A stretch of 63,475 nt of DNA, counting the filler, from Bigelowiella natans CCMP2755 (lineage: Eukaryota > Protista > Cercozoa), in assembly GCA_000320545.1 (NCBI GenBank). It is 5 parts of 5 records of this genome, joined end to end, with 100 filler letters (N's around TTAATTAATTAA, not from the genome) between each part and the next. Parts side by side here need not be neighbours in the genome. Positions count along the whole stretch, not along the records: positions 28,780 to 46,273 come from ADNK01001267.1; 4 more parts are not named here. One strand, written 5' to 3'. Below, in pieces: positions 1-63,475 of this stretch. The notes below the pieces were generated by a model. That model made no database searches. It worked only from the letters and a program-made list of their open reading frames with translations, and was not told the DNA's origin. Both the position numbers and the translations under genes were made by a program. The stretch's first letter is position 1, and every line of letters begins with the position of its first letter.

Positions 1-209
1 GAAATCTCCGCACGTGCCGCGGTATTAACAGCGGACTCAGCACCGTGTTACGAATCAGCAAGAAGAACTTTTTCTTCTAGTTTACACAGAAGGAAACGAG
101 GAAAATGCAGATTTCATTTTAGGGCGAGAAATAACTACGGAAGATAGCTGAAATCTTCTAAATATCACCGTGGTCCCAACCCTAAAGCAAAGGAATAGCG
201 GTAATGGTC

Positions 210-250
<41 letters not shown>

Positions 251-265
251 ACAATTGCATCATGA

Positions 266-303
<38 letters not shown>

Positions 304-323
304 TCGACGTTTTTATGTTTAAC

Positions 324-1351
324 CCGTTTTCTCGCCAGCTCTTTCAGCGGCCGTTGGTACACATCGCGCAATGTCCTCAGGTTGTGAACATACACTGTTC
401 ATAGGCATATCATCATCCGGGGAAAACAGAACCAATCAACTACCACTCCAGGAGCGTCAGCAAGGACCATCAGATAGATAACATGTGACAACGATCTACA
501 CCAGCTGCTCACCTCTCTCGCATGTTACTATCTCCCGTATCGTGTTCCTTTTGCGAGCCCGTTTTTGGGCGCGCTTTCGGAGAGCCCTCGGAGCCAAAAC
601 CGACAAGGCGAAGGCCTGAATAGTAGCCGTCGCTTCAGCTACCTCGCGGGCATTTGCAGGATGGGGAGCTGGGGCTGCCTCGCCAAGACTACGAGCCTTG
701 CTGCTCTCTCCGCCCTTGTGCTCTGGGGACGAGAGGTCGTCGTCACTGTCGCCGTTGAAGATCTCAGAGATATCGTCGAGATGTACCGAGAGGTTTTTGG
801 AGATGTGCTCAAGGCTGTCGTATATTTCTTCCATCTCCCCGTCGATCGCGAGATTGATCTCATCATCGATCTCCCCCCCCCCCCCCTCCAACCCTCCTGC
901 AGGCGCATGCGTCGTGCTGCCGAATAAATGCTGATGTGTAAATAATGACCGGTGGCCATGTTAATGACTTCCTCAACCCTCTCCTCACTCGAAGATGCGC
1001 TGCAATCAAGAGACGCCTTATTGCGCCGGCGGAGGTCCTCGTTCAAGCCCGAGTCGTCTGCGAGGCAAAGTTTCTGCCCCACAACACAAGCGTTGTAATC
1101 GTTAGATATGAGGAAAGAGGAAGCCAGTAGCATATCTACTGCTACCAACTACCACCGCTAATTTTAGTACTACTTACACGCACACTGGAAACATCAAAAT
1201 GCGTCGCGCACGATGTAGCGATAGCAGATGCTGTCCCATCGTCTCCCCCACCCCCTCACATTGAATGTGCAGCAGCAGCTCCTACCTCACTGTCTTTCAT
1301 CGATGCGAAAGAGTAGTCTCTCTCAACGTCATGTCCGGTTTCTTGTGGGAC
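324..1351 (-). CDS. Dbl-homology (RhoGEF) domain protein, partial multi-exon model; continues beyond window start, 5' end uncertain
   Basis: Splicing GT(512)..AG(395) joins RKRNTIREIVTCER to VYVHNLRTLRDVYQRPLKEL, the canonical first DH helix (R..VI.E...TE..YV..L..L...Y..PL). Upstream exons 1286-1351, ~951-1074 and 513-~897 join in frame. Confidence 0.7.
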
Positions 1352-1429
1352 CTGAAAAAGGCAATAACAGCTGCTGTCACCATCTTCGCATTCACAGCCG
1401 CGTTGTATTGGCAGAATTTAGAGGAGTAA

Positions 1430-1464
<35 letters not shown>

Positions 1465-1884
1465 TTCGTGAAGTAGTAGCAGAAGAATGTAGTAATCGTG
1501 CTAGAGGCAGTTGATGGACACAATCACTAGTCCACAAACTCTAGGGTATATTCGGTATTAACAATACGGAGGTTGCGTCCTCAAAACGGCAGAGGCCAGA
1601 ACAAAAAGTACACAGTTTCCTCCCCTCTCTTCGCTGTATCTTTGCATGGCATCGGCGCTGAGAAAAGGCCTCTTTCTCACGACTTATGACTGCTACCGTC
1701 AGGGTGAAGCTCAGTTGATTGGGAGTGTTGCGGGTGTGCGAGTCGTTCTTTTTATTCGTGGGAAGATGACGTCGAGGGTGGTCGCGCAGTTGTTCCGAGC
1801 ACAGATTGATTGAGTCTTGAGGCAGCCTTCGAGCGGCTGGAATGGAATCATAATCTCAGGTGTGTATTCGATATTTGATTGTCG

Positions 1885-1930
<46 letters not shown>

Positions 1931-2093
1931 GACAAATCAAAATCGTTCTTGAATACTGATTTAGAGGATCATTATATATATCGCATTCTGTCAAATCCAT
2001 AGACTTTTCTTCATTCGGCAATCACTAGCCGCAATTCTTCCTTCTCTTCCGATCGTTTGATTCACAGGTATAAGGTTCTGAGTGTGACGCTTT

Positions 2094-2480
2094 TCAGAAA
2101 CCATACTCTCGCACACGATGCCTCACGAGAGGCCTCTCGATCCTACCATTAGCGGGGCGTTGAGCAGCTCGATGGTTCGCCATGAAATGACGCACCTCCG
2201 ACTCCAAATCGATGGATATCCTCCGGAGCCGCGCAACTGTAAAGCGCATTCAAACCCCCATCAGCACTCTATGGTTGTCGGTATAAAACCATACACATGT
2301 GTATTATGGTCGTGTGGTTCTGTGTGTGAAAGAGCCAGCACGTCTGTGCACCCGCACCTGCTGTTTGCCTCACTGTCCGAATTTGCCCTTCCTGGGTATC
2401 GCACCTCGCATGGAGAACATCCACTTCGTTTTCCAATACTTCAACCTCCTCCGTCCTAACGAGCAGTCCAGGTATGTAAT

Positions 2481-2546
<66 letters not shown>

Positions 2547-5500
2547 TCATCAATAAATCGCTCTAGTGTCCGCACGCATATGGCACCCGCGAGCGGTGAA
2601 AGCCGCACCTATTTTTGGCCTGCTCTTCCATTATCTTGACCTGCCGCCTCGCATTTTCTGCCCTGATGTTAGCCGCAACACGCCGAGACTCTAGGTGCCT
2701 CACATCAGTCAGCAGGCATTCGATCGTCCCTAGCATCTTTGCCCTGAGCGCTTTATCCATTGCGCTCCCCCCCCTTCCCTCCTCCTTCTCCTCGTTAACA
2801 AACGCCACTTTTTTGCTTCTTGCAGCGTGTCGCAAGGGAGCTCGTCCACTACTCAGCTCCTCAAGGCGCTTGGTAAGTGCGCGGACCTGCGCCTCGAGTT
2901 GCGTGCGTGTAGAAGACGAAAGGGAAAAGGAAGAATCATCACTCGTGCCCACAGCGGCATGAACTGCGGTTATCTCCTTGCTCTCACCCCTCGCCACCGG
3001 TTTCAGAGACTCGTTTTCGGTTTTAAGTAAGCAATTCTCCTCTACTGCATGTTTAAGTGCATCGTCGAGGTACTGGGCTCGGCGGAGGGCATTTTCCCCT
3101 TGGATTTTGGCTGCTATACGCCTTGAATTTGATTGATGTAAGTCTTTGAGGAGGCTCTCAATGGTTGCCATGGTCGCCTGACGTGCCCTCTGAGACAAAG
3201 AATCATCGTTGAGAAGGAGGATGCGAGCTTAGAAGCGAAGGCTTTATTCACGTTGTTTAATGACTAAACAAGGTTTACTACGTCTCTGTGATGTGTGTGT
3301 GTGTGTGTGTGTGCAAGTCTATTGGTGCGAATACGTTGCTATTCATTCCTCTGTTGTCTCGCCAAAAGTGTGTGATGATAGTGTGTGCAGTATTTATAAA
3401 AGGGAGACCTGGATCTGCTGTTTTACACCAGCATCCCGTCTAGTCGCACGTGCCGTGAGCTCGGCGATCTCGCTCTCCAGAGCTTTAGTCACCACTCCAA
3501 CTCTGGCGGAGACTTCCTTGATCTGCCCCTCCTTCTTCGCAACGCTCGATTGCATCTTCCGGATCTCCCCATCCTTCCCGGCGATTTGTGCCTCCAGAAT
3601 GCGACGATGCTCGAGCTCCCTTCCCTGCGCTTTCAGAACGAGCTCATGAATCTTGGAGTCTTTTTCTCTGATTTCCGCCCGTAGCGCGCTCTCGATTGCC
3701 TGCGCACTCTTTTGCAGCTCGCGCTCATTCTCCGCTTGGCGTGCCAACGTGACCTCCATGTCGCCTGCCGTTTTGCGCTGCCACCGCTGCTTTTCGGCCA
3801 CAAGCGCGCGGGTCTTTGCCCGGTTAGCGTCAGCCTGTCGGGAGAGCCGATCATTGAGCTCGAGGATCTTGGCGTCATTTGCGGTGTGGAGAGCAGCGGT
3901 ACCAACTCGCTGCGCGGCCAATTGGCTTTTGAGCTGCGTGACGGTTTCGTTCATGCAATCGCTTAGCTCTCTGAGCTTCTCCTTGCCCTTGAAGAGCATT
4001 TTTTCTTTCTCAACAATGAGCTGGCCCTTCTCCAGTAGCTTGGACTCGAGCTTGCGGACGGTCGCTTCCCTCTCCTGCGCCTGAGCCTTGAGCGCCTGTA
4101 TCTCCGCCTCCTTCGCGCCGATGAGGGCATTGGCCTCGCCCTCGAGCCTCTTCATCCGTACGTGACTCGCCTTGTCTTCCGCTGTCTGACTTTCAAATTG
4201 TTGCTTCATTGTTCCCTGCTCCCGTTTTGCCTGATCCTTCTCTGCTTCCAGTGCGCGAATCCGCTCGCTGTAATCAGCGGCCTGCTCGTTGAGCTGGGCG
4301 TTGAGCTCGTCGATCTTAGCGTCTTTTTCTTGGCATATTGCAATGACTTTCTCCCTCGAGGCCGTCACAGCACGATCTAGTTCCTCCTTCAGCCGATGCT
4401 TCTCTTTCTGAGAGAGCTCGCGCATCGCTGCTACCTTCTGAGAGCGAAGAGCATTGGCGCTCTCAGCGGTCTTGCGAAGATCCTCCGAGTGCTGTTCTAG
4501 TCGCGCTGCTAATTTCCCCTCAAAGTCTACAATTACCTGTTCCTTTGCTTGTTCCGAAGCAGCAAGCGCCGTCTCAAGGTCGTGTATCTTCCCATCCTTT
4601 TCTCGATCAATGACCGCGCTTTCTGCCTTCTGCGCGGCAAATTCCTGTCGCAGACCAGACAACTCCTCTTTCATGAGTTGAACCTCACGAGCTTTCGTGA
4701 CTGCCTCTTCAGCAGCACGGGCTAGCTCCTTCTTCAGCCGATGCTGCTCTTTCTCGGCGATCTCGCGGATCTCTGCTTCCTTCCGAGAGTGAAGAGCATT
4801 GGCGCTTTCCGTGTTCTTGCGAAGATCCTCTGAGTGCTGCTCTAATCGTGCTGCTAACTTGGCCTCCAGCTCCGAAACTGCTTTTTCCCTTGCTTGGTTG
4901 GAAGAAGCAAGAGCTGCTTCCAGGCTATGGATTGTTGATGCCGCCTTTTTCTTTTTTTCTTCCAGATCCGAATAACTCTTAATTGTTGTTTCTATTTGGA
5001 AATTCGAGGGATAGAAGAGGAGACATTGAGAGCATGGACACAGTCAAAGCCGCAAACAGAACATAAGCACACGCGCATAGAAAAAGAAGGGAAGGGGGGG
5101 AGAGGGGGGGGGACAGGGGGAATATGGGGAAAAAACAACTCGATTTATACTTAATCGGTTCATCCCTTTCTCGCATGGTAATCGTCAGCAGTATTTGGGG
5201 AAAACAGCAAAATCCTTTCTCACCTCGTAGCTTTTCTTCACGTGCCTCGGCCTCTTGTCTGGCATGCATTTCGGAGTCAAGGCGTGTCTTCAACCGAGAC
5301 AGCTCGTCTTCCAATTCACTCATTTCTTCGCGTAACGGGGCGGTTGCGAGCCGCGCGGCGACTGCTGGATTGTAACTTGTTCCTAGGGAAACTTCCAATG
5401 AATTTGGGAGATTTTCTGTCGCCTTTGCATCGTCGTCTCTTTCTTCTTGGTCCGGTACAATCGCGCTTGCACTCAGATTATCAATTTGAACTTGAGTTAG

Positions 5501-6346
5501 GCTTTGCGTATGGCTTTTAGGATCCTCCTCTCCTTCCCCCTTTCCTTTGTCCTCTCCTGCATATATCTCTTCTTTTTCTTCTTCATCATCGGAGCTACTT
5601 TCGCAAGCCTGACAGTGATGATGCTTATGATGTGCAACGATTTAGCTTGCGGTTGCATGGTTTTGTGTCAGGCTTCCGTGGTTGTGTTAATAATATAAAT
5701 CACATGTTTTTAAAGGTATGGCATCATATATATCGTCATCATCGCCATTTTTACTATTATTATTATCATCATTGCGTTTCTTCTTTCATTTCTGCCTCTT
5801 TCTCCAGAACCCCCACTTCCATTCCCATCAGTGCGCAAAGCATACAGAACGTAAAACATATCTTGCAGGCGGATTTGTAGCAAGCACTCTCACCTCTCTT
5901 CCAGGAAACAAGATACTAGAAGTTTCTGCATTAGAGCGGCTTTCCTCTGGCGAAGGAGCCTCTATGCTCACACCCTCGGGTAACATATTCGCTCGTTCAT
6001 ACGAAACTTCCACATCCTCTCGTTTTCCCCCTCTCTTGATGACAGGACTTTTCACATCTGGAAGAGGGCGTGGTTATGTTGTCCGTTTCAGCAAGGAGAA
6101 ATTTGGCATCGTTAAAGAGGCAGAGAGGAGGGGAGGGGTATGTAGCAAATACTGAACGGTTTACCTCCTATGCGAGAGCGCTTTGCACGCATCTTCTTCT
6201 TGTACGCCGCACACACAGCAGCTATGCGCTCGCGTGCGTTAGCGAGCTAGTCCCGTTTCCATAAATACACAGGTTATCAGAGGTCGAATTGAAAGGGAAT
6301 CAAGCGCCCAAACGTACACACAATATCATGCCTGCATCTGCTAACG

Positions 6347-6396
<50 letters not shown>

Positions 6397-6429
6397 ATCT
6401 CTCTCTTTCTCTATGCGTGTGCGCGCGCG

Positions 6430-6465
<36 letters not shown>

Positions 6466-9222
6466 TGCGTGTGTTTACACTGGCATTCTCAAAAGCAAAA
6501 ACAAGCGAAGGACCTGGTTCTGATAGTGGGCTACCCGCTCTCTGAGCTCCTCTGCTTCCTTCTCTCTCTCCCTCATTGCCTGCGCTGCTCTTTCCCTTCT
6601 CCCTTGTTCCTAGCAATTGAGGGATGATGTCGGTGGAACAAGGTGGCGATCGTGTGCAACAACAGAATACTCAGAACTTGGAAAACAACAACCTCCTTCT
6701 CGTAGTTCCCCAAGCGGGTCTTTAGCTCTTCCGAAGCCCTCTCACTTTCCTTCAGTACGACCGCCATTCGTCGCCGCTCCTACGATTGGGGAGGATTGAG
6801 GAGAGGAGATAACTTCTCCAATGCGTACACACAAGTCTTCTAAGCGAATTTTAACTGCAGCAGCACCATCCAATTGCGTGGTTATAAACGTGTAAACAAC
6901 AACCTCGTCCAAAGCGTCGGCGACGAGCTTCGTTTCGTTCTCTTCACGTCTCCGGAGGTCTTCCACAGCTTGGGCCTTCTCTCCTTCCACTTCGCGAATC
7001 CGCTGTGAATAGTCTGCACCCTGCTTTGTGAGTTGCGCCCTCAGCCCTTCGATCTTGGCGTCTTTTTCGCCGATCGTTGCCGTGCTGTTCGTCTCTCGCG
7101 CGTTGGATTCGTAGCGCAGTCGGGCCAATTCCTCCCTGAGAACGCAGACCTCACGAGAGTGCTCCTCCGCCTTTTCAGCAGCAGCACGGTCGAATTCTTG
7201 TGTCAACCGAACCCGCTCTTTTTCAAGGGCTGCACGCGTCACTGAGCTCTGGCATTCTGGGTTTCGAGAGAAGTCGGAAGAAGAAGAAGGAGAATGGCGA
7301 CTCCCCTTCTTCTCTTTCTTCTGCTGGCGCTGCATTGCTGGCCTCTCCTCGCCTGCCCCTGCTCCTGCCAACCCATCGTTCTCCGAGCGGCGAAGCTGCT
7401 CGCATGCATTGAGGTACTTTGCCTTCCACTCGGCAGCTTCGGCATTCTTAATCGATATCGTTTGCTGCAGACCCAGATACGTGCGCTGAGATGCCAGGTA
7501 AGAGGTTAGAGGCGCGTGAAAGCATAACAAAACATTCCAAATCTATAGCTACTTGGATGGTACATTTGATTGACCTCATTTTTGTGGTTGGTGTTGTTTC
7601 TCAATTACAGGATGCTCACCTTTCGCTTTGCTTCCTGCTCTTTCTCGTCTTGCTCTTCTCGGGGCGTCGTTTCTGCCACCCCCCTCCCAGGCCGCCCCCC
7701 AGCCGAGCGAATGGGGCCGGTCAGCTTTGATCGTTGCGAAGAGGGGTCATCATCAGGAGGACGTTGCCTGTCTTCTAAGCTTAGATCTAGCGCTCCTGCA
7801 GGGGCGGTTCTGAAGCTATTCGCATGGTTTTCATCAAAGCGTCGATGAAGATCCGCTGTCCAAACAATCAACATCGTATACTCAACGACACAAATTATGC
7901 ATACGTGTGTGTGTGTGTGTCGTGTGTTTGCATCCTTGAGTAGTGTTTTGCAGCAGTGCGCCTGTGCTGATGTCAATCACTCTCTACCTGCACTTGTTGA
8001 GCGGTATCCCCCCCTCTTACTAGTCCTAGAACTCGGCTCCAGCGTCGTGGCAATCGGAGACGGCGACGGGGCCATGAGGAGCTTATTTGCGTTGGGTGTT
8101 AGGGAAGGTGTGTGGGGAAATTGAGGTGTCATCGAAGTCGAGGCATACGGCGACAAGCGTGGGGGGGCGTTGCTTTTTGATGAAGCCCTCAAAGCTGCTT
8201 CGGCGAGTTTCGTCGGGGTGGATATCCGCTGGATTAGCATAACACGTTCCTAGTGGCGATTGCAGCATGCGAATAAACAAATATTCATGCATCCTCAATT
8301 TTGAAATGGGGAAGGTGACGGAAAAGGGCTTGAGAACTTTACAAGCGTCCAATGCAAATTCATAGATACATGCGACGTACGATGAGAAGACCCACCGATT
8401 TGGCCTGTTCTAGCTTTTGGCGGATCTTACTGACAATATCGCCGAATCGCCGAGCATCCTGTTACCACGCCAGATCAGAGCATGTTACGTAATCGAAAAA
8501 ATATGCTTTTATAGATCCATATTATTGCAATTATAACTATTCAAGGTTATTTGGGATGGGAAGTGGTCATCGTCTTTTATTTCCCCAGCTAAAGTGTGAA
8601 TTGGTTGACAACTGAGGAAGGAATAACGGCATTGTTCATACGATCGACAGCATACCTCCACTTGCCTAGACCTCATCTCCGACTCGGTTTGTCGTGCGCG
8701 TTGAATCCAGATATCCCGTTCCCTCCGCAGGCGATTTTCTATGGACAAATTATCGGACGGAGAGTACGGGGACCTACGTACAAGACGAGAAAGCAACCAA
8801 AATGCCATTCAATCTCCAGCATTCTCTGGTATCTCTTCCCGAAGTTAAATTATATTAGAACGTATATCGGGCAGAAGGTTGTCATGCTGGCTTGGATCAG
8901 TCGGTCAGCCGGCGATAAAGTGACTTGGTGGAAGGAGAAAAACACCTCTTCCTTGGCGAGACTCGGGTTGCTTGTAGCTTCGCATTTAGAACGCCAACAG
9001 CCCTCTCTAACTTCAGATTCCTCTCCGCTAAGGTCTTAGAAATAGCAAATTGATTTCAATGAATGGTCGGAGAGTTTAAATCTCAGCGCGTAGCCATTTT
9101 TGGCTCTACATCTTTCTCTCAGTACAAACCTTTCCTATCCTAGCCGCGGTTTTCAGCTTTTCATGCATGGCCTCCAGTTGGGCGTTCATGTCACCAGTGG
9201 GGCAGTTCGTTGTTGCTGCCAT
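2094..9222 (-). CDS. Large multi-exon coiled-coil protein with N-terminal CC1-box-like motif (HAP1/TRAK/BICD/Spindly-type adaptor candidate)
   Basis: ATG 9222; exon 9130-9222 plus exon starting 9034 give LKTAARIGK-TLAERNLKLE. Long E/K/A-rich exons (6742-7490, 3410-4980, 2610-3200, 2357-2455). Last exon ends EYGF-TGA at 2094. Some internal exon joins are not resolved. Confidence 0.65.
4381..4935 (-). repeat. Intragenic tandem duplication, ~345-nt (115-aa) period, inside the coiled-coil gene
   Basis: IHSLEAALASSNQAREKAVSELEAKLAARLEQHSEDLRKNTESANALHSRK vs IHDLETALAASEQAKEQVIVDFEGKLAARLEQHSEDLRKTAESANALRSQK; matching DNA at 4497 and 4842. Confidence 0.85.
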
Positions 9223-9329
9223 TATTCCGCCGCCCCCGCCCTGGCGGAACAATTTGGCTTAGCCGACTAGGAGACGAGAGCGGCGATCGATGGGTTTCGG
9301 GAGCGGGAGTCCTTTCGTCTGCAAAATTC

Positions 9330-10020
9330 TGAAATTATAGGCAATTTTTACACCATGAATTATCTACCTATCATGAATATTAGAAAGATGTAGTACTTTC
9401 TCTTGTTTTTTGCTTTGTCGAAATATTTCAATATATGTTTAACATGTATTACGCGTTATTTTTTGACTATCTCGAGTCTCAGTCTGAGGATAATCATCCT
9501 CATGTTGACCCCCAAAAAAGATACAGCGACAATCTCTGTTTTGTATCGCATCTAAATAAATCCTGGCCGATTTCAATTGTACAATTTGTAATGAAATGGA
9601 AATTATGCGACAATAAAAATTATGAGTCGCATGTCAAGAATTCTGATTGGTACTACTTCAAAAAATTCAACGTTTTGGACAAATGAATTTCAACGGTTCG
9701 ATTTGGTTGACTGAGGTTGAGGTTAGTAAAGGAATAGACATAAAAATTAAGTATATTTATGTATACTTTTGAGGAAATGAGTGCGATACGATATTAATAA
9801 TATATATTAATATTTTTAATCTTAATAGTTAATTTTTTTAGTTTATGATATAATTGGTTCTTTATTTCTATTTTTCTCGTTCGGATTAGAAAGAACTAAA
9901 GCTAACTACCCCAGAAATTAGTTGTAATAAACATTAAAATGCAAAAATGATCTAAAATCAAGGCGATATGATATAATGGCGACTTTTGATAGAATTCCTT
10001 TAATCTGAATTTACAAACTT
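9330..10020. promoter_or_regulatory. AT-rich intergenic region between divergently transcribed genes (probable bidirectional promoter zone)
   Basis: Strongly A/T-rich with no credible exon; lies between the ATG at 9222 (-) and the + gene starting ~10640. Function is inferred from position. Confidence 0.4.
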
Positions 10021-10637
10021 CACACGTTCACGAGCCCCCCCTCTCCTAAGTGACGGAACTCCTTAGCATGTAAATTAACATAGAATGATGATTTGTTCGG
10101 TCGAGTGCAATCCCACTCGATCAAGAATCTTTGAGCAGTTCGAAGTTTCTCCATCATCGTCCCTATCGCACGTGCTTGCTAGTATCATCTATGGCTTCGC
10201 CTTTGTTGAAATTTTGCAAGCTCAAAGCTTCTAAATAAAGTTCTTATCATCTACGTCGAGTCTTAGTGCAGTATGGTTAATTTTTCCATTCTTTTTCAAT
10301 CCCATCGATCGACATGTGATCCCAACGACACAACTGACACTTATTTTACTTAGATCCGACTTCTTGTAACATGTGGGGGTCTCAGAAGCGCCCATCCCTG
10401 CTAAGGCAGGCACTGGACCACGAACTCTCCGGAAACTCTGACTACATCAATACGAAAAAAAGCAAGAATCGAGGTGGTCCTTACATTCTTCTTCCATGTT
10501 ATTGTTCTGTATTTTCCCCCTGTGGAGTGGGTGACGCGCGAAGTCCTTTGTTGGTAGTCAACAGCCCTCCCTCCATCTCATCAACGCTCGCTACTGTCAC
10601 ACATACACACACAAGTCAATGTATTCATTCTCGCAGC

Positions 10638-11709
10638 TTCGAAAGATGGCGTCGGGGCGAGGAAGAAACTGAAGTTCAGTCTTCCTGGCCCCTGCTTGAA
10701 TGCCAAACCTAAACACCGGGCATTGCGACCAGCACGCAGCGACTCTGCAAGAAGGCTACGCGAAAGGAATATTAAGAACCCTCTCGATGCGTGGCCAACC
10801 ATTGATGACCAGCCAGTCGCCAAGGCACTGCACACGCCCGATCATGGAGAAGTTCCAGGCTATTTAAGGGTGGTTCGGGTTGCGCCGCTGTCTCCAGAAG
10901 ACGGGCTTCCGAACGGGCTTTCGTTCGTTAAAACGGAGAAACGCCGTCCCGCAAAACGAATACAGTCTGCGAATGCGAAGAAATCGGAAAAAGGCAAAGG
11001 GGGAAGAACTGGTAATAAGCTATCAGCCAGACGAAGAAGGCAGACTTTCTCGATGGTCTCTCGTGAGCAGTGGAAGCGGATCTCCTCGATCATCAACGAA
11101 GTCGACGAAGAGGTGAGAGAAGGAGGATGAGGAGGGGGGGTGGGGGGGGGGGGGGGGTAACCACGGTGAAGATAAATGGTTCGAGGGATGTTTGCCTTTT
11201 TAATTTGAAGTGGTTGTCAGCAGTTGCAAACGCAAATAATGTTTCAGGAAAAAAAGGAATGCGCCAAATCCCCCTCCGATGATTCCAAACCGGAAAGTGC
11301 GGGAAAGGACGCGAAGGGGGGGGATAAGAAAGCGGCCTCGATCGGACTTGATGCCCATGCGAGGCACGTAATGTCCCCTATACCTCCTGCAACAGCGCCA
11401 CTCTTCATCGACGGCGGGGGGAACACAGGTGTTGGGAAAGCGAGAGGCTGATATATGAGAAAACCTGGATGGGTGGGGAGGAAGCTGTTGCAAACCTTTC
11501 AAACAAAGTTAGAAAATAGTCGCATGCACGAGAAGTAGCATCGAGCTGCTACGTGCATCTTTGATCATGGTTGCGTCTCTTTTGGCAGCACATCCCTCTA
11601 CGAACGAAGACCAAAAGCATGGCGCTGATAAGAGGCTCGGCACAAAGAAACGAAGTAGCACTCTGAAGCCAGCCCAGCAGTCAAATCCTCCAGCTACTGC
11701 ACCGGTTGA

Positions 11710-11773
<64 letters not shown>

Positions 11774-12034
11774 AAATTAATACATTAATATGGTACTTAT
11801 ATTTTTGTTTGTCTGTATATGTGGGTGTGTTGGCTTGTGGCCCCTCCTCCTCCTCCTATAGGTATTCATCGATGGAGGAGGGAATACCACTCACTCGAGG
11901 GACGATGGAACCATCTCAGCTGGTGTTGTCATCAAAGCGAACAAGCGGGAAACAGCGGGCAAAGCACCTCATGGTAGATATTAGTATTTCATGAGGATGT
12001 GCTCGTGCACTAATATGATTTAGTTAATATAAAC

Positions 12035-12109
<75 letters not shown>

Positions 12110-13233
12110 AGTAAAGTATATTCTTGTGCGTGTGTCTGTGGGGATCGCTACAATTCACATTTGAAGCTGATGGCTCTCTATATGCGTCTTAATATAACCA
12201 GAGAAGAAACATTCCCACACCGATGGCGGCCCCTCTCCCCCAGTGCCAAAGGCTGCAAAGTCCCCAGGCCGAGGGAAGGGAGGGGAGCTTTCAAGCGAAG
12301 ATCTGAACGTCGCAACCTCCGACGAAAACAAAAAAGAAGAGAAAGACCATTCAAGCGACGAGGGTACTGACGATGAGGAAGAAGGTGTGAAACTGCGCCT
12401 CCCTATCGTCCCCCCATTAGATGTCCCTGCCAGCCCCCATCAGAAATCTGCGGATATAAGTACTGAAGAAGAGAATAGAGAGAAGGATGGTGATGACGAT
12501 GATGATGGCGACGCTGAAGCCAAGGACAACGACGGTAAGAGAATGAAACATAGAAAAATCGTTTTTGATGATGTAGGGAATTCTTCTCACGGTTCGTGTT
12601 TTCACTTGTTCCTCTGAAGACACGCTGGGCGGCAACCTTCGGCCAAAATCGTCTCCAGCAAAGCTTTTGGGTAAGACCTTCGCGCTGCTGGAGGTTGCTG
12701 CGCCCTCAAAACTCAGCGCAGAAGAGAAGGAGAAGAGCAGCCCAATCAAAGAGAAGCACGAGAGGTCAGATGAGGAAGACATTAAAGACACAAGCTGTGT
12801 GGCCACCATTCCTCTCCGAAATGACGTGTCATCATGGTTTTCCCCTATCCCCTCTCGTTCTGATCACGACATTCACACGCACGCACACATCTGGTGTTAT
12901 TGTGTGTTTTTGCTGTTTTATTAACCGTGTTGGCTGTTGTTGTTGTTGTTGTTGATATATGTGCAGGAAAGTGGCTCTTCTCTCACACGAGACGAAGCCA
13001 AAACTGCGTAATCGCGCAAAGCATCTTTTCCCCCAAAGGAAGAAGGTGAGGCCCCCATTTTTTTAGTACGATCGGATATGCTCGGAGAACGAATAAGAAG
13101 ATGAAGAGGAACAACCGTCGCTCCCAAGCGTTTTGTTACGAATAGGAAGGATGGGTGTATTGGAAAGGGGTTGAAAATGACGATAACAAAGACAATATTG
13201 CTTATAGTGAAGTAAAAATGTAAATACATGATA

Positions 13234-13271
<38 letters not shown>

Positions 13272-13493
13272 GCATTGCGTTGGTATCTTCCTTTTTTGCC
13301 TGCGCGCTCGTGTGGACGAAGATGGTACAAATTGCGATCAGATTTTGTTCAAATTGCGCAGGTGCCATGGTGGAAAAAAATGAGACCGTACGCGTTTGAC
13401 CAGGACGGGAGGTTCTGGAAGCCAATATCGGAGTACGATTCAAACTACACACGAAAAAGTCTTCAAGCGAAAAGATTTCATCCGAGCGTATGA
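10638..13493 (+). CDS. Uncharacterised multi-exon, low-complexity (K/E/S/D-rich) protein
   Basis: Open exons 10638-11110, 11248-11428, 11510-11705, 12200-12590, 12660-12825 and 13362-13493, separated by GT-AG introns, several with microsatellites. No recognisable domain. Confidence 0.45.
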
Positions 13494-13639
13494 AAAGCAC
13501 TTCAGAGTATGCTCTAGGAAGAAAGTGCTAGCTCGTACAGATCAGGAAATTCCGAGGTTGCTGCCTTGTGAGAATCAGCGCCGGCGGTAATCCCTTGACT
13601 TCAACCGCTCGCAGTGCAATTTGTGTCCCGATAATGCAC

Positions 13640-14145
13640 ATAGGCTAGGTCGAAGTTGCATTGTGATGATTAGATGCGATGTGCAAGATCCAAGTTGCGT
13701 CTAAATTCATGAATGAATGCTGTGCTAGTATGCGCCAGCTTGCAACGATTCGGAGCAACTACGCATGCCATTGCGATGCACGCGCAACTAGCCAAATGAG
13801 TCTATTCGGGTGCACATGGCTTTCTCTGTGTGCGAGTGATTGCGTGCCTTCTAGCTAGCTAGCCTTGCTAGCTTGTCCAATTGTGAACATGTGAGCTGGC
13901 TAGTTGCTGTAGAAAAAAACTAGCTAGCTAGCCATACTACCATACTAGCGAGCAAACCAGCATATAAATACATGTCTATATTTGTAATAAAGATAATACA
14001 ACGTTGACTATACTAGACTGATCATTCATCAATCAGCGTCTAATAAGGTGGCACATAAATGCACTGCATATTTTAGCTTGCTGCCAATATCTAGCAATCT
14101 CACGCAACTAGGCAACGTACGTGATTGCACTCACCACTAGACTAG
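13640..14145. other. GCTAGC/CATG/TGCA palindrome-rich intergenic island 1 (convergent 3' ends)
   Basis: Dense ctagctagctag, gcatgc and tgca words between the stop of a + gene and the stop of a - gene. Confidence 0.7.
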
Positions 14146-14146
14146 C

Positions 14147-14520
14147 TCAGCATAATGGTGGGGGATAGCTAGTGGCGTTAGACCCTGCCGTCTTCGTGCC
14201 ATTATTGCTGTGGAAACGTTGCTGCTTGTTTTGTATGACCTCTAGGTGTGTTTTCTCTCGTTCCAATAATAAACCAGCATTTTGGTAGCATCGTTTATAA
14301 AAGGTTTTTAAGCACGATTTTCCTTTTCTCGTGGTGTAGCCCAGTCTTAGCGGGAGCACAGGAAATGCACGAACGTCGCGATGAATGTTAGCGCCACTAG
14401 CTTCGACAGTATTTGCCAGGAAAACCTCTGGGTTGTACGCAGGCCTTTTCTTGCCTGACAGGTTAAATTATTGTAAAGGCTTTTATAAGACGAAAATAGT
14501 GTGATACTCCCTGGTTACAC

Positions 14521-14559
<39 letters not shown>

Positions 14560-14650
14560 GTATATATTTTTCCCCAGCATTACTCAACATATTTACTCAG
14601 TCAAATGGATATATATCATATACATAAGCACACACAAACACACACACACA

Positions 14651-14690
<40 letters not shown>

Positions 14691-15593
14691 CCAACAAACA
14701 TTCAAAATGGTGCACATGTGAAAGCAAAAAAGGTACTTTTTCGATCGCTAAGACGCTGCTCATACCATTCGGGAACGACAGGGTTTTCTGGTTGTGAAAA
14801 CGATACGATTTTAAGAAAGTCTACGCGGGGCTTTACAATTTTCTCGATCTCAGACAACGAATAAAAGAATCCGCTGCTTCCATCGATGGCACGATGGTGA
14901 GCTTGCTGACGCTCATCATTTTTATTTTCGGCAATGAAAGTTTTTGCTGTTGATATATGGCCGGATCGCTGTAGGATAGAGTCGGTAAAAAAGGGAGGTC
15001 TTGTCTCATCGAGATCCAAAACGAAGAATGCGTCGACCTGCAGAAAGAGCAAAAGTAAATATCGTCAAAAAACTACAACTGACTTCTGCATTGAACTAAC
15101 GTTGTTCCCTGCATAATTTTTAACAAGCAACAGTTCCTCCTAAATCCACACTGACTTATACTTTCATTTCTGCTGTCAGCACTGGCTCCTACTGATGCTA
15201 TTGCCTGTGCTACTACTCTCGTGTCGTTCGTCTTACCAAGTGCCCTTTTCGCCTGTTGTGGTCGAATATGTGTGCAATTTTGCTTTTGAGTTCAAGACGC
15301 TGGAGCTGCCCAGTTATGCAAACTGCCAACCGAACTTGCTGATGTTCGTGGAGCTTGTGCTGTTGCACCGGAAGCTGATGTTCGTTCTTCGGGCCAAAAC
15401 CGCCGTCGTGAAAGCTCGAGCAGGCAAACAGTGTGATGAGGACAGCGAAAATAACCAAATTGCCAAACATACATTTCGGTGAATAGGAGAAAGTGTGGCA
15501 TGGGGGAGAATGCTTCTGCCTCTTTCGGTGCCGTTTGAGGTGCTGCTTGCCAGAATGCTGATGGTGAAAAGATCGAAGAGAGAATATCTTCAT
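14147..15593 (-). CDS. Type II membrane protein with RLAVCITGQLQR motif (putative glycosyltransferase-like, DUF7796-like); central part may be missing
   Basis: N-terminal hydrophobic anchor LVIFAVLITLFAC, then VRLAVCITGQLQRLELKSKI, VDAFFVL, and C-terminal YNPEVFL. Exons ~15235-15593, 14737-15037, 14147-14454. Confidence 0.55.
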
Positions 15594-16013
15594 TGATCAG
15601 TTCTTAGACCGAAAATGCCCGACGCCCCCGTAGCTTCAACAATTCATTTTCGAGGAATCGATTTGCAAATGATTGCTCATGTCGGCAATGTGTTGCGGAG
15701 CTTCCTACTTAACAGAGCGAAGCCAGATGACAGCCTGGTTCCTGGCATGCGAGCATCATTTGCAATTTTCCTGCTTCCGGAAACGAAAGATCCAATTTTG
15801 GCCCAACGACATGTCCCTTATGCGAGATACCGCATCAGAATGAGAACGTCATCAGATCGCGACAAGAACATGTAAGCATACTTATAAACGACAATGAAAT
15901 TCTTTGCCGCATTGGCTTTTCCTCCTGCATTTTGGTTGTGGTTTGTCATCCATTTCTCGAGATTCCCTGCCTCGAACTGTCCCCCCCCCCTTCGCCCAGC
16001 TTCCGATTAAACG

Positions 16014-19000
16014 ATGCTGGTGTTGTCCTTGGCTGCCCTGGCAGCATTCGCTCCTTTCGTCTATCCCTTGGATGTCCCCCCTGAGTGGGCAAGAGGAGGG
16101 TACGGAGTCTCTTTAGTCATTTCGTGTTTTCCCCACCAACATCTGTGTTTTGTTTGTTTTTATTTGTTGGTTAGGCAACTCTACGCCAAGTTCATGCACA
16201 AACAGAATTTCGAAAGCAGGGAGGGCCTCACGGAGGAGGTTTTGCAGTTGCCTCTCGATCACTTTGGAAAGCAAGACGGACAAAACCGAACGGTATAAAC
16301 CCATGCACCTTGTCGATCGATTAGCTTTTACTGGTTTGCAATGAAACACCACAAAAACTCCAAGTGGCAAACTAAGAGCACCGTTACCTTCCTTCTCAGA
16401 TTGGAATTCGATACTGGGTAGACGAGACGTGCTATTCTAAAGGTTCCCCTGTGTTTGTGAAAATGGGGGGCGAGGGCGCAGCAGGGCCATCTTTCTGCGA
16501 TTCGAGGTACAGTTATCCATTTTCTCTTCGTAGATAATTTCAGACCGTTCAAATCACAAAAATGGTCTCTTTTCCAACTGAGGATATCTCTTATCTTACT
16601 CTAACCTAATTCGTCTTGTTTCAGGGCGTCGAAGCACAGCGCCCTCGTTCTCGCAGTCGAGCATCGATTCTATGGAAAATCGGTACTGTAACCTCTCTCT
16701 CTTTTCTAGTCCATCGTATGTACTCTGAGAGCTTCGGTTGAGCGTGGAAAGCGATATCCGATGCAATCGGAAGAGCTCGCGTGTGACAAATTCTGCTGCT
16801 TTGAATGGAGGTTGAAAGTATTGTGTGCTCAACTTGGACGCTTATGTTTGCAACAACTCACTTAGGTTCCGACAGGGTCCGAACCCCTCTCTCTTGAAAA
16901 CTTGCAGTATCTTACCGTTGAGCAAAATCTTGCTGACACAAAAGCGATATTGGATCACGTCACGGCCAAGTACAAAGCAGGTTAACAGAGACTGCGGTGT
17001 TTCGGATGCATTCTCTTGCTTCTTGCTCCATCGTGATTGATTTTGTCTCTCTTTCCTCTTCCTCCTCCTCCTCGTTCCCTCCTTGGCTGCTATTTACTGG
17101 CTGATGAGCAGGCACCGGATTTGCTTTTGGAGGTAGCTACAGCGGTGCGACATGCGCATGGTTCCGCCTCACGTAAGTATTCGCAACAACAAGAGCGTTG
17201 TCCACGGCTCTCCCACACCCCAATTCCTAAATCTTAATGCATTGCACACAGAAAACAAAGAGGCGAATAGCATCTATGGTTTTTGTTTTATTTCCATAAG
17301 TGTCTTTCCTACCATCATTATCATCATCATCACAAATCGCGCTCGATGGCAGATACCCCGAGTCCGTCAGTGGATGCATCAGTGAGAGCGGAGTCGTCAA
17401 TGCCATTCTCAACTTCACGAAATTCGACTATCAAGTATTTTTTACGTGCGCATGTTGGTATGCGTGTACACTCGTGCTTATATGCAAAGTTTGGGAAGAA
17501 AGAGAGACTTTTCTGTGTTCACATAAGAAAGCTAATTTAGATGTAGAGGGGAAAAGGTCAGGTAGTTATAAATCATAGAATCGTTCATTACACCCCTCCG
17601 CGCCCTCCCTCCTCTCTCTTCTCCTATGTTTCCTTCCAGGTCAGCACAGCTCTGAGTAAGAAGTCTCTTTCCTGTCGCAGTGACATCGTTGCGGCGTTCG
17701 CAGCGGTCGATCGTCAGTTCTCGAAAGGACGGGTAGCGGGCAACTATATTCCAACCATGATAAATAAAATAGCGTGCACATGTGCTTTGTGTAGCGAAAT
17801 GCGCACTAAATCGTGCGACAATGAATGGTGGTGGTGGTGGTGATGATGATGATGATGATGATATTTTATGATGAATCGTAAAAATGACATAGCATGCGCG
17901 TGCTGAGGCGTGTTGTGCTACGGCAGGGTTCGGAAATCAAGGCGATGTTCAACGCGAATAATCTAAATGGCTCTCAAAACGGTAGCAGTATGTTTGAGTC
18001 ATGTTCCGTCAGCGCGAGCCTGTGCACTGGAGCTAGTGCAAGCTTAGCTTCTTCGTATTTTTAAACCGTAGACACAGATGTGTACATGATGTAAGAGTCT
18101 GACGCGCATCCTCCGTCCCCCCCCTCTTTCCCAACCACCGCAGGCGATCCTGACTTCATGTACGCTATCGCGGATGGGGTGGCCATGATGGATCAGTACG
18201 GGTAGGAAAGTGGCTGCGTTAGATAGCGATTATTCCAGTGATACATCGGCGGGATAAACACCACTCCAAGGTCCGAGATGATGCAACTTTACTTTGTTGT
18301 TAATGACGTACGACAGGAGCAAGGATGAGGTGTGCGCTCACGTAGCGCTCCTGCCTGCGAGTCCTTCAGGTGGGGAGTACAGTACTCGCTCGTTGCGCCG
18401 CTTGTTCCGGGAAGAACCCGATGAATTTCCCCCTCCCCCCCCCCCCGCCCCCTTCCCCCTTCAAACAAAGAGTCCAACTTTCACATATAGGCAGTCAGCC
18501 TTGTGGTTGTTTCTACGACAATCACGGCGAGAGTTTCCCTCATTTGTCTCTGATGATGCTCTCCCGTCGACGTTATGTGCAAAAAGACGCGATCGCCTTT
18601 ATGAGATCATTCGCTTCCCGATTACCAACATCGGGGCGAAAATGCTCAGATGACTTGGGAAAAGGGGGGGGGGCGATTTCGGCGGTGTGTTTGCCGCATG
18701 AGCAAGATCCTTCCCCCGCCTCATGCTCTCGTCATCTCATTTCGCTATTTTAATGGGAATACGATACTGCGGGAGCAAACCCTACTTCCAGCACATGAAC
18801 CCTGATTTTGGTCCTTGTTGTTGCCGCGCTGCTGTTTTGAATGTGCAGACGATGATCGAATCTCCAATTTGAACGAGATGATAATTAAGCACTACGGCAA
18901 CGACTTCGTCAAGGGGTCAATAATGAAAGGGGAGGGGGGGGGTGGGGGGGGGGGGGGGGAGCTAGAGAGACTAAGCACAGCCATGCCTCGTGTTCTCCTC

Positions 19001-19831
19001 TCTTTTTGTTACCTCACCCTCCCCCACAACGAAATGACTTATACAACGGTCCTGCCATCATCAGGTGCTTCTACGACTCAGATTGCATCAAAAACAAAGT
19101 CGTCGGAGCTTCCCAAGGGGTCTGTGTTTCTAGCTGCACTTGTTCTTACGAATACATCTGCTGAATATCGTACACAAGAGAATAGCCTCGAATGGAAGTC
19201 TGTCTATTTGACGGTGGAACGAGTTAAACCCCCCCCCCTTTGTCCAACTACTCAGGTGGGCGATAGATCCTGGCGTTGGCAGAAGTGCTCGGAATTGGCA
19301 TATCTACAAACGGTGTCATCATCATCATCATCATAATTATCATCATCGTCGTCATAATTGATATTGCCCCATCGTCTTTCACTATCCTTACAATCACGAG
19401 CGAGCGTGTATATGTAAGCTCGCCCAAATTTAAAATTGATATTATTTCGCATCATTTTCCTTCCTTTTCCCCATAAATCTCAGGCTCCCGATGAAAATCG
19501 CGCCAGGTGGTTCTTTCTGTGCATAGCCTGTTCGTATGTTGTGTTTGCGGGATCGACGGTAGAAAGGGGGAGCCGGGGGGGGGTTGAGATAGACGCGAAT
19601 ATGAGAGCAAGGACAACGAGGAATGACCGATGCCTTGCGCACGAAGCAACACCCGCAACAAACACGTCGAAGAGTCGAAATAAGGCCCTCACTGTATTGC
19701 CAAGGTCCACGCTGCTCACGCTGGATGCGCTCGTGCAGCAATGCGAGTACATGTTCAATGGCACCCTACCCGACACGACAGGGATCAACCAGAGGTGTGG
19801 AGCTTTCGTTCTCGTAGGCCAGGGCGGTTGA

Positions 19832-19868
<37 letters not shown>

Positions 19869-20638
19869 GCGGCACCAACCGTACTGTTGCTGTCGTTATA
19901 TATGCAGCAAGCGGGCTCGCTACACGTGAATGATCGTGCGGATATTCTCTCGAATTGCTTTGATGATTAGATTATATTTATTGACAATATACAAACCCTT
20001 ACATCCTACTGCTGCTGCCGCTGTCTTCGCATCCCCCCCCCCCCCCCCCCCTTCCCCAGATATGGCGGCGATCAGCCGAAAGGCTCTCAGGTTCGTAAGG
20101 GGGCAGCGTTGGAAAGATAGATTCTCAAAAAGTTATAAGCGTTGCTCAGGAGTTTGTGGGACTCTGAAGTTTATGCTAACGGACGGTGGTTGTTTGTGTG
20201 TGTGTGTGTTGCCTTCTCTATCATTTGAAGGTGGTGTTCATCAACTATAGCGACGACCCTTGGCTGCAAGCATCGGTAAGTTATGTTACGTGCGAGGAGT
20301 CGTCAGTAGGGCAACTTATATAGATGATATCGTAGGAAATTTCAAAGCATGTGTCTAAAAACGTTTCTCCCCATTCCTCCCCCCCCCCTTGCGATGCTCA
20401 GGTGGTTGTCAGCCAGTCCGAGGATCTTCCCGTGTGCATGACTACGGTACTTAGTTAGTTCTGGCTGCACGTGCAACCAACACCGCGACAGTGTGTATGC
20501 ATCTCCTTATACGTGTGCCATCATGATCATAGATGTCTCTTTTCGTCTTATCGCCTTCTTTGTTTGACAGTGCGATGGGTGTGGCCATTGTGGTGCGGGG
20601 GTCCCAAGGTAACATCATCTATTTCACACTAGTTCTAG

Positions 20639-20674
<36 letters not shown>

Positions 20675-20843
20675 TCTCTTCATTTCCCCTCCTACTTCCC
20701 AACTCCCTCCGCTATGGCTTGCCCCGTCATTCATTGACTTCTCATTTCTTGCCACCATTCGCAGCGATGTCGGTGCAAAATGCGAGAGTCTCGCTGATTC
20801 GTATCTAGACAAATGGCTTGCCGCAGGCGCCGAATCGCGTTAA
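16014..20843 (+). CDS. Serine carboxypeptidase family S28 (prolylcarboxypeptidase / thymus-specific serine protease-like), secreted or lysosomal
   Basis: Signal peptide MLVLSLAALAAFA. Spliced motifs QLPLDHF, PVFVKMGGEG, VEHRFYGKS, LQYLTVEQNLAD, GGSYSG (catalytic Ser), YPESVSG, DPW (Asp), GHC (His), and terminal YLDKWL...TAA at 20843. Confidence 0.92.
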
Positions 20844-20859
20844 GCTGCTGCTGTGGGAC

Positions 20860-21960
20860 GGGTTAGGATACAGCAATGTGCATGATGTCACATTTATTTT
20901 CATTTATTTTAGCTCTGACCTACTCTAGTACTTGTCGCATTATTCGGCATTGCGATACGATGCCAATATGTCATATTCATAGCAGTTTACAGGACAGGAC
21001 ATATCTACATGAAAATACACTGCTAGACTGTTGTGGTGTGCATGTGCGCGCGTACGGTCGAACCTGCTAGCCTGCTCGAGCGATGCATGACGTGCGAATT
21101 TTTGTGTACTAGTGTGGGTACAGTATTGCATGCTTGTGTGTGGTGTTTGTCATATTCTGCCTGGCAAGTTCTGCAGCAGAGCTGCGTAGCTGGTCTAGTG
21201 GTGGCATGCAGCGCGGTGCATAATGTGCGGGCAACACGCACTTCAGTAGAAAAGCATGAAGCTGCTGTTTGTTTAGCGCTTCATTGTGGCTTGCTAGCCG
21301 TGGCTAGCATGGCTTTGTTTGTCTAGATGCTCTAGTGCTGTGCAGACAGCGCTAGCACACATGAATGCACACATGTGAAGATTTGCATGTGAGCAGTTAT
21401 TCTAGCTCTAGAGCTAGCTAGTATAGTGTCGTAGTACGAGCTAGCGAGCGCAAGTATTTGCTTGCGGTGTCGACCATGCTAGCTAATGCTAGCTAGCACA
21501 CGACGCGTGCACAAATCTACATGCAACTTGCACACCTCTAGATCTAGCAATAGATGTGCGATGCTAAGTGTCCTGACTAGCTGAGACTACAGCCTTCAGG
21601 GCTAGTGACATCTAGGCGCCACATGTGCCTAAAATCTAGCATGCAAACGTGTGTGCGTAGCACGTTAGCATTGCAAGCATATGTAGCATTTCTCAGTCGC
21701 GCTAGCGCGTGCCATGTTCATTTTTGACCCATTAGTGCATAGCTTGCGATGCTGCCGGCTGCGAGCTAGCTAGCTAGCTCGTGCGCGCTCACAATTGCCA
21801 TCATGATCATCACCACAGCAGAACGATCCAAACGTGCACACATGTATGGACAAAGCATTGTGTGCACAGTACACGATGATCTCAAAATCGTACGGCTAGC
21901 TACACATGCTAGCATGCTTACACAGTCATGGCATGTGTGCATGTAACGGATACTCACGCA
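20860..21960. other. GCTAGC/CATG/TGCA palindrome-rich intergenic island 2 (convergent 3' ends)
   Basis: Starts just after the S28 stop; many gctagc, gcatgc and tgca words; no coding signal. Confidence 0.75.
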
Positions 21961-22129
21961 CGGAACTGTTTTAGGTCGAGATAGGAACGTACTGCGATGA
22001 GCATTTACGTGACTGTTTCACTTGTTTTCTCAATATTTAACATTTAGTTTACACAGTTGAGCACAATTATATGTACACGCAGGTTGCATCGATATGTAAC
22101 ACCCAGCACTTGATTCGTAAGAAGTCGCT

Positions 22130-23902
22130 ATTACATGTCCTTTCTCGATTCGTAGCTAATGCCAACGAAAGGTACGAGCGCATTGAAAGTTCCACGCAGG
22201 CGCTGAATTAGAGTGATATGTTTTCTGGCGGGAGAACTAACCTGCTGGTCATAAGATGAATCCTAAACTGGAGAGAGGACTCTTTCTATCTTTACACAGG
22301 ATCGGTATAATCAATGCTAAATCCTAGTTCCGAGAACTGAAAACCAAAATCAAATAGAAGGTTTATGAGCTCGATATAAATTTGAATGAGATGTGAAAAA
22401 ATCACATTTTACATCGCTCGCTACGGCGAGGATTGGGGTCAATTGCCGCAAACGGGATTTCATATCGTTTCATGATACTGTAGGTAAACACTCTACAGGT
22501 GGGATGTTTTATCAAACCTTCTGCATGGCTAGAAGTGTTGTAAAATTATGGTGGGTACCTCCTCGGCCATGTCCTCAATATCCTCATTTCTTCCTTCATC
22601 CTTATCCGAATCTCGCCCTACTACTGTCTTCCCTCTCACATCGTCTTTTTGGACCTCCCTATAAGTGCTGTTCTTGAAGGAAGGCTGGGCATGGTGAGGA
22701 CCCCCGTCCACGCCGATCCTGTGCGAATTGTCATCCTGGAACCTGCCCCCCCCTCCTTTCAGGGGTGGTGATTCATGGCTATGCTTAATCGAGTCAAACA
22801 GCCTGCTGGCTGAGCTTACCATGTCCCTGCGGTGGCGGTTGTACGCCTGCTGTTGCTGCTGGTGGCGGTTGTTGTGATGAGCAGAATGGTCATGGGAGTG
22901 GGCCTGCTGACATGATACCGGCGCCCGCTCTAGTTTCCTCCCTCTTCTCATGTTATTTGTAACATTGTATCCTCCTCCTGTAGTTGGGATTATTGACCCA
23001 ATTGCGAGCCTTGCAACACCGGACACGCAATGAGAGCGTGATGGAGAGATGGGATGCGTAGAGGACAGTGTTTCTTCCCCTCTGCGTACGCCTACTCCAG
23101 TCACCACGGATTTTGTATTTGCCGTGTCGCCCTCTTTTCTCAGCCATTTTTCTGGATTCCTGCGATGGCACGAGAGAGGGGTTGCATGAGTTTGGGGGAC
23201 CAATATTATCATTTCGACTCTATCAGATTGGAGACGCAGAACTAGAATGATGTAAATTGACATGGCTGCGCGTACCTATCGTACTCATCGTCGCTATCTC
23301 TCCTATCCATGTGAGAAGAAAACTTTCTTTCTCTAGGGTGGTGATGATGATTGTGACGATGGTGCTTGAGTTGCTGCTGCTGGTGCCGACGAAGCCGTTC
23401 ATTCACCCCAATTCTTTGTTGTTCGTTTTGGTTGATGGTCTTTACCCGCCTACGTCCCTCAGTTTCCTGATGGTAAACGGTGTTGTAGAGAGATTGCTAT
23501 TGCTTTAGATTTGCGCATGGCCTATTTACGTGAAAATGTTCTTACCGCTGCGAGGGCGGGCTTCGGCCTATATAACTTCCTCCTCCCTCTTTGTCTCCTG
23601 CTACTCGTAGCTCCTCTGTTGCTTCCAGAGTTTGAGATGTTGTTCTTCACCTTATTCTTCTTGCCGTCATGCGATGAAGCTGCTGTGGCAGGAGTGCTTT
23701 TTGAGCCATGTTTCGGTTTTCGCCGTCGTCTCCTCGTCCGACCTCCAGCATCTGCAGCTACTGCACTTCCACCCTTTCTCTGTCCTGAAGAACTATTCGT
23801 TATCGTTCCTCTCTCGGATGCGCCATCGTTTCCCTTCCCTCGGGGGAGCTGGGCTTTCGCCTGCTCCATCGTCCTTTTCTCTCTATTTCTTCTGTTCATC
23901 AT
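22130..23902 (-). CDS. Uncharacterised multi-exon basic/low-complexity protein
   Basis: R/K/S/H/Q-rich open segments 23522-23902 and 22555-23170, with GT-AG junctions and small downstream exons. Exact frame and ends are not resolved. Confidence 0.35.
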
Positions 23903-24009
23903 CCGCACTACCCAATGCGAATTCCAACCTGCGACGTAAAATTGTTATTGTCGCAATGAGAAATCCCACAGCTTTTGGGATCATCAATCGATCCAGTTCA
24001 TTCAGTGAT

Positions 24010-25630
24010 GCGAATTCACGCGGACATGCAACCATTGCACCATTGCATCCACACGCATGCCAACTAGCAACCATGGACATAGTGCATGTTGTGCATGTCA
24101 TGTACATCATGTGTACGTATGTACATTGTAGCATGGTGTGTGTGCGTGCGTGTGTGTGGACTCACAAGTCCCCATGCGTGTGAGCTGTCTGTGGCATGTG
24201 CACATCGACCACACGAACCTTCAACTTCACATGCAGTGCAAATCAGCGCACACATGAACATGTGCATCCATGTGCATGTTGGCACACGTGTCGTGATCTG
24301 TTTGGTGCACGTGTGGACATGAAAGGGGCACATGCTAGCATGTGCTTTTTTGGTGCACACCAAGAAGGCTGAAGGGGTGTGCACGTGTGTTTGCACGTGA
24401 TTCTTCGTGTGCACCTGTCTAGCTGTGTTTGCATGTGGACTCACAAGTCCCCATGTGTGTTGAGTTTTGAACTTCTAGGCTTGCAGACCGAAATCACATC
24501 TGACGTCTCCAGATGTGACTCTGCCATGCGATGCTAGCATGTGCAGGCTAGCAGGCTCAGCAGGGATCACAGGATGGCACAATCTAGCAATGCTGCAGAC
24601 CGATAGTCGATCTAGCGATCTAGTGATCTAGCGATGTGCCTGCCAGCTGCGCGATCCAGTCTAGCTAGCAAGCAGTGCTGGGGTGCCAGTAAGCAATGCG
24701 AGCATGCTAGCATGTGAGCAATGCTGACCAGCTAGCTAGCTGGCATGCACTGCTAGACTGCGACACATGCTAGCATGAGCACTGTAGCCGCTGCTTTGCA
24801 TGGCTGCATTGGGAGGACCGCCACTACTAGCTAGCCAAAGAGCTAGACTGGACCATTGCAAAGACTCATGATCACTTCATCATTGCTCTGGCTACTAGCT
24901 AGCTGGCCGCCCTAGCTAGCTAGCGCCTCACACGAACTAGCAAACGCTAGCACACTGCGGCACGTAGACGGACCTGCTAGCTAGTATGCTAGCTAGCTAG
25001 CGCAGAGTCTAGGCAGTGTCACACATCATTGCATGCAGCAATTGCATCCGCATGCTAGCATGCATGCTAGCATGGTCGTGTGACGATGGCGCCCATTTCA
25101 GCATTGCTAGCTAGATTGTGTGCAATGCTAGAATGATGGTGTGCGGCTGCCACGCTAGCACGTGTACACGCTGCTAGTGCTAGCGCATTTGCGATCACCG
25201 CGCGTCATCACATTTTTAGCATGATGGTCATCCTCATTTAGTTCTATCTGGTCATCCATAGTTTTTTCATGTGCAGATTGCTCATTATCCGGAATGAAAC
25301 TTGCTAGCTTGGACAGCAAGAGATCAAGCACCGTAGAATGTGCAAGCATGTGCGTGTCTCTTGCCTTAATTGTGTGCATCCATCAGTTATTTCGCTGTTA
25401 CATTGCTAGATTGGTTCAAGGCAATGCCAGCTGCAGTACATGCTAGCACATGTGCACATGTTTGGTTGGTACACGTGGAGTTGTGAATGGCACACATGCA
25501 CTTGAAAAATATGGTAAAGGTGTGGTGTACAAGGCAGGAGACCATGTATGTACAAGTACATACGTGTCTCTTGCGCGATATGTAGATGACATTCATGGGA
25601 ATAATAAATTAATGCAGGATGCAGTGGCAT
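24010..25630. other. GCTAGC/CATG/TGCA palindrome-rich intergenic island 3 (largest; 3' of coactosin)
   Basis: Highest density of gctagc; perfect 24-bp palindrome CATGCTAGCATGCATGCTAGCATG at 25051-25074; (GATCTAGY)3 near 24610. Confidence 0.8.
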
Positions 25631-25748
25631 AATATTTTCCAACTCTAACACAGAATTCAGGAGATGTAAACTCTCGAAGAGCCTTCAGATATTGAAGACG
25701 GAACAAAACGATATTTCTACATTTATCTACCCAGAATGAATAATCATC

Positions 25749-25987
25749 TCATTTTTTTTGGTAGAACTCGAGTTGAATCTTTTCGTCACATCCGAAATCG
25801 TAGTAGACAGGCTTGTGAGCTCCGCCAGATGCACAGAGTTTCTTGACTATTACCAGTTCGAGAGGAATTAACAGAGGGAAAAAGAAAAGACTGCATAAAA
25901 TAATGAAGGCTATGTATTTTTCTACTTTTTTTCTTTTTCCTGAACGCTACAAATTTCTTGCATGACTGACACTACAGAAACTACGTA

Positions 25988-26053
<66 letters not shown>

Positions 26054-26647
26054 TCTGTGGTTATCTTTACCGATTTCGTCCGCACTGACATCGTCGCTTC
26101 CGTTCGCGTCGAATGAGCAAGCTGAATATCCACGTCAGCACATTCGGTTAAAATTATTGTTATCATAGGATGATAAACCTAGTGATCACACAGCTAGCTT
26201 TTAAAATGGAGTGTTTCGTTTGTGCCTCTTTTCAACAATTATTCATTACCAATTCCCTTGAAGATTTTTGAAACCTTTTGCTTTCCTTCCAAAGCACCCA
26301 TCTTTGCAAATGCAGAAACCTTTTCTCCAACCCAGTTGATCTGGACCAACTTGGGCCGGATAGAAGTAACATTTTCTTGCACATCAACACCGTGTACGCG
26401 AAATAATGCCCAAGAGCACTTGCCCTCATCAAATGCCTTGCGAAGAGACTCAAGCCCTGAATTACCAATTAAAAAATAATTATTTCAAATAACGTTCCAA
26501 AAAGAAATCTTTATCACGAATACCGTCTCCTGTTGCATCGACAACGGCCTTTTTCTTCTTGTTAAGGCTAAGGATCATCCACTTGCCAGATTTTTCATCC
26601 TTCTCGGAGATTTTTGCGAAAACTTCAGCAGGTGATGATTCAGACAT
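25749..26647 (-). CDS. Coactosin-like ADF-H (actin-depolymerising factor homology) protein
   Basis: Four exons: MSESSPAEVFAKISEKDEKSGKWMILSL...G / GLESLRKAFDEGKCSWALFRV...RPKLVQINWVGEKVSAFAK / ACSFDANGSDDVSADEI / VKKLCASGGAHKPVYYDFG...TGA. The K.V.I.WVG..V and GGAH signatures match coactosin-type ADF-H. Confidence 0.85.
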
Positions 26648-27049
26648 ATTGGCCGTTCTAAGTCTGCAATAAAATTGAGTAAGTGCGTAGCAATTTGCAT
26701 TATGTTTTCTATGATCCTATCTACGTATTCTTCCAAATTATCATTCGCCAACGGTTACAAGATTTGGATGTATAGTAGATAGCAGATATGAGTTGAGAAT
26801 TAGCTCAAAATATCGTTCATTCGTCACAGTTGGTGCATCAGTGCATCTCTGTGAGTGCATGTCTCCCACCTCGGTAGGAATTAAATGGATTGCAGAGAAA
26901 AAGGAGTGATAATTAAAAGTGAGATGGGAAGAGATAAGTAGAAAGGAAGAGTGGGGCAAGGGAGAGGCGGGGGAGGCAGCTAACCTTGAGGACAACAGAT
27001 TTGTTGCGTGAATGAAGGCTCTTTCTCTTTCAATAAATTCTATTGTACT

Positions 27050-27720
27050 CAGATTACGATATTGTCCTCATGTGGTAAAAGCACCTCTACTTTACCTTAA
27101 AATAGAAGAAAAGGGTGTCTTAAGGTTATGTATAGGCATAATTTTAAATAAAATAGTACGCAAAATATCCAACTTGTGTTGAATAAAGGAATTTCAAACA
27201 AGTAGACTACCCGAGCTGAGGCAGATGAACATTTAGAGATAACAATGGGGATAATTCATTTATTGGGCCGAATTTACTTTCATAAAAGAGGGTAAATATT
27301 TAAAAAAGGCGCTATTATATGTAGAAACACGGGGATAGAGCTAAATTTTGTCTGATTCTCTGATACTGATTACCTGCACCCAAAAACCGATAGATCCGCA
27401 CTTTCGCAGCCGTAAATATCTCTGATCTGTATCAATTAAATAAATGTAAGGTATTGGATAAGTGCGACTTATTAGTGAAGCATTTTAATGGGATAAAAAC
27501 ATGTAATTTCTTTTCGGCGCATTTGATCTCTTGTTGAAAAATGTCCCAATCCGTGGATACGAGCCTTTATCTGTTTTGATTAGATCTGCCTTCTTTTTAT
27601 TAAAATAGTCTGGTATCATTTGAAACGACTAGATGTATGCATTGTCTCTGCCGCTGTTATATATTTTTGAAGGATGTGTAGAAATGTGTTCTTAAGTATA
27701 ATAGCGACAAAAATATATCC
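27050..27720. promoter_or_regulatory. AT-rich intergenic region between divergent genes (probable bidirectional promoter zone)
   Basis: A/T-rich and non-coding, between the coactosin 5' end (-) and the + gene at ~28000. Confidence 0.35.
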
Positions 27721-27999
27721 CTGTCGTATTGATAATCTCTCTCACTTCGCAGGATTGCTCTTTGGAAGGTGATCTTCCTTAAGCGACTATAGTTTTCCCT
27801 TGTCGTACGGATATGCACTCACATTTCGTAGGGTTGCTCTTTGGAGGGTGACCTCCCTTTGGAAGAGATTTCCGGATCTCGTAGTACTTCCCAAGTGTAA
27901 GGAGGTTCCTAGCAGTTCCGTCATCTGGATTTCATATACAACAAGAATTTGCAACCAATCTCTGTACATCCAAGAGGGAGTCCTGACCAGCAAATTACG

Positions 28000-28679
28000 A
28001 TGGAGGTCAAGGTTCGTGACTTCATGTTTGAACTCAATGACGAGGTTCGGCTGCCGGACAATGTCATTAACGACGCCGTCAGCAAGCTGGGAGCTAATGG
28101 GTGAGCTAATCCTATTTTGTTTGAACGGCATTGATTTAAAGTGGAGGGATGTGAGTTGGTTTGGTGTATTCTGTACAGTCCATCCCTGAGTTTCTTCCAA
28201 ACCCTTCTTGCTGCTACCACTGATTCACGCTACTATTCCACAGGATATCATTCCGAGAGGAGGTGAAGGCCTTAGTAGACGGTGGGATGCTTGGATTGCT
28301 AGATATCGATTCGCGCCTTCATGGACCGATTGCAAACTACTTCCAAGACATATCTTCCAGCAGTAACAGTGGTAGCGGGAATAGACGTGACAATAAAAGC
28401 AGCGATGATGAGGGCAACAACGGTGGGGGGGGGACGGGGTTAGTTCAGGAACATCACTTGGCAATCCAGCGGACAGAGTAGAGGAGGAGGAAGAGTTGGA
28501 TCTCGAAAGTGGGCCGCAATACGGGAATGGGGGCGAGGCGAAGAGCCGGCAGCAACCTGACAGTGACCGAGACCAAAAGAAGCGTGTATCACGCAAAAAT
28601 GCCGAAGTCATTGTACAAGAGAGGCGAAGGGGGGGGGGGGGCGTGGGAGGGCTGAGTGAGCGAGACGATTATTTCATGT
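28000..28679 (+). CDS. Uncharacterised protein, 5' part, truncated by contig end
   Basis: MEVKVRDFMFELNDEVRLPDNVINDAVSKLGANG | ISFREEVKALVDGGMLGLLDIDSRLHGPIANYF...; the reading frame changes across the G run at 28425-28433. Confidence 0.45.
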
Positions 28680-28779
28680 NNNNNNNNNNNNNNNNNNNNN
28701 NNNNNNNNNNNNNNNNNNNNNNNTTAATTAATTAANNNNNNNNNNNNNNNNNNNNNNNNNNNNNNNNNNNNNNNNNNNN
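28680..28779. other. Artificial contig spacer (N44-TTAATTAATTAA-N44)
   Basis: Six-frame stop linker flanked by Ns; identical at four positions. Confidence 0.98.
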
Positions 28780-28919
28780 CGATGTTTCTGTGAAGAACGA
28801 GATTGACGAAGTAGAGGGTGAGCAGCCTCGTGTCTCCAACTCTTATCATCGTGTACAACGTACAGAGATAAATTTGACGACGTACACATCAGCACACATA
28901 TTCACTTTTTGTGTGTTTG

Positions 28920-28978
<59 letters not shown>

Positions 28979-29488
28979 GTGTACTGTGATACTGAATATT
29001 GGAAAGGGGTTGATCAAAAAAGCGATGTTGCTTACTGCGGCTCTAGTCGTAGGCTTAACGATGATGGGTGGCGGTCGGTGTTGTTGTGTTGTGTTGTGTA
29101 CGATACAGGGGCATGTGAGGGCACCTTGGCATGCTCGACGTGCCACATGATCTTCGAACCTGAAGGTAGTAATTTTGCATGCACCCCCACTGATGGATTA
29201 TTTGTGCGCCAAAAGCAATATGAAAATGCCATCCATGCTCTTTACACGTGCGCGCCCCAACCACCACATTTCACATCTCATCGTCCTTCCTCATTTCCCC
29301 GTTGTACTTCCTGCTGCCGCCACCCTGTTTTTGCAGTGTTCGAGACGCTCCCCGCACTTGAAGAAGAGGAGGAGGACATGCTGGATCTAGCAATTGGAGT
29401 CGAGGACACGTCGCGGCTCGGCTGTCAGATCAAAGTAACAGCGGAAATGGACGGGATGGAGATACGGCTTCCTGCAGACGAAAACTAA
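28780..29488 (+). CDS. 2Fe-2S ferredoxin, adrenodoxin/Yah1 type (5'-partial)
   Basis: Spliced: [58 protein letters not shown]...TAA. All four Cys ligands and the EEDMLD and SRLGCQ motifs are present. Confidence 0.93.
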
Positions 29489-29559
29489 CTTTCTTCTTGC
29501 GCTTGTTCGAAATAATTTGCTGGCTGCCTGTGGCGAGAGCGTTCATGCACTGCAAACAT

Positions 29560-30030
29560 TTGATGAAGAGGCGGATGTTATGAATGAACTTCTATATGGT
29601 CATCGCCTAATAATTTAGCTGTACGGCGCTTAAATCGTGTGTGCTTGCTGCTGTTTCACTTATCATGGATAGGTGCTTTATGTTTCTAGATCTGTATGTG
29701 AAGGTCATGTAGCAAGCGCAATCTAGCAATGCGTAAGAAGTACTGAGCAGAAGAGTCGATTCTAGAATCAAATAACAGAAGAATGTACTATGCAGCCTAG
29801 AGCATGTACGCACGCACAGCGAACACACTACATATGTTGATGGTGATTCATCTTTGTGACTTATTCGCATAAACTTTCCCTTCGGTTACTGGCAGATGCG
29901 CATCTAAACTTAAATCAACTTAGCACAGAGCACAGATAGCTAGCTTTTAGAAGTATGTTCATGTGCTTTCTTCTTGCTTGCTGCTTCACTGATGACTCAC
30001 GCAGATCGGATCAGATCTTGCACTAGCTAA
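29560..30030. other. CTAG/CATG/TGCA-enriched intergenic island 4 (convergent 3' ends)
   Basis: tctaga, ctagc, gctagc and gcatg words between the ferredoxin stop (+) and the phosphatase stop (-); weaker than islands 1-3. Confidence 0.5.
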
Positions 30031-30039
30031 GTCCGTCCT

Positions 30040-32124
30040 TCAGTAGCGGAAAGGCCCATGATCATCCTGCACGATGGTGAACGAGTCTGTGACCTTCCCC
30101 CCATTGTTTTGCACGTGCTCGTAGACGAGAGTCGTGGCGTTGTATGCGGTGATGCGGCCATAGGCTCCGCCCGTTCCGTACGCGCGACACCAAGGAGTAG
30201 CTGCGGATGACTTACACTCGTAAGTCAGCGTGCTCTTTCCGGCAACGCCGGGAACGCCGCCATTGCCCTCACAGATGTGCACGGGCCCCAAAGGGCTCAC
30301 ATAGTCCTTTTGCTTCGAGCCGTCAGGCTTGGTGCAGAGCTGCGCGCCCTCCTCCTCTGAGAAGCAGACCGGCCAGTTGGAATTATAATCATGATTGTGC
30401 CCGGCGTCGTACACATCCACGCCGTGCTTCTTGAGCAGCGGCTCCAAGCCCTTGCCTACCTTTGCAAACATCTCCCCCACGGTCTGCTCGCACGGCTGCC
30501 CCTCGCCCCGCGCGAACTGAGCACCGCAGCGCGCAGGGATGAACTCGTGGCCGCTGGTGGCATACCCCTCCGCCTCCTCCCCGATGAAGTAGGCCGCCGA
30601 GGCGTTCGCGTGGCGTGCGGTGCTCTCGTGATGCAGGGGGAAGTGAGAGCTGACGATGACCCAGGGAGTGCGGGAGCGATTCACAGCGGACAAGTCCCGG
30701 TCGAGCCACGCGAGCTGGTGCGCGTCGAGGTTGTTGAGGTCCAGGCCGGCCAGGTGAATGAGGCCGAAGTCTACGGAGAAGTAGCGCGACGTGTTCGACG
30801 GCACGCGGGAGTGGAACCCAGGCCCGAAGAGGGTGGCCTTCGTCAGCAGGTCTCCGAGGGCGCTGGTGGCGGACGACCGCACAGCCGCGCCGCCGTCGCC
30901 CCCCTCCCCGAGCGTCTCCCCCCACGTCATGTTGAGGTAGCGCTCGTAGGAGTCGCCGTCGTTGTGCTCGTGGTTGCCGATGATTGGGATCCATGGGCAT
31001 GCGCTAAGAGTGGGCTGGAAGCTATTCATGTACGCGTCGCCACGACGATCGCCCGCGTTTCCAAGGTCGTACGCGTGGTCTCCCATGTGCACGATGGCCT
31101 CGATGCGGCCATCGACGCAGTCCTCCAGCAGATTTCCCATAGCGTTGTAGCGCGAGTGACCCATGTCGCCGTAGATTCCAATCGATGTGGGCAGTCCCTC
31201 CTGCGCGGCGGAGAGGCTACGAAAGCTGAACGTCTCCGACCACACGGCGCCGGGCGCCCCACTTTTCACTTTGTACTGGTACTTCGTGGAGGGCGTTAGC
31301 GAGGAGAACTTGATGAAGTGGAGAAAGTAGTTGACTCCCTCTGCCTCGCTCAGTTTTTTGTAGAAGTGAGTAATCCCGGTCACCTGGACAAGACTCTCCC
31401 CCTCGACGCCGATCATAGCGAGCGGCGGCTGGGCGGCGGAGGGCTCCTTCTCATCGTGCGTGACGAAGGACACGACCACAGTGTCCTCACTTGCGACTTG
31501 CAGGTTGATCTGCTCCGGGTGGGAGGTAGAGGGAAGGCAGTACTGGGTATGGTTTTGACCCTTTGCTGGTGTGTCGCAGTAGCACCACGGCCCGGCGAAC
31601 GAGTTCGTCACGATATCTGAGAGGGGGGGGATGGAAGGGGGAAGAATAGGCAGAGTATTCAGAATCTAAACGAGATTGTATAAATCTTTCTGACTGAGAA
31701 ACCTAATCCATGCGCAATCACATCGACAAAGAAAGTTCGGTTCATGGCCCCCCCTCCGTTTACATACCTACTGTACAGCCGTCACATTCGAACTCGCCCG
31801 CCGTCCTAGCTGGCATGGCGCAGTTGTTGCCGGCATCAGTAGGAGGCTTACCATCGAACCACATCGCATCGATCTTGTAATTGAGAATGAAAGAAAATCA
31901 TCAGGTATTTGACGGCGAAATGCAAATGAGAGCGTATCACTCGCTCACGAAGACTAATCGATTACCTTTGCCTGGACTGACGGATCAGTTGACACTGCAT
32001 TCCATGGCGCACAGTCTCCCAAACATAATTTTGGGTCGGGAGCGTAGTTTTGCATGATGACATCGTAGACGCTGGCTTCGCATGCTCGAAGGGCGAGGAG
32101 GAGGAGGACATTGAGGAGCACCAT
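30040..32124 (-). CDS. Secreted purple acid phosphatase with Cys-rich, kringle-like N-terminal module
   Basis: Signal peptide MVLLNVLLLLALRACEA; PEQINL FN3-like start; metal-ligand motifs GDMG, GDHAY, GNHE, VSSH and GHNH in order; C-terminal YGRI...DSFTI. Confidence 0.92.
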
Positions 32125-32503
32125 CGTTATCGCCCCCAATTTTCAGACGAAATCGGAACGGATTTTGTCCGAAGTCCTGATCATTTTTCATGAATATTGT
32201 CCAAAAAAATATAGTCGCACTTTGAATTCACCTTGTTTTTTGCGCACTTGGATCCATGCGAGAAACTTGTCATATCTTATGCTTCAAGGGTTTCACTAGG
32301 GTTCGCCGGGGGCATACATCAAAACTCGAGAAATAGAGAGCGTTTCTCACATGCGGCAAGAAAATTACGCATTTTCAGTTTATCACAAATCTCATGTGAT
32401 TCGCACAGGTAAATTATACGAAGTTTTTCGCTTGAATAAAATACTAAAATTATCCTGCAAAACTACACTACCAACGCGAGACGAACACGATCACCTTGGA
32501 GCC

Positions 32504-33603
32504 ATGGGGTCCGATGACCCCTCCGCACGCATTAGGGTCGTGAGGAAGAGGAAAGCGAACAGGCGGTGCTTCGACTGCCGAGCCCGCGCACCTCAGTATC
32601 TCTGTTTGGAGTATGCCACCTTCGTCTGCACGAATTGCGCTGGCGTCCATCGCGGGTGACAATAGAATTTCCTTGCATGTGTGTGTGTGTGTTCCGTAGT
32701 TAGGGTGAGAGGGGGCAGGGAGGTTCACTGAATTGCGTACCCATTTCCATACGGGTGATGTGTTGAAACGTGTCGCCAAAATCGTAGGTTTGGGAGGCGA
32801 GTGAAGTCGATCACAATGTCATCATTCTCGGATAGAGGTAACACCGACGACGATGACGACGACGAAAACGACGACGACGACCCAAAAGCAGAAGGGCCTT
32901 TGGTTGGTGCTACGGTGCATGCTATAGATGCTGTCATTCCTGCTCTAAGTGTTCTCATTATTACCGTATCGCAGAGGCAGATTTGGCAGAAGGCGGGGGG
33001 AACGCTAGAGCTAAGATGGTGTGGCTTGGGAAGTGGAAGAAGGGCAAAACCCCCCCCTCTCTAGGTACGCTGGGCCTCGAAACAAACACTCATTTTTTGT
33101 TTCTTTCGTTATGATTCTTATCAGTACTTCTGCTGTTATCGTCACTAATTACCAAAACTGAGCGAAAAGCGGCCTTCAAACGTCTCTTTCCCCCCCAATT
33201 CTGAAATTTTGATGAGAAATGTCCATGAATGTTAGGAGACGATGAAAGTAGAAGGTCACATATAACCTTGAAGGTAGTAATAGTAGTAGTAGAAGTAGCA
33301 GTAGTCGTAGTAGCAGCAGCAGCAGCAGCACCTTCATACGCAAACACTAATTATTCGCCTGTTTTTCTCCTCCCGCTCCCCCTTATGCTCAGTATGAAGA
33401 AAAGAAATGGTATATCTCACCGGAGGAGGCTGGAGTGCCGCCGGCTAAGATATCAGCTGGAAGACTTGGCTCTGTTCAGAACCTCTTCCAAGTGGATTAT
33501 ATGGAGAAGGAGGGGGCGGCGGGCGGCGGCGGGGACAACGAGAACTCGTACGTTACTGCGCGATTTACATCTCCCAAGCACATTAGGAAAACTTACCGAA
33601 AAA

Positions 33604-33678
<75 letters not shown>

Positions 33679-34060
33679 AACGTGAATATTATACCGTGGT
33701 GATGATGGTGATTAGCATAGCTCTCGAACATCCATGCTTACGATCATCATCCCTCCGCTCTCTCTCTCTGATTGATCATAAATACGGCTACCATGAGCAG
33801 GAATGGAACTTCATCGCCAAGGGGAAGCTCCTCGCTTGTTGATATCAATCTTGACGATATTTTCGCAGCAAGTCCTAGCGCTGCTTCTATTCATGAGGGG
33901 GCGGGAGGAGGAGGAGGAGGAGGAGGAGGAGGAGGAGGAGGAGTGCCTGGTAAGACGGCATGCGCTGTCGCAATTTTCAAGCTGGCGAGACAGATTAACA
34001 CAAAACAGTGCGGATTCCCACCCATTCTTTATAGTCTCTCCTCTATGCTTGATTGATATA

Positions 34061-34092
<32 letters not shown>

Positions 34093-36534
34093 GCTCCTAG
34101 TTGACTTAATTAGTAGCAGCGACGGCAAGACGACGACGGCGAAAAACAAGAAAACTAACGAGAAAAGTGGGGGAAGGGGCTGGGGGTGGGGCGGAGGCCC
34201 CTTTTCCTCCTCTTCTGATAGCCAAAAGGGCGCGAGAGGCTCTCAAGGCGATGCTCTCGGAAAGTAACACCTTTCTCATGACATCAAGTGTCCATAGGAG
34301 GGTGGGGGAGGGGAAGTCTCGAAAAATGGAAATCACTACTTGGCTGTCGCAGGCACTTCTTTCCTTATAGCAGCAGTAGCATTCAAATAAACTGTATGGA
34401 TTGATTTATGAATACCCCCTCCCTTTTTAACCAACCCCCCCCCCCCCCCCGCCCTTCCTCGCAGAAGCTTGGACTGTTTAGATTACCTACTTTCTCAAGG
34501 GGCATGGATGTGGAAGGAGCTGTTTGCTGTTCCGTCACGGTTACACTGAGGAAGGGAGGGGGGTGGGGGGAGAAACGACGTTGAAGACCATTATCCATTC
34601 TCCATCTATCTCTCACGCAGTTCTTCTCCTTCATCGCATTTTTTATATGAATGCATATTATAAAGATATAGAATATATGTGTGTGTGTGTGTGTGTGTGA
34701 CTGTATTTCTTGTGCGACTTTCAATTTTCCCCCTCCTCTGCCCGCCCCCTCCCCCTATCGCAGAGTTGCATTCGCGGTACGAGAATGCTGTGCATCGGAC
34801 CTTAAGCTGGTCGTCGTTATACACGGCCTCTTCGGGTAGCTGTATGCAGATAATAATGATGATGACTAAGATGGTGATGATGATGATGACGATGATGATG
34901 ATGATGACGACGACGGCGATGATGATGACGATGATGGTGATAATGATACTATGAAACCACTGATACCTGCGTCGTAGTAGAGATGTGCCGCAGGGCTGGA
35001 CAATGACTCTTGTGTGTGCGTGTGTTTGTGTTTGTGTTTGTGGGTTTATGCAGGTGGGTGGCGCTCCTGTTGTTTATCCTACGAGACCTAGATTTCTTGC
35101 CACGGTAGAGGGTTGATGGTAGTGTTTGAATGTGATACTGCCTGGTGTATAGTAAATGTATAGCAGGATGTGCAAAATCCATTCCGCAAACTCAACACCC
35201 CCCCCCCCCCCCCCTCCCTTCTCATTTCCCTTTCCTCCCCATTGTACTCTTCCTCGTCTACTACGCGATGGGGCTAGGCGACGGTGGGTGCTGCCGATAT
35301 GTATCCTGCTGGAATCAGTCAACTTCTGGATAGTGGTAAAAACTGTGCGGCTCTAGTTGTTGTTGTTATTGTTAATAGTAGTTGTAATAGTGGTAGTGGT
35401 AGTAGTAGTAGTAAGGAAGAAGGAGAAGAAGAAGAATCACCAGCATTGAGGACGCTCGCAACTCCATAGTCCGAGGAATTAAATCAACCTTTTGGTCTCG
35501 TGGTCGCTGATAGTAGCTCCATAGAAGAAGAAGAGAGGTGTGCGATGAAGGCTCGCAGTTGTTGTCTTAGTTGCCTTCATCGGCTTTGCCCTCCCCCCCG
35601 CCCTCCCTCCCCTCCCCTCTCCCGGTTTTACCCTTCCCCCCCATCGTAGAAAAACGTAACAGGCCCGCGTCTGATCCGAGTTCGGTGGTTTCTTCATGCC
35701 CCACCCCCACCTCCAACCGCGAGATCGCCATCGTCTCCCCAAGCGCAGGGTGAGGGGAAGGCTGGCGCGGCGGGTGGGTCGAAGCAGCTGAACCAGCACT
35801 CCGCAACAGCAAAGGCGGCGGCGGCGGCGGCGGCGACAACGGCCATGAAGAAGAAGAAGATGACGATGGCCGAGATGATGGTGATGAGGAAGAAGCAAGA
35901 AGAGTTGAAGAAGGAGAAGGAGAAGAGCAACAGGCGGCGGAGAGAACAAAAAGAGGAAGGAAAACGCCTGCAGCAGCAGACGGCGACGAAGAAGAACAGG
36001 AACGCTGAAGCGAAAGCGAAATCCTCGCCAAGAACAGCAATAGCTGGTAGCAAAGACCAAAGAGCAACAACGGCAACCGAGAAAGTAGCAGCAGCAGCCC
36101 ACAATGATCCACATCGCAGAAGATCCCCCTCTCGAGCCCTTCCTCCTGTGAAGCTCCCCCCCCCCCCGAAATCGTTGTTCATTGGCGACAGTGAGTGGCG
36201 ATGGGTGGGAACGGCTGCATACCATAGCGGGGGGGGGGGGAGCAACAGCATTCAATGGCTTTTCTGGTTCATTCTATCGTCGCATGTGGGTCTTTGGAGC
36301 TTCATATCGCTCATCGAATTCCTCTCGTCGGGAGGGGGGCGGGGGGGATACGAAACTGACGCTGCTGGCCAGGATGCTATGGCGAGCGGCGATGCCGCCG
36401 CGCTGCGCTGGTTGTGGGTGTCGACGGCTGCTGCCTGCCTTGGGGCGGTCAACCTGGCAAGTTTCTCACGGGCCAATGCGGAGAGGAATAAGCGTCTAGA
36501 GGGCGAGGTCGTCGAGCTGGATCTGCCAATCTGA
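32504..36534 (+). CDS. ArfGAP (AGFG/AGD14-type) - TVP23/ECHIDNA (DUF846) fusion protein, 12 exons, ~645 aa
   Basis: Exons 32504-32655, 32788-32837, 32975-33064, 33236-33273, 33393-33547, 33801-33949, 34101-34263, 34465-34539, 34764-34835, 35054-35104, 35278-35335 and 35650-36534; all GT-AG and phase-compatible (1938 nt). ArfGAP: NRRCFDC..FVCTNCAGVHR..RVKSITM..GGNARA..KYEEKKWY. TVP23: HGLFGWVALLLFIL, NFWIV-KNVTGPRLIRVRWF, LFWFIL..LW, WLWV..LGAVNL. Confidence 0.8.
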
Positions 36535-36579
36535 GAACGTGGCAGCTTCGCTCAGAGTCTACGATTCAACTTCCAGCGT

Positions 36580-36598
36580 TGCGCGTTAGCTAGTTAGT

Positions 36599-36670
<72 letters not shown>

Positions 36671-37240
36671 AAAAATGCACATTCGTGCGATGACCGATGC
36701 AAATCGCATGCGAGCTGTGTAATGGCACGTGTATAGCTACGAAGTGCGTGGCGCATCGGAGAGACATATATACGATGACATATAATCACAGCTCATATAT
36801 CACGATCGCTCTGATCGCCACACGTGCAGCAGCAGATAGCTAATCGAAGATTATGAGGGCCGCATGCAGTACACGTTAGCTGGATTTGACTAAATAGAGT
36901 ACTGATGCTGCCTGGCAGCGCTATCGCGTGCGTAAAATCGTTATGTACATTGCTGCGAACCAGGCGGCTCATTATCGTGGCGCACATGCACGACAGCAGC
37001 TAGCTTAGCCGCACAAAAATAAAGTTGGATGTACACGGAAAACACCTAACACTAGAACACACACGCCCGCGCGCAAAGCAATGGATATATAAGCATGTAC
37101 ACGATGATTGAAGAATTTTTCTTTTGCAGTCAATAACTAAATTCCGCGATGGCAGATCATGCGGTGCATGCACGGGGCCGCAATTCATCATGCCTCGCTA
37201 GGCTCTGTACAGATGTCAGGCAGCAGCGAATGCGAGCATA
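36580..37240. other. RY/CATG/TGCA/CTAG-rich intergenic island 5 (convergent 3' ends)
   Basis: gcatgc, tgca and agctagct words between the fusion gene stop (36534, +) and the stop at 37278 (-). Confidence 0.55.
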
Positions 37241-37277
37241 ACCACTGCCCGCCGCTCTTCTCTGCTGAATAGTCTTT

Positions 37278-37701
37278 CTACTTCGTCTTCGGTTCGGCGT
37301 GCACGGCTGGAAATAAAAGCTTCTTCGCGCCGCTCGCAGCTTAGAGCATGCACCTTTGTCATCATCCCACGGACCTACCTCTCTCTTTCAGGAGCCTGTA
37401 GGCGCTTGAGTAGAGCACCTTTCGATACGTGAGGCCGACAGCTACTCCCGTGCCCAACAGAAAGATGGCAGCCGATGCTGCCAAGCAGATCAGGGCGTTC
37501 TTCGTCAGCGCCTTCTTATACGTGGCAGGGTTTTCCCACCGGAGGAGCTGATTGTTATAAGTGTTATAAGTGTTGTCATCATCCTTAACGCAGGGCGGCG
37601 TCTTTGCTTGCAGAAGAGAATCTCATGGTAATCAGATTAAGGTTTGATCTTCAGAGTGGACGAAAAGGGAAAATTCGTTGGAATATTACCCCCCCCCCCT
37701 C

Positions 37702-37739
<38 letters not shown>

Positions 37740-38138
37740 TTTGTGTGAGTGCTGTGTGTGTCAAACCCTCATATCAAAGTGTTGGATGGGGGAGGGGGTT
37801 GGAGAAACAGCAGTACCGTGACTTCTGAAGCTGACGTGGTAAGATTGTGCGAATTCGAAAGGGATGTGATCAGCCCCCTAATGCCGTCATATCGATCCTG
37901 AAGAGGAGGAGGAGGAGGAGGGAGGAGGAGGAGGAGAAGAAGAGGAAGAGTGACGATGATTATGCTGTTGATTCCTGTGACTGCTGTTGCTATTGCGGTG
38001 TGCTAACGCTGTATATGTACGCAGAGTGCGGCTTTGGTTGTGGCCTGGACTTAGAATATCGGAATTACCTGGTAGGCTACTCGAATGCCCGCAAAGCTGT
38101 CATGACCGGCTTCTGATGCTGGATCACACATACACACG

Positions 38139-38180
<42 letters not shown>

Positions 38181-38425
38181 ATTTAGTCGTTGGCATTTTG
38201 GTCACCAGCAACACCTCACCACCACGATCATTACTACCATCATCACAGTCATCATTATCATTATCATCATCATCATCATCATCCTCCTCATCGCCATTGT
38301 TCTTTGTTAATGTAGCTCCAGTGCTCAAACAAGAGCACCTGACGCGATCTTATCCCAATTCGCACAGCTCGGAGTCTCCTGTGGCGATTGTCCCACGAAG
38401 GGGGGAGGGGGGAGGGAGGGGAGGC

Positions 38426-38482
<57 letters not shown>

Positions 38483-38694
38483 TCAATCCGGGACGGACAT
38501 TAGAGAAAATTGGAAACATCTCATTTCTCCAAGACTAACATCAAAAAATCTCCACACTTTTCACCGGCTTGGTTTTTACGATGTATTCCGTTATATTACG
38601 CCGCACGGTTTACGTCGTATCGCAGGGCCAAGATACTCGACGTATTTGCGTTGAGTCCTGTTCTCGGAAACGAACTACCCGATCTAATTGCTTT

Positions 38695-38727
<33 letters not shown>

Positions 38728-39127
38728 CCTCTTCTCCTTCCTCAAGTGTCATCATCATCATTATTATTATCATCATCGCCATTGTTCCACCCATCCCCTT
38801 TCCTCTCTTCTTCTTCTTCTTCTTCTTCTTCTTCTTCTTCTTTATCTTCGTTTGGATATAAAGAGGAGGCAAACAAGGGAGAACCTATCACAAACATCGT
38901 GTGGACCTATCGCCCACCACCTACCTTTGTGCTGCAGCAGCTCCCATCGTCCACTGCCCAAAACTTAACGGGGGAGGCGGTGGAGGAGGAGGAGGAGGAA
39001 GAGCTGAGATAGGCGTCGTTGAGTACCACAGGGGCAGCGCATATTCGCCTGTTTGGAGCAAACCAAAGGTCTCTATCACCGCCCTCAATCTTTCCATGCG
39101 CGAAGAAAGAGCAATAGAATTTGTATG

Positions 39128-39163
<36 letters not shown>

Positions 39164-40130
39164 TGCGTCTCGAATCTAATAACAAAATTAGTAGCCACCC
39201 GAAGAACAGCCCCCCTTCTCTCCCCCCGCCATAGAGCTTGGCGACGTGCGTGCCGGACGTGAAATAAGCGGTCCCCCATGATGGGTTGGGCGAGGAAGAG
39301 GAGGAGGAGGAGGATGACGTGGATGCTAGAGAAACACTGCTGATCTCAGCGCTCACACTGGAGACCTGCCATCATACGAGCGACAAGAGGAGGAGGAAGA
39401 AGGAGTGAGCAAAAGCCAACATCATCGAGCACGTGGGGAGTCAGCCCGATAATAGCAGTCAAGTGGCAATCAGCGTGGTAATGAGATGAGGAGGAGGAGG
39501 AGGAGGAGGAGGAGGAGGATAAGAGGATGGAAAATCATCAGTCGGGGGTTCCAAAGGGGGTGGGGGGGGGAACAGACACCTCACCTCAGGCTTCGTCAAA
39601 AGGAAATGATACTCTCGGAAGAAGTACCTTGTAGCAACATTAGGAAGACAAATAAGTAGGACAACACAGTGAGTGATACAGGAATAGAATCCCTCTTCCT
39701 TCAGTCTCTTATCTGTCTTCAATCCCGCCCCTCCTCCCCTCGTTCCCTTCCCCTTTTCCCCCTTTTAGTTTTCTACCCTCCTGGTATTCCAAGGACGCAG
39801 GCTGCAACCACAGCTATCAGCGCGCAAAGCCATCCGCAGTATGACCTGACAACATCGGCAAAATAACGCGGGACCGATTGCGCAAAATTACTAATTTTAA
39901 TCTGTAATTTTGTTACTAGTCCGCGCTTACGCTGCGCGTGCATCTGTGCGAGTCAGCTCGTAGGAGGCGCGCCAACGCACAGGATGACGACGTAATACTA
40001 CCATGTGTCGATGTCCAGAAAGGGGTCCAGGAACGGGTTCTTGAAGTATGGGGTAGGGATCAAAGGATTCTCGTCGATCTCCCCGAAGTCTGGGCTTTGT
40101 AGACACAGAATTTGCCTGTGCAGAAACACG

Positions 40131-40167
<37 letters not shown>

Positions 40168-40962
40168 TATGATAATATATATATATATATATATATGATT
40201 GAAACTTATTCAATGTGTCCAACTCGTGCCCCCCCCCCCCCCTCAATAGCCCCTCACATGGCACCTCAAGCATAAAACTACGAAAAAAGTCGATGGGAGC
40301 GCAGTGGAACACTCACTCGCACGGTAGCACAGTCGTGTAGACGAACGCCGGAAGAGCCGCCAGGAAGATCTGATCGTTGGGAAAGAAGAGAGGGGAAATT
40401 AATCCGACTTCCTACCCTTAGATTTGAGGTTTGGGGATGCATTTTGTCATTATTCCTCACCAACAATGCCCCCATCACGCAAGCGAACTCGAAGTCGACC
40501 TGTTACGAGGGGCAAAGGCCAGCATAAATTGTGACAAAACGATGATCGAGCGAGTAAAGAAAATGAGGATCAAGGGTAGTGGGTAACGATCTTATCCACC
40601 GTGACTAAGAAGTACAGCAGTGACGTCGTCGCTATGTAAACGGCCAGCGATATCTGCGTAGAGGCGCCGTATCAAACATGAAATTCGTTGGATCAGGTAC
40701 CGAAGGCGGTTTGACTTGGCGACGTTATTATTCATTGTGGTTAATACCAGAAAAATTTTAGCTCCGCGGGACGACCTCCAAGCGCTAACACGATATTCCC
40801 TTGTCCTCTACGGAGGGGTAATGCGTCCCAAGAGAGCTGTCAGGGCTCAACATCCATTTGCAACGGTACGTGTGTGTAGATGCAAAAAGGGAGGAGGAAA
40901 ACTAATCGTGGAATCAGAACCTTGGCTTCCATATCCCGCTCCCAGATTCTCTTCGCTTCCAT
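37278..40962 (-). CDS. Uncharacterised multi-exon protein with probable C-terminal transmembrane helix
   Basis: MEAKRIWERDMEAK | LSWDALPLRRGQGNIVLALGG... many short GT-AG exons; penultimate exon ALICLAASAAIFLLGTGVAVGLTY; TAG at 37278. No family recognised. Confidence 0.5.
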
Positions 40963-41341
40963 GATGAATTCAAGATCTGCCACGTGAGACCCTGTGCTCG
41001 GCTCCACAGTGCCGCACGCCCATCGGCGAACGTGGGGGGGATTCAAGTTTCAAAAAATTCGAAAATTTTATATCAAAGTCGGTTTGAAGGAAAAAATCCT
41101 CCAAAGAGCCGATGATTTCTAGTATGCGACAACGTTTATCTCGACAAAATGGGTCAACGTTTAAAATGGAATGCTTTTATAGGGTGCGACATCATATGGA
41201 AAGCGCGCCGAGAAAGAATTCCACTAAGCACACACATGGAGGGAAGGCGTTTCGGGTTCCATCGGATTGAGCAGGGGGAGGAATAGTAGCTGTTAGTCCG
41301 AACCTGTGCGCGCAAGGCGGACAGTCACTCAGCAGTCCACC

Positions 41342-42096
41342 ATGCCAAAGAAGAAGGTAAATAGGACACTGACGATGTGGCAAAAGAAAAGTTTGAGCAA
41401 CCTCCCTCCTCCTTTCCCTACCTCTTGACGAGCAGATGTGCTTTTTCGTTAGGGGGACAAAAAGGAAAAAGGAGATAAGAAGAAGAAGAAGAAAGAGAAG
41501 GGGGCTGACAAAGAGAAGAAAAGTAAAAAAGGGAAGAAAGAGGCAGAAGTACCAAGCAATCCTCCGCCAGCGGAATCGAAAGCTCCCGAGCCTCCGAAGA
41601 AGCCAGAGGGGGGAGGAGGAGATGCTCCGCCACAACTTTCTGCAGAGTATTGGTTGTTCTCGCACCTAATCTCACTTTGTTTTTGTCACTGAAAACATAT
41701 CTGAATACCGTAACAATCAAGCTTCATTTCCTTGATATCCAGGACGAAGGTCGCCATGCTCCAACGGACATACGATTCTCAGATAGTGGTAATTTAGAGG
41801 TTTTTTGGGGGAGGCAGACAAAAGGAGGCAGCAGCCTGAATAATTTCTATTAGCAATGAGCTGTAGGAGGCAATCAATTTCATCAATAGCATCGAGCTGC
41901 TGTGATGTATTCCCTCGACTTGCGGTGTCGGGAGAGAGGATTTTCTTGTTTTAGTTGCATTTTGCTGATGTCGTCTGTTTCCCTACCTCTCAGCCGAAGC
42001 GATCGCACCTTCTCAACGAGTTACAGAGGTGATTCCTGACACATCATTAAGACCAACTGGTTCAACCCTCTATTGTTGGAGACGGGATGCCATATT

Positions 42097-42162
<66 letters not shown>

Positions 42163-42474
42163 CTTGTTCTTGTTTTCCTCGTCGCTCTTAGGTTAGAGGC
42201 TGCACGTAACCTCATCGAGGCACAGGCGTCGGAAATCGAAGCCACAGCACGAAGAGAGTTCGAGGCCTCCCTCTCTCGCCTTCACGATGCAAAAGCGGAG
42301 AAACTAAACAACCTGGAGGTATTCCAGAATAACTGCAGAAAAGACGCGATTCAACAAAATTGGGCCTAACTAACATTGTATAAATATGATATAAATTGTA
42401 AATTGTATAGCTAATATGTATGTAAATTACATAAATGCATATAAATAAATAATATAAATAAATATATATTATAT

Positions 42475-42521
<47 letters not shown>

Positions 42522-43753
42522 ATGTGTGCGTAACCCTTCTCTAAGGGGGAGACGAATCAAATCCGGGTCGAAGTGGCGGAGATGGAGCGCCTGGTGGCGG
42601 ATCTTGCGGACTTCAAGGTGCGCCTTGTTTGCCCTGCTGGTCGCCCGACCCGAGAAGAGAAGAACGCATGATGAAAGCACCACGTAGCTAGTGCTGTCCT
42701 ACTACTACTACTACTACTACTACTTCTTCTTCTTCTTTCAAGTCCGTCGTATCAGCAGAAGAGAGAGACGCAGAAACTTTGATGCAAACGTGTAATTTTG
42801 CATGAGCTTGCATGTGTATTGAGCGACTCAACCACCAATGATAGACGACGGCGCCGCAACCACCCCTCCCCCTCCCTCTCCCTCGCCTTTCTCTCTTTCT
42901 TGTGTGTGCTCTTCTCGTCCTTAGAAGGCGAAAAGCGCAGAAGAAATGACGAAATTCCTAAGCGTCGACAGAGAGCTTCACCACCGGATGTACAGGGTAC
43001 TAGTAAAGAAACAGGGATAGTAGGAAAAATACTATGGCGATCTTGGGCCGGAGGGAGGGGGGGGAGGCGAGTTGGAGTATTCGAAAAATATTCGTTTTGT
43101 TCAGAGTAGCTTCGTGTGCATAATATTTGCTTTTGATGATGATTAGCTCGCCGGCGCACCTTCCAGAGTGGGCCTGGAAATCAACCCGTACGACCTGCCT
43201 CGAGATCATGACGAGTCGCACAAACTCCGCCGCGAATACGCCGGGGCCCGCAAGATCATTCAGGTGCGCGGCGGGTTCAAGGAAAAAGGGGGGGGGGGCG
43301 GATGGGGGATGTCATATAGCTGCAGCCGACAAATGTGCGGAGCAGTTTTACCAATGAGACCTTGCGCAACTAATTTAGTCGGAAGGGCTGATGATGAAGA
43401 ATCAATCGTGTGTTTTGATTTGCTGCCTTGTGGTCGCGGGATGACAGCAGCCATCGATGCTTTAAACTCCGTTGTTACGAACGCCCTGTTCCGAAAGATA
43501 CTCGGCATTGATCTGCGATGTGCTGAAGTTTGGTCCTCATGCTTAGTCCCCCCCCCTCCTACTGCCCCTCTATATATTTCCTCCTCTCCCCGCAGGTAAA
43601 GGACGAGATGATCGAATACCTCCTCCAAGAGAGGGAGGGACTGTTAAAAGCGCATGCTAATGCTTCACACCAGGTGACGAATCGTTCTTAGCCTATATTG
43701 CATTGCGATCGATAATCTCCCCACCAAGAAAATGAATCACCATACTACTCTCC

Positions 43754-43788
<35 letters not shown>

Positions 43789-43895
43789 AGGCAGCAAATC
43801 TGAACAACGCCGCTCAGCACGAGATGAAGCAATGGGTGCGGCTGACGGACAAATTCGCCCAGGTTTGGTCATCGCCCTTGTCCTCGCTCTGTAAC

Positions 43896-43936
<41 letters not shown>

Positions 43937-43983
43937 CTCTTCCCCCCGCGTTTTCGAAACTTCGATTCCCAACATACGTTGCA

Positions 43984-44035
<52 letters not shown>

Positions 44036-44066
44036 CGACACATCTCACTCCCGTTTTTGCTACTTG

Positions 44067-44103
<37 letters not shown>

Positions 44104-44121
44104 GATACTACTACTAACACG

Positions 44122-44152
<31 letters not shown>

Positions 44153-44306
44153 TGAAATGCCGCAGGAGCTCGACCAGTTCCAGCTAGCGTGTCGGTACTG
44201 CAAAGCCCCTTTATCCCGATTATCAGTAAACACGTATTGCCCGTACAACAGAAAGATCCGTCAGAATCAGCCGGGAGGAGGTTAGTCTGTTGTCCCTAAT
44301 ATCACC

Positions 44307-44340
<34 letters not shown>

Positions 44341-44612
44341 TCATCATTATGCATACGCTCTTTCTGGTGGCATCAAGTGAACATGGGGTTAATTTCTCTT
44401 TTTCTGATTTTTTTTTTGTAACACACTTTGTAACACGTGAGAAGGCGCTCTCCGAGATGTGAATCATCGTCGTCAGAATGCTGTTCTGATGCTTGCACAT
44501 ATGCCAATCGTATCGCACGAAACACACAGGAGCCAACGAATTCCGCCAACACGGCGACGAGGGCTCCGGCCTGCATCGCTTCGAGCCGACGCATAGACGT
44601 GCGTCGCCGTAA
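41342..44612 (+). CDS. Uncharacterised coiled-coil protein with Lys-rich N-terminus and C-terminal CxxC..C..H cluster
   Basis: MPKKK|GDKKEKGDKKKKKKEK...; exons giving VKDEMIEYLLQE, EMKQWVRLTDKFAQ-ELDQFQLACRYCKAPLSRLSVNTYCPYN, GSGLHRF; TAA at 44610-44612. Confidence 0.6.
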
Positions 44613-44619
44613 TCGAAGG

Positions 44620-45010
44620 ACAGCATCTCAGTGCAAGCTTTGCATGCCTCCGTTATTACAGCAAAACTGGAACAACACAACTGCCAGACGGCACCGGGCA
44701 GGCGTTTCATGTCATGCATGCCGACGTACATACAGTGCGACATTTTGCCGCCCAACACCATTACTGTATGAATAGTACACAAATCACACACATGTACATC
44801 AGTCACGCTATTCATTTCGATGTAGCATTTGCTGCGTTCATCACGCTTCAAAGGTTGCTACATTGCGGCTGTAGATCACGCGACAGAGTAAACCATGATG
44901 AAGATTATTTGAATCCTCGAGCGCCAACCTATAAATGTTCAGCTATATATAAAGATAATATTGACACGCGCCACGCATACGACACATGTAAACAATCGTA
45001 TTACATCTAG
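44620..45010. other. CATG/TGCA-rich intergenic island 6 (convergent 3' ends)
   Basis: tgcatgc, catgcatg and acatgta words between the + gene stop 44612 and the NAPRT stop 45198. Confidence 0.5.
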
Positions 45011-45197
45011 CGATATACTTGAAATAGATCAAAGAAGGATTTAGGGGTTATTGGAAGTGCTTTATTATTGTATTGTAACTGTTTTGTTTGCGATGCTATA
45101 TCTGATGCGGGATGTGGCGTACAACAGCAGAAAATGCGCACACAACACATCGTCCTCCTCCTTCGCATGGAGCTTCTCCTCCCGTGTTATTTACGCT

Positions 45198-45781
45198 TCA
45201 AAGCTTTTGCATCTTCCGCTTTTCCCTAGCTAGCATATTTCGCGTATAGGGACGCCGTCTTGCCATAACTTGTGCATGAACGTATACATCTTTGAGCTCA
45301 ACGATACCTTATAAGGCCTGAAAGAAAGATAGCCGCAATACTCTCAGAACCAACGACCAGCACCCCCACTCCCCCCCCTTTCCTCGCCTGCACGCGCTCA
45401 GGCAAATAGAGAGCGCAAAAAAAAAGTGCTGTCGCGTTATCTTTCTCTCCCATACAATCCATCAGAGAAAGAAAGACTGAAGGGCGTATCGTTGAAAAGA
45501 TGCAGCTTGATGCTGCTTGTGATGAACGTGTGGTTACGTTGGATTGATTTGGCGAAGATGGTCGCTCCTCATACTGGAGAGCTGGAGCGCTACTCGTTCC
45601 CTTACCTTTGAGAGATAAGGAGCAAAAAAAGGAGGAGGAGGAGGCGAGGAGAAGGGGGGAAGGCACCGCAAACAAGTCAATTTCGATACGTGGCGATTGT
45701 GCGACAATTGTGTGCATTTGAACATGAAAGAGCCAATCATTGTGGCATCACGGCATGGACAGGAAGAGAGAAAGAGAAAGA

Positions 45782-45827
<46 letters not shown>

Positions 45828-46273
45828 CAAGCCTCTCACTTCCCCTGAATTCGGGTATCAGCATTGTTCAATGAATTATGACGATGATGATGATGATGAT
45901 GATCGTTGGAGACCGAGGTCTGCCGTTTCGAGGGAAGCAAAAGAAGTGAACAAGCACCAACCAACCAACCTCTTGGACGCTTTTGAAGCTTATCTTGATG
46001 TCCCCGCCATCAAATACGCACTTCAGCAGCGGCTCCACCTGATTTGGATTTAAATGATAAAGAGCGTGTGTTCGTGCGTTTGTGCGTCGACTGTATGCAT
46101 GTATGCAAGTGCAATGCAAACGTGTGTCCCCCCCCCCCATTCTCCCACACCTTCTTTGGGACGCAGTAGACGCGTTTCTGTGCGTTGTATGGATGGCGAC
46201 ACAGGATTCTTTCACCCACCTCAGGTACCTTCTCGTCAGTACCTGCGTTGTTCATTCAGTGAGGGGTGGGGTG
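45198..46273 (-). CDS. NAPRT: Nicotinate phosphoribosyltransferase, C-terminal exons (5'-partial at contig end)
   Basis: VEPLLKCVFDGG...SVQE | VRERVALQLSSMRSDHLRQINPT | PYKVSLSSKMYTFMHKLW matches the eukaryotic NAPRT C-terminal motif (R.DH.R.lNPTPYKVS.S..LY...H.LW). Confidence 0.85.
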
Positions 46274-46373
46274 NNNNNNNNNNNNNNNNNNNNNNNNNNN
46301 NNNNNNNNNNNNNNNNNTTAATTAATTAANNNNNNNNNNNNNNNNNNNNNNNNNNNNNNNNNNNNNNNNNNNN
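46274..46373. other. Artificial contig spacer
   Basis: N44-TTAATTAATTAA-N44. Confidence 0.98.
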
Positions 46374-46447
46374 TTATTTTTGTCCCCCCCCCCTTTCCTC
46401 CTCCGCCCTCCCCCCCCCCCATCTCTTTCTCTCTCCCTTTCTCCTAC

Positions 46448-47911
46448 CTCCTGCAAGCAAATGACAGAGCGCTTCGCCGTCTCTGTGCTGAGTTTCCTAA
46501 GTATGCGCTCCAGCCGTCTTCGGGGGTTCAGACTCTCCTTGCCTGATGATGATGCGGATGGTCACTTCTGCTTGTACTTTGAAATGGCACTTTAGATAAC
46601 TCTGCAATTTCGAGCATGTTTACATCTGCTCCCTTCTCTCCTCTGGTCCTCCCCTTTCAATCCCTTACAACCCCTTTTGCTATACCTGAAATTTCTACAA
46701 TGACTGCTACCACTACCACTACTGCTACTTCTATTGCTACTATTGCAATTGATCGTCGCCGTAAGTAGTACCGCATTCTGGCATCGCACTCTCAGTTGCA
46801 AGCATCGGATTGAGAAGGTTATATGTCGCGACGCGAACGCGTAGTTGTAGCTCTTCCGAGCTTTTCCCACCCCCAGTTGAGGCAGTCTTTGCGACAGCAG
46901 CAGGAGCAGGAGGAGGAGGAATAGTAGTAGAAAGGGAAGGGGCAAGAGCAGCAGCAGTCGTTCTCCCAGCGGGTTGATCTGCTGCTGTTCTGTGTAGTAA
47001 GAGGTCGGCAGCATCAACAATCCCGTCAACGCGGCCGTGACCATCGTCCTCTACAGCTCCTTTCATTGCTCCCGTCTCTTCCAGATCGCTGCCAAGAACA
47101 CTACGGTTAGAATGAATATCACTGCTGTTTCCATCTATTGACAGAGCTCCCGACGACGACGACGACGACGACTTTGCGGCAGGCCATGGAGTCGTTTGAA
47201 TCGCTTTCACCGTCATCGTCGCCTTCTCTCTCTCGTCCTCCTTCTTTTTGCTAGCATCATCGTCAACCTCGGCTCGTTGCCTTTGCTTCTTCCACGTGAG
47301 CGAGCCCCCTTGGTGGGCTCGAGTGGCAGCAGAGGGCGAATCAAGATCTTGAGACGTGACGACAGCAGCTGTGCGCTTCTTTGAGGAATCAGATGTTGAC
47401 GTTGCAGAAACGCTTGAAGTCGGACGGGTTTTGGCAAACCCACCAGCAGCCGCACTTACGTTGGTGATTCGCTGGCTGTCGCTACTGCTTCGAAGTCTCA
47501 GGCGTCCCCCTTCCCCATCCTCGGAAGAGGAAAACGGCGTCGCTCTGGCGTTTTCGCTATTGCTGTACCTGCTATTGCTGTATCTGCCATTGCTGTTGCT
47601 GCTGATTCGTACCCGCCGAAGAAGATGCGAACCACGACGGTGATGGCTTGAGATCCCCCTGATGAATACAACGCACGTGCGTTCAGGGCACATTTTTCAC
47701 AGCAACGCAGCAACGGTCGGCTTACCATCCAAGCCATCCGATAAGCAAGTGAACGGCACATACAATCGCTGGAAAAACACAGAGGGGCGTGAGGGAAGGC
47801 GGGCGGGGGGGCGAGATGAAAAGGGAGGAGAGCGAGGGAGGAGGGAGTCAAGGAACGACAGGGGAAAGGGAGGAGCCTGCAAACTGCTGCCGATGACGAC
47901 GACACGGGCAT
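46448..47911 (-). CDS. Exonuclease-endonuclease-phosphatase (CCR4/nocturnin/PDE12/Angel-like) family protein, 3'-partial
   Basis: RVRVATYNLLNPMLA followed after an intron by R...ILRKL..SVICLQE, the N-terminal EEP motifs. Long Ser-rich leader; start codon uncertain. Confidence 0.75.
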
Positions 47912-48499
47912 GATGTTAAGAAGTAATGGATTGATCGTTCGGAGCGATGACCGATGACGTAAAGACGAGATGCAGGCCGTGTGCCTAGCCTCCTCGTGCA
48001 GTTCATCGTCGTGACCTACGGCTACTGTTCGGCTCCAGGCGGGTCGGATACTCCAGAAATTATGCACGCGAATATCAATCGGCTGCCATGATTTTGAAGG
48101 ATATCATCTTCCGCATCATTATCACAGGGTATTTCTGTCCTGCGACATGGCTGTATTTGTTTGAAACTAAGAAATGCGCAAAGGGTTTCTTCGGGAGAAA
48201 CATCGGTTTTCGATCGGGGGAACATCTGAGAGGAACAGCGTGGCCTTGACAGCTGGAACTTGTGGAATGGAATGTCGTTTTTTGTTCGACGAGTTATTAT
48301 TTTTATCCCAGAGGTTTTCGGCTGGAAAAATGGTTTTGCATGGCAAATTAACAGGTGCGACACTTGAGTTAAAAACCCACGCATTCCCGCCTTCTCGCCC
48401 TTCCCGCCCCTTGCTCAAGAAGCTGCCCACACCGACCTGCTTCTTGTCCTCATCCGCTCCTCAGCGTGATCATAGGCTGGTGAATTGGAGGGTGGTCTC

Positions 48500-50680
48500 A
48501 TGAGCAACAATAAAAGGGCATTGGATGCCCCGCCCACCTTCCAAGCCGCTCCTCAAGCAAAGCGACGCAGGCGGCCGCTACAAGCTCTCCCAATCGTTCC
48601 CTCCACCGCCGCCACCTCCGTCGAGGATCAGAGACGAAGTGGAAGAGGGTTAGAATCAATGGGCAGCAATCATGATGTAAAACTTCTGCAGCAGCAGCAT
48701 CAGAAGGCGATGTCTATAATGCAGTCACGGGTGGCCGCCCTGACCACCCGGCACCGGGCCGAGATCGAGGCGCTGGTGAAGAAAATAAAAAAACAGGAGC
48801 TTGAGATTCAAACGGAAAAGGGGAAGATCTTGCAGAATTCAGGCCGTATACACGAACTAGTGGCAGAAAATGAAGCCCTGAGGAGTGAGCAGAGGGTATC
48901 GATGTCGACCTCAGGGATGGGCCATGATAGCAATGACAAATCTCGGGTAGGTGCGAGTGATTTGGAAAGCAAAGTTGAGCAGCTTCAGTACCAACTGCAT
49001 AAATCTGTGGGAGAACTCAAAATGGCGCGCCAGGATGCACAGCTGCTCAGGGGGCAGGTCGATCATGCCCAGCGGCGACTCAGCGAGCAAGGTGACGCCC
49101 GGAAGCTCTATGAAGACACAGCAGCCAAGCTGGCTCGGGCTGAGTTTGAAGGGAAGCAGATTCAATCGCGTCTGGCAAAATCCGATGAAAACGAGAAGCT
49201 GCTCCGACAATACCGCGGAGAGGTTGCGAAGATGGATGAGCTCAAGAGGGCGAACCTGGTCATGCGCCAGGAGATCCGAAACCTGAGAGCGGAGAGGGAC
49301 AATGTTGCAAAGTTGGAGCAGCAGGTCTCCGACTACAAGTCCAAGGAGTACGAATATGAGGAGGCCATCCGCGACAAGGAGCGAGCCAAGCAGGACGCGA
49401 TCTACCTTAGGCAGCAAACCACCGAGTGGCAATCTGCAGTGAAGCGCTTCTTTCCCAACGTCCGGAGCCCCCATGAAGCTGCTGAGGCCATTGGCACGCT
49501 GAACAAGAAGCATCTGGCGACCCTGCAAGAGCAAACTGACAGTCAACTCAAGGAGAAGGCGGCATCGTCCGCATTGTTGGAGGCCAACGCGGAGCTCTCC
49601 ACCCTAAAGGACAAGGCGCGAGGTGCGAAGGAACGATGCGAGTTGTTGGAGAAACGCCTTCGCGAACACTCGTTAGTCGAGGGGGAACTTCGGCGCGAGC
49701 GGGACAGCCTTAAGGAAATGCTGAACCACTATGATCTGGAAGATGCTACGAACGGTAATATCGGAGGGGGGGGGGGGGGCAGTCACGACAAGCAACGAGC
49801 AAAGCGAATCGCCTCTCTCGAAAAGAAGTTGAAGGCGCTCGATTCGAAGAACCGTAGCCTTGAGCAACAGCGAAGAAGATACGAGGAGCGTGAGATTGAG
49901 CACCGGAATCTGCAGTCGCAGCTTAAGAATCTAAGAAATCTCCTCCAGAAGACCGAGCGCGAGAACAACGTTCTTCACTCCAAGCTGGGGCGTGGTGACT
50001 ACGACAAATCTACAACGAAGGTGCTGCACATGCGGTTCAATCCTCAGAGGAAGGCAATGATGCAGAAGGAGCAAAAACAGTCGCAGGTTCTATTGGAAAA
50101 GATTAAGGAGCTCGAGCTCAAGATTTCCTCTTACGAACAGGCTATGGTACTCGCCTCCTCCTCCTCCCCCTCCTCCTCGTCCTCATCAATTGCTGACAAC
50201 ATAATCGGGGGCCACAGTGTCGCGGAGGTTAGGCAGAAAGCCGCCAACTTTGAGCGTGAGCACAGGGAAACTATCAGGCGTGAGCGCGAGGCTGTCGCCA
50301 GCGCGCAGAGATGGAAAGAACTTGCAGAGAAGCAGAAGAGCAAGGCAGAAGAAGGTTCTAAGAGACTGTCGCGATTGAAGGAAGTATTCCGTAGCAAGGT
50401 CTCTGAATTCAGAGAAGCTTGCTACCGCATGACCGGCTACAAGATCGAGCTCATCGACGGCGACAAGTACCGCCTCCGCCCCATGTACGCGGGGTCCGAT
50501 AGGGACTTCGTGCTGATTCACTTTCACCATGGCCAGCTTTCTGTTCTCGAGACGGATTTTGTTCGGGAGCTGGATAAGAAAGTATCAGCGTTTCTCACGC
50601 GTTTCCACTCGGTGCCAGCGTTCCTAAGCCAAATCACCCTGGATTTGTTCTCCCAGACAACGCTAGCGCCTGTTTCCTGA
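48500..50680 (+). CDS. MAD1: Mitotic spindle assembly checkpoint protein MAD1 (single exon)
   Basis: Long coiled coil; Mad2-interaction motif KVLHMRFNP; RLK motif RLKEVF..K..EFREACY..TGYKI; C-terminal VPAFLSQITLDLF. Confidence 0.93.
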   Translation: MSNNKRALDAPPTFQAAPQAKRRRRPLQALPIVPSTAATSVEDQRRSGRGLESMGSNHDVKLLQQQHQKAMSIMQSRVAALTTRHRAEIEALVKKIKKQELEIQTEKGKILQNSGRIHELVAENEALRSEQRVSMSTSGMGHDSNDKSRVGASDLESKVEQLQYQLHKSVGELKMARQDAQLLRGQVDHAQRRLSEQGDARKLYEDTAAKLARAEFEGKQIQSRLAKSDENEKLLRQYRGEVAKMDELKRANLVMRQEIRNLRAERDNVAKLEQQVSDYKSKEYEYEEAIRDKERAKQDAIYLRQQTTEWQSAVKRFFPNVRSPHEAAEAIGTLNKKHLATLQEQTDSQLKEKAASSALLEANAELSTLKDKARGAKERCELLEKRLREHSLVEGELRRERDSLKEMLNHYDLEDATNGNIGGGGGGSHDKQRAKRIASLEKKLKALDSKNRSLEQQRRRYEEREIEHRNLQSQLKNLRNLLQKTERENNVLHSKLGRGDYDKSTTKVLHMRFNPQRKAMMQKEQKQSQVLLEKIKELELKISSYEQAMVLASSSSPSSSSSSIADNIIGGHSVAEVRQKAANFEREHRETIRREREAVASAQRWKELAEKQKSKAEEGSKRLSRLKEVFRSKVSEFREACYRMTGYKIELIDGDKYRLRPMYAGSDRDFVLIHFHHGQLSVLETDFVRELDKKVSAFLTRFHSVPAFLSQITLDLFSQTTLAPVS

Positions 50681-50889
50681 TGAAGAAGAAAACGGTTATG
50701 ATGACAACGATGAGCTCCCGCACTTGTATACACAACCTTGAGGGATTCTTTTAAACTCATGGACGTAGTACTGATGGTGTTGTGTGCATTGTTTTGCATG
50801 GATACGACTACTGGTTCGCTCACGCATTAAGAGTATTTATTTGTCCCTTTACCTGCGGTGCTCGTTTACAGTGTTTAATTATAAATAAG

Positions 50890-51500
50890 ACTTGAGTGAC
50901 ATGCTGAGAATATGTTTCATGCAAAGAGGTTATCATTTGTGCCAAGCTTGTAGTCTTGCTTTTTTTCTTTGTGCTACATCACACTCATCGCAATACAACG
51001 AACAGCGCCACGTATGCGCTGACATGAATGTGCACATATTAGCCCAGTGCGGACACGTGATGACGCAATCTAGCAAGAATGTGCAGGCTACACAGCATGA
51101 TGGTTGGGTTCATGTTCTCATGGGACAATGGACATGGTGATTTATGATGGACATAGCACACATTACAATGATAGACATGCAATACACTATATATATAATA
51201 TTTATAATATACATTGTGTATTGCTGTGTCTATTATTACATGTGCATTACTGTCCATGCATGGTGCGGCGTAATTGTGCAATTGTGCATCATCATCATTG
51301 CATGACCTGTGGCCATTGCAACAGTGCACAGCTAGACAGGCAACGCAGTGACACATCACACATACATTATAATTATAGCCAAGTACTGCACTGCAGCTTT
51401 TAGCTAGCCACATGTACAACGCGCATGCTGCTGTACGATGCCGTATGCATGCAGACTCACATGCATGCATGATCGCATCGAGCCGCTGCATTGCACAGTT
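50890..51500. other. CATG/TGCA/CTAG-rich intergenic island 7 (convergent 3' ends)
   Basis: catgcatgcatg, tgca and agctag words between the MAD1 stop (+) and the EF-hand gene stop (-). Confidence 0.65.
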
Positions 51501-51514
51501 ACATCAGAATAAGA

Positions 51515-51648
51515 ATGACTATTGAAAAGATTTAATCACTTTATTACATCCGTCTCATAAATGTGTAAGAGACAGCACTGCACAGGCGCGAATATGAGAC
51601 GGATAGACGGATGTAATGAATGAATCATTGCATTCTGTCAATAGTCAT
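51515..51648. repeat. Imperfect 134-bp inverted repeat / hairpin (MITE-like)
   Basis: ATGACTATTGA (51515) pairs with TCAATAGTCAT (51638-51648); ATTACATCCGTCTCATA (51543-51559) pairs with TATGAGACGGAT[AGACGGAT]GTAAT (51593-51617). Confidence 0.7.
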
Positions 51649-51692
51649 CCTAACGATTGTTGTTGTTGTTGTTGTTGTTGTGCCAGCGACGT

Positions 51693-51758
<66 letters not shown>

Positions 51759-51826
51759 TACTTGTTTTTGACTAAATATTCTCGCTCTCATTCTCCGACA
51801 CAATGACAGCCACATAAGAAACCCTT

Positions 51827-52261
51827 TTAAGTTTTATTATACTTTAGTATTTGCTTCTCCCAATTGATTAACATGTTCGCAAATTCCTGGAGGTTAAGTT
51901 GCTGATCAAAGTCGAAATCATCGTTTGCGGTAATCTCGTTTTTGACACGTTCCTTCATTTCATCAGAATCAATCTTAGATAACATCGATTTCCATCCACA
52001 CTTTTTATAATGTTCTCGAAGCTTGGGAATCAGCTCTGACCACGTTACGCGGCCGTTTACGTTCTTGTCGGTTTCAGCAAATGATATTCTCACCACTCTC
52101 GCAAAATCATTTTTGAATTCTTTCAGGGTTTTTGATTCGACTTTCTTAGCGGTCTAAACAGTGCCAACATACCAATACGGAATTGGAGACGGAGGGAGTC
52201 AAATAAGAAGAAAAGCGGAACATGTGTTAATATGATAATATGTGCGTGCGCGCGCGCGTGT

Positions 52262-52336
<75 letters not shown>

Positions 52337-53550
52337 GAGATGAAGAGAAGAGGAAAAAAAACAAGACAAGAGGAACAAGTAGCATAAAATGCACGCTACC
52401 TTCAAAGCTGTATAGAGGAGATGCATCTCATCGTCGTTTGTGATGTCCCCGTACACATCGGCATTGCTTGATTTCGGCTCTCCCATTACCTTTGATCGGC
52501 ATGTAAGCAAGATGAGGCAAGATGAAATTGCAAGAGTAGTGCTTAGTACATGTGTGTGGTTGCTTGTGTCTACCATAATGTTGAACATCTGGAGACACGC
52601 CAGGAAAGACTTTTTATCCGCACCAGACTTTGTTGAGCAACGTAATTTTATTCAGAACATACACAGTGTAATAAGAAACACTATCGAATTAGGAAAGGAG
52701 AACTGGGTACCACCTTTTTGAGATACAAGTCGAACATCGAAGTCCACTCCTCAAGCGTAACAGAGTTGTCCTAAAAAGGTTAGAAAGTAATCAGGGCGCG
52801 CATGGCAGCATGACAAGGGACAAGTGCTAATCACGCCAAACCAGGTGGCCTGCACCATTTATCGATAATGTTAGAATCATATTGTTATTCATTTCTTATT
52901 ATAAATAAGAGTCAATGTAAGTCAACGGTTAGGCTCGAGGGCAACCTCATTGAAATCAGCCTCCTCCATCAATTCAACTAGCTTGGTCGCGTTGACTCTT
53001 TTCTGCATCTGCAACATCTGAGAGAGGAGAGTGCAATCATCGGGATGTTGGTGATGATTGAGGCATATTTTGAAGATTCAGTTCGCAGCGATGTGCTTTT
53101 TTCAGGGAGATTGAATTATACCTCTTTTTGGTCAACACGCCCGTTGTCGTCCTTGTCGAAAGACGCAAAGATCTTCGACCATAGCTCCCTGAACTTTTCT
53201 GCAGTACGAACATTTTTTTAGCCTACTGAGATTGATCGAGACCACAGATATATAGGAGCCACAAACTGCACAACATGAAAAAAAGACCACACTCCCGCAT
53301 GTTGAATCTTGACGACCTGTGTACTTGGACTTCCTCTCCATTCGGAATTCTCCCCCCCTCGTTCGCGCTGACTCGTCTTGATTTGCTTCAGAAGATATTC
53401 CGTCTTCCTTTCAATAGTGGAACGTAATCTCCACTCTATGGAGCCTTTAATCCAGAGGTGTGTGGAAAAGAAAGAGCACTGTGATACGGGTGGCTGTGCT
53501 ACTTCATCGATGTAGCTCTCAGGCAGTACGACAGTTTCAATGGAACTGCG
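51827..53550 (-). CDS. EF-hand calcium-binding protein (four EF-hand loops); 5' end uncertain
   Basis: Loops FDKDDNGRVDQKE, ADFNE-DNSVTLEEW, TDKNVNGRVTWSE and DDFDFDQQLNLQEF on phase-compatible exons. Confidence 0.8.
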
Positions 53551-54007
53551 AGGATCACGTTGCAATCATCGTGAATAACAAATGTGCGACAACTATTTTT
53601 CGTTGTCGCTTCGCAATCCAGACTCGCTGTGCTGCGAACGCAAGCCGTTTTCTCGGGGATACATTGCAGCTCGTACGATTTCGAATCCTTCTGAATTTCG
53701 TTGTGCGACACGGTATTGCACCAGAACTACAGTGAGAACGCAGGAGGATCTTTCAAGCGATCGAGCTTTGCTGCGCGAGAAACGGTCTTGATGCTCCAGC
53801 CGGAAACGGCTGGCCAGCTGTGTCGCCGGGACATGTTCCCATCAGAAGGATTTTTTGCGAAGAAATTCTCCGAGTAGTCTCAGAATCGGAGGTGCTCTAA
53901 AAGGAAGGTTCGTTGCTCTTACCCACAAATATCTTGGCATTTTTGCCCAAAAACCTGCTCCAGAAGCTTAGGGCGAAGGCAAACCTCTGAGCCCTCCCCA
54001 ATCAACG

Positions 54008-55566
54008 ATGGCGTTGTTGCCCACCACGTTGGAGCGGGTGGCGCTCTCGCAGCCCATCGTGCAATACACATCGTGGGGAAAGAGTTACCATGTGTACAAT
54101 GTGACTACCACGCCCAAGGTTTGAAGATGCATGCATGCGCGGGGGGGTATTCCTAATATCTTTTTACCTTCTTTATCTAAATCTGCACGGATTATTATCT
54201 TTGGTTGGCACATACAAAAGGTGAACGATACCGAGGTCTTGCGCCGATATTCTCACTTTGACTGGCTACGAAGCGTTCTTGTCAAGGGGTATCCAGAAAT
54301 TGCATTCAGGGCTCTCCCTCCAAAAGAAATCAGCGTCGGGCACACACACACACGCACACATTCACACACACATAAAAATACTAACATACTACAGCTTTCC
54401 CCTTAACGCCTACTTTCCAGTCTCCTGTTAACCAGTAGTTTTCTGGACTCTTTTGTGAGGAGCTAACGAATGTATAATAATACAGTTTGTCATGGGGCTG
54501 ACCAACGATAAAAATTTCCTCGAAAGCCGAAGAATTGGTAGCGCACCTTAAGAATGTAAATGTGCATGCACTTTTCCTTCTCCCGTCTCTCCTTTTTCCG
54601 CACATATGAGAGTACGGTAAATCCATAATGGCAACCACAACCCTGGCCCTGGCCATCATCGTCCATCTTCTATTCAACTAGGCCTCGAAAAGTTCCTCCA
54701 GTCGCTCATACGGAGATCGGATGTATTCCTATGAACATACTTCATTCTTCATCATAGCCAGCTATCCACCGACACACGCCAAAAACAAGAAATGCACTCT
54801 CTGGCGATAATTTTTGCGGGGAGAGCTCCAGCTCATCTCGTCACCCAGCGCAGACACAGCACGAAACCCACCTTTTTGAGGACAATACACATCACGCCTC
54901 CCCATAACATTGCACACGCGGAGTGCCCAGATAGTACAAATAATATCAGGTTCTCAAGACGCCCGCTGTCACAGGCTTCATCTCTCTGAGTATGGAGGAT
55001 TTCGCGAGAAAGAAATTGGATCTGGAGGCTGAGACGCTAGCGAATGTACTTCGTAGATATGATTAGTGAGATTATTGCGCTCTAATCTTAGGTAGGTGTA
55101 GCTGGGCTGATGACTGTGCTCTTTTCTAGGCGACCCAGCTACCCGCTACGGTGGCTATATCTCGCAGCCGGAACGACGTAAAGAGAAGCAATATATATTA
55201 TAATATTTATATACAGAATATAGAGTTAACCCCAAAGCGACAAGTTTGTGCTATCTTTTCAGCCCATGGAGCTTTCAAATTTAAAGTTTTCGCCTTGCTT
55301 TCATTGCGACATTTTTTGCTACCTGCTTAAGCTCTAAAAACCTATTTGTTGCCTCCCTCCCTCCCTCCATCCACTGTTGGTTTTTGGCATTGTTATCGAT
55401 ATGGGGCTTTTCCTCGTCGTTGATTCGCCCTCGATCATATTCTTTTCATATCATTTTCGGTTTTTTTTTGTCTGAGCGCAGTCAAAAACGGTAATCGTGA
55501 AGCAAATTGACGTTTTGGTTTTGAATTTCCTTTTCTCCCTCCCCCCTTATCTCTCCCTCTCATGTG

Positions 55567-55610
<44 letters not shown>

Positions 55611-55641
55611 CGAATGTGAGTTTGATTTCCATAATCATAAA

Positions 55642-55696
<55 letters not shown>

Positions 55697-57580
55697 GTAT
55701 ATGTTTTGAAGTATTGTGTGCCCCTCGCAATCATAGAGTAAACAACAAACGCCCATTCCCAAAATGCCCTCGGAGAAGGAAGTCCAGGTGGTGGTTCAGA
55801 AACAATGAGAATGCAACATAGCGTATTCAACTTTACACGACACACAGCTTAATCGCTTACTTTCTCCTCCTCATCACGCATCCACTCCTTCTCCTTCTTC
55901 TTCTTCTTCTTCTTCTTCTTCTTCTTCTTGTTCTTCTTAAATAGGCTGCATTTGAGGAATACCTCGAGGCGAATCGAGGGCTTTACAAGAAGGAGGCCGA
56001 GGACAACATGCGGAAGGTAACCTTCTTGTAGTTAAGCACCTATCGTCTTATCCGCGTATTATGATGATACATATGCTGCTGCTGCTGTCAATTCAATCCA
56101 AGAAAGTACTGGGCACTGTTATTGTGCGAACAAGACCTCGTTCTCCTCCATAAACCTCTTCCATGCTATTGCAATATATACATGTTATTTATATTTATAT
56201 ATTATATACATTTCATGAGTATGATACATTTCATGAGTATGATTAATATGGAAAGAGGGTAGGACTACAAGCGACCCCGAACCCTTCCCCTCCCCTTCCA
56301 TGAGGGTGAAGTTTTGCACTGTCGCAAGATTTCTTTGCATCGGGCCTCGCCCTTCGCTGTGTGTGTCTCCTCCTCACCCTAGACGCCACCCCAATTCACG
56401 TGACTCACGCAACCAAACGTCATCACCACCCTCCCCCGAGCAGATTCTCCCGGCAAAGCAAAAATGGCAGATGGTGTGCGAGGCCAAGAATGAAAAACCT
56501 GAGGAGATGGTAAGAAGCACGCTGGCGCTGGTGATGATGACCGTGATGATGATGGTAGCGAGCCATGATCTCTGACTACTAACTGCTGCTGCTACCACCA
56601 CATACTTTTCAGAGAGCGGAGGTGGGCGAGTACATCGCCATGTTGCGGGAGAGTGCGAACCCCAATCCGAAGATGCTCAGGGTAGTAGTCTTAGTAGTAA
56701 TAGCAATAGTAGTAGTAGTAGTAGATGATATAGAAATAGTTGCATACAATACTTGAGAAATTGGTACCGGTGACAACGAGTTTGGCAAGTAGAATAGGAG
56801 AGGATAATGATGACGATTAGCCCTTGACCATAAGATAGCATGAATAAAACCTGGAATCGGTATCATAATGACGAGCCACTGTTATTGGCCGATGTTGCGC
56901 GAACGTCATCCTCTGCCCTGCTTCCTGTTTACTACTCTTGCTGCTGGTTTGCCACCCAACCAGGACCTCCGTGCCGTCCTTCGCAGCAGGGACAAAAGGT
57001 ATGTGTGAGGAGGGGGGGAAAGTGGGAAACTATGATGAGAGTAAGTAACGAGAGCAGCAGCTGTGTGAAAAGAACAATGAGAAGAGCATCAGCACCCGAA
57101 ATATCGAAAATATGAAACGCCCAGCATTGCATCTAAAGCTTGTTTGTGTGCCTGCCAAGGGGATGTCAGTCAGTGGTTCTGTTCTCTATCCCCCCCCCCC
57201 CCCCCCCCCTCTCCCTTTCTTTTCTCTGGCCTCCTTGGCACTGTGTCTAATGCGCAAAACCGTAATAATTGCTAACTATTCCCCCCGGTCTCTGTGATTG
57301 ATGCTGCAGATGGATGAACCTTTGGTTTGAGATGGGAGGGGCGCGGGATGTCGCGACAGTGCTGCAGCTCTGTGCAGTGAGGCAGGTATCGTGTGAATGA
57401 GAAAATGATGCGAGATTAAGAGTCGCAATCCCCCCACAGCATCATGATCATCGCACGCAACAAGCGAACATCTCAACGCAACTGTCGGACATCGTGGATT
57501 TTTACACAAACCAAAAAACAGGTGCAAGTGGAGGCCGTGGAGACGCTGTACAAGGTGCGAATGAATACCTATCAATATGT

Positions 57581-57624
<44 letters not shown>

Positions 57625-57910
57625 AGAGAACGACAGAGACGCATCTTTTTTTCGTCGTCCTGCGCTTCTTCTTATTCTACAATCATCCGGTCGCTGTGCG
57701 TGCTGGCAGAATCAAGGAAAACATTGCCTCTGTGGGGTTTTGCAGCTCCGAGCACATATCTCGCCATGTTCTTGCTGCGCGTCGCTGCTGCCGTGCATTG
57801 AAAGTATGGATAGTTGTTGCCTGCGCGCATCACTCCTTGTCGCGGAATAGAAGTCGTCGGAACTGTTCTTCTGGATCTGAATGCCTGGTTATCATCGCAT
57901 CTGATGGTGC

Positions 57911-57943
<33 letters not shown>

Positions 57944-58102
57944 GCTTTCTGCTCTTCTTATTCTTCTTCTTCTTCTTCTTCTTCAATCCAGCTCATCAAC
58001 ATCCGATTGGGAATGGAGTACTTCTGCAAGGGTAGCAGCAGCGAACGTGCATGAGCAAGCAACCAACCACGGATATCTAAGCATTTTCAAGGGCTAGGGA
58101 TA

Positions 58103-58135
<33 letters not shown>

Positions 58136-58767
58136 GAGAGAGAGAACTGCGAGAGATCATTCTCGTAAGAAAAGAAGACAGAGGGTTCATCCGCATTTGT
58201 TTCGTGTATCTCCGTGTTTGTTGTTGTAAGTTCGTGCGTGCGCGTCCTCGCCTGTGTGTAGCAGGGAATTGCACCCTCACGGATGGCGATATATATGATC
58301 CGACGTGTTCCCCTGACATATTTCATCATCATCATCATCATCAATATCATCAATATCATCACCATCCAGGCGATAAACTTCACACACTAACGTCGATGGT
58401 TCTCTCCTTGCCCAAACTTAGCAACAAAGCCAGCATCATGGTAGTAGCAGCAGCAGTAGTAGTAGTGTTAGTTGAAGTAAAAGGTGTAGCAGCAGCAGCA
58501 CTACTAATAATACTACTTCTACTTCTACTACTACTAGTAGTCGTCGTGATAGTAGGACGAAGAAGAAGAACGCTGAGTAGTAGTTTCATCTTTGCAATAA
58601 CTGGAGGGGGGGGGGGGGAGATGAGGTGGAGATGCCAACGCTGCCCTCGCCAAACTTGCCTTTCATCGTATCGCTGGGTCCTACCTCTCTTTTTTGCTAG
58701 GCCTTGAAGCTGCTGTGCGCCGTGGCGGAGGAACATCCAATGGCCATCGATGAGGTCTTTCGCAAGG
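54008..58767 (+). CDS. PX-domain sorting nexin (possibly SNX-BAR), 3'-partial
   Basis: YHVYNVTTTPK|VNDTEVLRRYSHFDWLRSVLVKGYPEIAFRALPPKE, GLEKFLQSL and FISL form a PX consensus; many downstream helical exons run to the contig end. Confidence 0.85.
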
Positions 58768-59014
58768 TAAATTGAGGGGAAGAAGAGAGGCTGATAGTGC
58801 GGGCTGGTTGACTGATAAATGACCTGCTACATCATATGTCCGTAATCAAGGTGTTCCGATCGAAGCCGCGCTTTTGGGTAAGAGCAGTCAGTCGTAGTAG
58901 CAGTAAGAGTAGATGAAGAAATGGAACGGCGCTCTCAAAGAGAAAGGAGAAAGAGGGGGGAGGAGGGAGAGAGAGGAGGGGGGAGGGGGGGGGGGGAGGT
59001 AGGAAGGCGGTAGG

Positions 59015-59114
59015 NNNNNNNNNNNNNNNNNNNNNNNNNNNNNNNNNNNNNNNNNNNNTTAATTAATTAANNNNNNNNNNNNNNNNNNNNNNNNNNNNNN
59101 NNNNNNNNNNNNNN
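59015..59114. other. Artificial contig spacer
   Basis: N44-TTAATTAATTAA-N44. Confidence 0.98.
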
Positions 59115-59359
59115 TATCACCTCTTTCTGATCTCGAGCTGCGACCCAGGAACTTGGCGTCAGAATCCGACCCAACGACGTAGCTGCTCACCAAAATCGAA
59201 AGCAAAGCAAAGCACAGCAGCGTGCGGTGACACGCATGTTCTTCCAATATCAACCGCAGTACTGCACGCTTTAGCGGAATAGCACAGAAACAGCCGGAAA
59301 AACTAACGAAACCTCGAAAACACCCCCCTCCCCCCTTCCCTCCCCGTGCGACGAGGAGT

Positions 59360-60501
59360 ACCCGTTGGCCTCAGCCGTTTTCAAATCATCTTCTGTAGCT
59401 TTGTAGTTCTTGACGACGATGAAGTAAGCCGGGATGCGATGACCCCACCAAAGTTGTCGGGATATGCACCTTTTTTAACCGCATTTTAGCGAACACAAAT
59501 CAGCACACACACACACACACACACGCACACACACACACACGCACACACACACGAAATCGAAAGCAGTGACCCCCCTCCCCTCCCCCCCGTGGCGACTTGA
59601 TCTTCGCTGCTAGAGCGAGCGAAGTTGTCGCTTTGCTTACTACCACTATACGTGGAGCATCATTATCATCGATTTATCATCATCGTCGTTGTCATCGTCG
59701 TGATATATGATACGCTCACCAAGGGCGGATGTTCTTCAGGAAGTGGTTCCACGTTTGAATGTGGGATTCGGGGAGAATCTTCAGCTCTCCCTCCTCCACA
59801 GCCCTGACGGAGCGAGCGGCCATGTCCTCGCAATTTACCCACCACTGGGGGCGAATTACTGGCTCAACGACGTCGCCCGATCGCGAGCAAAATCCAAGGG
59901 CCTGGTTATTATGATTTTTGTTTTACAGGTTTGTTCTTTTCAAGGCGGCAAGGGAAGGGGGGGGAGGGGGGGGGGGGGTGGAGAAACACCGCAATCTTTC
60001 AATCGAATCCCCGTTATTATCACATCATCGATGCTGGGTTGAGCGCCGAAGAGAGAAGACGAGATATGTGTATATATATCATATAGCTTATATATTTTTT
60101 TTAATTCAATGAATCCAGTGTAGCAAAGGTTATTGCTATTGTCAAACCGAGTGCATCGGAAGAAAATCATTCGCTCGATTTTGTCTCTCGGACTTTTTTG
60201 AAAATCGTTATGCTAAGGCTAATTTTAACATGGAACAGATCGTAGGTCATAGCAGGGCCTACTACCATTGGATTAACATCCTTGCCGATGTAAAGCCCCT
60301 TCTCCTTCAAGGCCTCAATGATTTCTGCACGAACGACAAACCTACCGCAGCCAACACACCACGCGCGTGGAAACGAGCAGCGGGGTTAACAACAACACGA
60401 TTTATCGACTCAAAGCATTTGCTTATTTTGCATTGATCTTCCATTGCTCGGCTTCTCGTTTCTTTTTTGGGGTTTTCTCTCTCGCACACACACACACACA
60501 T

Positions 60502-60556
<55 letters not shown>

Positions 60557-60958
60557 ATCACGCGTGCGCCCACACACACACCACAACACACGCACAAAAC
60601 ACATGCAGCGCAGTAAGCGTCGAGGCGTCCATCCCGACACTCCTCCTCCTCCTCCTCCTCTCCCCCTCCCACCTTTTCTTCCCCTGGTACTCTCCTGCGT
60701 TCGAATTCATAGTCCCATCGTCGTTGAGGATGTTAATAAATGGAAGCTTATGGCGCATCCCGCACTCGAAGTCGTTGGGGTCGTGAGCTGGCGTGATCTT
60801 CACGGCCCCCGTACCGAAGGTGGGGTCTACGAGCACATCGTCGGTGATGACCTGTGCGGTAGCAGCAGCAGCAGCAGCAGCAGCAGCGTTGGCGTGTTTC
60901 GGAGAAATCGCGTGTTGGCACTTCCAAGGAGAAGAGTTATAGGAACCGTTTTGAAGAA

Positions 60959-60995
<37 letters not shown>

Positions 60996-61605
60996 GTGCG
61001 CGCGCGCGCGCGTCCATTGCAGACTTAGAAGGAGCACGCACATGATTCGAATCTCCTTTAGACTAGTTATTATCTCATAACCATCCCTTTGACTTTTCAT
61101 TCCCCCCCTCCCCCTTCCCTGCCTCGGTACCTTCATCTTACGATCTGCAATGAAGGGGTGCTGGATTTCCTTACCCACCAAGTGCTTGTACCTCTGCGGT
61201 TGTTGTCATCAGTGTCATCGTAAGAGAGACGAGAGTCAATGCTGATGGTGGTGGTGGTGGTGGTGGTGGTGGTGATGGTGTGATTAGAAGAATAAGAATC
61301 GTCCTAATCGCTATCTTATACTATCATCGCGGATGATGTGTGCTTGGAGTTTACAACTTGCCCTGCTCTCTTTGATTTTTCTCTTCGATTTCACTTGTCT
61401 TTTCTTTCTCAACCCCCCCCCCTCCCCCCCCCGCCCCCCCTTTTTTTTCTCCGCGCTCTCCCTTTCCCCCGTACACTATACTTGGTCGGTGGGATGTACT
61501 GCGACTGCCACGTCTCCCAGCATCGTTTCTATACGCGTTGTAGCAACCTCGATGGCGACGGAAGGGTCCTCCTGCCATACGTTCATATCGCAAATCGGGC
61601 TCATT
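59360..61605 (-). CDS. VARS: Valyl-tRNA synthetase, internal exons (partial at both ends)
   Basis: [76 protein letters not shown]. Confidence 0.93.
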
Positions 61606-61705
61606 NNNNNNNNNNNNNNNNNNNNNNNNNNNNNNNNNNNNNNNNNNNNTTAATTAATTAANNNNNNNNNNNNNNNNNNNNNNNNNNNNNNNNNNNNNNN
61701 NNNNN
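61606..61705. other. Artificial contig spacer
   Basis: N44-TTAATTAATTAA-N44. Confidence 0.98.
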
Positions 61706-61849
61706 GAGGAAGCAGTACAACATGTATGATGGGAACAGGGTCCCTTGCGCCACACCAGTCACCTAAAGAATTATGATATCGGGGAGAAGCTCCTAGAGGA
61801 TGTTAAAGTAAACCCTACTGTGTGCGAGCGAGCAATCCCTTGTTTAGGA

Positions 61850-62054
61850 CCCCGCCCTCAGTTTGATGTGGAATACTTTACTTGAATGGTATGGAAACTC
61901 TTCCCCTCTGTCTTGGAGAAAGAGCTGATTGTGTTTAACCTGGAAGATGGGGCGGAGGGGGGGGGGGGATGGGGGAGAGAAAGGGTAAGGGGGGGGAAAG
62001 CGAAGGTTTGTGCAGGGAAAAACATCATGTAACACACACCCCCATATATTATAG

Positions 62055-62092
<38 letters not shown>

Positions 62093-62927
62093 TATTCGTA
62101 TATGTATTATGACACTAATTTACTTTTTGAAACTTCTACTTTCCGACCATATAAAACATAAACTTTTCGTTTGTGGGGATCATAACAGCCCTCCCTCTCA
62201 AACGAATGGATTCGTGATCTAACGCTGATTTTCTCGGATACAGACAGATCCCCCCCACGATGTGAGATGAGCGCAACTGACCCGCGGACCGCTGTTTGCT
62301 GATGGCGATCGTAATCTTCGGAGGAGCGCCCTCCCCTGCACGTTACCTGCATCACCGCATACGACTATTCAGTCACCGTTGGGAAAGATTTTAACAGGGG
62401 TAAAATGACATCGTTCTCAGGAATGAGAGAATCATCCTCCCACCCTCGAAATGCGCCGGAAAAGGCAAGGTAGCTTCTACAACACTAGTTCTGTGTGTAT
62501 TACTATTAGTTTGGCGTTCAGGTAGAAACCGAGGTTGATGTGCTCCGCCAAAGTTCTCTCTTCTACAATGCGTATGATGAAGAACGGAAAACTAGTCAGA
62601 TATGAAAGGGCATCGCGAAACAAGCGCGCGGCGCGCACACACACACGCGCCCACACATACAAACACATATATACACGACACGCACACACAACACGGCACG
62701 TAGCACATGTAGAAGGAGCATGTCCTTTCTCAAAACTGCCTCGTTCTCCATTGTGTAGAAACAAACGACGCTATTGGCAGCTTGCTACTTACTTTCGAGC
62801 TTTTTCTCGTTAAGCGCCATTTCATCATAGGCGTCAAAGATGACCAGAAGAGGCAGGCTGTGTGTTATTTCGGACCCATTTTAGCACACACGCACACACA
62901 CGCACACACACGCACACACACGCACAC

Positions 62928-62966
<39 letters not shown>

Positions 62967-63025
62967 TATACACACATTACACAATGTATATGTGTGTATG
63001 CATGTAAATTTAAAAATGTTATATA

Positions 63026-63065
<40 letters not shown>

Positions 63066-63343
63066 AGTGTGTGTATACATATTTGACAAGCGGGGATTAC
63101 TATTTAGCAAGAGTATTTCAAGTAAGATATACGTTTTGCACAGCTCTGTAGCTTCCTTTGGCTCCTGCCAACATGCATTGCAAACACACATATTACAATC
63201 ACACACACACACACACACACACGCAACTGACACGCAAAATGGACCATTTGCAATATTGAAGACAAAGCTACATCAATGCCATTCTCCACCCCCGCAGAGG
63301 AGTACTCTCTCATTTCCTCACGTAAGAACAACGGAATCCATCC
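61850..63343 (-). CDS. NACHT-type STAND P-loop NTPase, internal exons (partial)
   Basis: Spliced WIPLFL..., EPKEATELCKT-LPLLVIFDAYDE (Walker B), NAKLI-VTCR (sensor 1) and ISSFS. Walker A would lie beyond the window end. Confidence 0.65.
62885..62964. repeat. Intronic compound microsatellite (CACACACGCA)n/(CA)n; representative of dozens of (AT)n, (CA)n, (AG)n and trinucleotide SSRs in introns
   Basis: Directly visible tandem repeats. Confidence 0.9.
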
Positions 63344-63387
63344 TAGTAGCATCATAAATATAATATATATATATACACATATATATG

Positions 63388-63449
<62 letters not shown>

Positions 63450-63475
63450 GTCTATATCTATTTTATATATTGGAA

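What the first reader, a model, noticed from the sequence alone, without database searches (positions are those of the whole stretch)
32504..36534. ArfGAP fused to a TVP23/ECHIDNA Golgi membrane domain in one spliced ORF
Seen: twelve GT-AG exons join with consistent phase into one ~645-aa ORF. It runs from a complete C4 zinc-finger ArfGAP (CFDC..CTNC..HR with the catalytic Arg, RVKSI, GGN, KY..K.W) through a Gly/Ser linker into a DUF846 domain. The diagnostic FWIV-KNVTG-PRLIRVRWF motif appears only after splicing 35335 to 35650, and the ORF track shows neither the join nor this motif. Known: TVP23/FAM18/ECHIDNA are small stand-alone TGN membrane proteins, and AGFG/AGD14-type ArfGAPs are soluble. 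I know of no described fusion. Inference: a membrane-anchored ArfGAP that physically links Arf inactivation to TVP23-dependent TGN traffic, i.e. Rosetta-stone evidence for a functional link.
Basis: partly seen in the sequence, partly recalled or inferred. Interest (0 to 1): 0.82.

Follow-up and report, generated by a model that had tools for sequence, protein, structure and literature searches.

The report
Membrane-anchored ArfGAP–TVP23 fusion gene
A protist gene really does join an AGFG-type Arf GTPase-activating domain to a TVP23/ECHIDNA-like four-helix Golgi membrane domain in one protein; a complete mRNA from a second protist encodes the same fusion, so two trafficking families usually found as separate proteins are physically linked here.

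Summary
Twelve GT-AG exons (32504-36534, + strand) join in phase into 1932 nt, which is 643 codons plus TGA. Exon 1 alone passes Pfam ArfGap at 51.7 bits.

The weak point was the exon 7/8 junction. Unspliced exon 7 runs into TAA, and exon 8 holds an in-frame ATG, so two tandem genes were possible.

A full HMMER search of 1.84 billion representatives with the TVP23 C-terminal half found one relative, P0001.
- P0001 is a 496-aa "complete" ORF on a 1747-nt MMETSP transcript contig.
- It carries both ArfGap (97.6 bits) and DUF846 (47.3 bits).
- It aligns collinearly with ten of the twelve window exons.
- The aligned part includes exon 8 upstream of the ATG, where differences fall mostly on third codon positions. 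That ATG is Leu in P0001.

The fusion is therefore real and conserved. The ArfGAP is AGFG-type: its closest solved structure is human AGFG1, and its closest database relatives are soluble oomycete FG-tail ArfGAPs. No paper in the library describes the fusion. Catalysis and Golgi location are inferred, not shown.

The parts
32504..32655 (+). Exon 1: start codon and the ArfGAP zinc finger CX2CX16CX2C with the Arg finger (CFDC...CTNCAGVHR, 32567-32653)
   Evidence: Pfam ArfGap 51.7 bits on this exon alone. PDB ArfGAP domains hit at E down to 1e-10. Aligns to P0001 residues 1-50, including the start. 28 of 34 aa identical, with 18 of 24 nucleotide differences at third positions.
32788..32837 (+). 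Exon 2: FGRRVKSITMSSFSDR, the AGFG-type RVKSI block
   Evidence: Aligns to P0001 51-65 in the same tblastn HSP as exon 1, across the intron. Phase consistent.
32975..33064 (+). Exon 3: ADLAEGGGNARAKMVWLGKWKKGKTPPSL (GN...W block of the ArfGAP domain)
   Evidence: tblastn to P0001 68-94, 54% identity, E 2.7e-5.
33236..33273 (+). Exon 4: 38-nt micro-exon DDESRRSHITLK, which restores the frame and supplies the I..K of the ArfGAP C-terminal helix
   Evidence: tblastn to P0001 96-110. Without it exon 3 joined to exon 5 reads a stop (worked out while building the model; phases shown).
33393..33547 (+). Exon 5: YEEKKWYISPEE..., the end of the ArfGAP domain, plus the first conserved linker motif SVQNLFQVD
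   Evidence: Local alignment to P0001 110-150 scores 47 against shuffles of 20.7 +/- 3.9; 0 of 300 shuffles reach it. tblastn hit.
33801..33949 (+). Exon 6: linker with the conserved acidic motif LVDINLDDIF and a (GGA)13 poly-Gly run
   Evidence: Local alignment to the P0001 linker scores 44 against shuffles of 23.4 +/- 3.9; 1 of 300 reach it. GGA repeat at 33904-33943.
34101..34263 (+). Exon 7: low-complexity K/G/S linker. If left unspliced it reads G-K-TAA (stop at 34265-34267).
   Evidence: Open frame of 163 nt in the required phase. Its acceptor has the most pyrimidine-rich upstream tract of 340 AG sites. Its donor GTAACACC is the same 8-mer as the donor of intron 2. No sequence similarity to the P0001 linker beyond composition.
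34465..34533 (+). Exon 8: the bridge segment SLDCLDYLLSQGAWMWKELFAV. It is the decisive piece for fusion versus two genes.
   Evidence: tblastn to P0001 232-257, 61.5% identity, E 1.7e-6. In the 14 codons upstream of the in-frame ATG (34508), 9 aa are identical and differences at codon positions 1/2/3 are 4/2/9. The frame is closed by TGA at 34409-34411 and has no ATG before 34508. The acceptor ranks 2nd of 340 AG sites for its pyrimidine tract.
34764..34835 (+). Exon 9: start of the TVP23-like domain (VAFAVRECCASDLKLVVVIHGLF), first half of TM1
   Evidence: tblastn to P0001 259-277. The P0001 DUF846 hit starts at residue 273.
35054..35104 (+). Exon 10: WVALLLFILRDLDFLP, second half of TM1
   Evidence: Local alignment to P0001 ~281-290 scores 29 against shuffles of 16.4 +/- 3.1; 0 of 300 reach it.
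35278..35335 (+). Exon 11: RRWVLPICILLESVNFWIV, TM2 and the first half of the TVP23 signature
   Evidence: tblastn to P0001 298-315, 56% identity, E 7e-4. Differences at codon positions 6/2/14.
35650..36534 (+). Exon 12: KNVTGPRLIRVRWF signature, a low-complexity loop insert of about 160 aa (35692-36171), then FIGDSEWRW, TM3 (~36256-36324), TM4 (~36397-36465) and the TGA stop
   Evidence: Pfam DUF846 15.7 bits over residues 202-226 on this exon alone. phmmer against 1.84e9 proteins: P0001 at E 8.6e-10. tblastn to P0001 316-356 and 334-492, E 1.9e-21. Two hydrophobic peaks.

Best explanation
The interval 32504-36534 (+) is one gene of twelve exons in a protist of unidentified lineage. The nearest ArfGAP relatives of its MMETSP homologue are oomycete, which hints at a stramenopile but does not settle it.

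The gene encodes a protein of about 643 aa with three parts:
- An N-terminal AGFG-type ArfGAP domain with an intact C4 zinc finger and Arg finger.
- A largely low-complexity linker of roughly 110-150 aa carrying two conserved acidic-hydrophobic motifs.
- A divergent TVP23/ECHIDNA (DUF846) domain with four transmembrane helices. Its TM2-TM3 loop carries a lineage-specific charged insert.

Shown: the exon structure, both domain identities, conservation of the bridge segment, and a single complete mRNA ORF with the same architecture in a second organism.

Inferred: an even number of helices and K/R-rich N-terminal and TM2-TM3 regions place the ArfGAP domain and both termini in the cytosol. The TVP23 module would then hold the ArfGAP permanently on late-Golgi/TGN membrane. 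There it would act on Arf-GTP, or, as proposed for AGFG proteins, bind coat or SNARE partners on a flexible tether. This would replace the transient recruitment used by soluble ArfGAPs.
For: - The model is in phase with all borders GT..AG.
- ArfGap scores 51.7 bits on exon 1 alone.
- The only relative in 1.84e9 representatives is P0001. It is a TransDecoder 'complete' ORF at 165-1655 of a 1747-nt MMETSP transcript contig with UTRs on both sides. It has ArfGap at 97.6 bits and DUF846 at 47.3 bits.
- P0001 maps collinearly onto the window exons from the start Met to the C-terminus. The distance from ELF to KNVTG is 66 residues in both proteins (counted by hand).
- The bridge exon 8 is conserved upstream of its only ATG, with a third-position bias in the differences.
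- That ATG is not conserved, and the frame is closed 54 nt upstream of the acceptor.
- The five most pyrimidine-rich AG sites in 5 kb are all model acceptors, including 34463.
- P0001 has four hydrophobic segments and K/R-rich N-terminal and TM2-TM3 regions.
- AGFG type: PDB AGFG1 2olm scores 77 bits against 50 bits for SMAP.
- Published functional link: ECHIDNA and ARF1/BIG depend on each other for TGN localisation in Arabidopsis (PMC6827439). Yeast YIPF proteins list both Tvp23p and the ArfGAP Gcs1p as interactors (PMC6682643).
Against: - There is no transcript evidence from the window's own organism.
- Exon 7 has no sequence support from the relative.
- DUF846 is below the Pfam threshold on the only window exon long enough to carry a signal, so TVP23 membership of the window protein is established through P0001.
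- Only one independent relative was found, itself a de novo transcriptome assembly.
- The papers read here list no demonstrated GAP activity for AGFG proteins, so catalysis is not assured.
- The 160-aa insert in exon 12 is open in several frames on both strands and could partly be an undetected intron.
- The AlphaFold model of P0001 was unusable, with mean pLDDT 33.
Confidence: 0.8

Rival explanations
1. Two tandem genes. A soluble ArfGAP ends at TAA 34265-34267. A stand-alone TVP23 starts at ATG 34508, or from a mini first exon at ATG 34278 or 34326 spliced to 34465. On this view the reader's join is an artefact of forcing a splice.
For: Unspliced exon 7 reads G-K-TAA. ATG 34508 lies about 20 aa before TM1, a typical TVP23 N-tail length. 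In-phase mini-exons with GTC donors can be drawn. Exon 7 is not conserved.
Against: The 13-14 codons upstream of ATG 34508 are conserved as protein with P0001 and show third-position bias. The Met aligns to Leu in P0001. There is no in-frame ATG between the TGA at 34409 and 34508. A stop right after a phase-2 GTAA/GTGA donor is automatic and also occurs at exon 1 (HRG-TGA). The relative's mRNA is one ORF. A mini-exon would put a promoter 11-60 nt after the ArfGAP stop.
Confidence: 0.05
2. The fusion is real, but the ArfGAP-like domain is not a catalyst. As proposed for AGFG1/Hrb, it serves as a binding module for SNAREs, coat components or adaptors. The protein would then be a membrane-fixed adaptor rather than a GAP.
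For: It belongs to the AGFG clade. The reviews read here describe AGFG1 through binding partners and clathrin/AP-2/EPS15 vesicles and list no Arf substrate. The linker keeps conserved acidic LF/LDD[IL]F motifs, which look like short adaptor-binding motifs.
Against: The zinc finger and the Arg at CX2CX4R are intact in both species. This is expected if catalysis is under selection, although AGFG1 keeps them too.
Confidence: 0.3
3. The fusion transcript exists alongside a shorter stand-alone TVP23 isoform made from an internal promoter in intron 7 and starting at ATG 34508.
For: An in-frame ATG sits at a natural distance before TM1. The relative has at least two isoforms (P0001 and P0002 differ by a 5-aa insert), so transcript diversity exists.
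Against: The ATG is not conserved in P0001. No stand-alone form of 162-514 aa turned up in the word search, but that search was swamped by low-complexity words, so the blank is weak evidence.
Confidence: 0.1
4. In this genome the locus is a decaying or unexpressed copy, i.e. a pseudogene of a fusion that is functional elsewhere.
For: The 160-aa low-complexity insert and several microsatellites within the gene. The genome's own protein is absent from the 15-billion-protein collection.
Against: There are no frameshifts or internal stops over 1932 nt and 11 introns, and all splice sites are canonical. The substitution pattern fits purifying selection. Absence from the collection is explained equally well by an unannotated genome.
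Confidence: 0.04

Closest known systems
AGFG subfamily of ArfGAPs (human AGFG1/HRB/RIP, plant AGD14, oomycete 'Arf-GAP domain-containing proteins')
   Same: The ArfGAP domain has CX2CX16CX2CX4R, RVKSI(S/T)M, IW(L/M)G and KYExK(K/R)WY blocks. The best solved match is AGFG1 2olm at 77 bits. The best database matches are Phytophthora/Plasmopara/Peronospora proteins and AGD14.
   Different: Those proteins are soluble, with long FG/DPF/NPF-rich disordered tails and ArfGap as their only Pfam domain. Here the tail is replaced by a short linker and a four-helix membrane domain.
TVP23 / FAM18 / ECHIDNA (Pfam DUF846, PF05832)
   Same: Four hydrophobic helices, the (D/N)FW.VKNVTG....RW signature at the end of TM2, and a W-rich block before TM3. 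DUF846 scores 47.3 bits in the relative P0001.
   Different: Canonical members are stand-alone proteins of about 200 aa (general knowledge of the family). This one is C-terminal to an ArfGAP and reads GPRLxRVRW(F/Y) where the canonical motif is GRxxVGLRWW. Its TM2-TM3 loop is expanded by about 50 aa in P0001 and about 160 aa in the window. It is so divergent that phmmer with its C-terminal half finds no canonical TVP23 at E<=0.001.
MMETSP Transcript_29030/29029 (P0001/P0002; JGI 3300017015, contig Ga0186189_106519)
   Same: Same architecture from start to stop: ArfGap, then a linker with LFxVD and LDDLF motifs, the SLxxLDYLL bridge, then the TVP23-like domain. Blocks are 39-82% identical to the window.
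   Different: It is 496-501 aa against about 643 aa, with a shorter linker and loop insert. It comes from a different, unidentified organism and is known only as a transcript.

Membership tests
ArfGAP domain (PF01412) | Profile match above Pfam's gathering score | tested here: met
   Exon 1 alone scores 51.7 bits against a cut-off of 28.7. The relative P0001 scores 97.6 bits over profile positions 5-114 of 117.
ArfGAP domain (PF01412) | C4 zinc finger CX2CX16CX2C followed by the catalytic Arg (CX2CX4R) | tested here: met
   Read directly in exon 1: CFDC, then RARAPQYLCLEYATFV (16 residues), then CTNC-AGVH-R. The same is present in P0001.
ArfGAP domain (PF01412) | Stimulates GTP hydrolysis on an Arf GTPase | not testable with these tools
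   Needs a biochemical assay.
AGFG subfamily | ArfGAP domain closest to AGFG1/AGD14 rather than to SMAP, ArfGAP1, ArfGAP2/3 or ACAP | tested here: met
   P0001 scores 77.4 bits to AGFG1 (2olm) against 50.2 bits to SMAP and 40 bits or less to the others. Word-search neighbours are oomycete AGFG-like proteins and AGD14. Window exon 1 alone does not discriminate between subfamilies. The window's assignment rests on its exons 2-5 being collinear with P0001. No tree was built.
AGFG subfamily | C-terminal FG-repeat / NPF-rich soluble tail | tested here: not met
   The window and P0001 have a short linker followed by a membrane domain. The oomycete relatives do have FG/DPF/NPF tails.
TVP23 / DUF846 (PF05832) | Profile match above Pfam's gathering score | tested here: inconclusive
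   Window exon 12 alone scores 15.7 bits against a cut-off of 22.6. The homologue P0001 scores 47.3 bits and aligns with window exons 9-12.
TVP23 / DUF846 (PF05832) | Signature (D/N)FW.VKNV(T/S)G....RW(W) at the cytosolic end of TM2 | tested here: met
   NFWIV|KNVTGPRLIRVRWF across the exon 11/12 splice. P0001 reads YFWLVKNVTGPRLARVRWY. The consensus motif itself is recalled from memory of the family.
TVP23 / DUF846 (PF05832) | Four transmembrane helices | tested here: met
   P0001 has Kyte-Doolittle peaks at 272-290, 297-315, 409-427 and 455-473. Window exon 12 shows the last two peaks, and exons 9-11 carry the first two hydrophobic stretches.
TVP23 / DUF846 (PF05832) | Small stand-alone protein of the late Golgi/TGN | tested here: not met
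   It is fused to an ArfGAP and has an expanded loop. Localisation cannot be tested here.

The most novel reading that the evidence does not exclude
This is the first integral-membrane ArfGAP. It is a conserved, lineage-specific fusion in which the TVP23 module is the built-in membrane receptor for an AGFG-type GAP. If so, the long-unknown molecular role of TVP23/ECHIDNA proteins in other eukaryotes would be to organise Arf regulators, including AGFG/AGD14-type GAPs, at the TGN. That hypothesis is directly testable in yeast, plants and mammals.
Probability: 0.35. Interest if true: 0.8.

Novelty: new variant of a known kind. Interest (0 to 1): 0.62.

Why it matters
TVP23/ECHIDNA proteins are conserved TGN membrane proteins with clear phenotypes in secretion, glycosylation and auxin-carrier delivery, but their molecular activity is unknown. 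AGFG is one of the six ArfGAP subfamilies traced to the last eukaryotic common ancestor, and its Arf-related function is still poorly defined (PMC6724607).

A conserved fusion of the two is classical Rosetta-stone evidence that they act together. It fits the report that ECHIDNA and ARF1/BIG need each other to reach the plant TGN (PMC6827439). It therefore suggests a concrete experiment: test for a TVP23-AGFG/AGD14 interaction in model organisms.

It would also be an unusual case of an ArfGAP that is permanently membrane-embedded instead of recruited on demand.

Tried and rejected
- **Word search with the whole of exon 12:** no hit. Low-complexity words filled the 8000 candidates.
- **ESM Atlas searches:** the exon 12 C-terminal half and P0001 gave no usable hit.
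- **Word searches with P0001:** the TVP23 half found only P0001 itself. The ArfGAP half found ArfGap-only proteins and no further fusion.
- **Metagenome scans:** one used peptide patterns from alignment A1 and one used a degenerate KNVTGPRLxRVRW DNA pattern. Neither found a relative.
- **AlphaFold2 of P0001 with a 3-row alignment:** mean pLDDT 33 and pTM 0.26, unusable, so no fold search was run.
- **In-frame GT..AG introns inside the exon 12 insert:** 36 candidates and none convincing. The best is 35881-36153 with donor GTGATGAG. This is left open.
- **Mini first exons for a separate TVP23 gene:** they can be drawn only with GTC donors and a promoter abutting the ArfGAP stop. Rejected in view.
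- **Rfam on the whole piece:** nothing.
- **Not done, as instructed:** the joined 643-aa product was not sent to Pfam, structure or homology tools.
- **Limit on the absence claim:** the searches used this divergent TVP23 subfamily as bait. Independent ArfGap+DUF846 fusions built on canonical TVP23 in other lineages would not have been seen.
Full report
**Observation**

The twelve + strand exons are 32504-32655, 32788-32837, 32975-33064, 33236-33273, 33393-33547, 33801-33949, 34101-34263, 34465-34533, 34764-34835, 35054-35104, 35278-35335 and 35650-36534. Every border is GT..AG, and the exons join in phase into 1932 nt, which is 643 codons plus TGA.

- CFDC-x16-CTNC-x4-R in exon 1
- RVKSITMSSF in exon 2
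- GGN..W in exon 3
- LK|YEEKKWY across exons 4/5, where exon 4 is a 38-nt micro-exon
- NFWIV|KNVTGPRLIRVRWF, formed only by the 35335/35650 splice

The joined product was never sent to a tool. Exon 1 alone passes Pfam ArfGap at 51.7 bits against a cut-off of 28.7. Exon 12 alone gives only a sub-threshold DUF846 hit of 15.7 bits against 22.6, because that domain is spread over exons 9-12.

**The weak point: the exon 7/8 junction**

Two features made a two-gene reading possible:
- Left unspliced, exon 7 reads G-K-TAA, with the stop at 34265-34267.
- Exon 8 contains an in-frame ATG at 34508, about 20 codons before the first transmembrane helix. That is a natural N-terminus for a stand-alone TVP23.

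A soluble ArfGAP followed by a separate TVP23 gene was therefore a serious rival. A stop directly after a phase-2 GTAA or GTGA donor is automatic and also occurs after exon 1, so the stop alone decides nothing.

Sequence signals already leaned towards a splice:
- Among 340 AG dinucleotides in 32000-37000, the five with the most pyrimidine-rich upstream tracts are all model acceptors. The one at 34463 ranks second.
- The donor at 34264 (GTAACACC) is the same 8-mer as the domain-supported donor of intron 2.

**The decisive evidence: a relative's mRNA**

I ran a full HMMER search of 1.84 billion representative proteins with the TVP23 C-terminal half (36172-36531). It returned exactly one protein, P0001: 496 aa, E 8.6e-10, matched at its residues 384-492.

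What P0001 is:
- An ORF labelled "type:complete" on an MMETSP transcript, Transcript_29030. It is also held as JGI 3300017015 contig Ga0186189_106519.
- The contig is 1747 nt, with the ORF at 165-1655 and UTR on both sides.
- It carries ArfGap at 97.6 bits (residues 11-117) and DUF846 at 47.3 bits (residues 273-338).
- A second isoform, P0002, differs by a 5-aa insert.

How it maps onto the window:
- tblastn of P0001 against the window is collinear with exons 1-6, 8, 9, 11 and 12, from the start Met to the C-terminal GE(I/V)V(D/E).
- Exon 10 matches significantly in a local alignment.
- Exon 8 matches at 61.5% identity, E 1.7e-6.
- The stretch of exon 8 upstream of the ATG reads SLDCLDYLLSQGA, against SLEFLDYLLAKGA in P0001.
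- Nucleotide differences over those 14 codons fall 4/2/9 on codon positions 1/2/3, the pattern of a protein-coding sequence under purifying selection.
- The Met itself aligns to Leu in P0001.
- The exon 8 frame is closed by TGA at 34409-34411 and has no ATG before 34508.

The conserved segment can therefore only be translated through a splice from an upstream coding exon. Contrived mini-exons can be drawn from ATG 34278 or 34326. They need GTC donors and a promoter abutting the ArfGAP stop, and the relative offers no support for them.

Exon 7 is the only piece without sequence support from P0001. It rests on three things: the best acceptor tract in the region, a 163-nt open frame, and a length that restores the phase between exons 6 and 8.

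**What it is**

The ArfGAP domain is AGFG-type:
- P0001 scores 77 bits against the human AGFG1/RIP ArfGAP domain (2olm). SMAP scores 50 bits and ArfGAP1/2/3, ACAP, ASAP and GIT score 40 bits or less.
- Its nearest database neighbours are oomycete proteins of 640-740 aa and plant AGD14. All have ArfGap as their only Pfam domain.
- Two of these (P0003, P0006) were read. They have long FG/DPF/NPF-rich tails, and P0003 shows no similarity to the TVP23 part.

The C-terminal part has four hydrophobic helices, the TVP23 signature at the end of TM2, and a W-rich block before TM3. It is divergent, however:
- It reads GPRLxRVRW where canonical members have GRxxVGLRWW.
- Its TM2-TM3 loop is expanded, by about 50 aa in P0001 and about 160 aa of low-complexity sequence in the window.
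- No canonical TVP23 reached E<=0.001 with its C-terminal half as query.

Whether part of the window's insert (35692-36171) is an unrecognised intron is open.

**How it probably works (inferred)**

The N-terminal region and the TM2-TM3 loop are K/R-rich, and an even number of helices separates them. By the positive-inside rule, both termini and the ArfGAP domain face the cytosol. That is the only side on which an ArfGAP can meet Arf-GTP.

The zinc finger and Arg finger are intact in both species. The linker keeps two conserved acidic-hydrophobic motifs, SVQxLFxVD and (I/L)xLDD(I/L)F. These look like short adaptor-binding motifs.

The simplest reading is an ArfGAP held permanently on late-Golgi/TGN membrane by a TVP23 anchor. 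It would either terminate Arf signalling locally or, as proposed for AGFG1, act as a tethered adaptor. The reviews read here list no Arf substrate for AGFG proteins, so I keep the non-catalytic variant as a live rival.

**Comparison with what is known, and novelty**

- Twelve papers hold both "TVP23" and "ArfGAP", none in the title and one in the abstract. Only the YIPF review was opened.
- No paper holds both "ArfGAP" and "DUF846".
- A functional link does exist in the literature. In Arabidopsis, ECHIDNA, ARF1 and BIG ARF-GEFs colocalise at the TGN and depend on each other for localisation (Jonsson et al. 2017, as summarised in PMC6827439).
- Yeast YIPF proteins, partners of Tvp23, also list the ArfGAP Gcs1p among their interactors (PMC6682643).
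- AGFG is one of six ArfGAP subfamilies assigned to the last eukaryotic common ancestor (PMC6724607).

The fusion is thus a new domain architecture built from two known families. It is conserved between at least two organisms whose proteins are only about 40-60% identical over most aligned blocks.

I could not test whether unrelated ArfGap+DUF846 fusions exist elsewhere, because my baits were specific to this divergent subfamily. I also could not identify either organism. The oomycete affinity of the ArfGAP domain is only a hint.

**Searches that came back blank**

The word searches, both metagenome scans, both Atlas searches and Rfam found nothing further. The AlphaFold model of P0001 was unusable at pLDDT 33.

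**Verdict**

The structural interpretation is supported with high confidence, about 0.9 for a real fusion. The mechanism is plausible but untested. I rate interest moderately high. It is a clean, conserved Rosetta-stone link that makes the unknown function of TVP23 proteins testable, but so far it is known from two unidentified protists and only in silico.

Noticed in passing
window 30040-31611 (-), and probably 31954-32139 (-): A purple acid phosphatase gene (Pur_ac_phosph_N + Metallophos + Metallophos_C) lies head-to-head with the fusion gene. A likely signal-peptide exon (MVLLNVLLLLALRACEA...) ends about 370 bp from the fusion gene's ATG, which implies a short shared promoter region. Its GC3 is 0.80 against 0.60 for the fusion gene.
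   Followed up: partly
window 33604-33671, 36600-36669, 34856-34947, 33904-33943, 34064-34091: Microsatellites are dense in and around the gene. Compound (AT)n(TG)n sits in intron 5. Its mirror, (AC)n(AT)n, starts 66 nt after the stop codon. (ATG)31 sits in intron 9, and (CT)14 forms the acceptor tract of exon 7. (GGA)13 is translated as poly-Gly in exon 6. The same (TA)n(CA)n compound repeats recur across the whole piece.
   Followed up: no
L001 / P0001 versus P0002: The MMETSP relative has two transcript isoforms. They differ by a 5-aa insert (EGDFA) in the loop between TM3 and TM4. This could be alternative splicing or allelic variation.
   Followed up: no
window 33450-33497 and 33835-33870; P0001 residues 141-150 and 166-173: Two short acidic-hydrophobic motifs in the otherwise unconserved linker are kept in both species: SVQ(N/K)LF(Q/D)VD and (I/L)(N/D)LDD(I/L)F. 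The oomycete AGFG-like proteins end in ...NPFDLF. These may be adaptor- or clathrin-binding short linear motifs.
   Followed up: partly
window 32351-32503 (+): An upstream ATG at 32351 is in frame with the start at 32504 (ORF 32351-32659). The alignment with the P0001 N-terminus favours 32504 as the start, so 32351 is either upstream of the TSS or an upstream ATG in the 5' UTR.
   Followed up: partly
window 28790-29488 (+): This ORF contains stretches that look by eye like an adrenodoxin-type 2Fe-2S ferredoxin (ACEGTLACSTCH......RLGCQIKV...), interrupted by a microsatellite-bearing stretch that is probably an intron. A Pfam scan of the unspliced ORF gave no hit.
   Followed up: partly
window 35692-36171: The loop insert of exon 12 is strongly purine-skewed (AT skew 0.46). 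It is open in several frames on both strands, including minus-strand ORFs of 181-258 aa. ORF length here says nothing about coding.
   Followed up: partly
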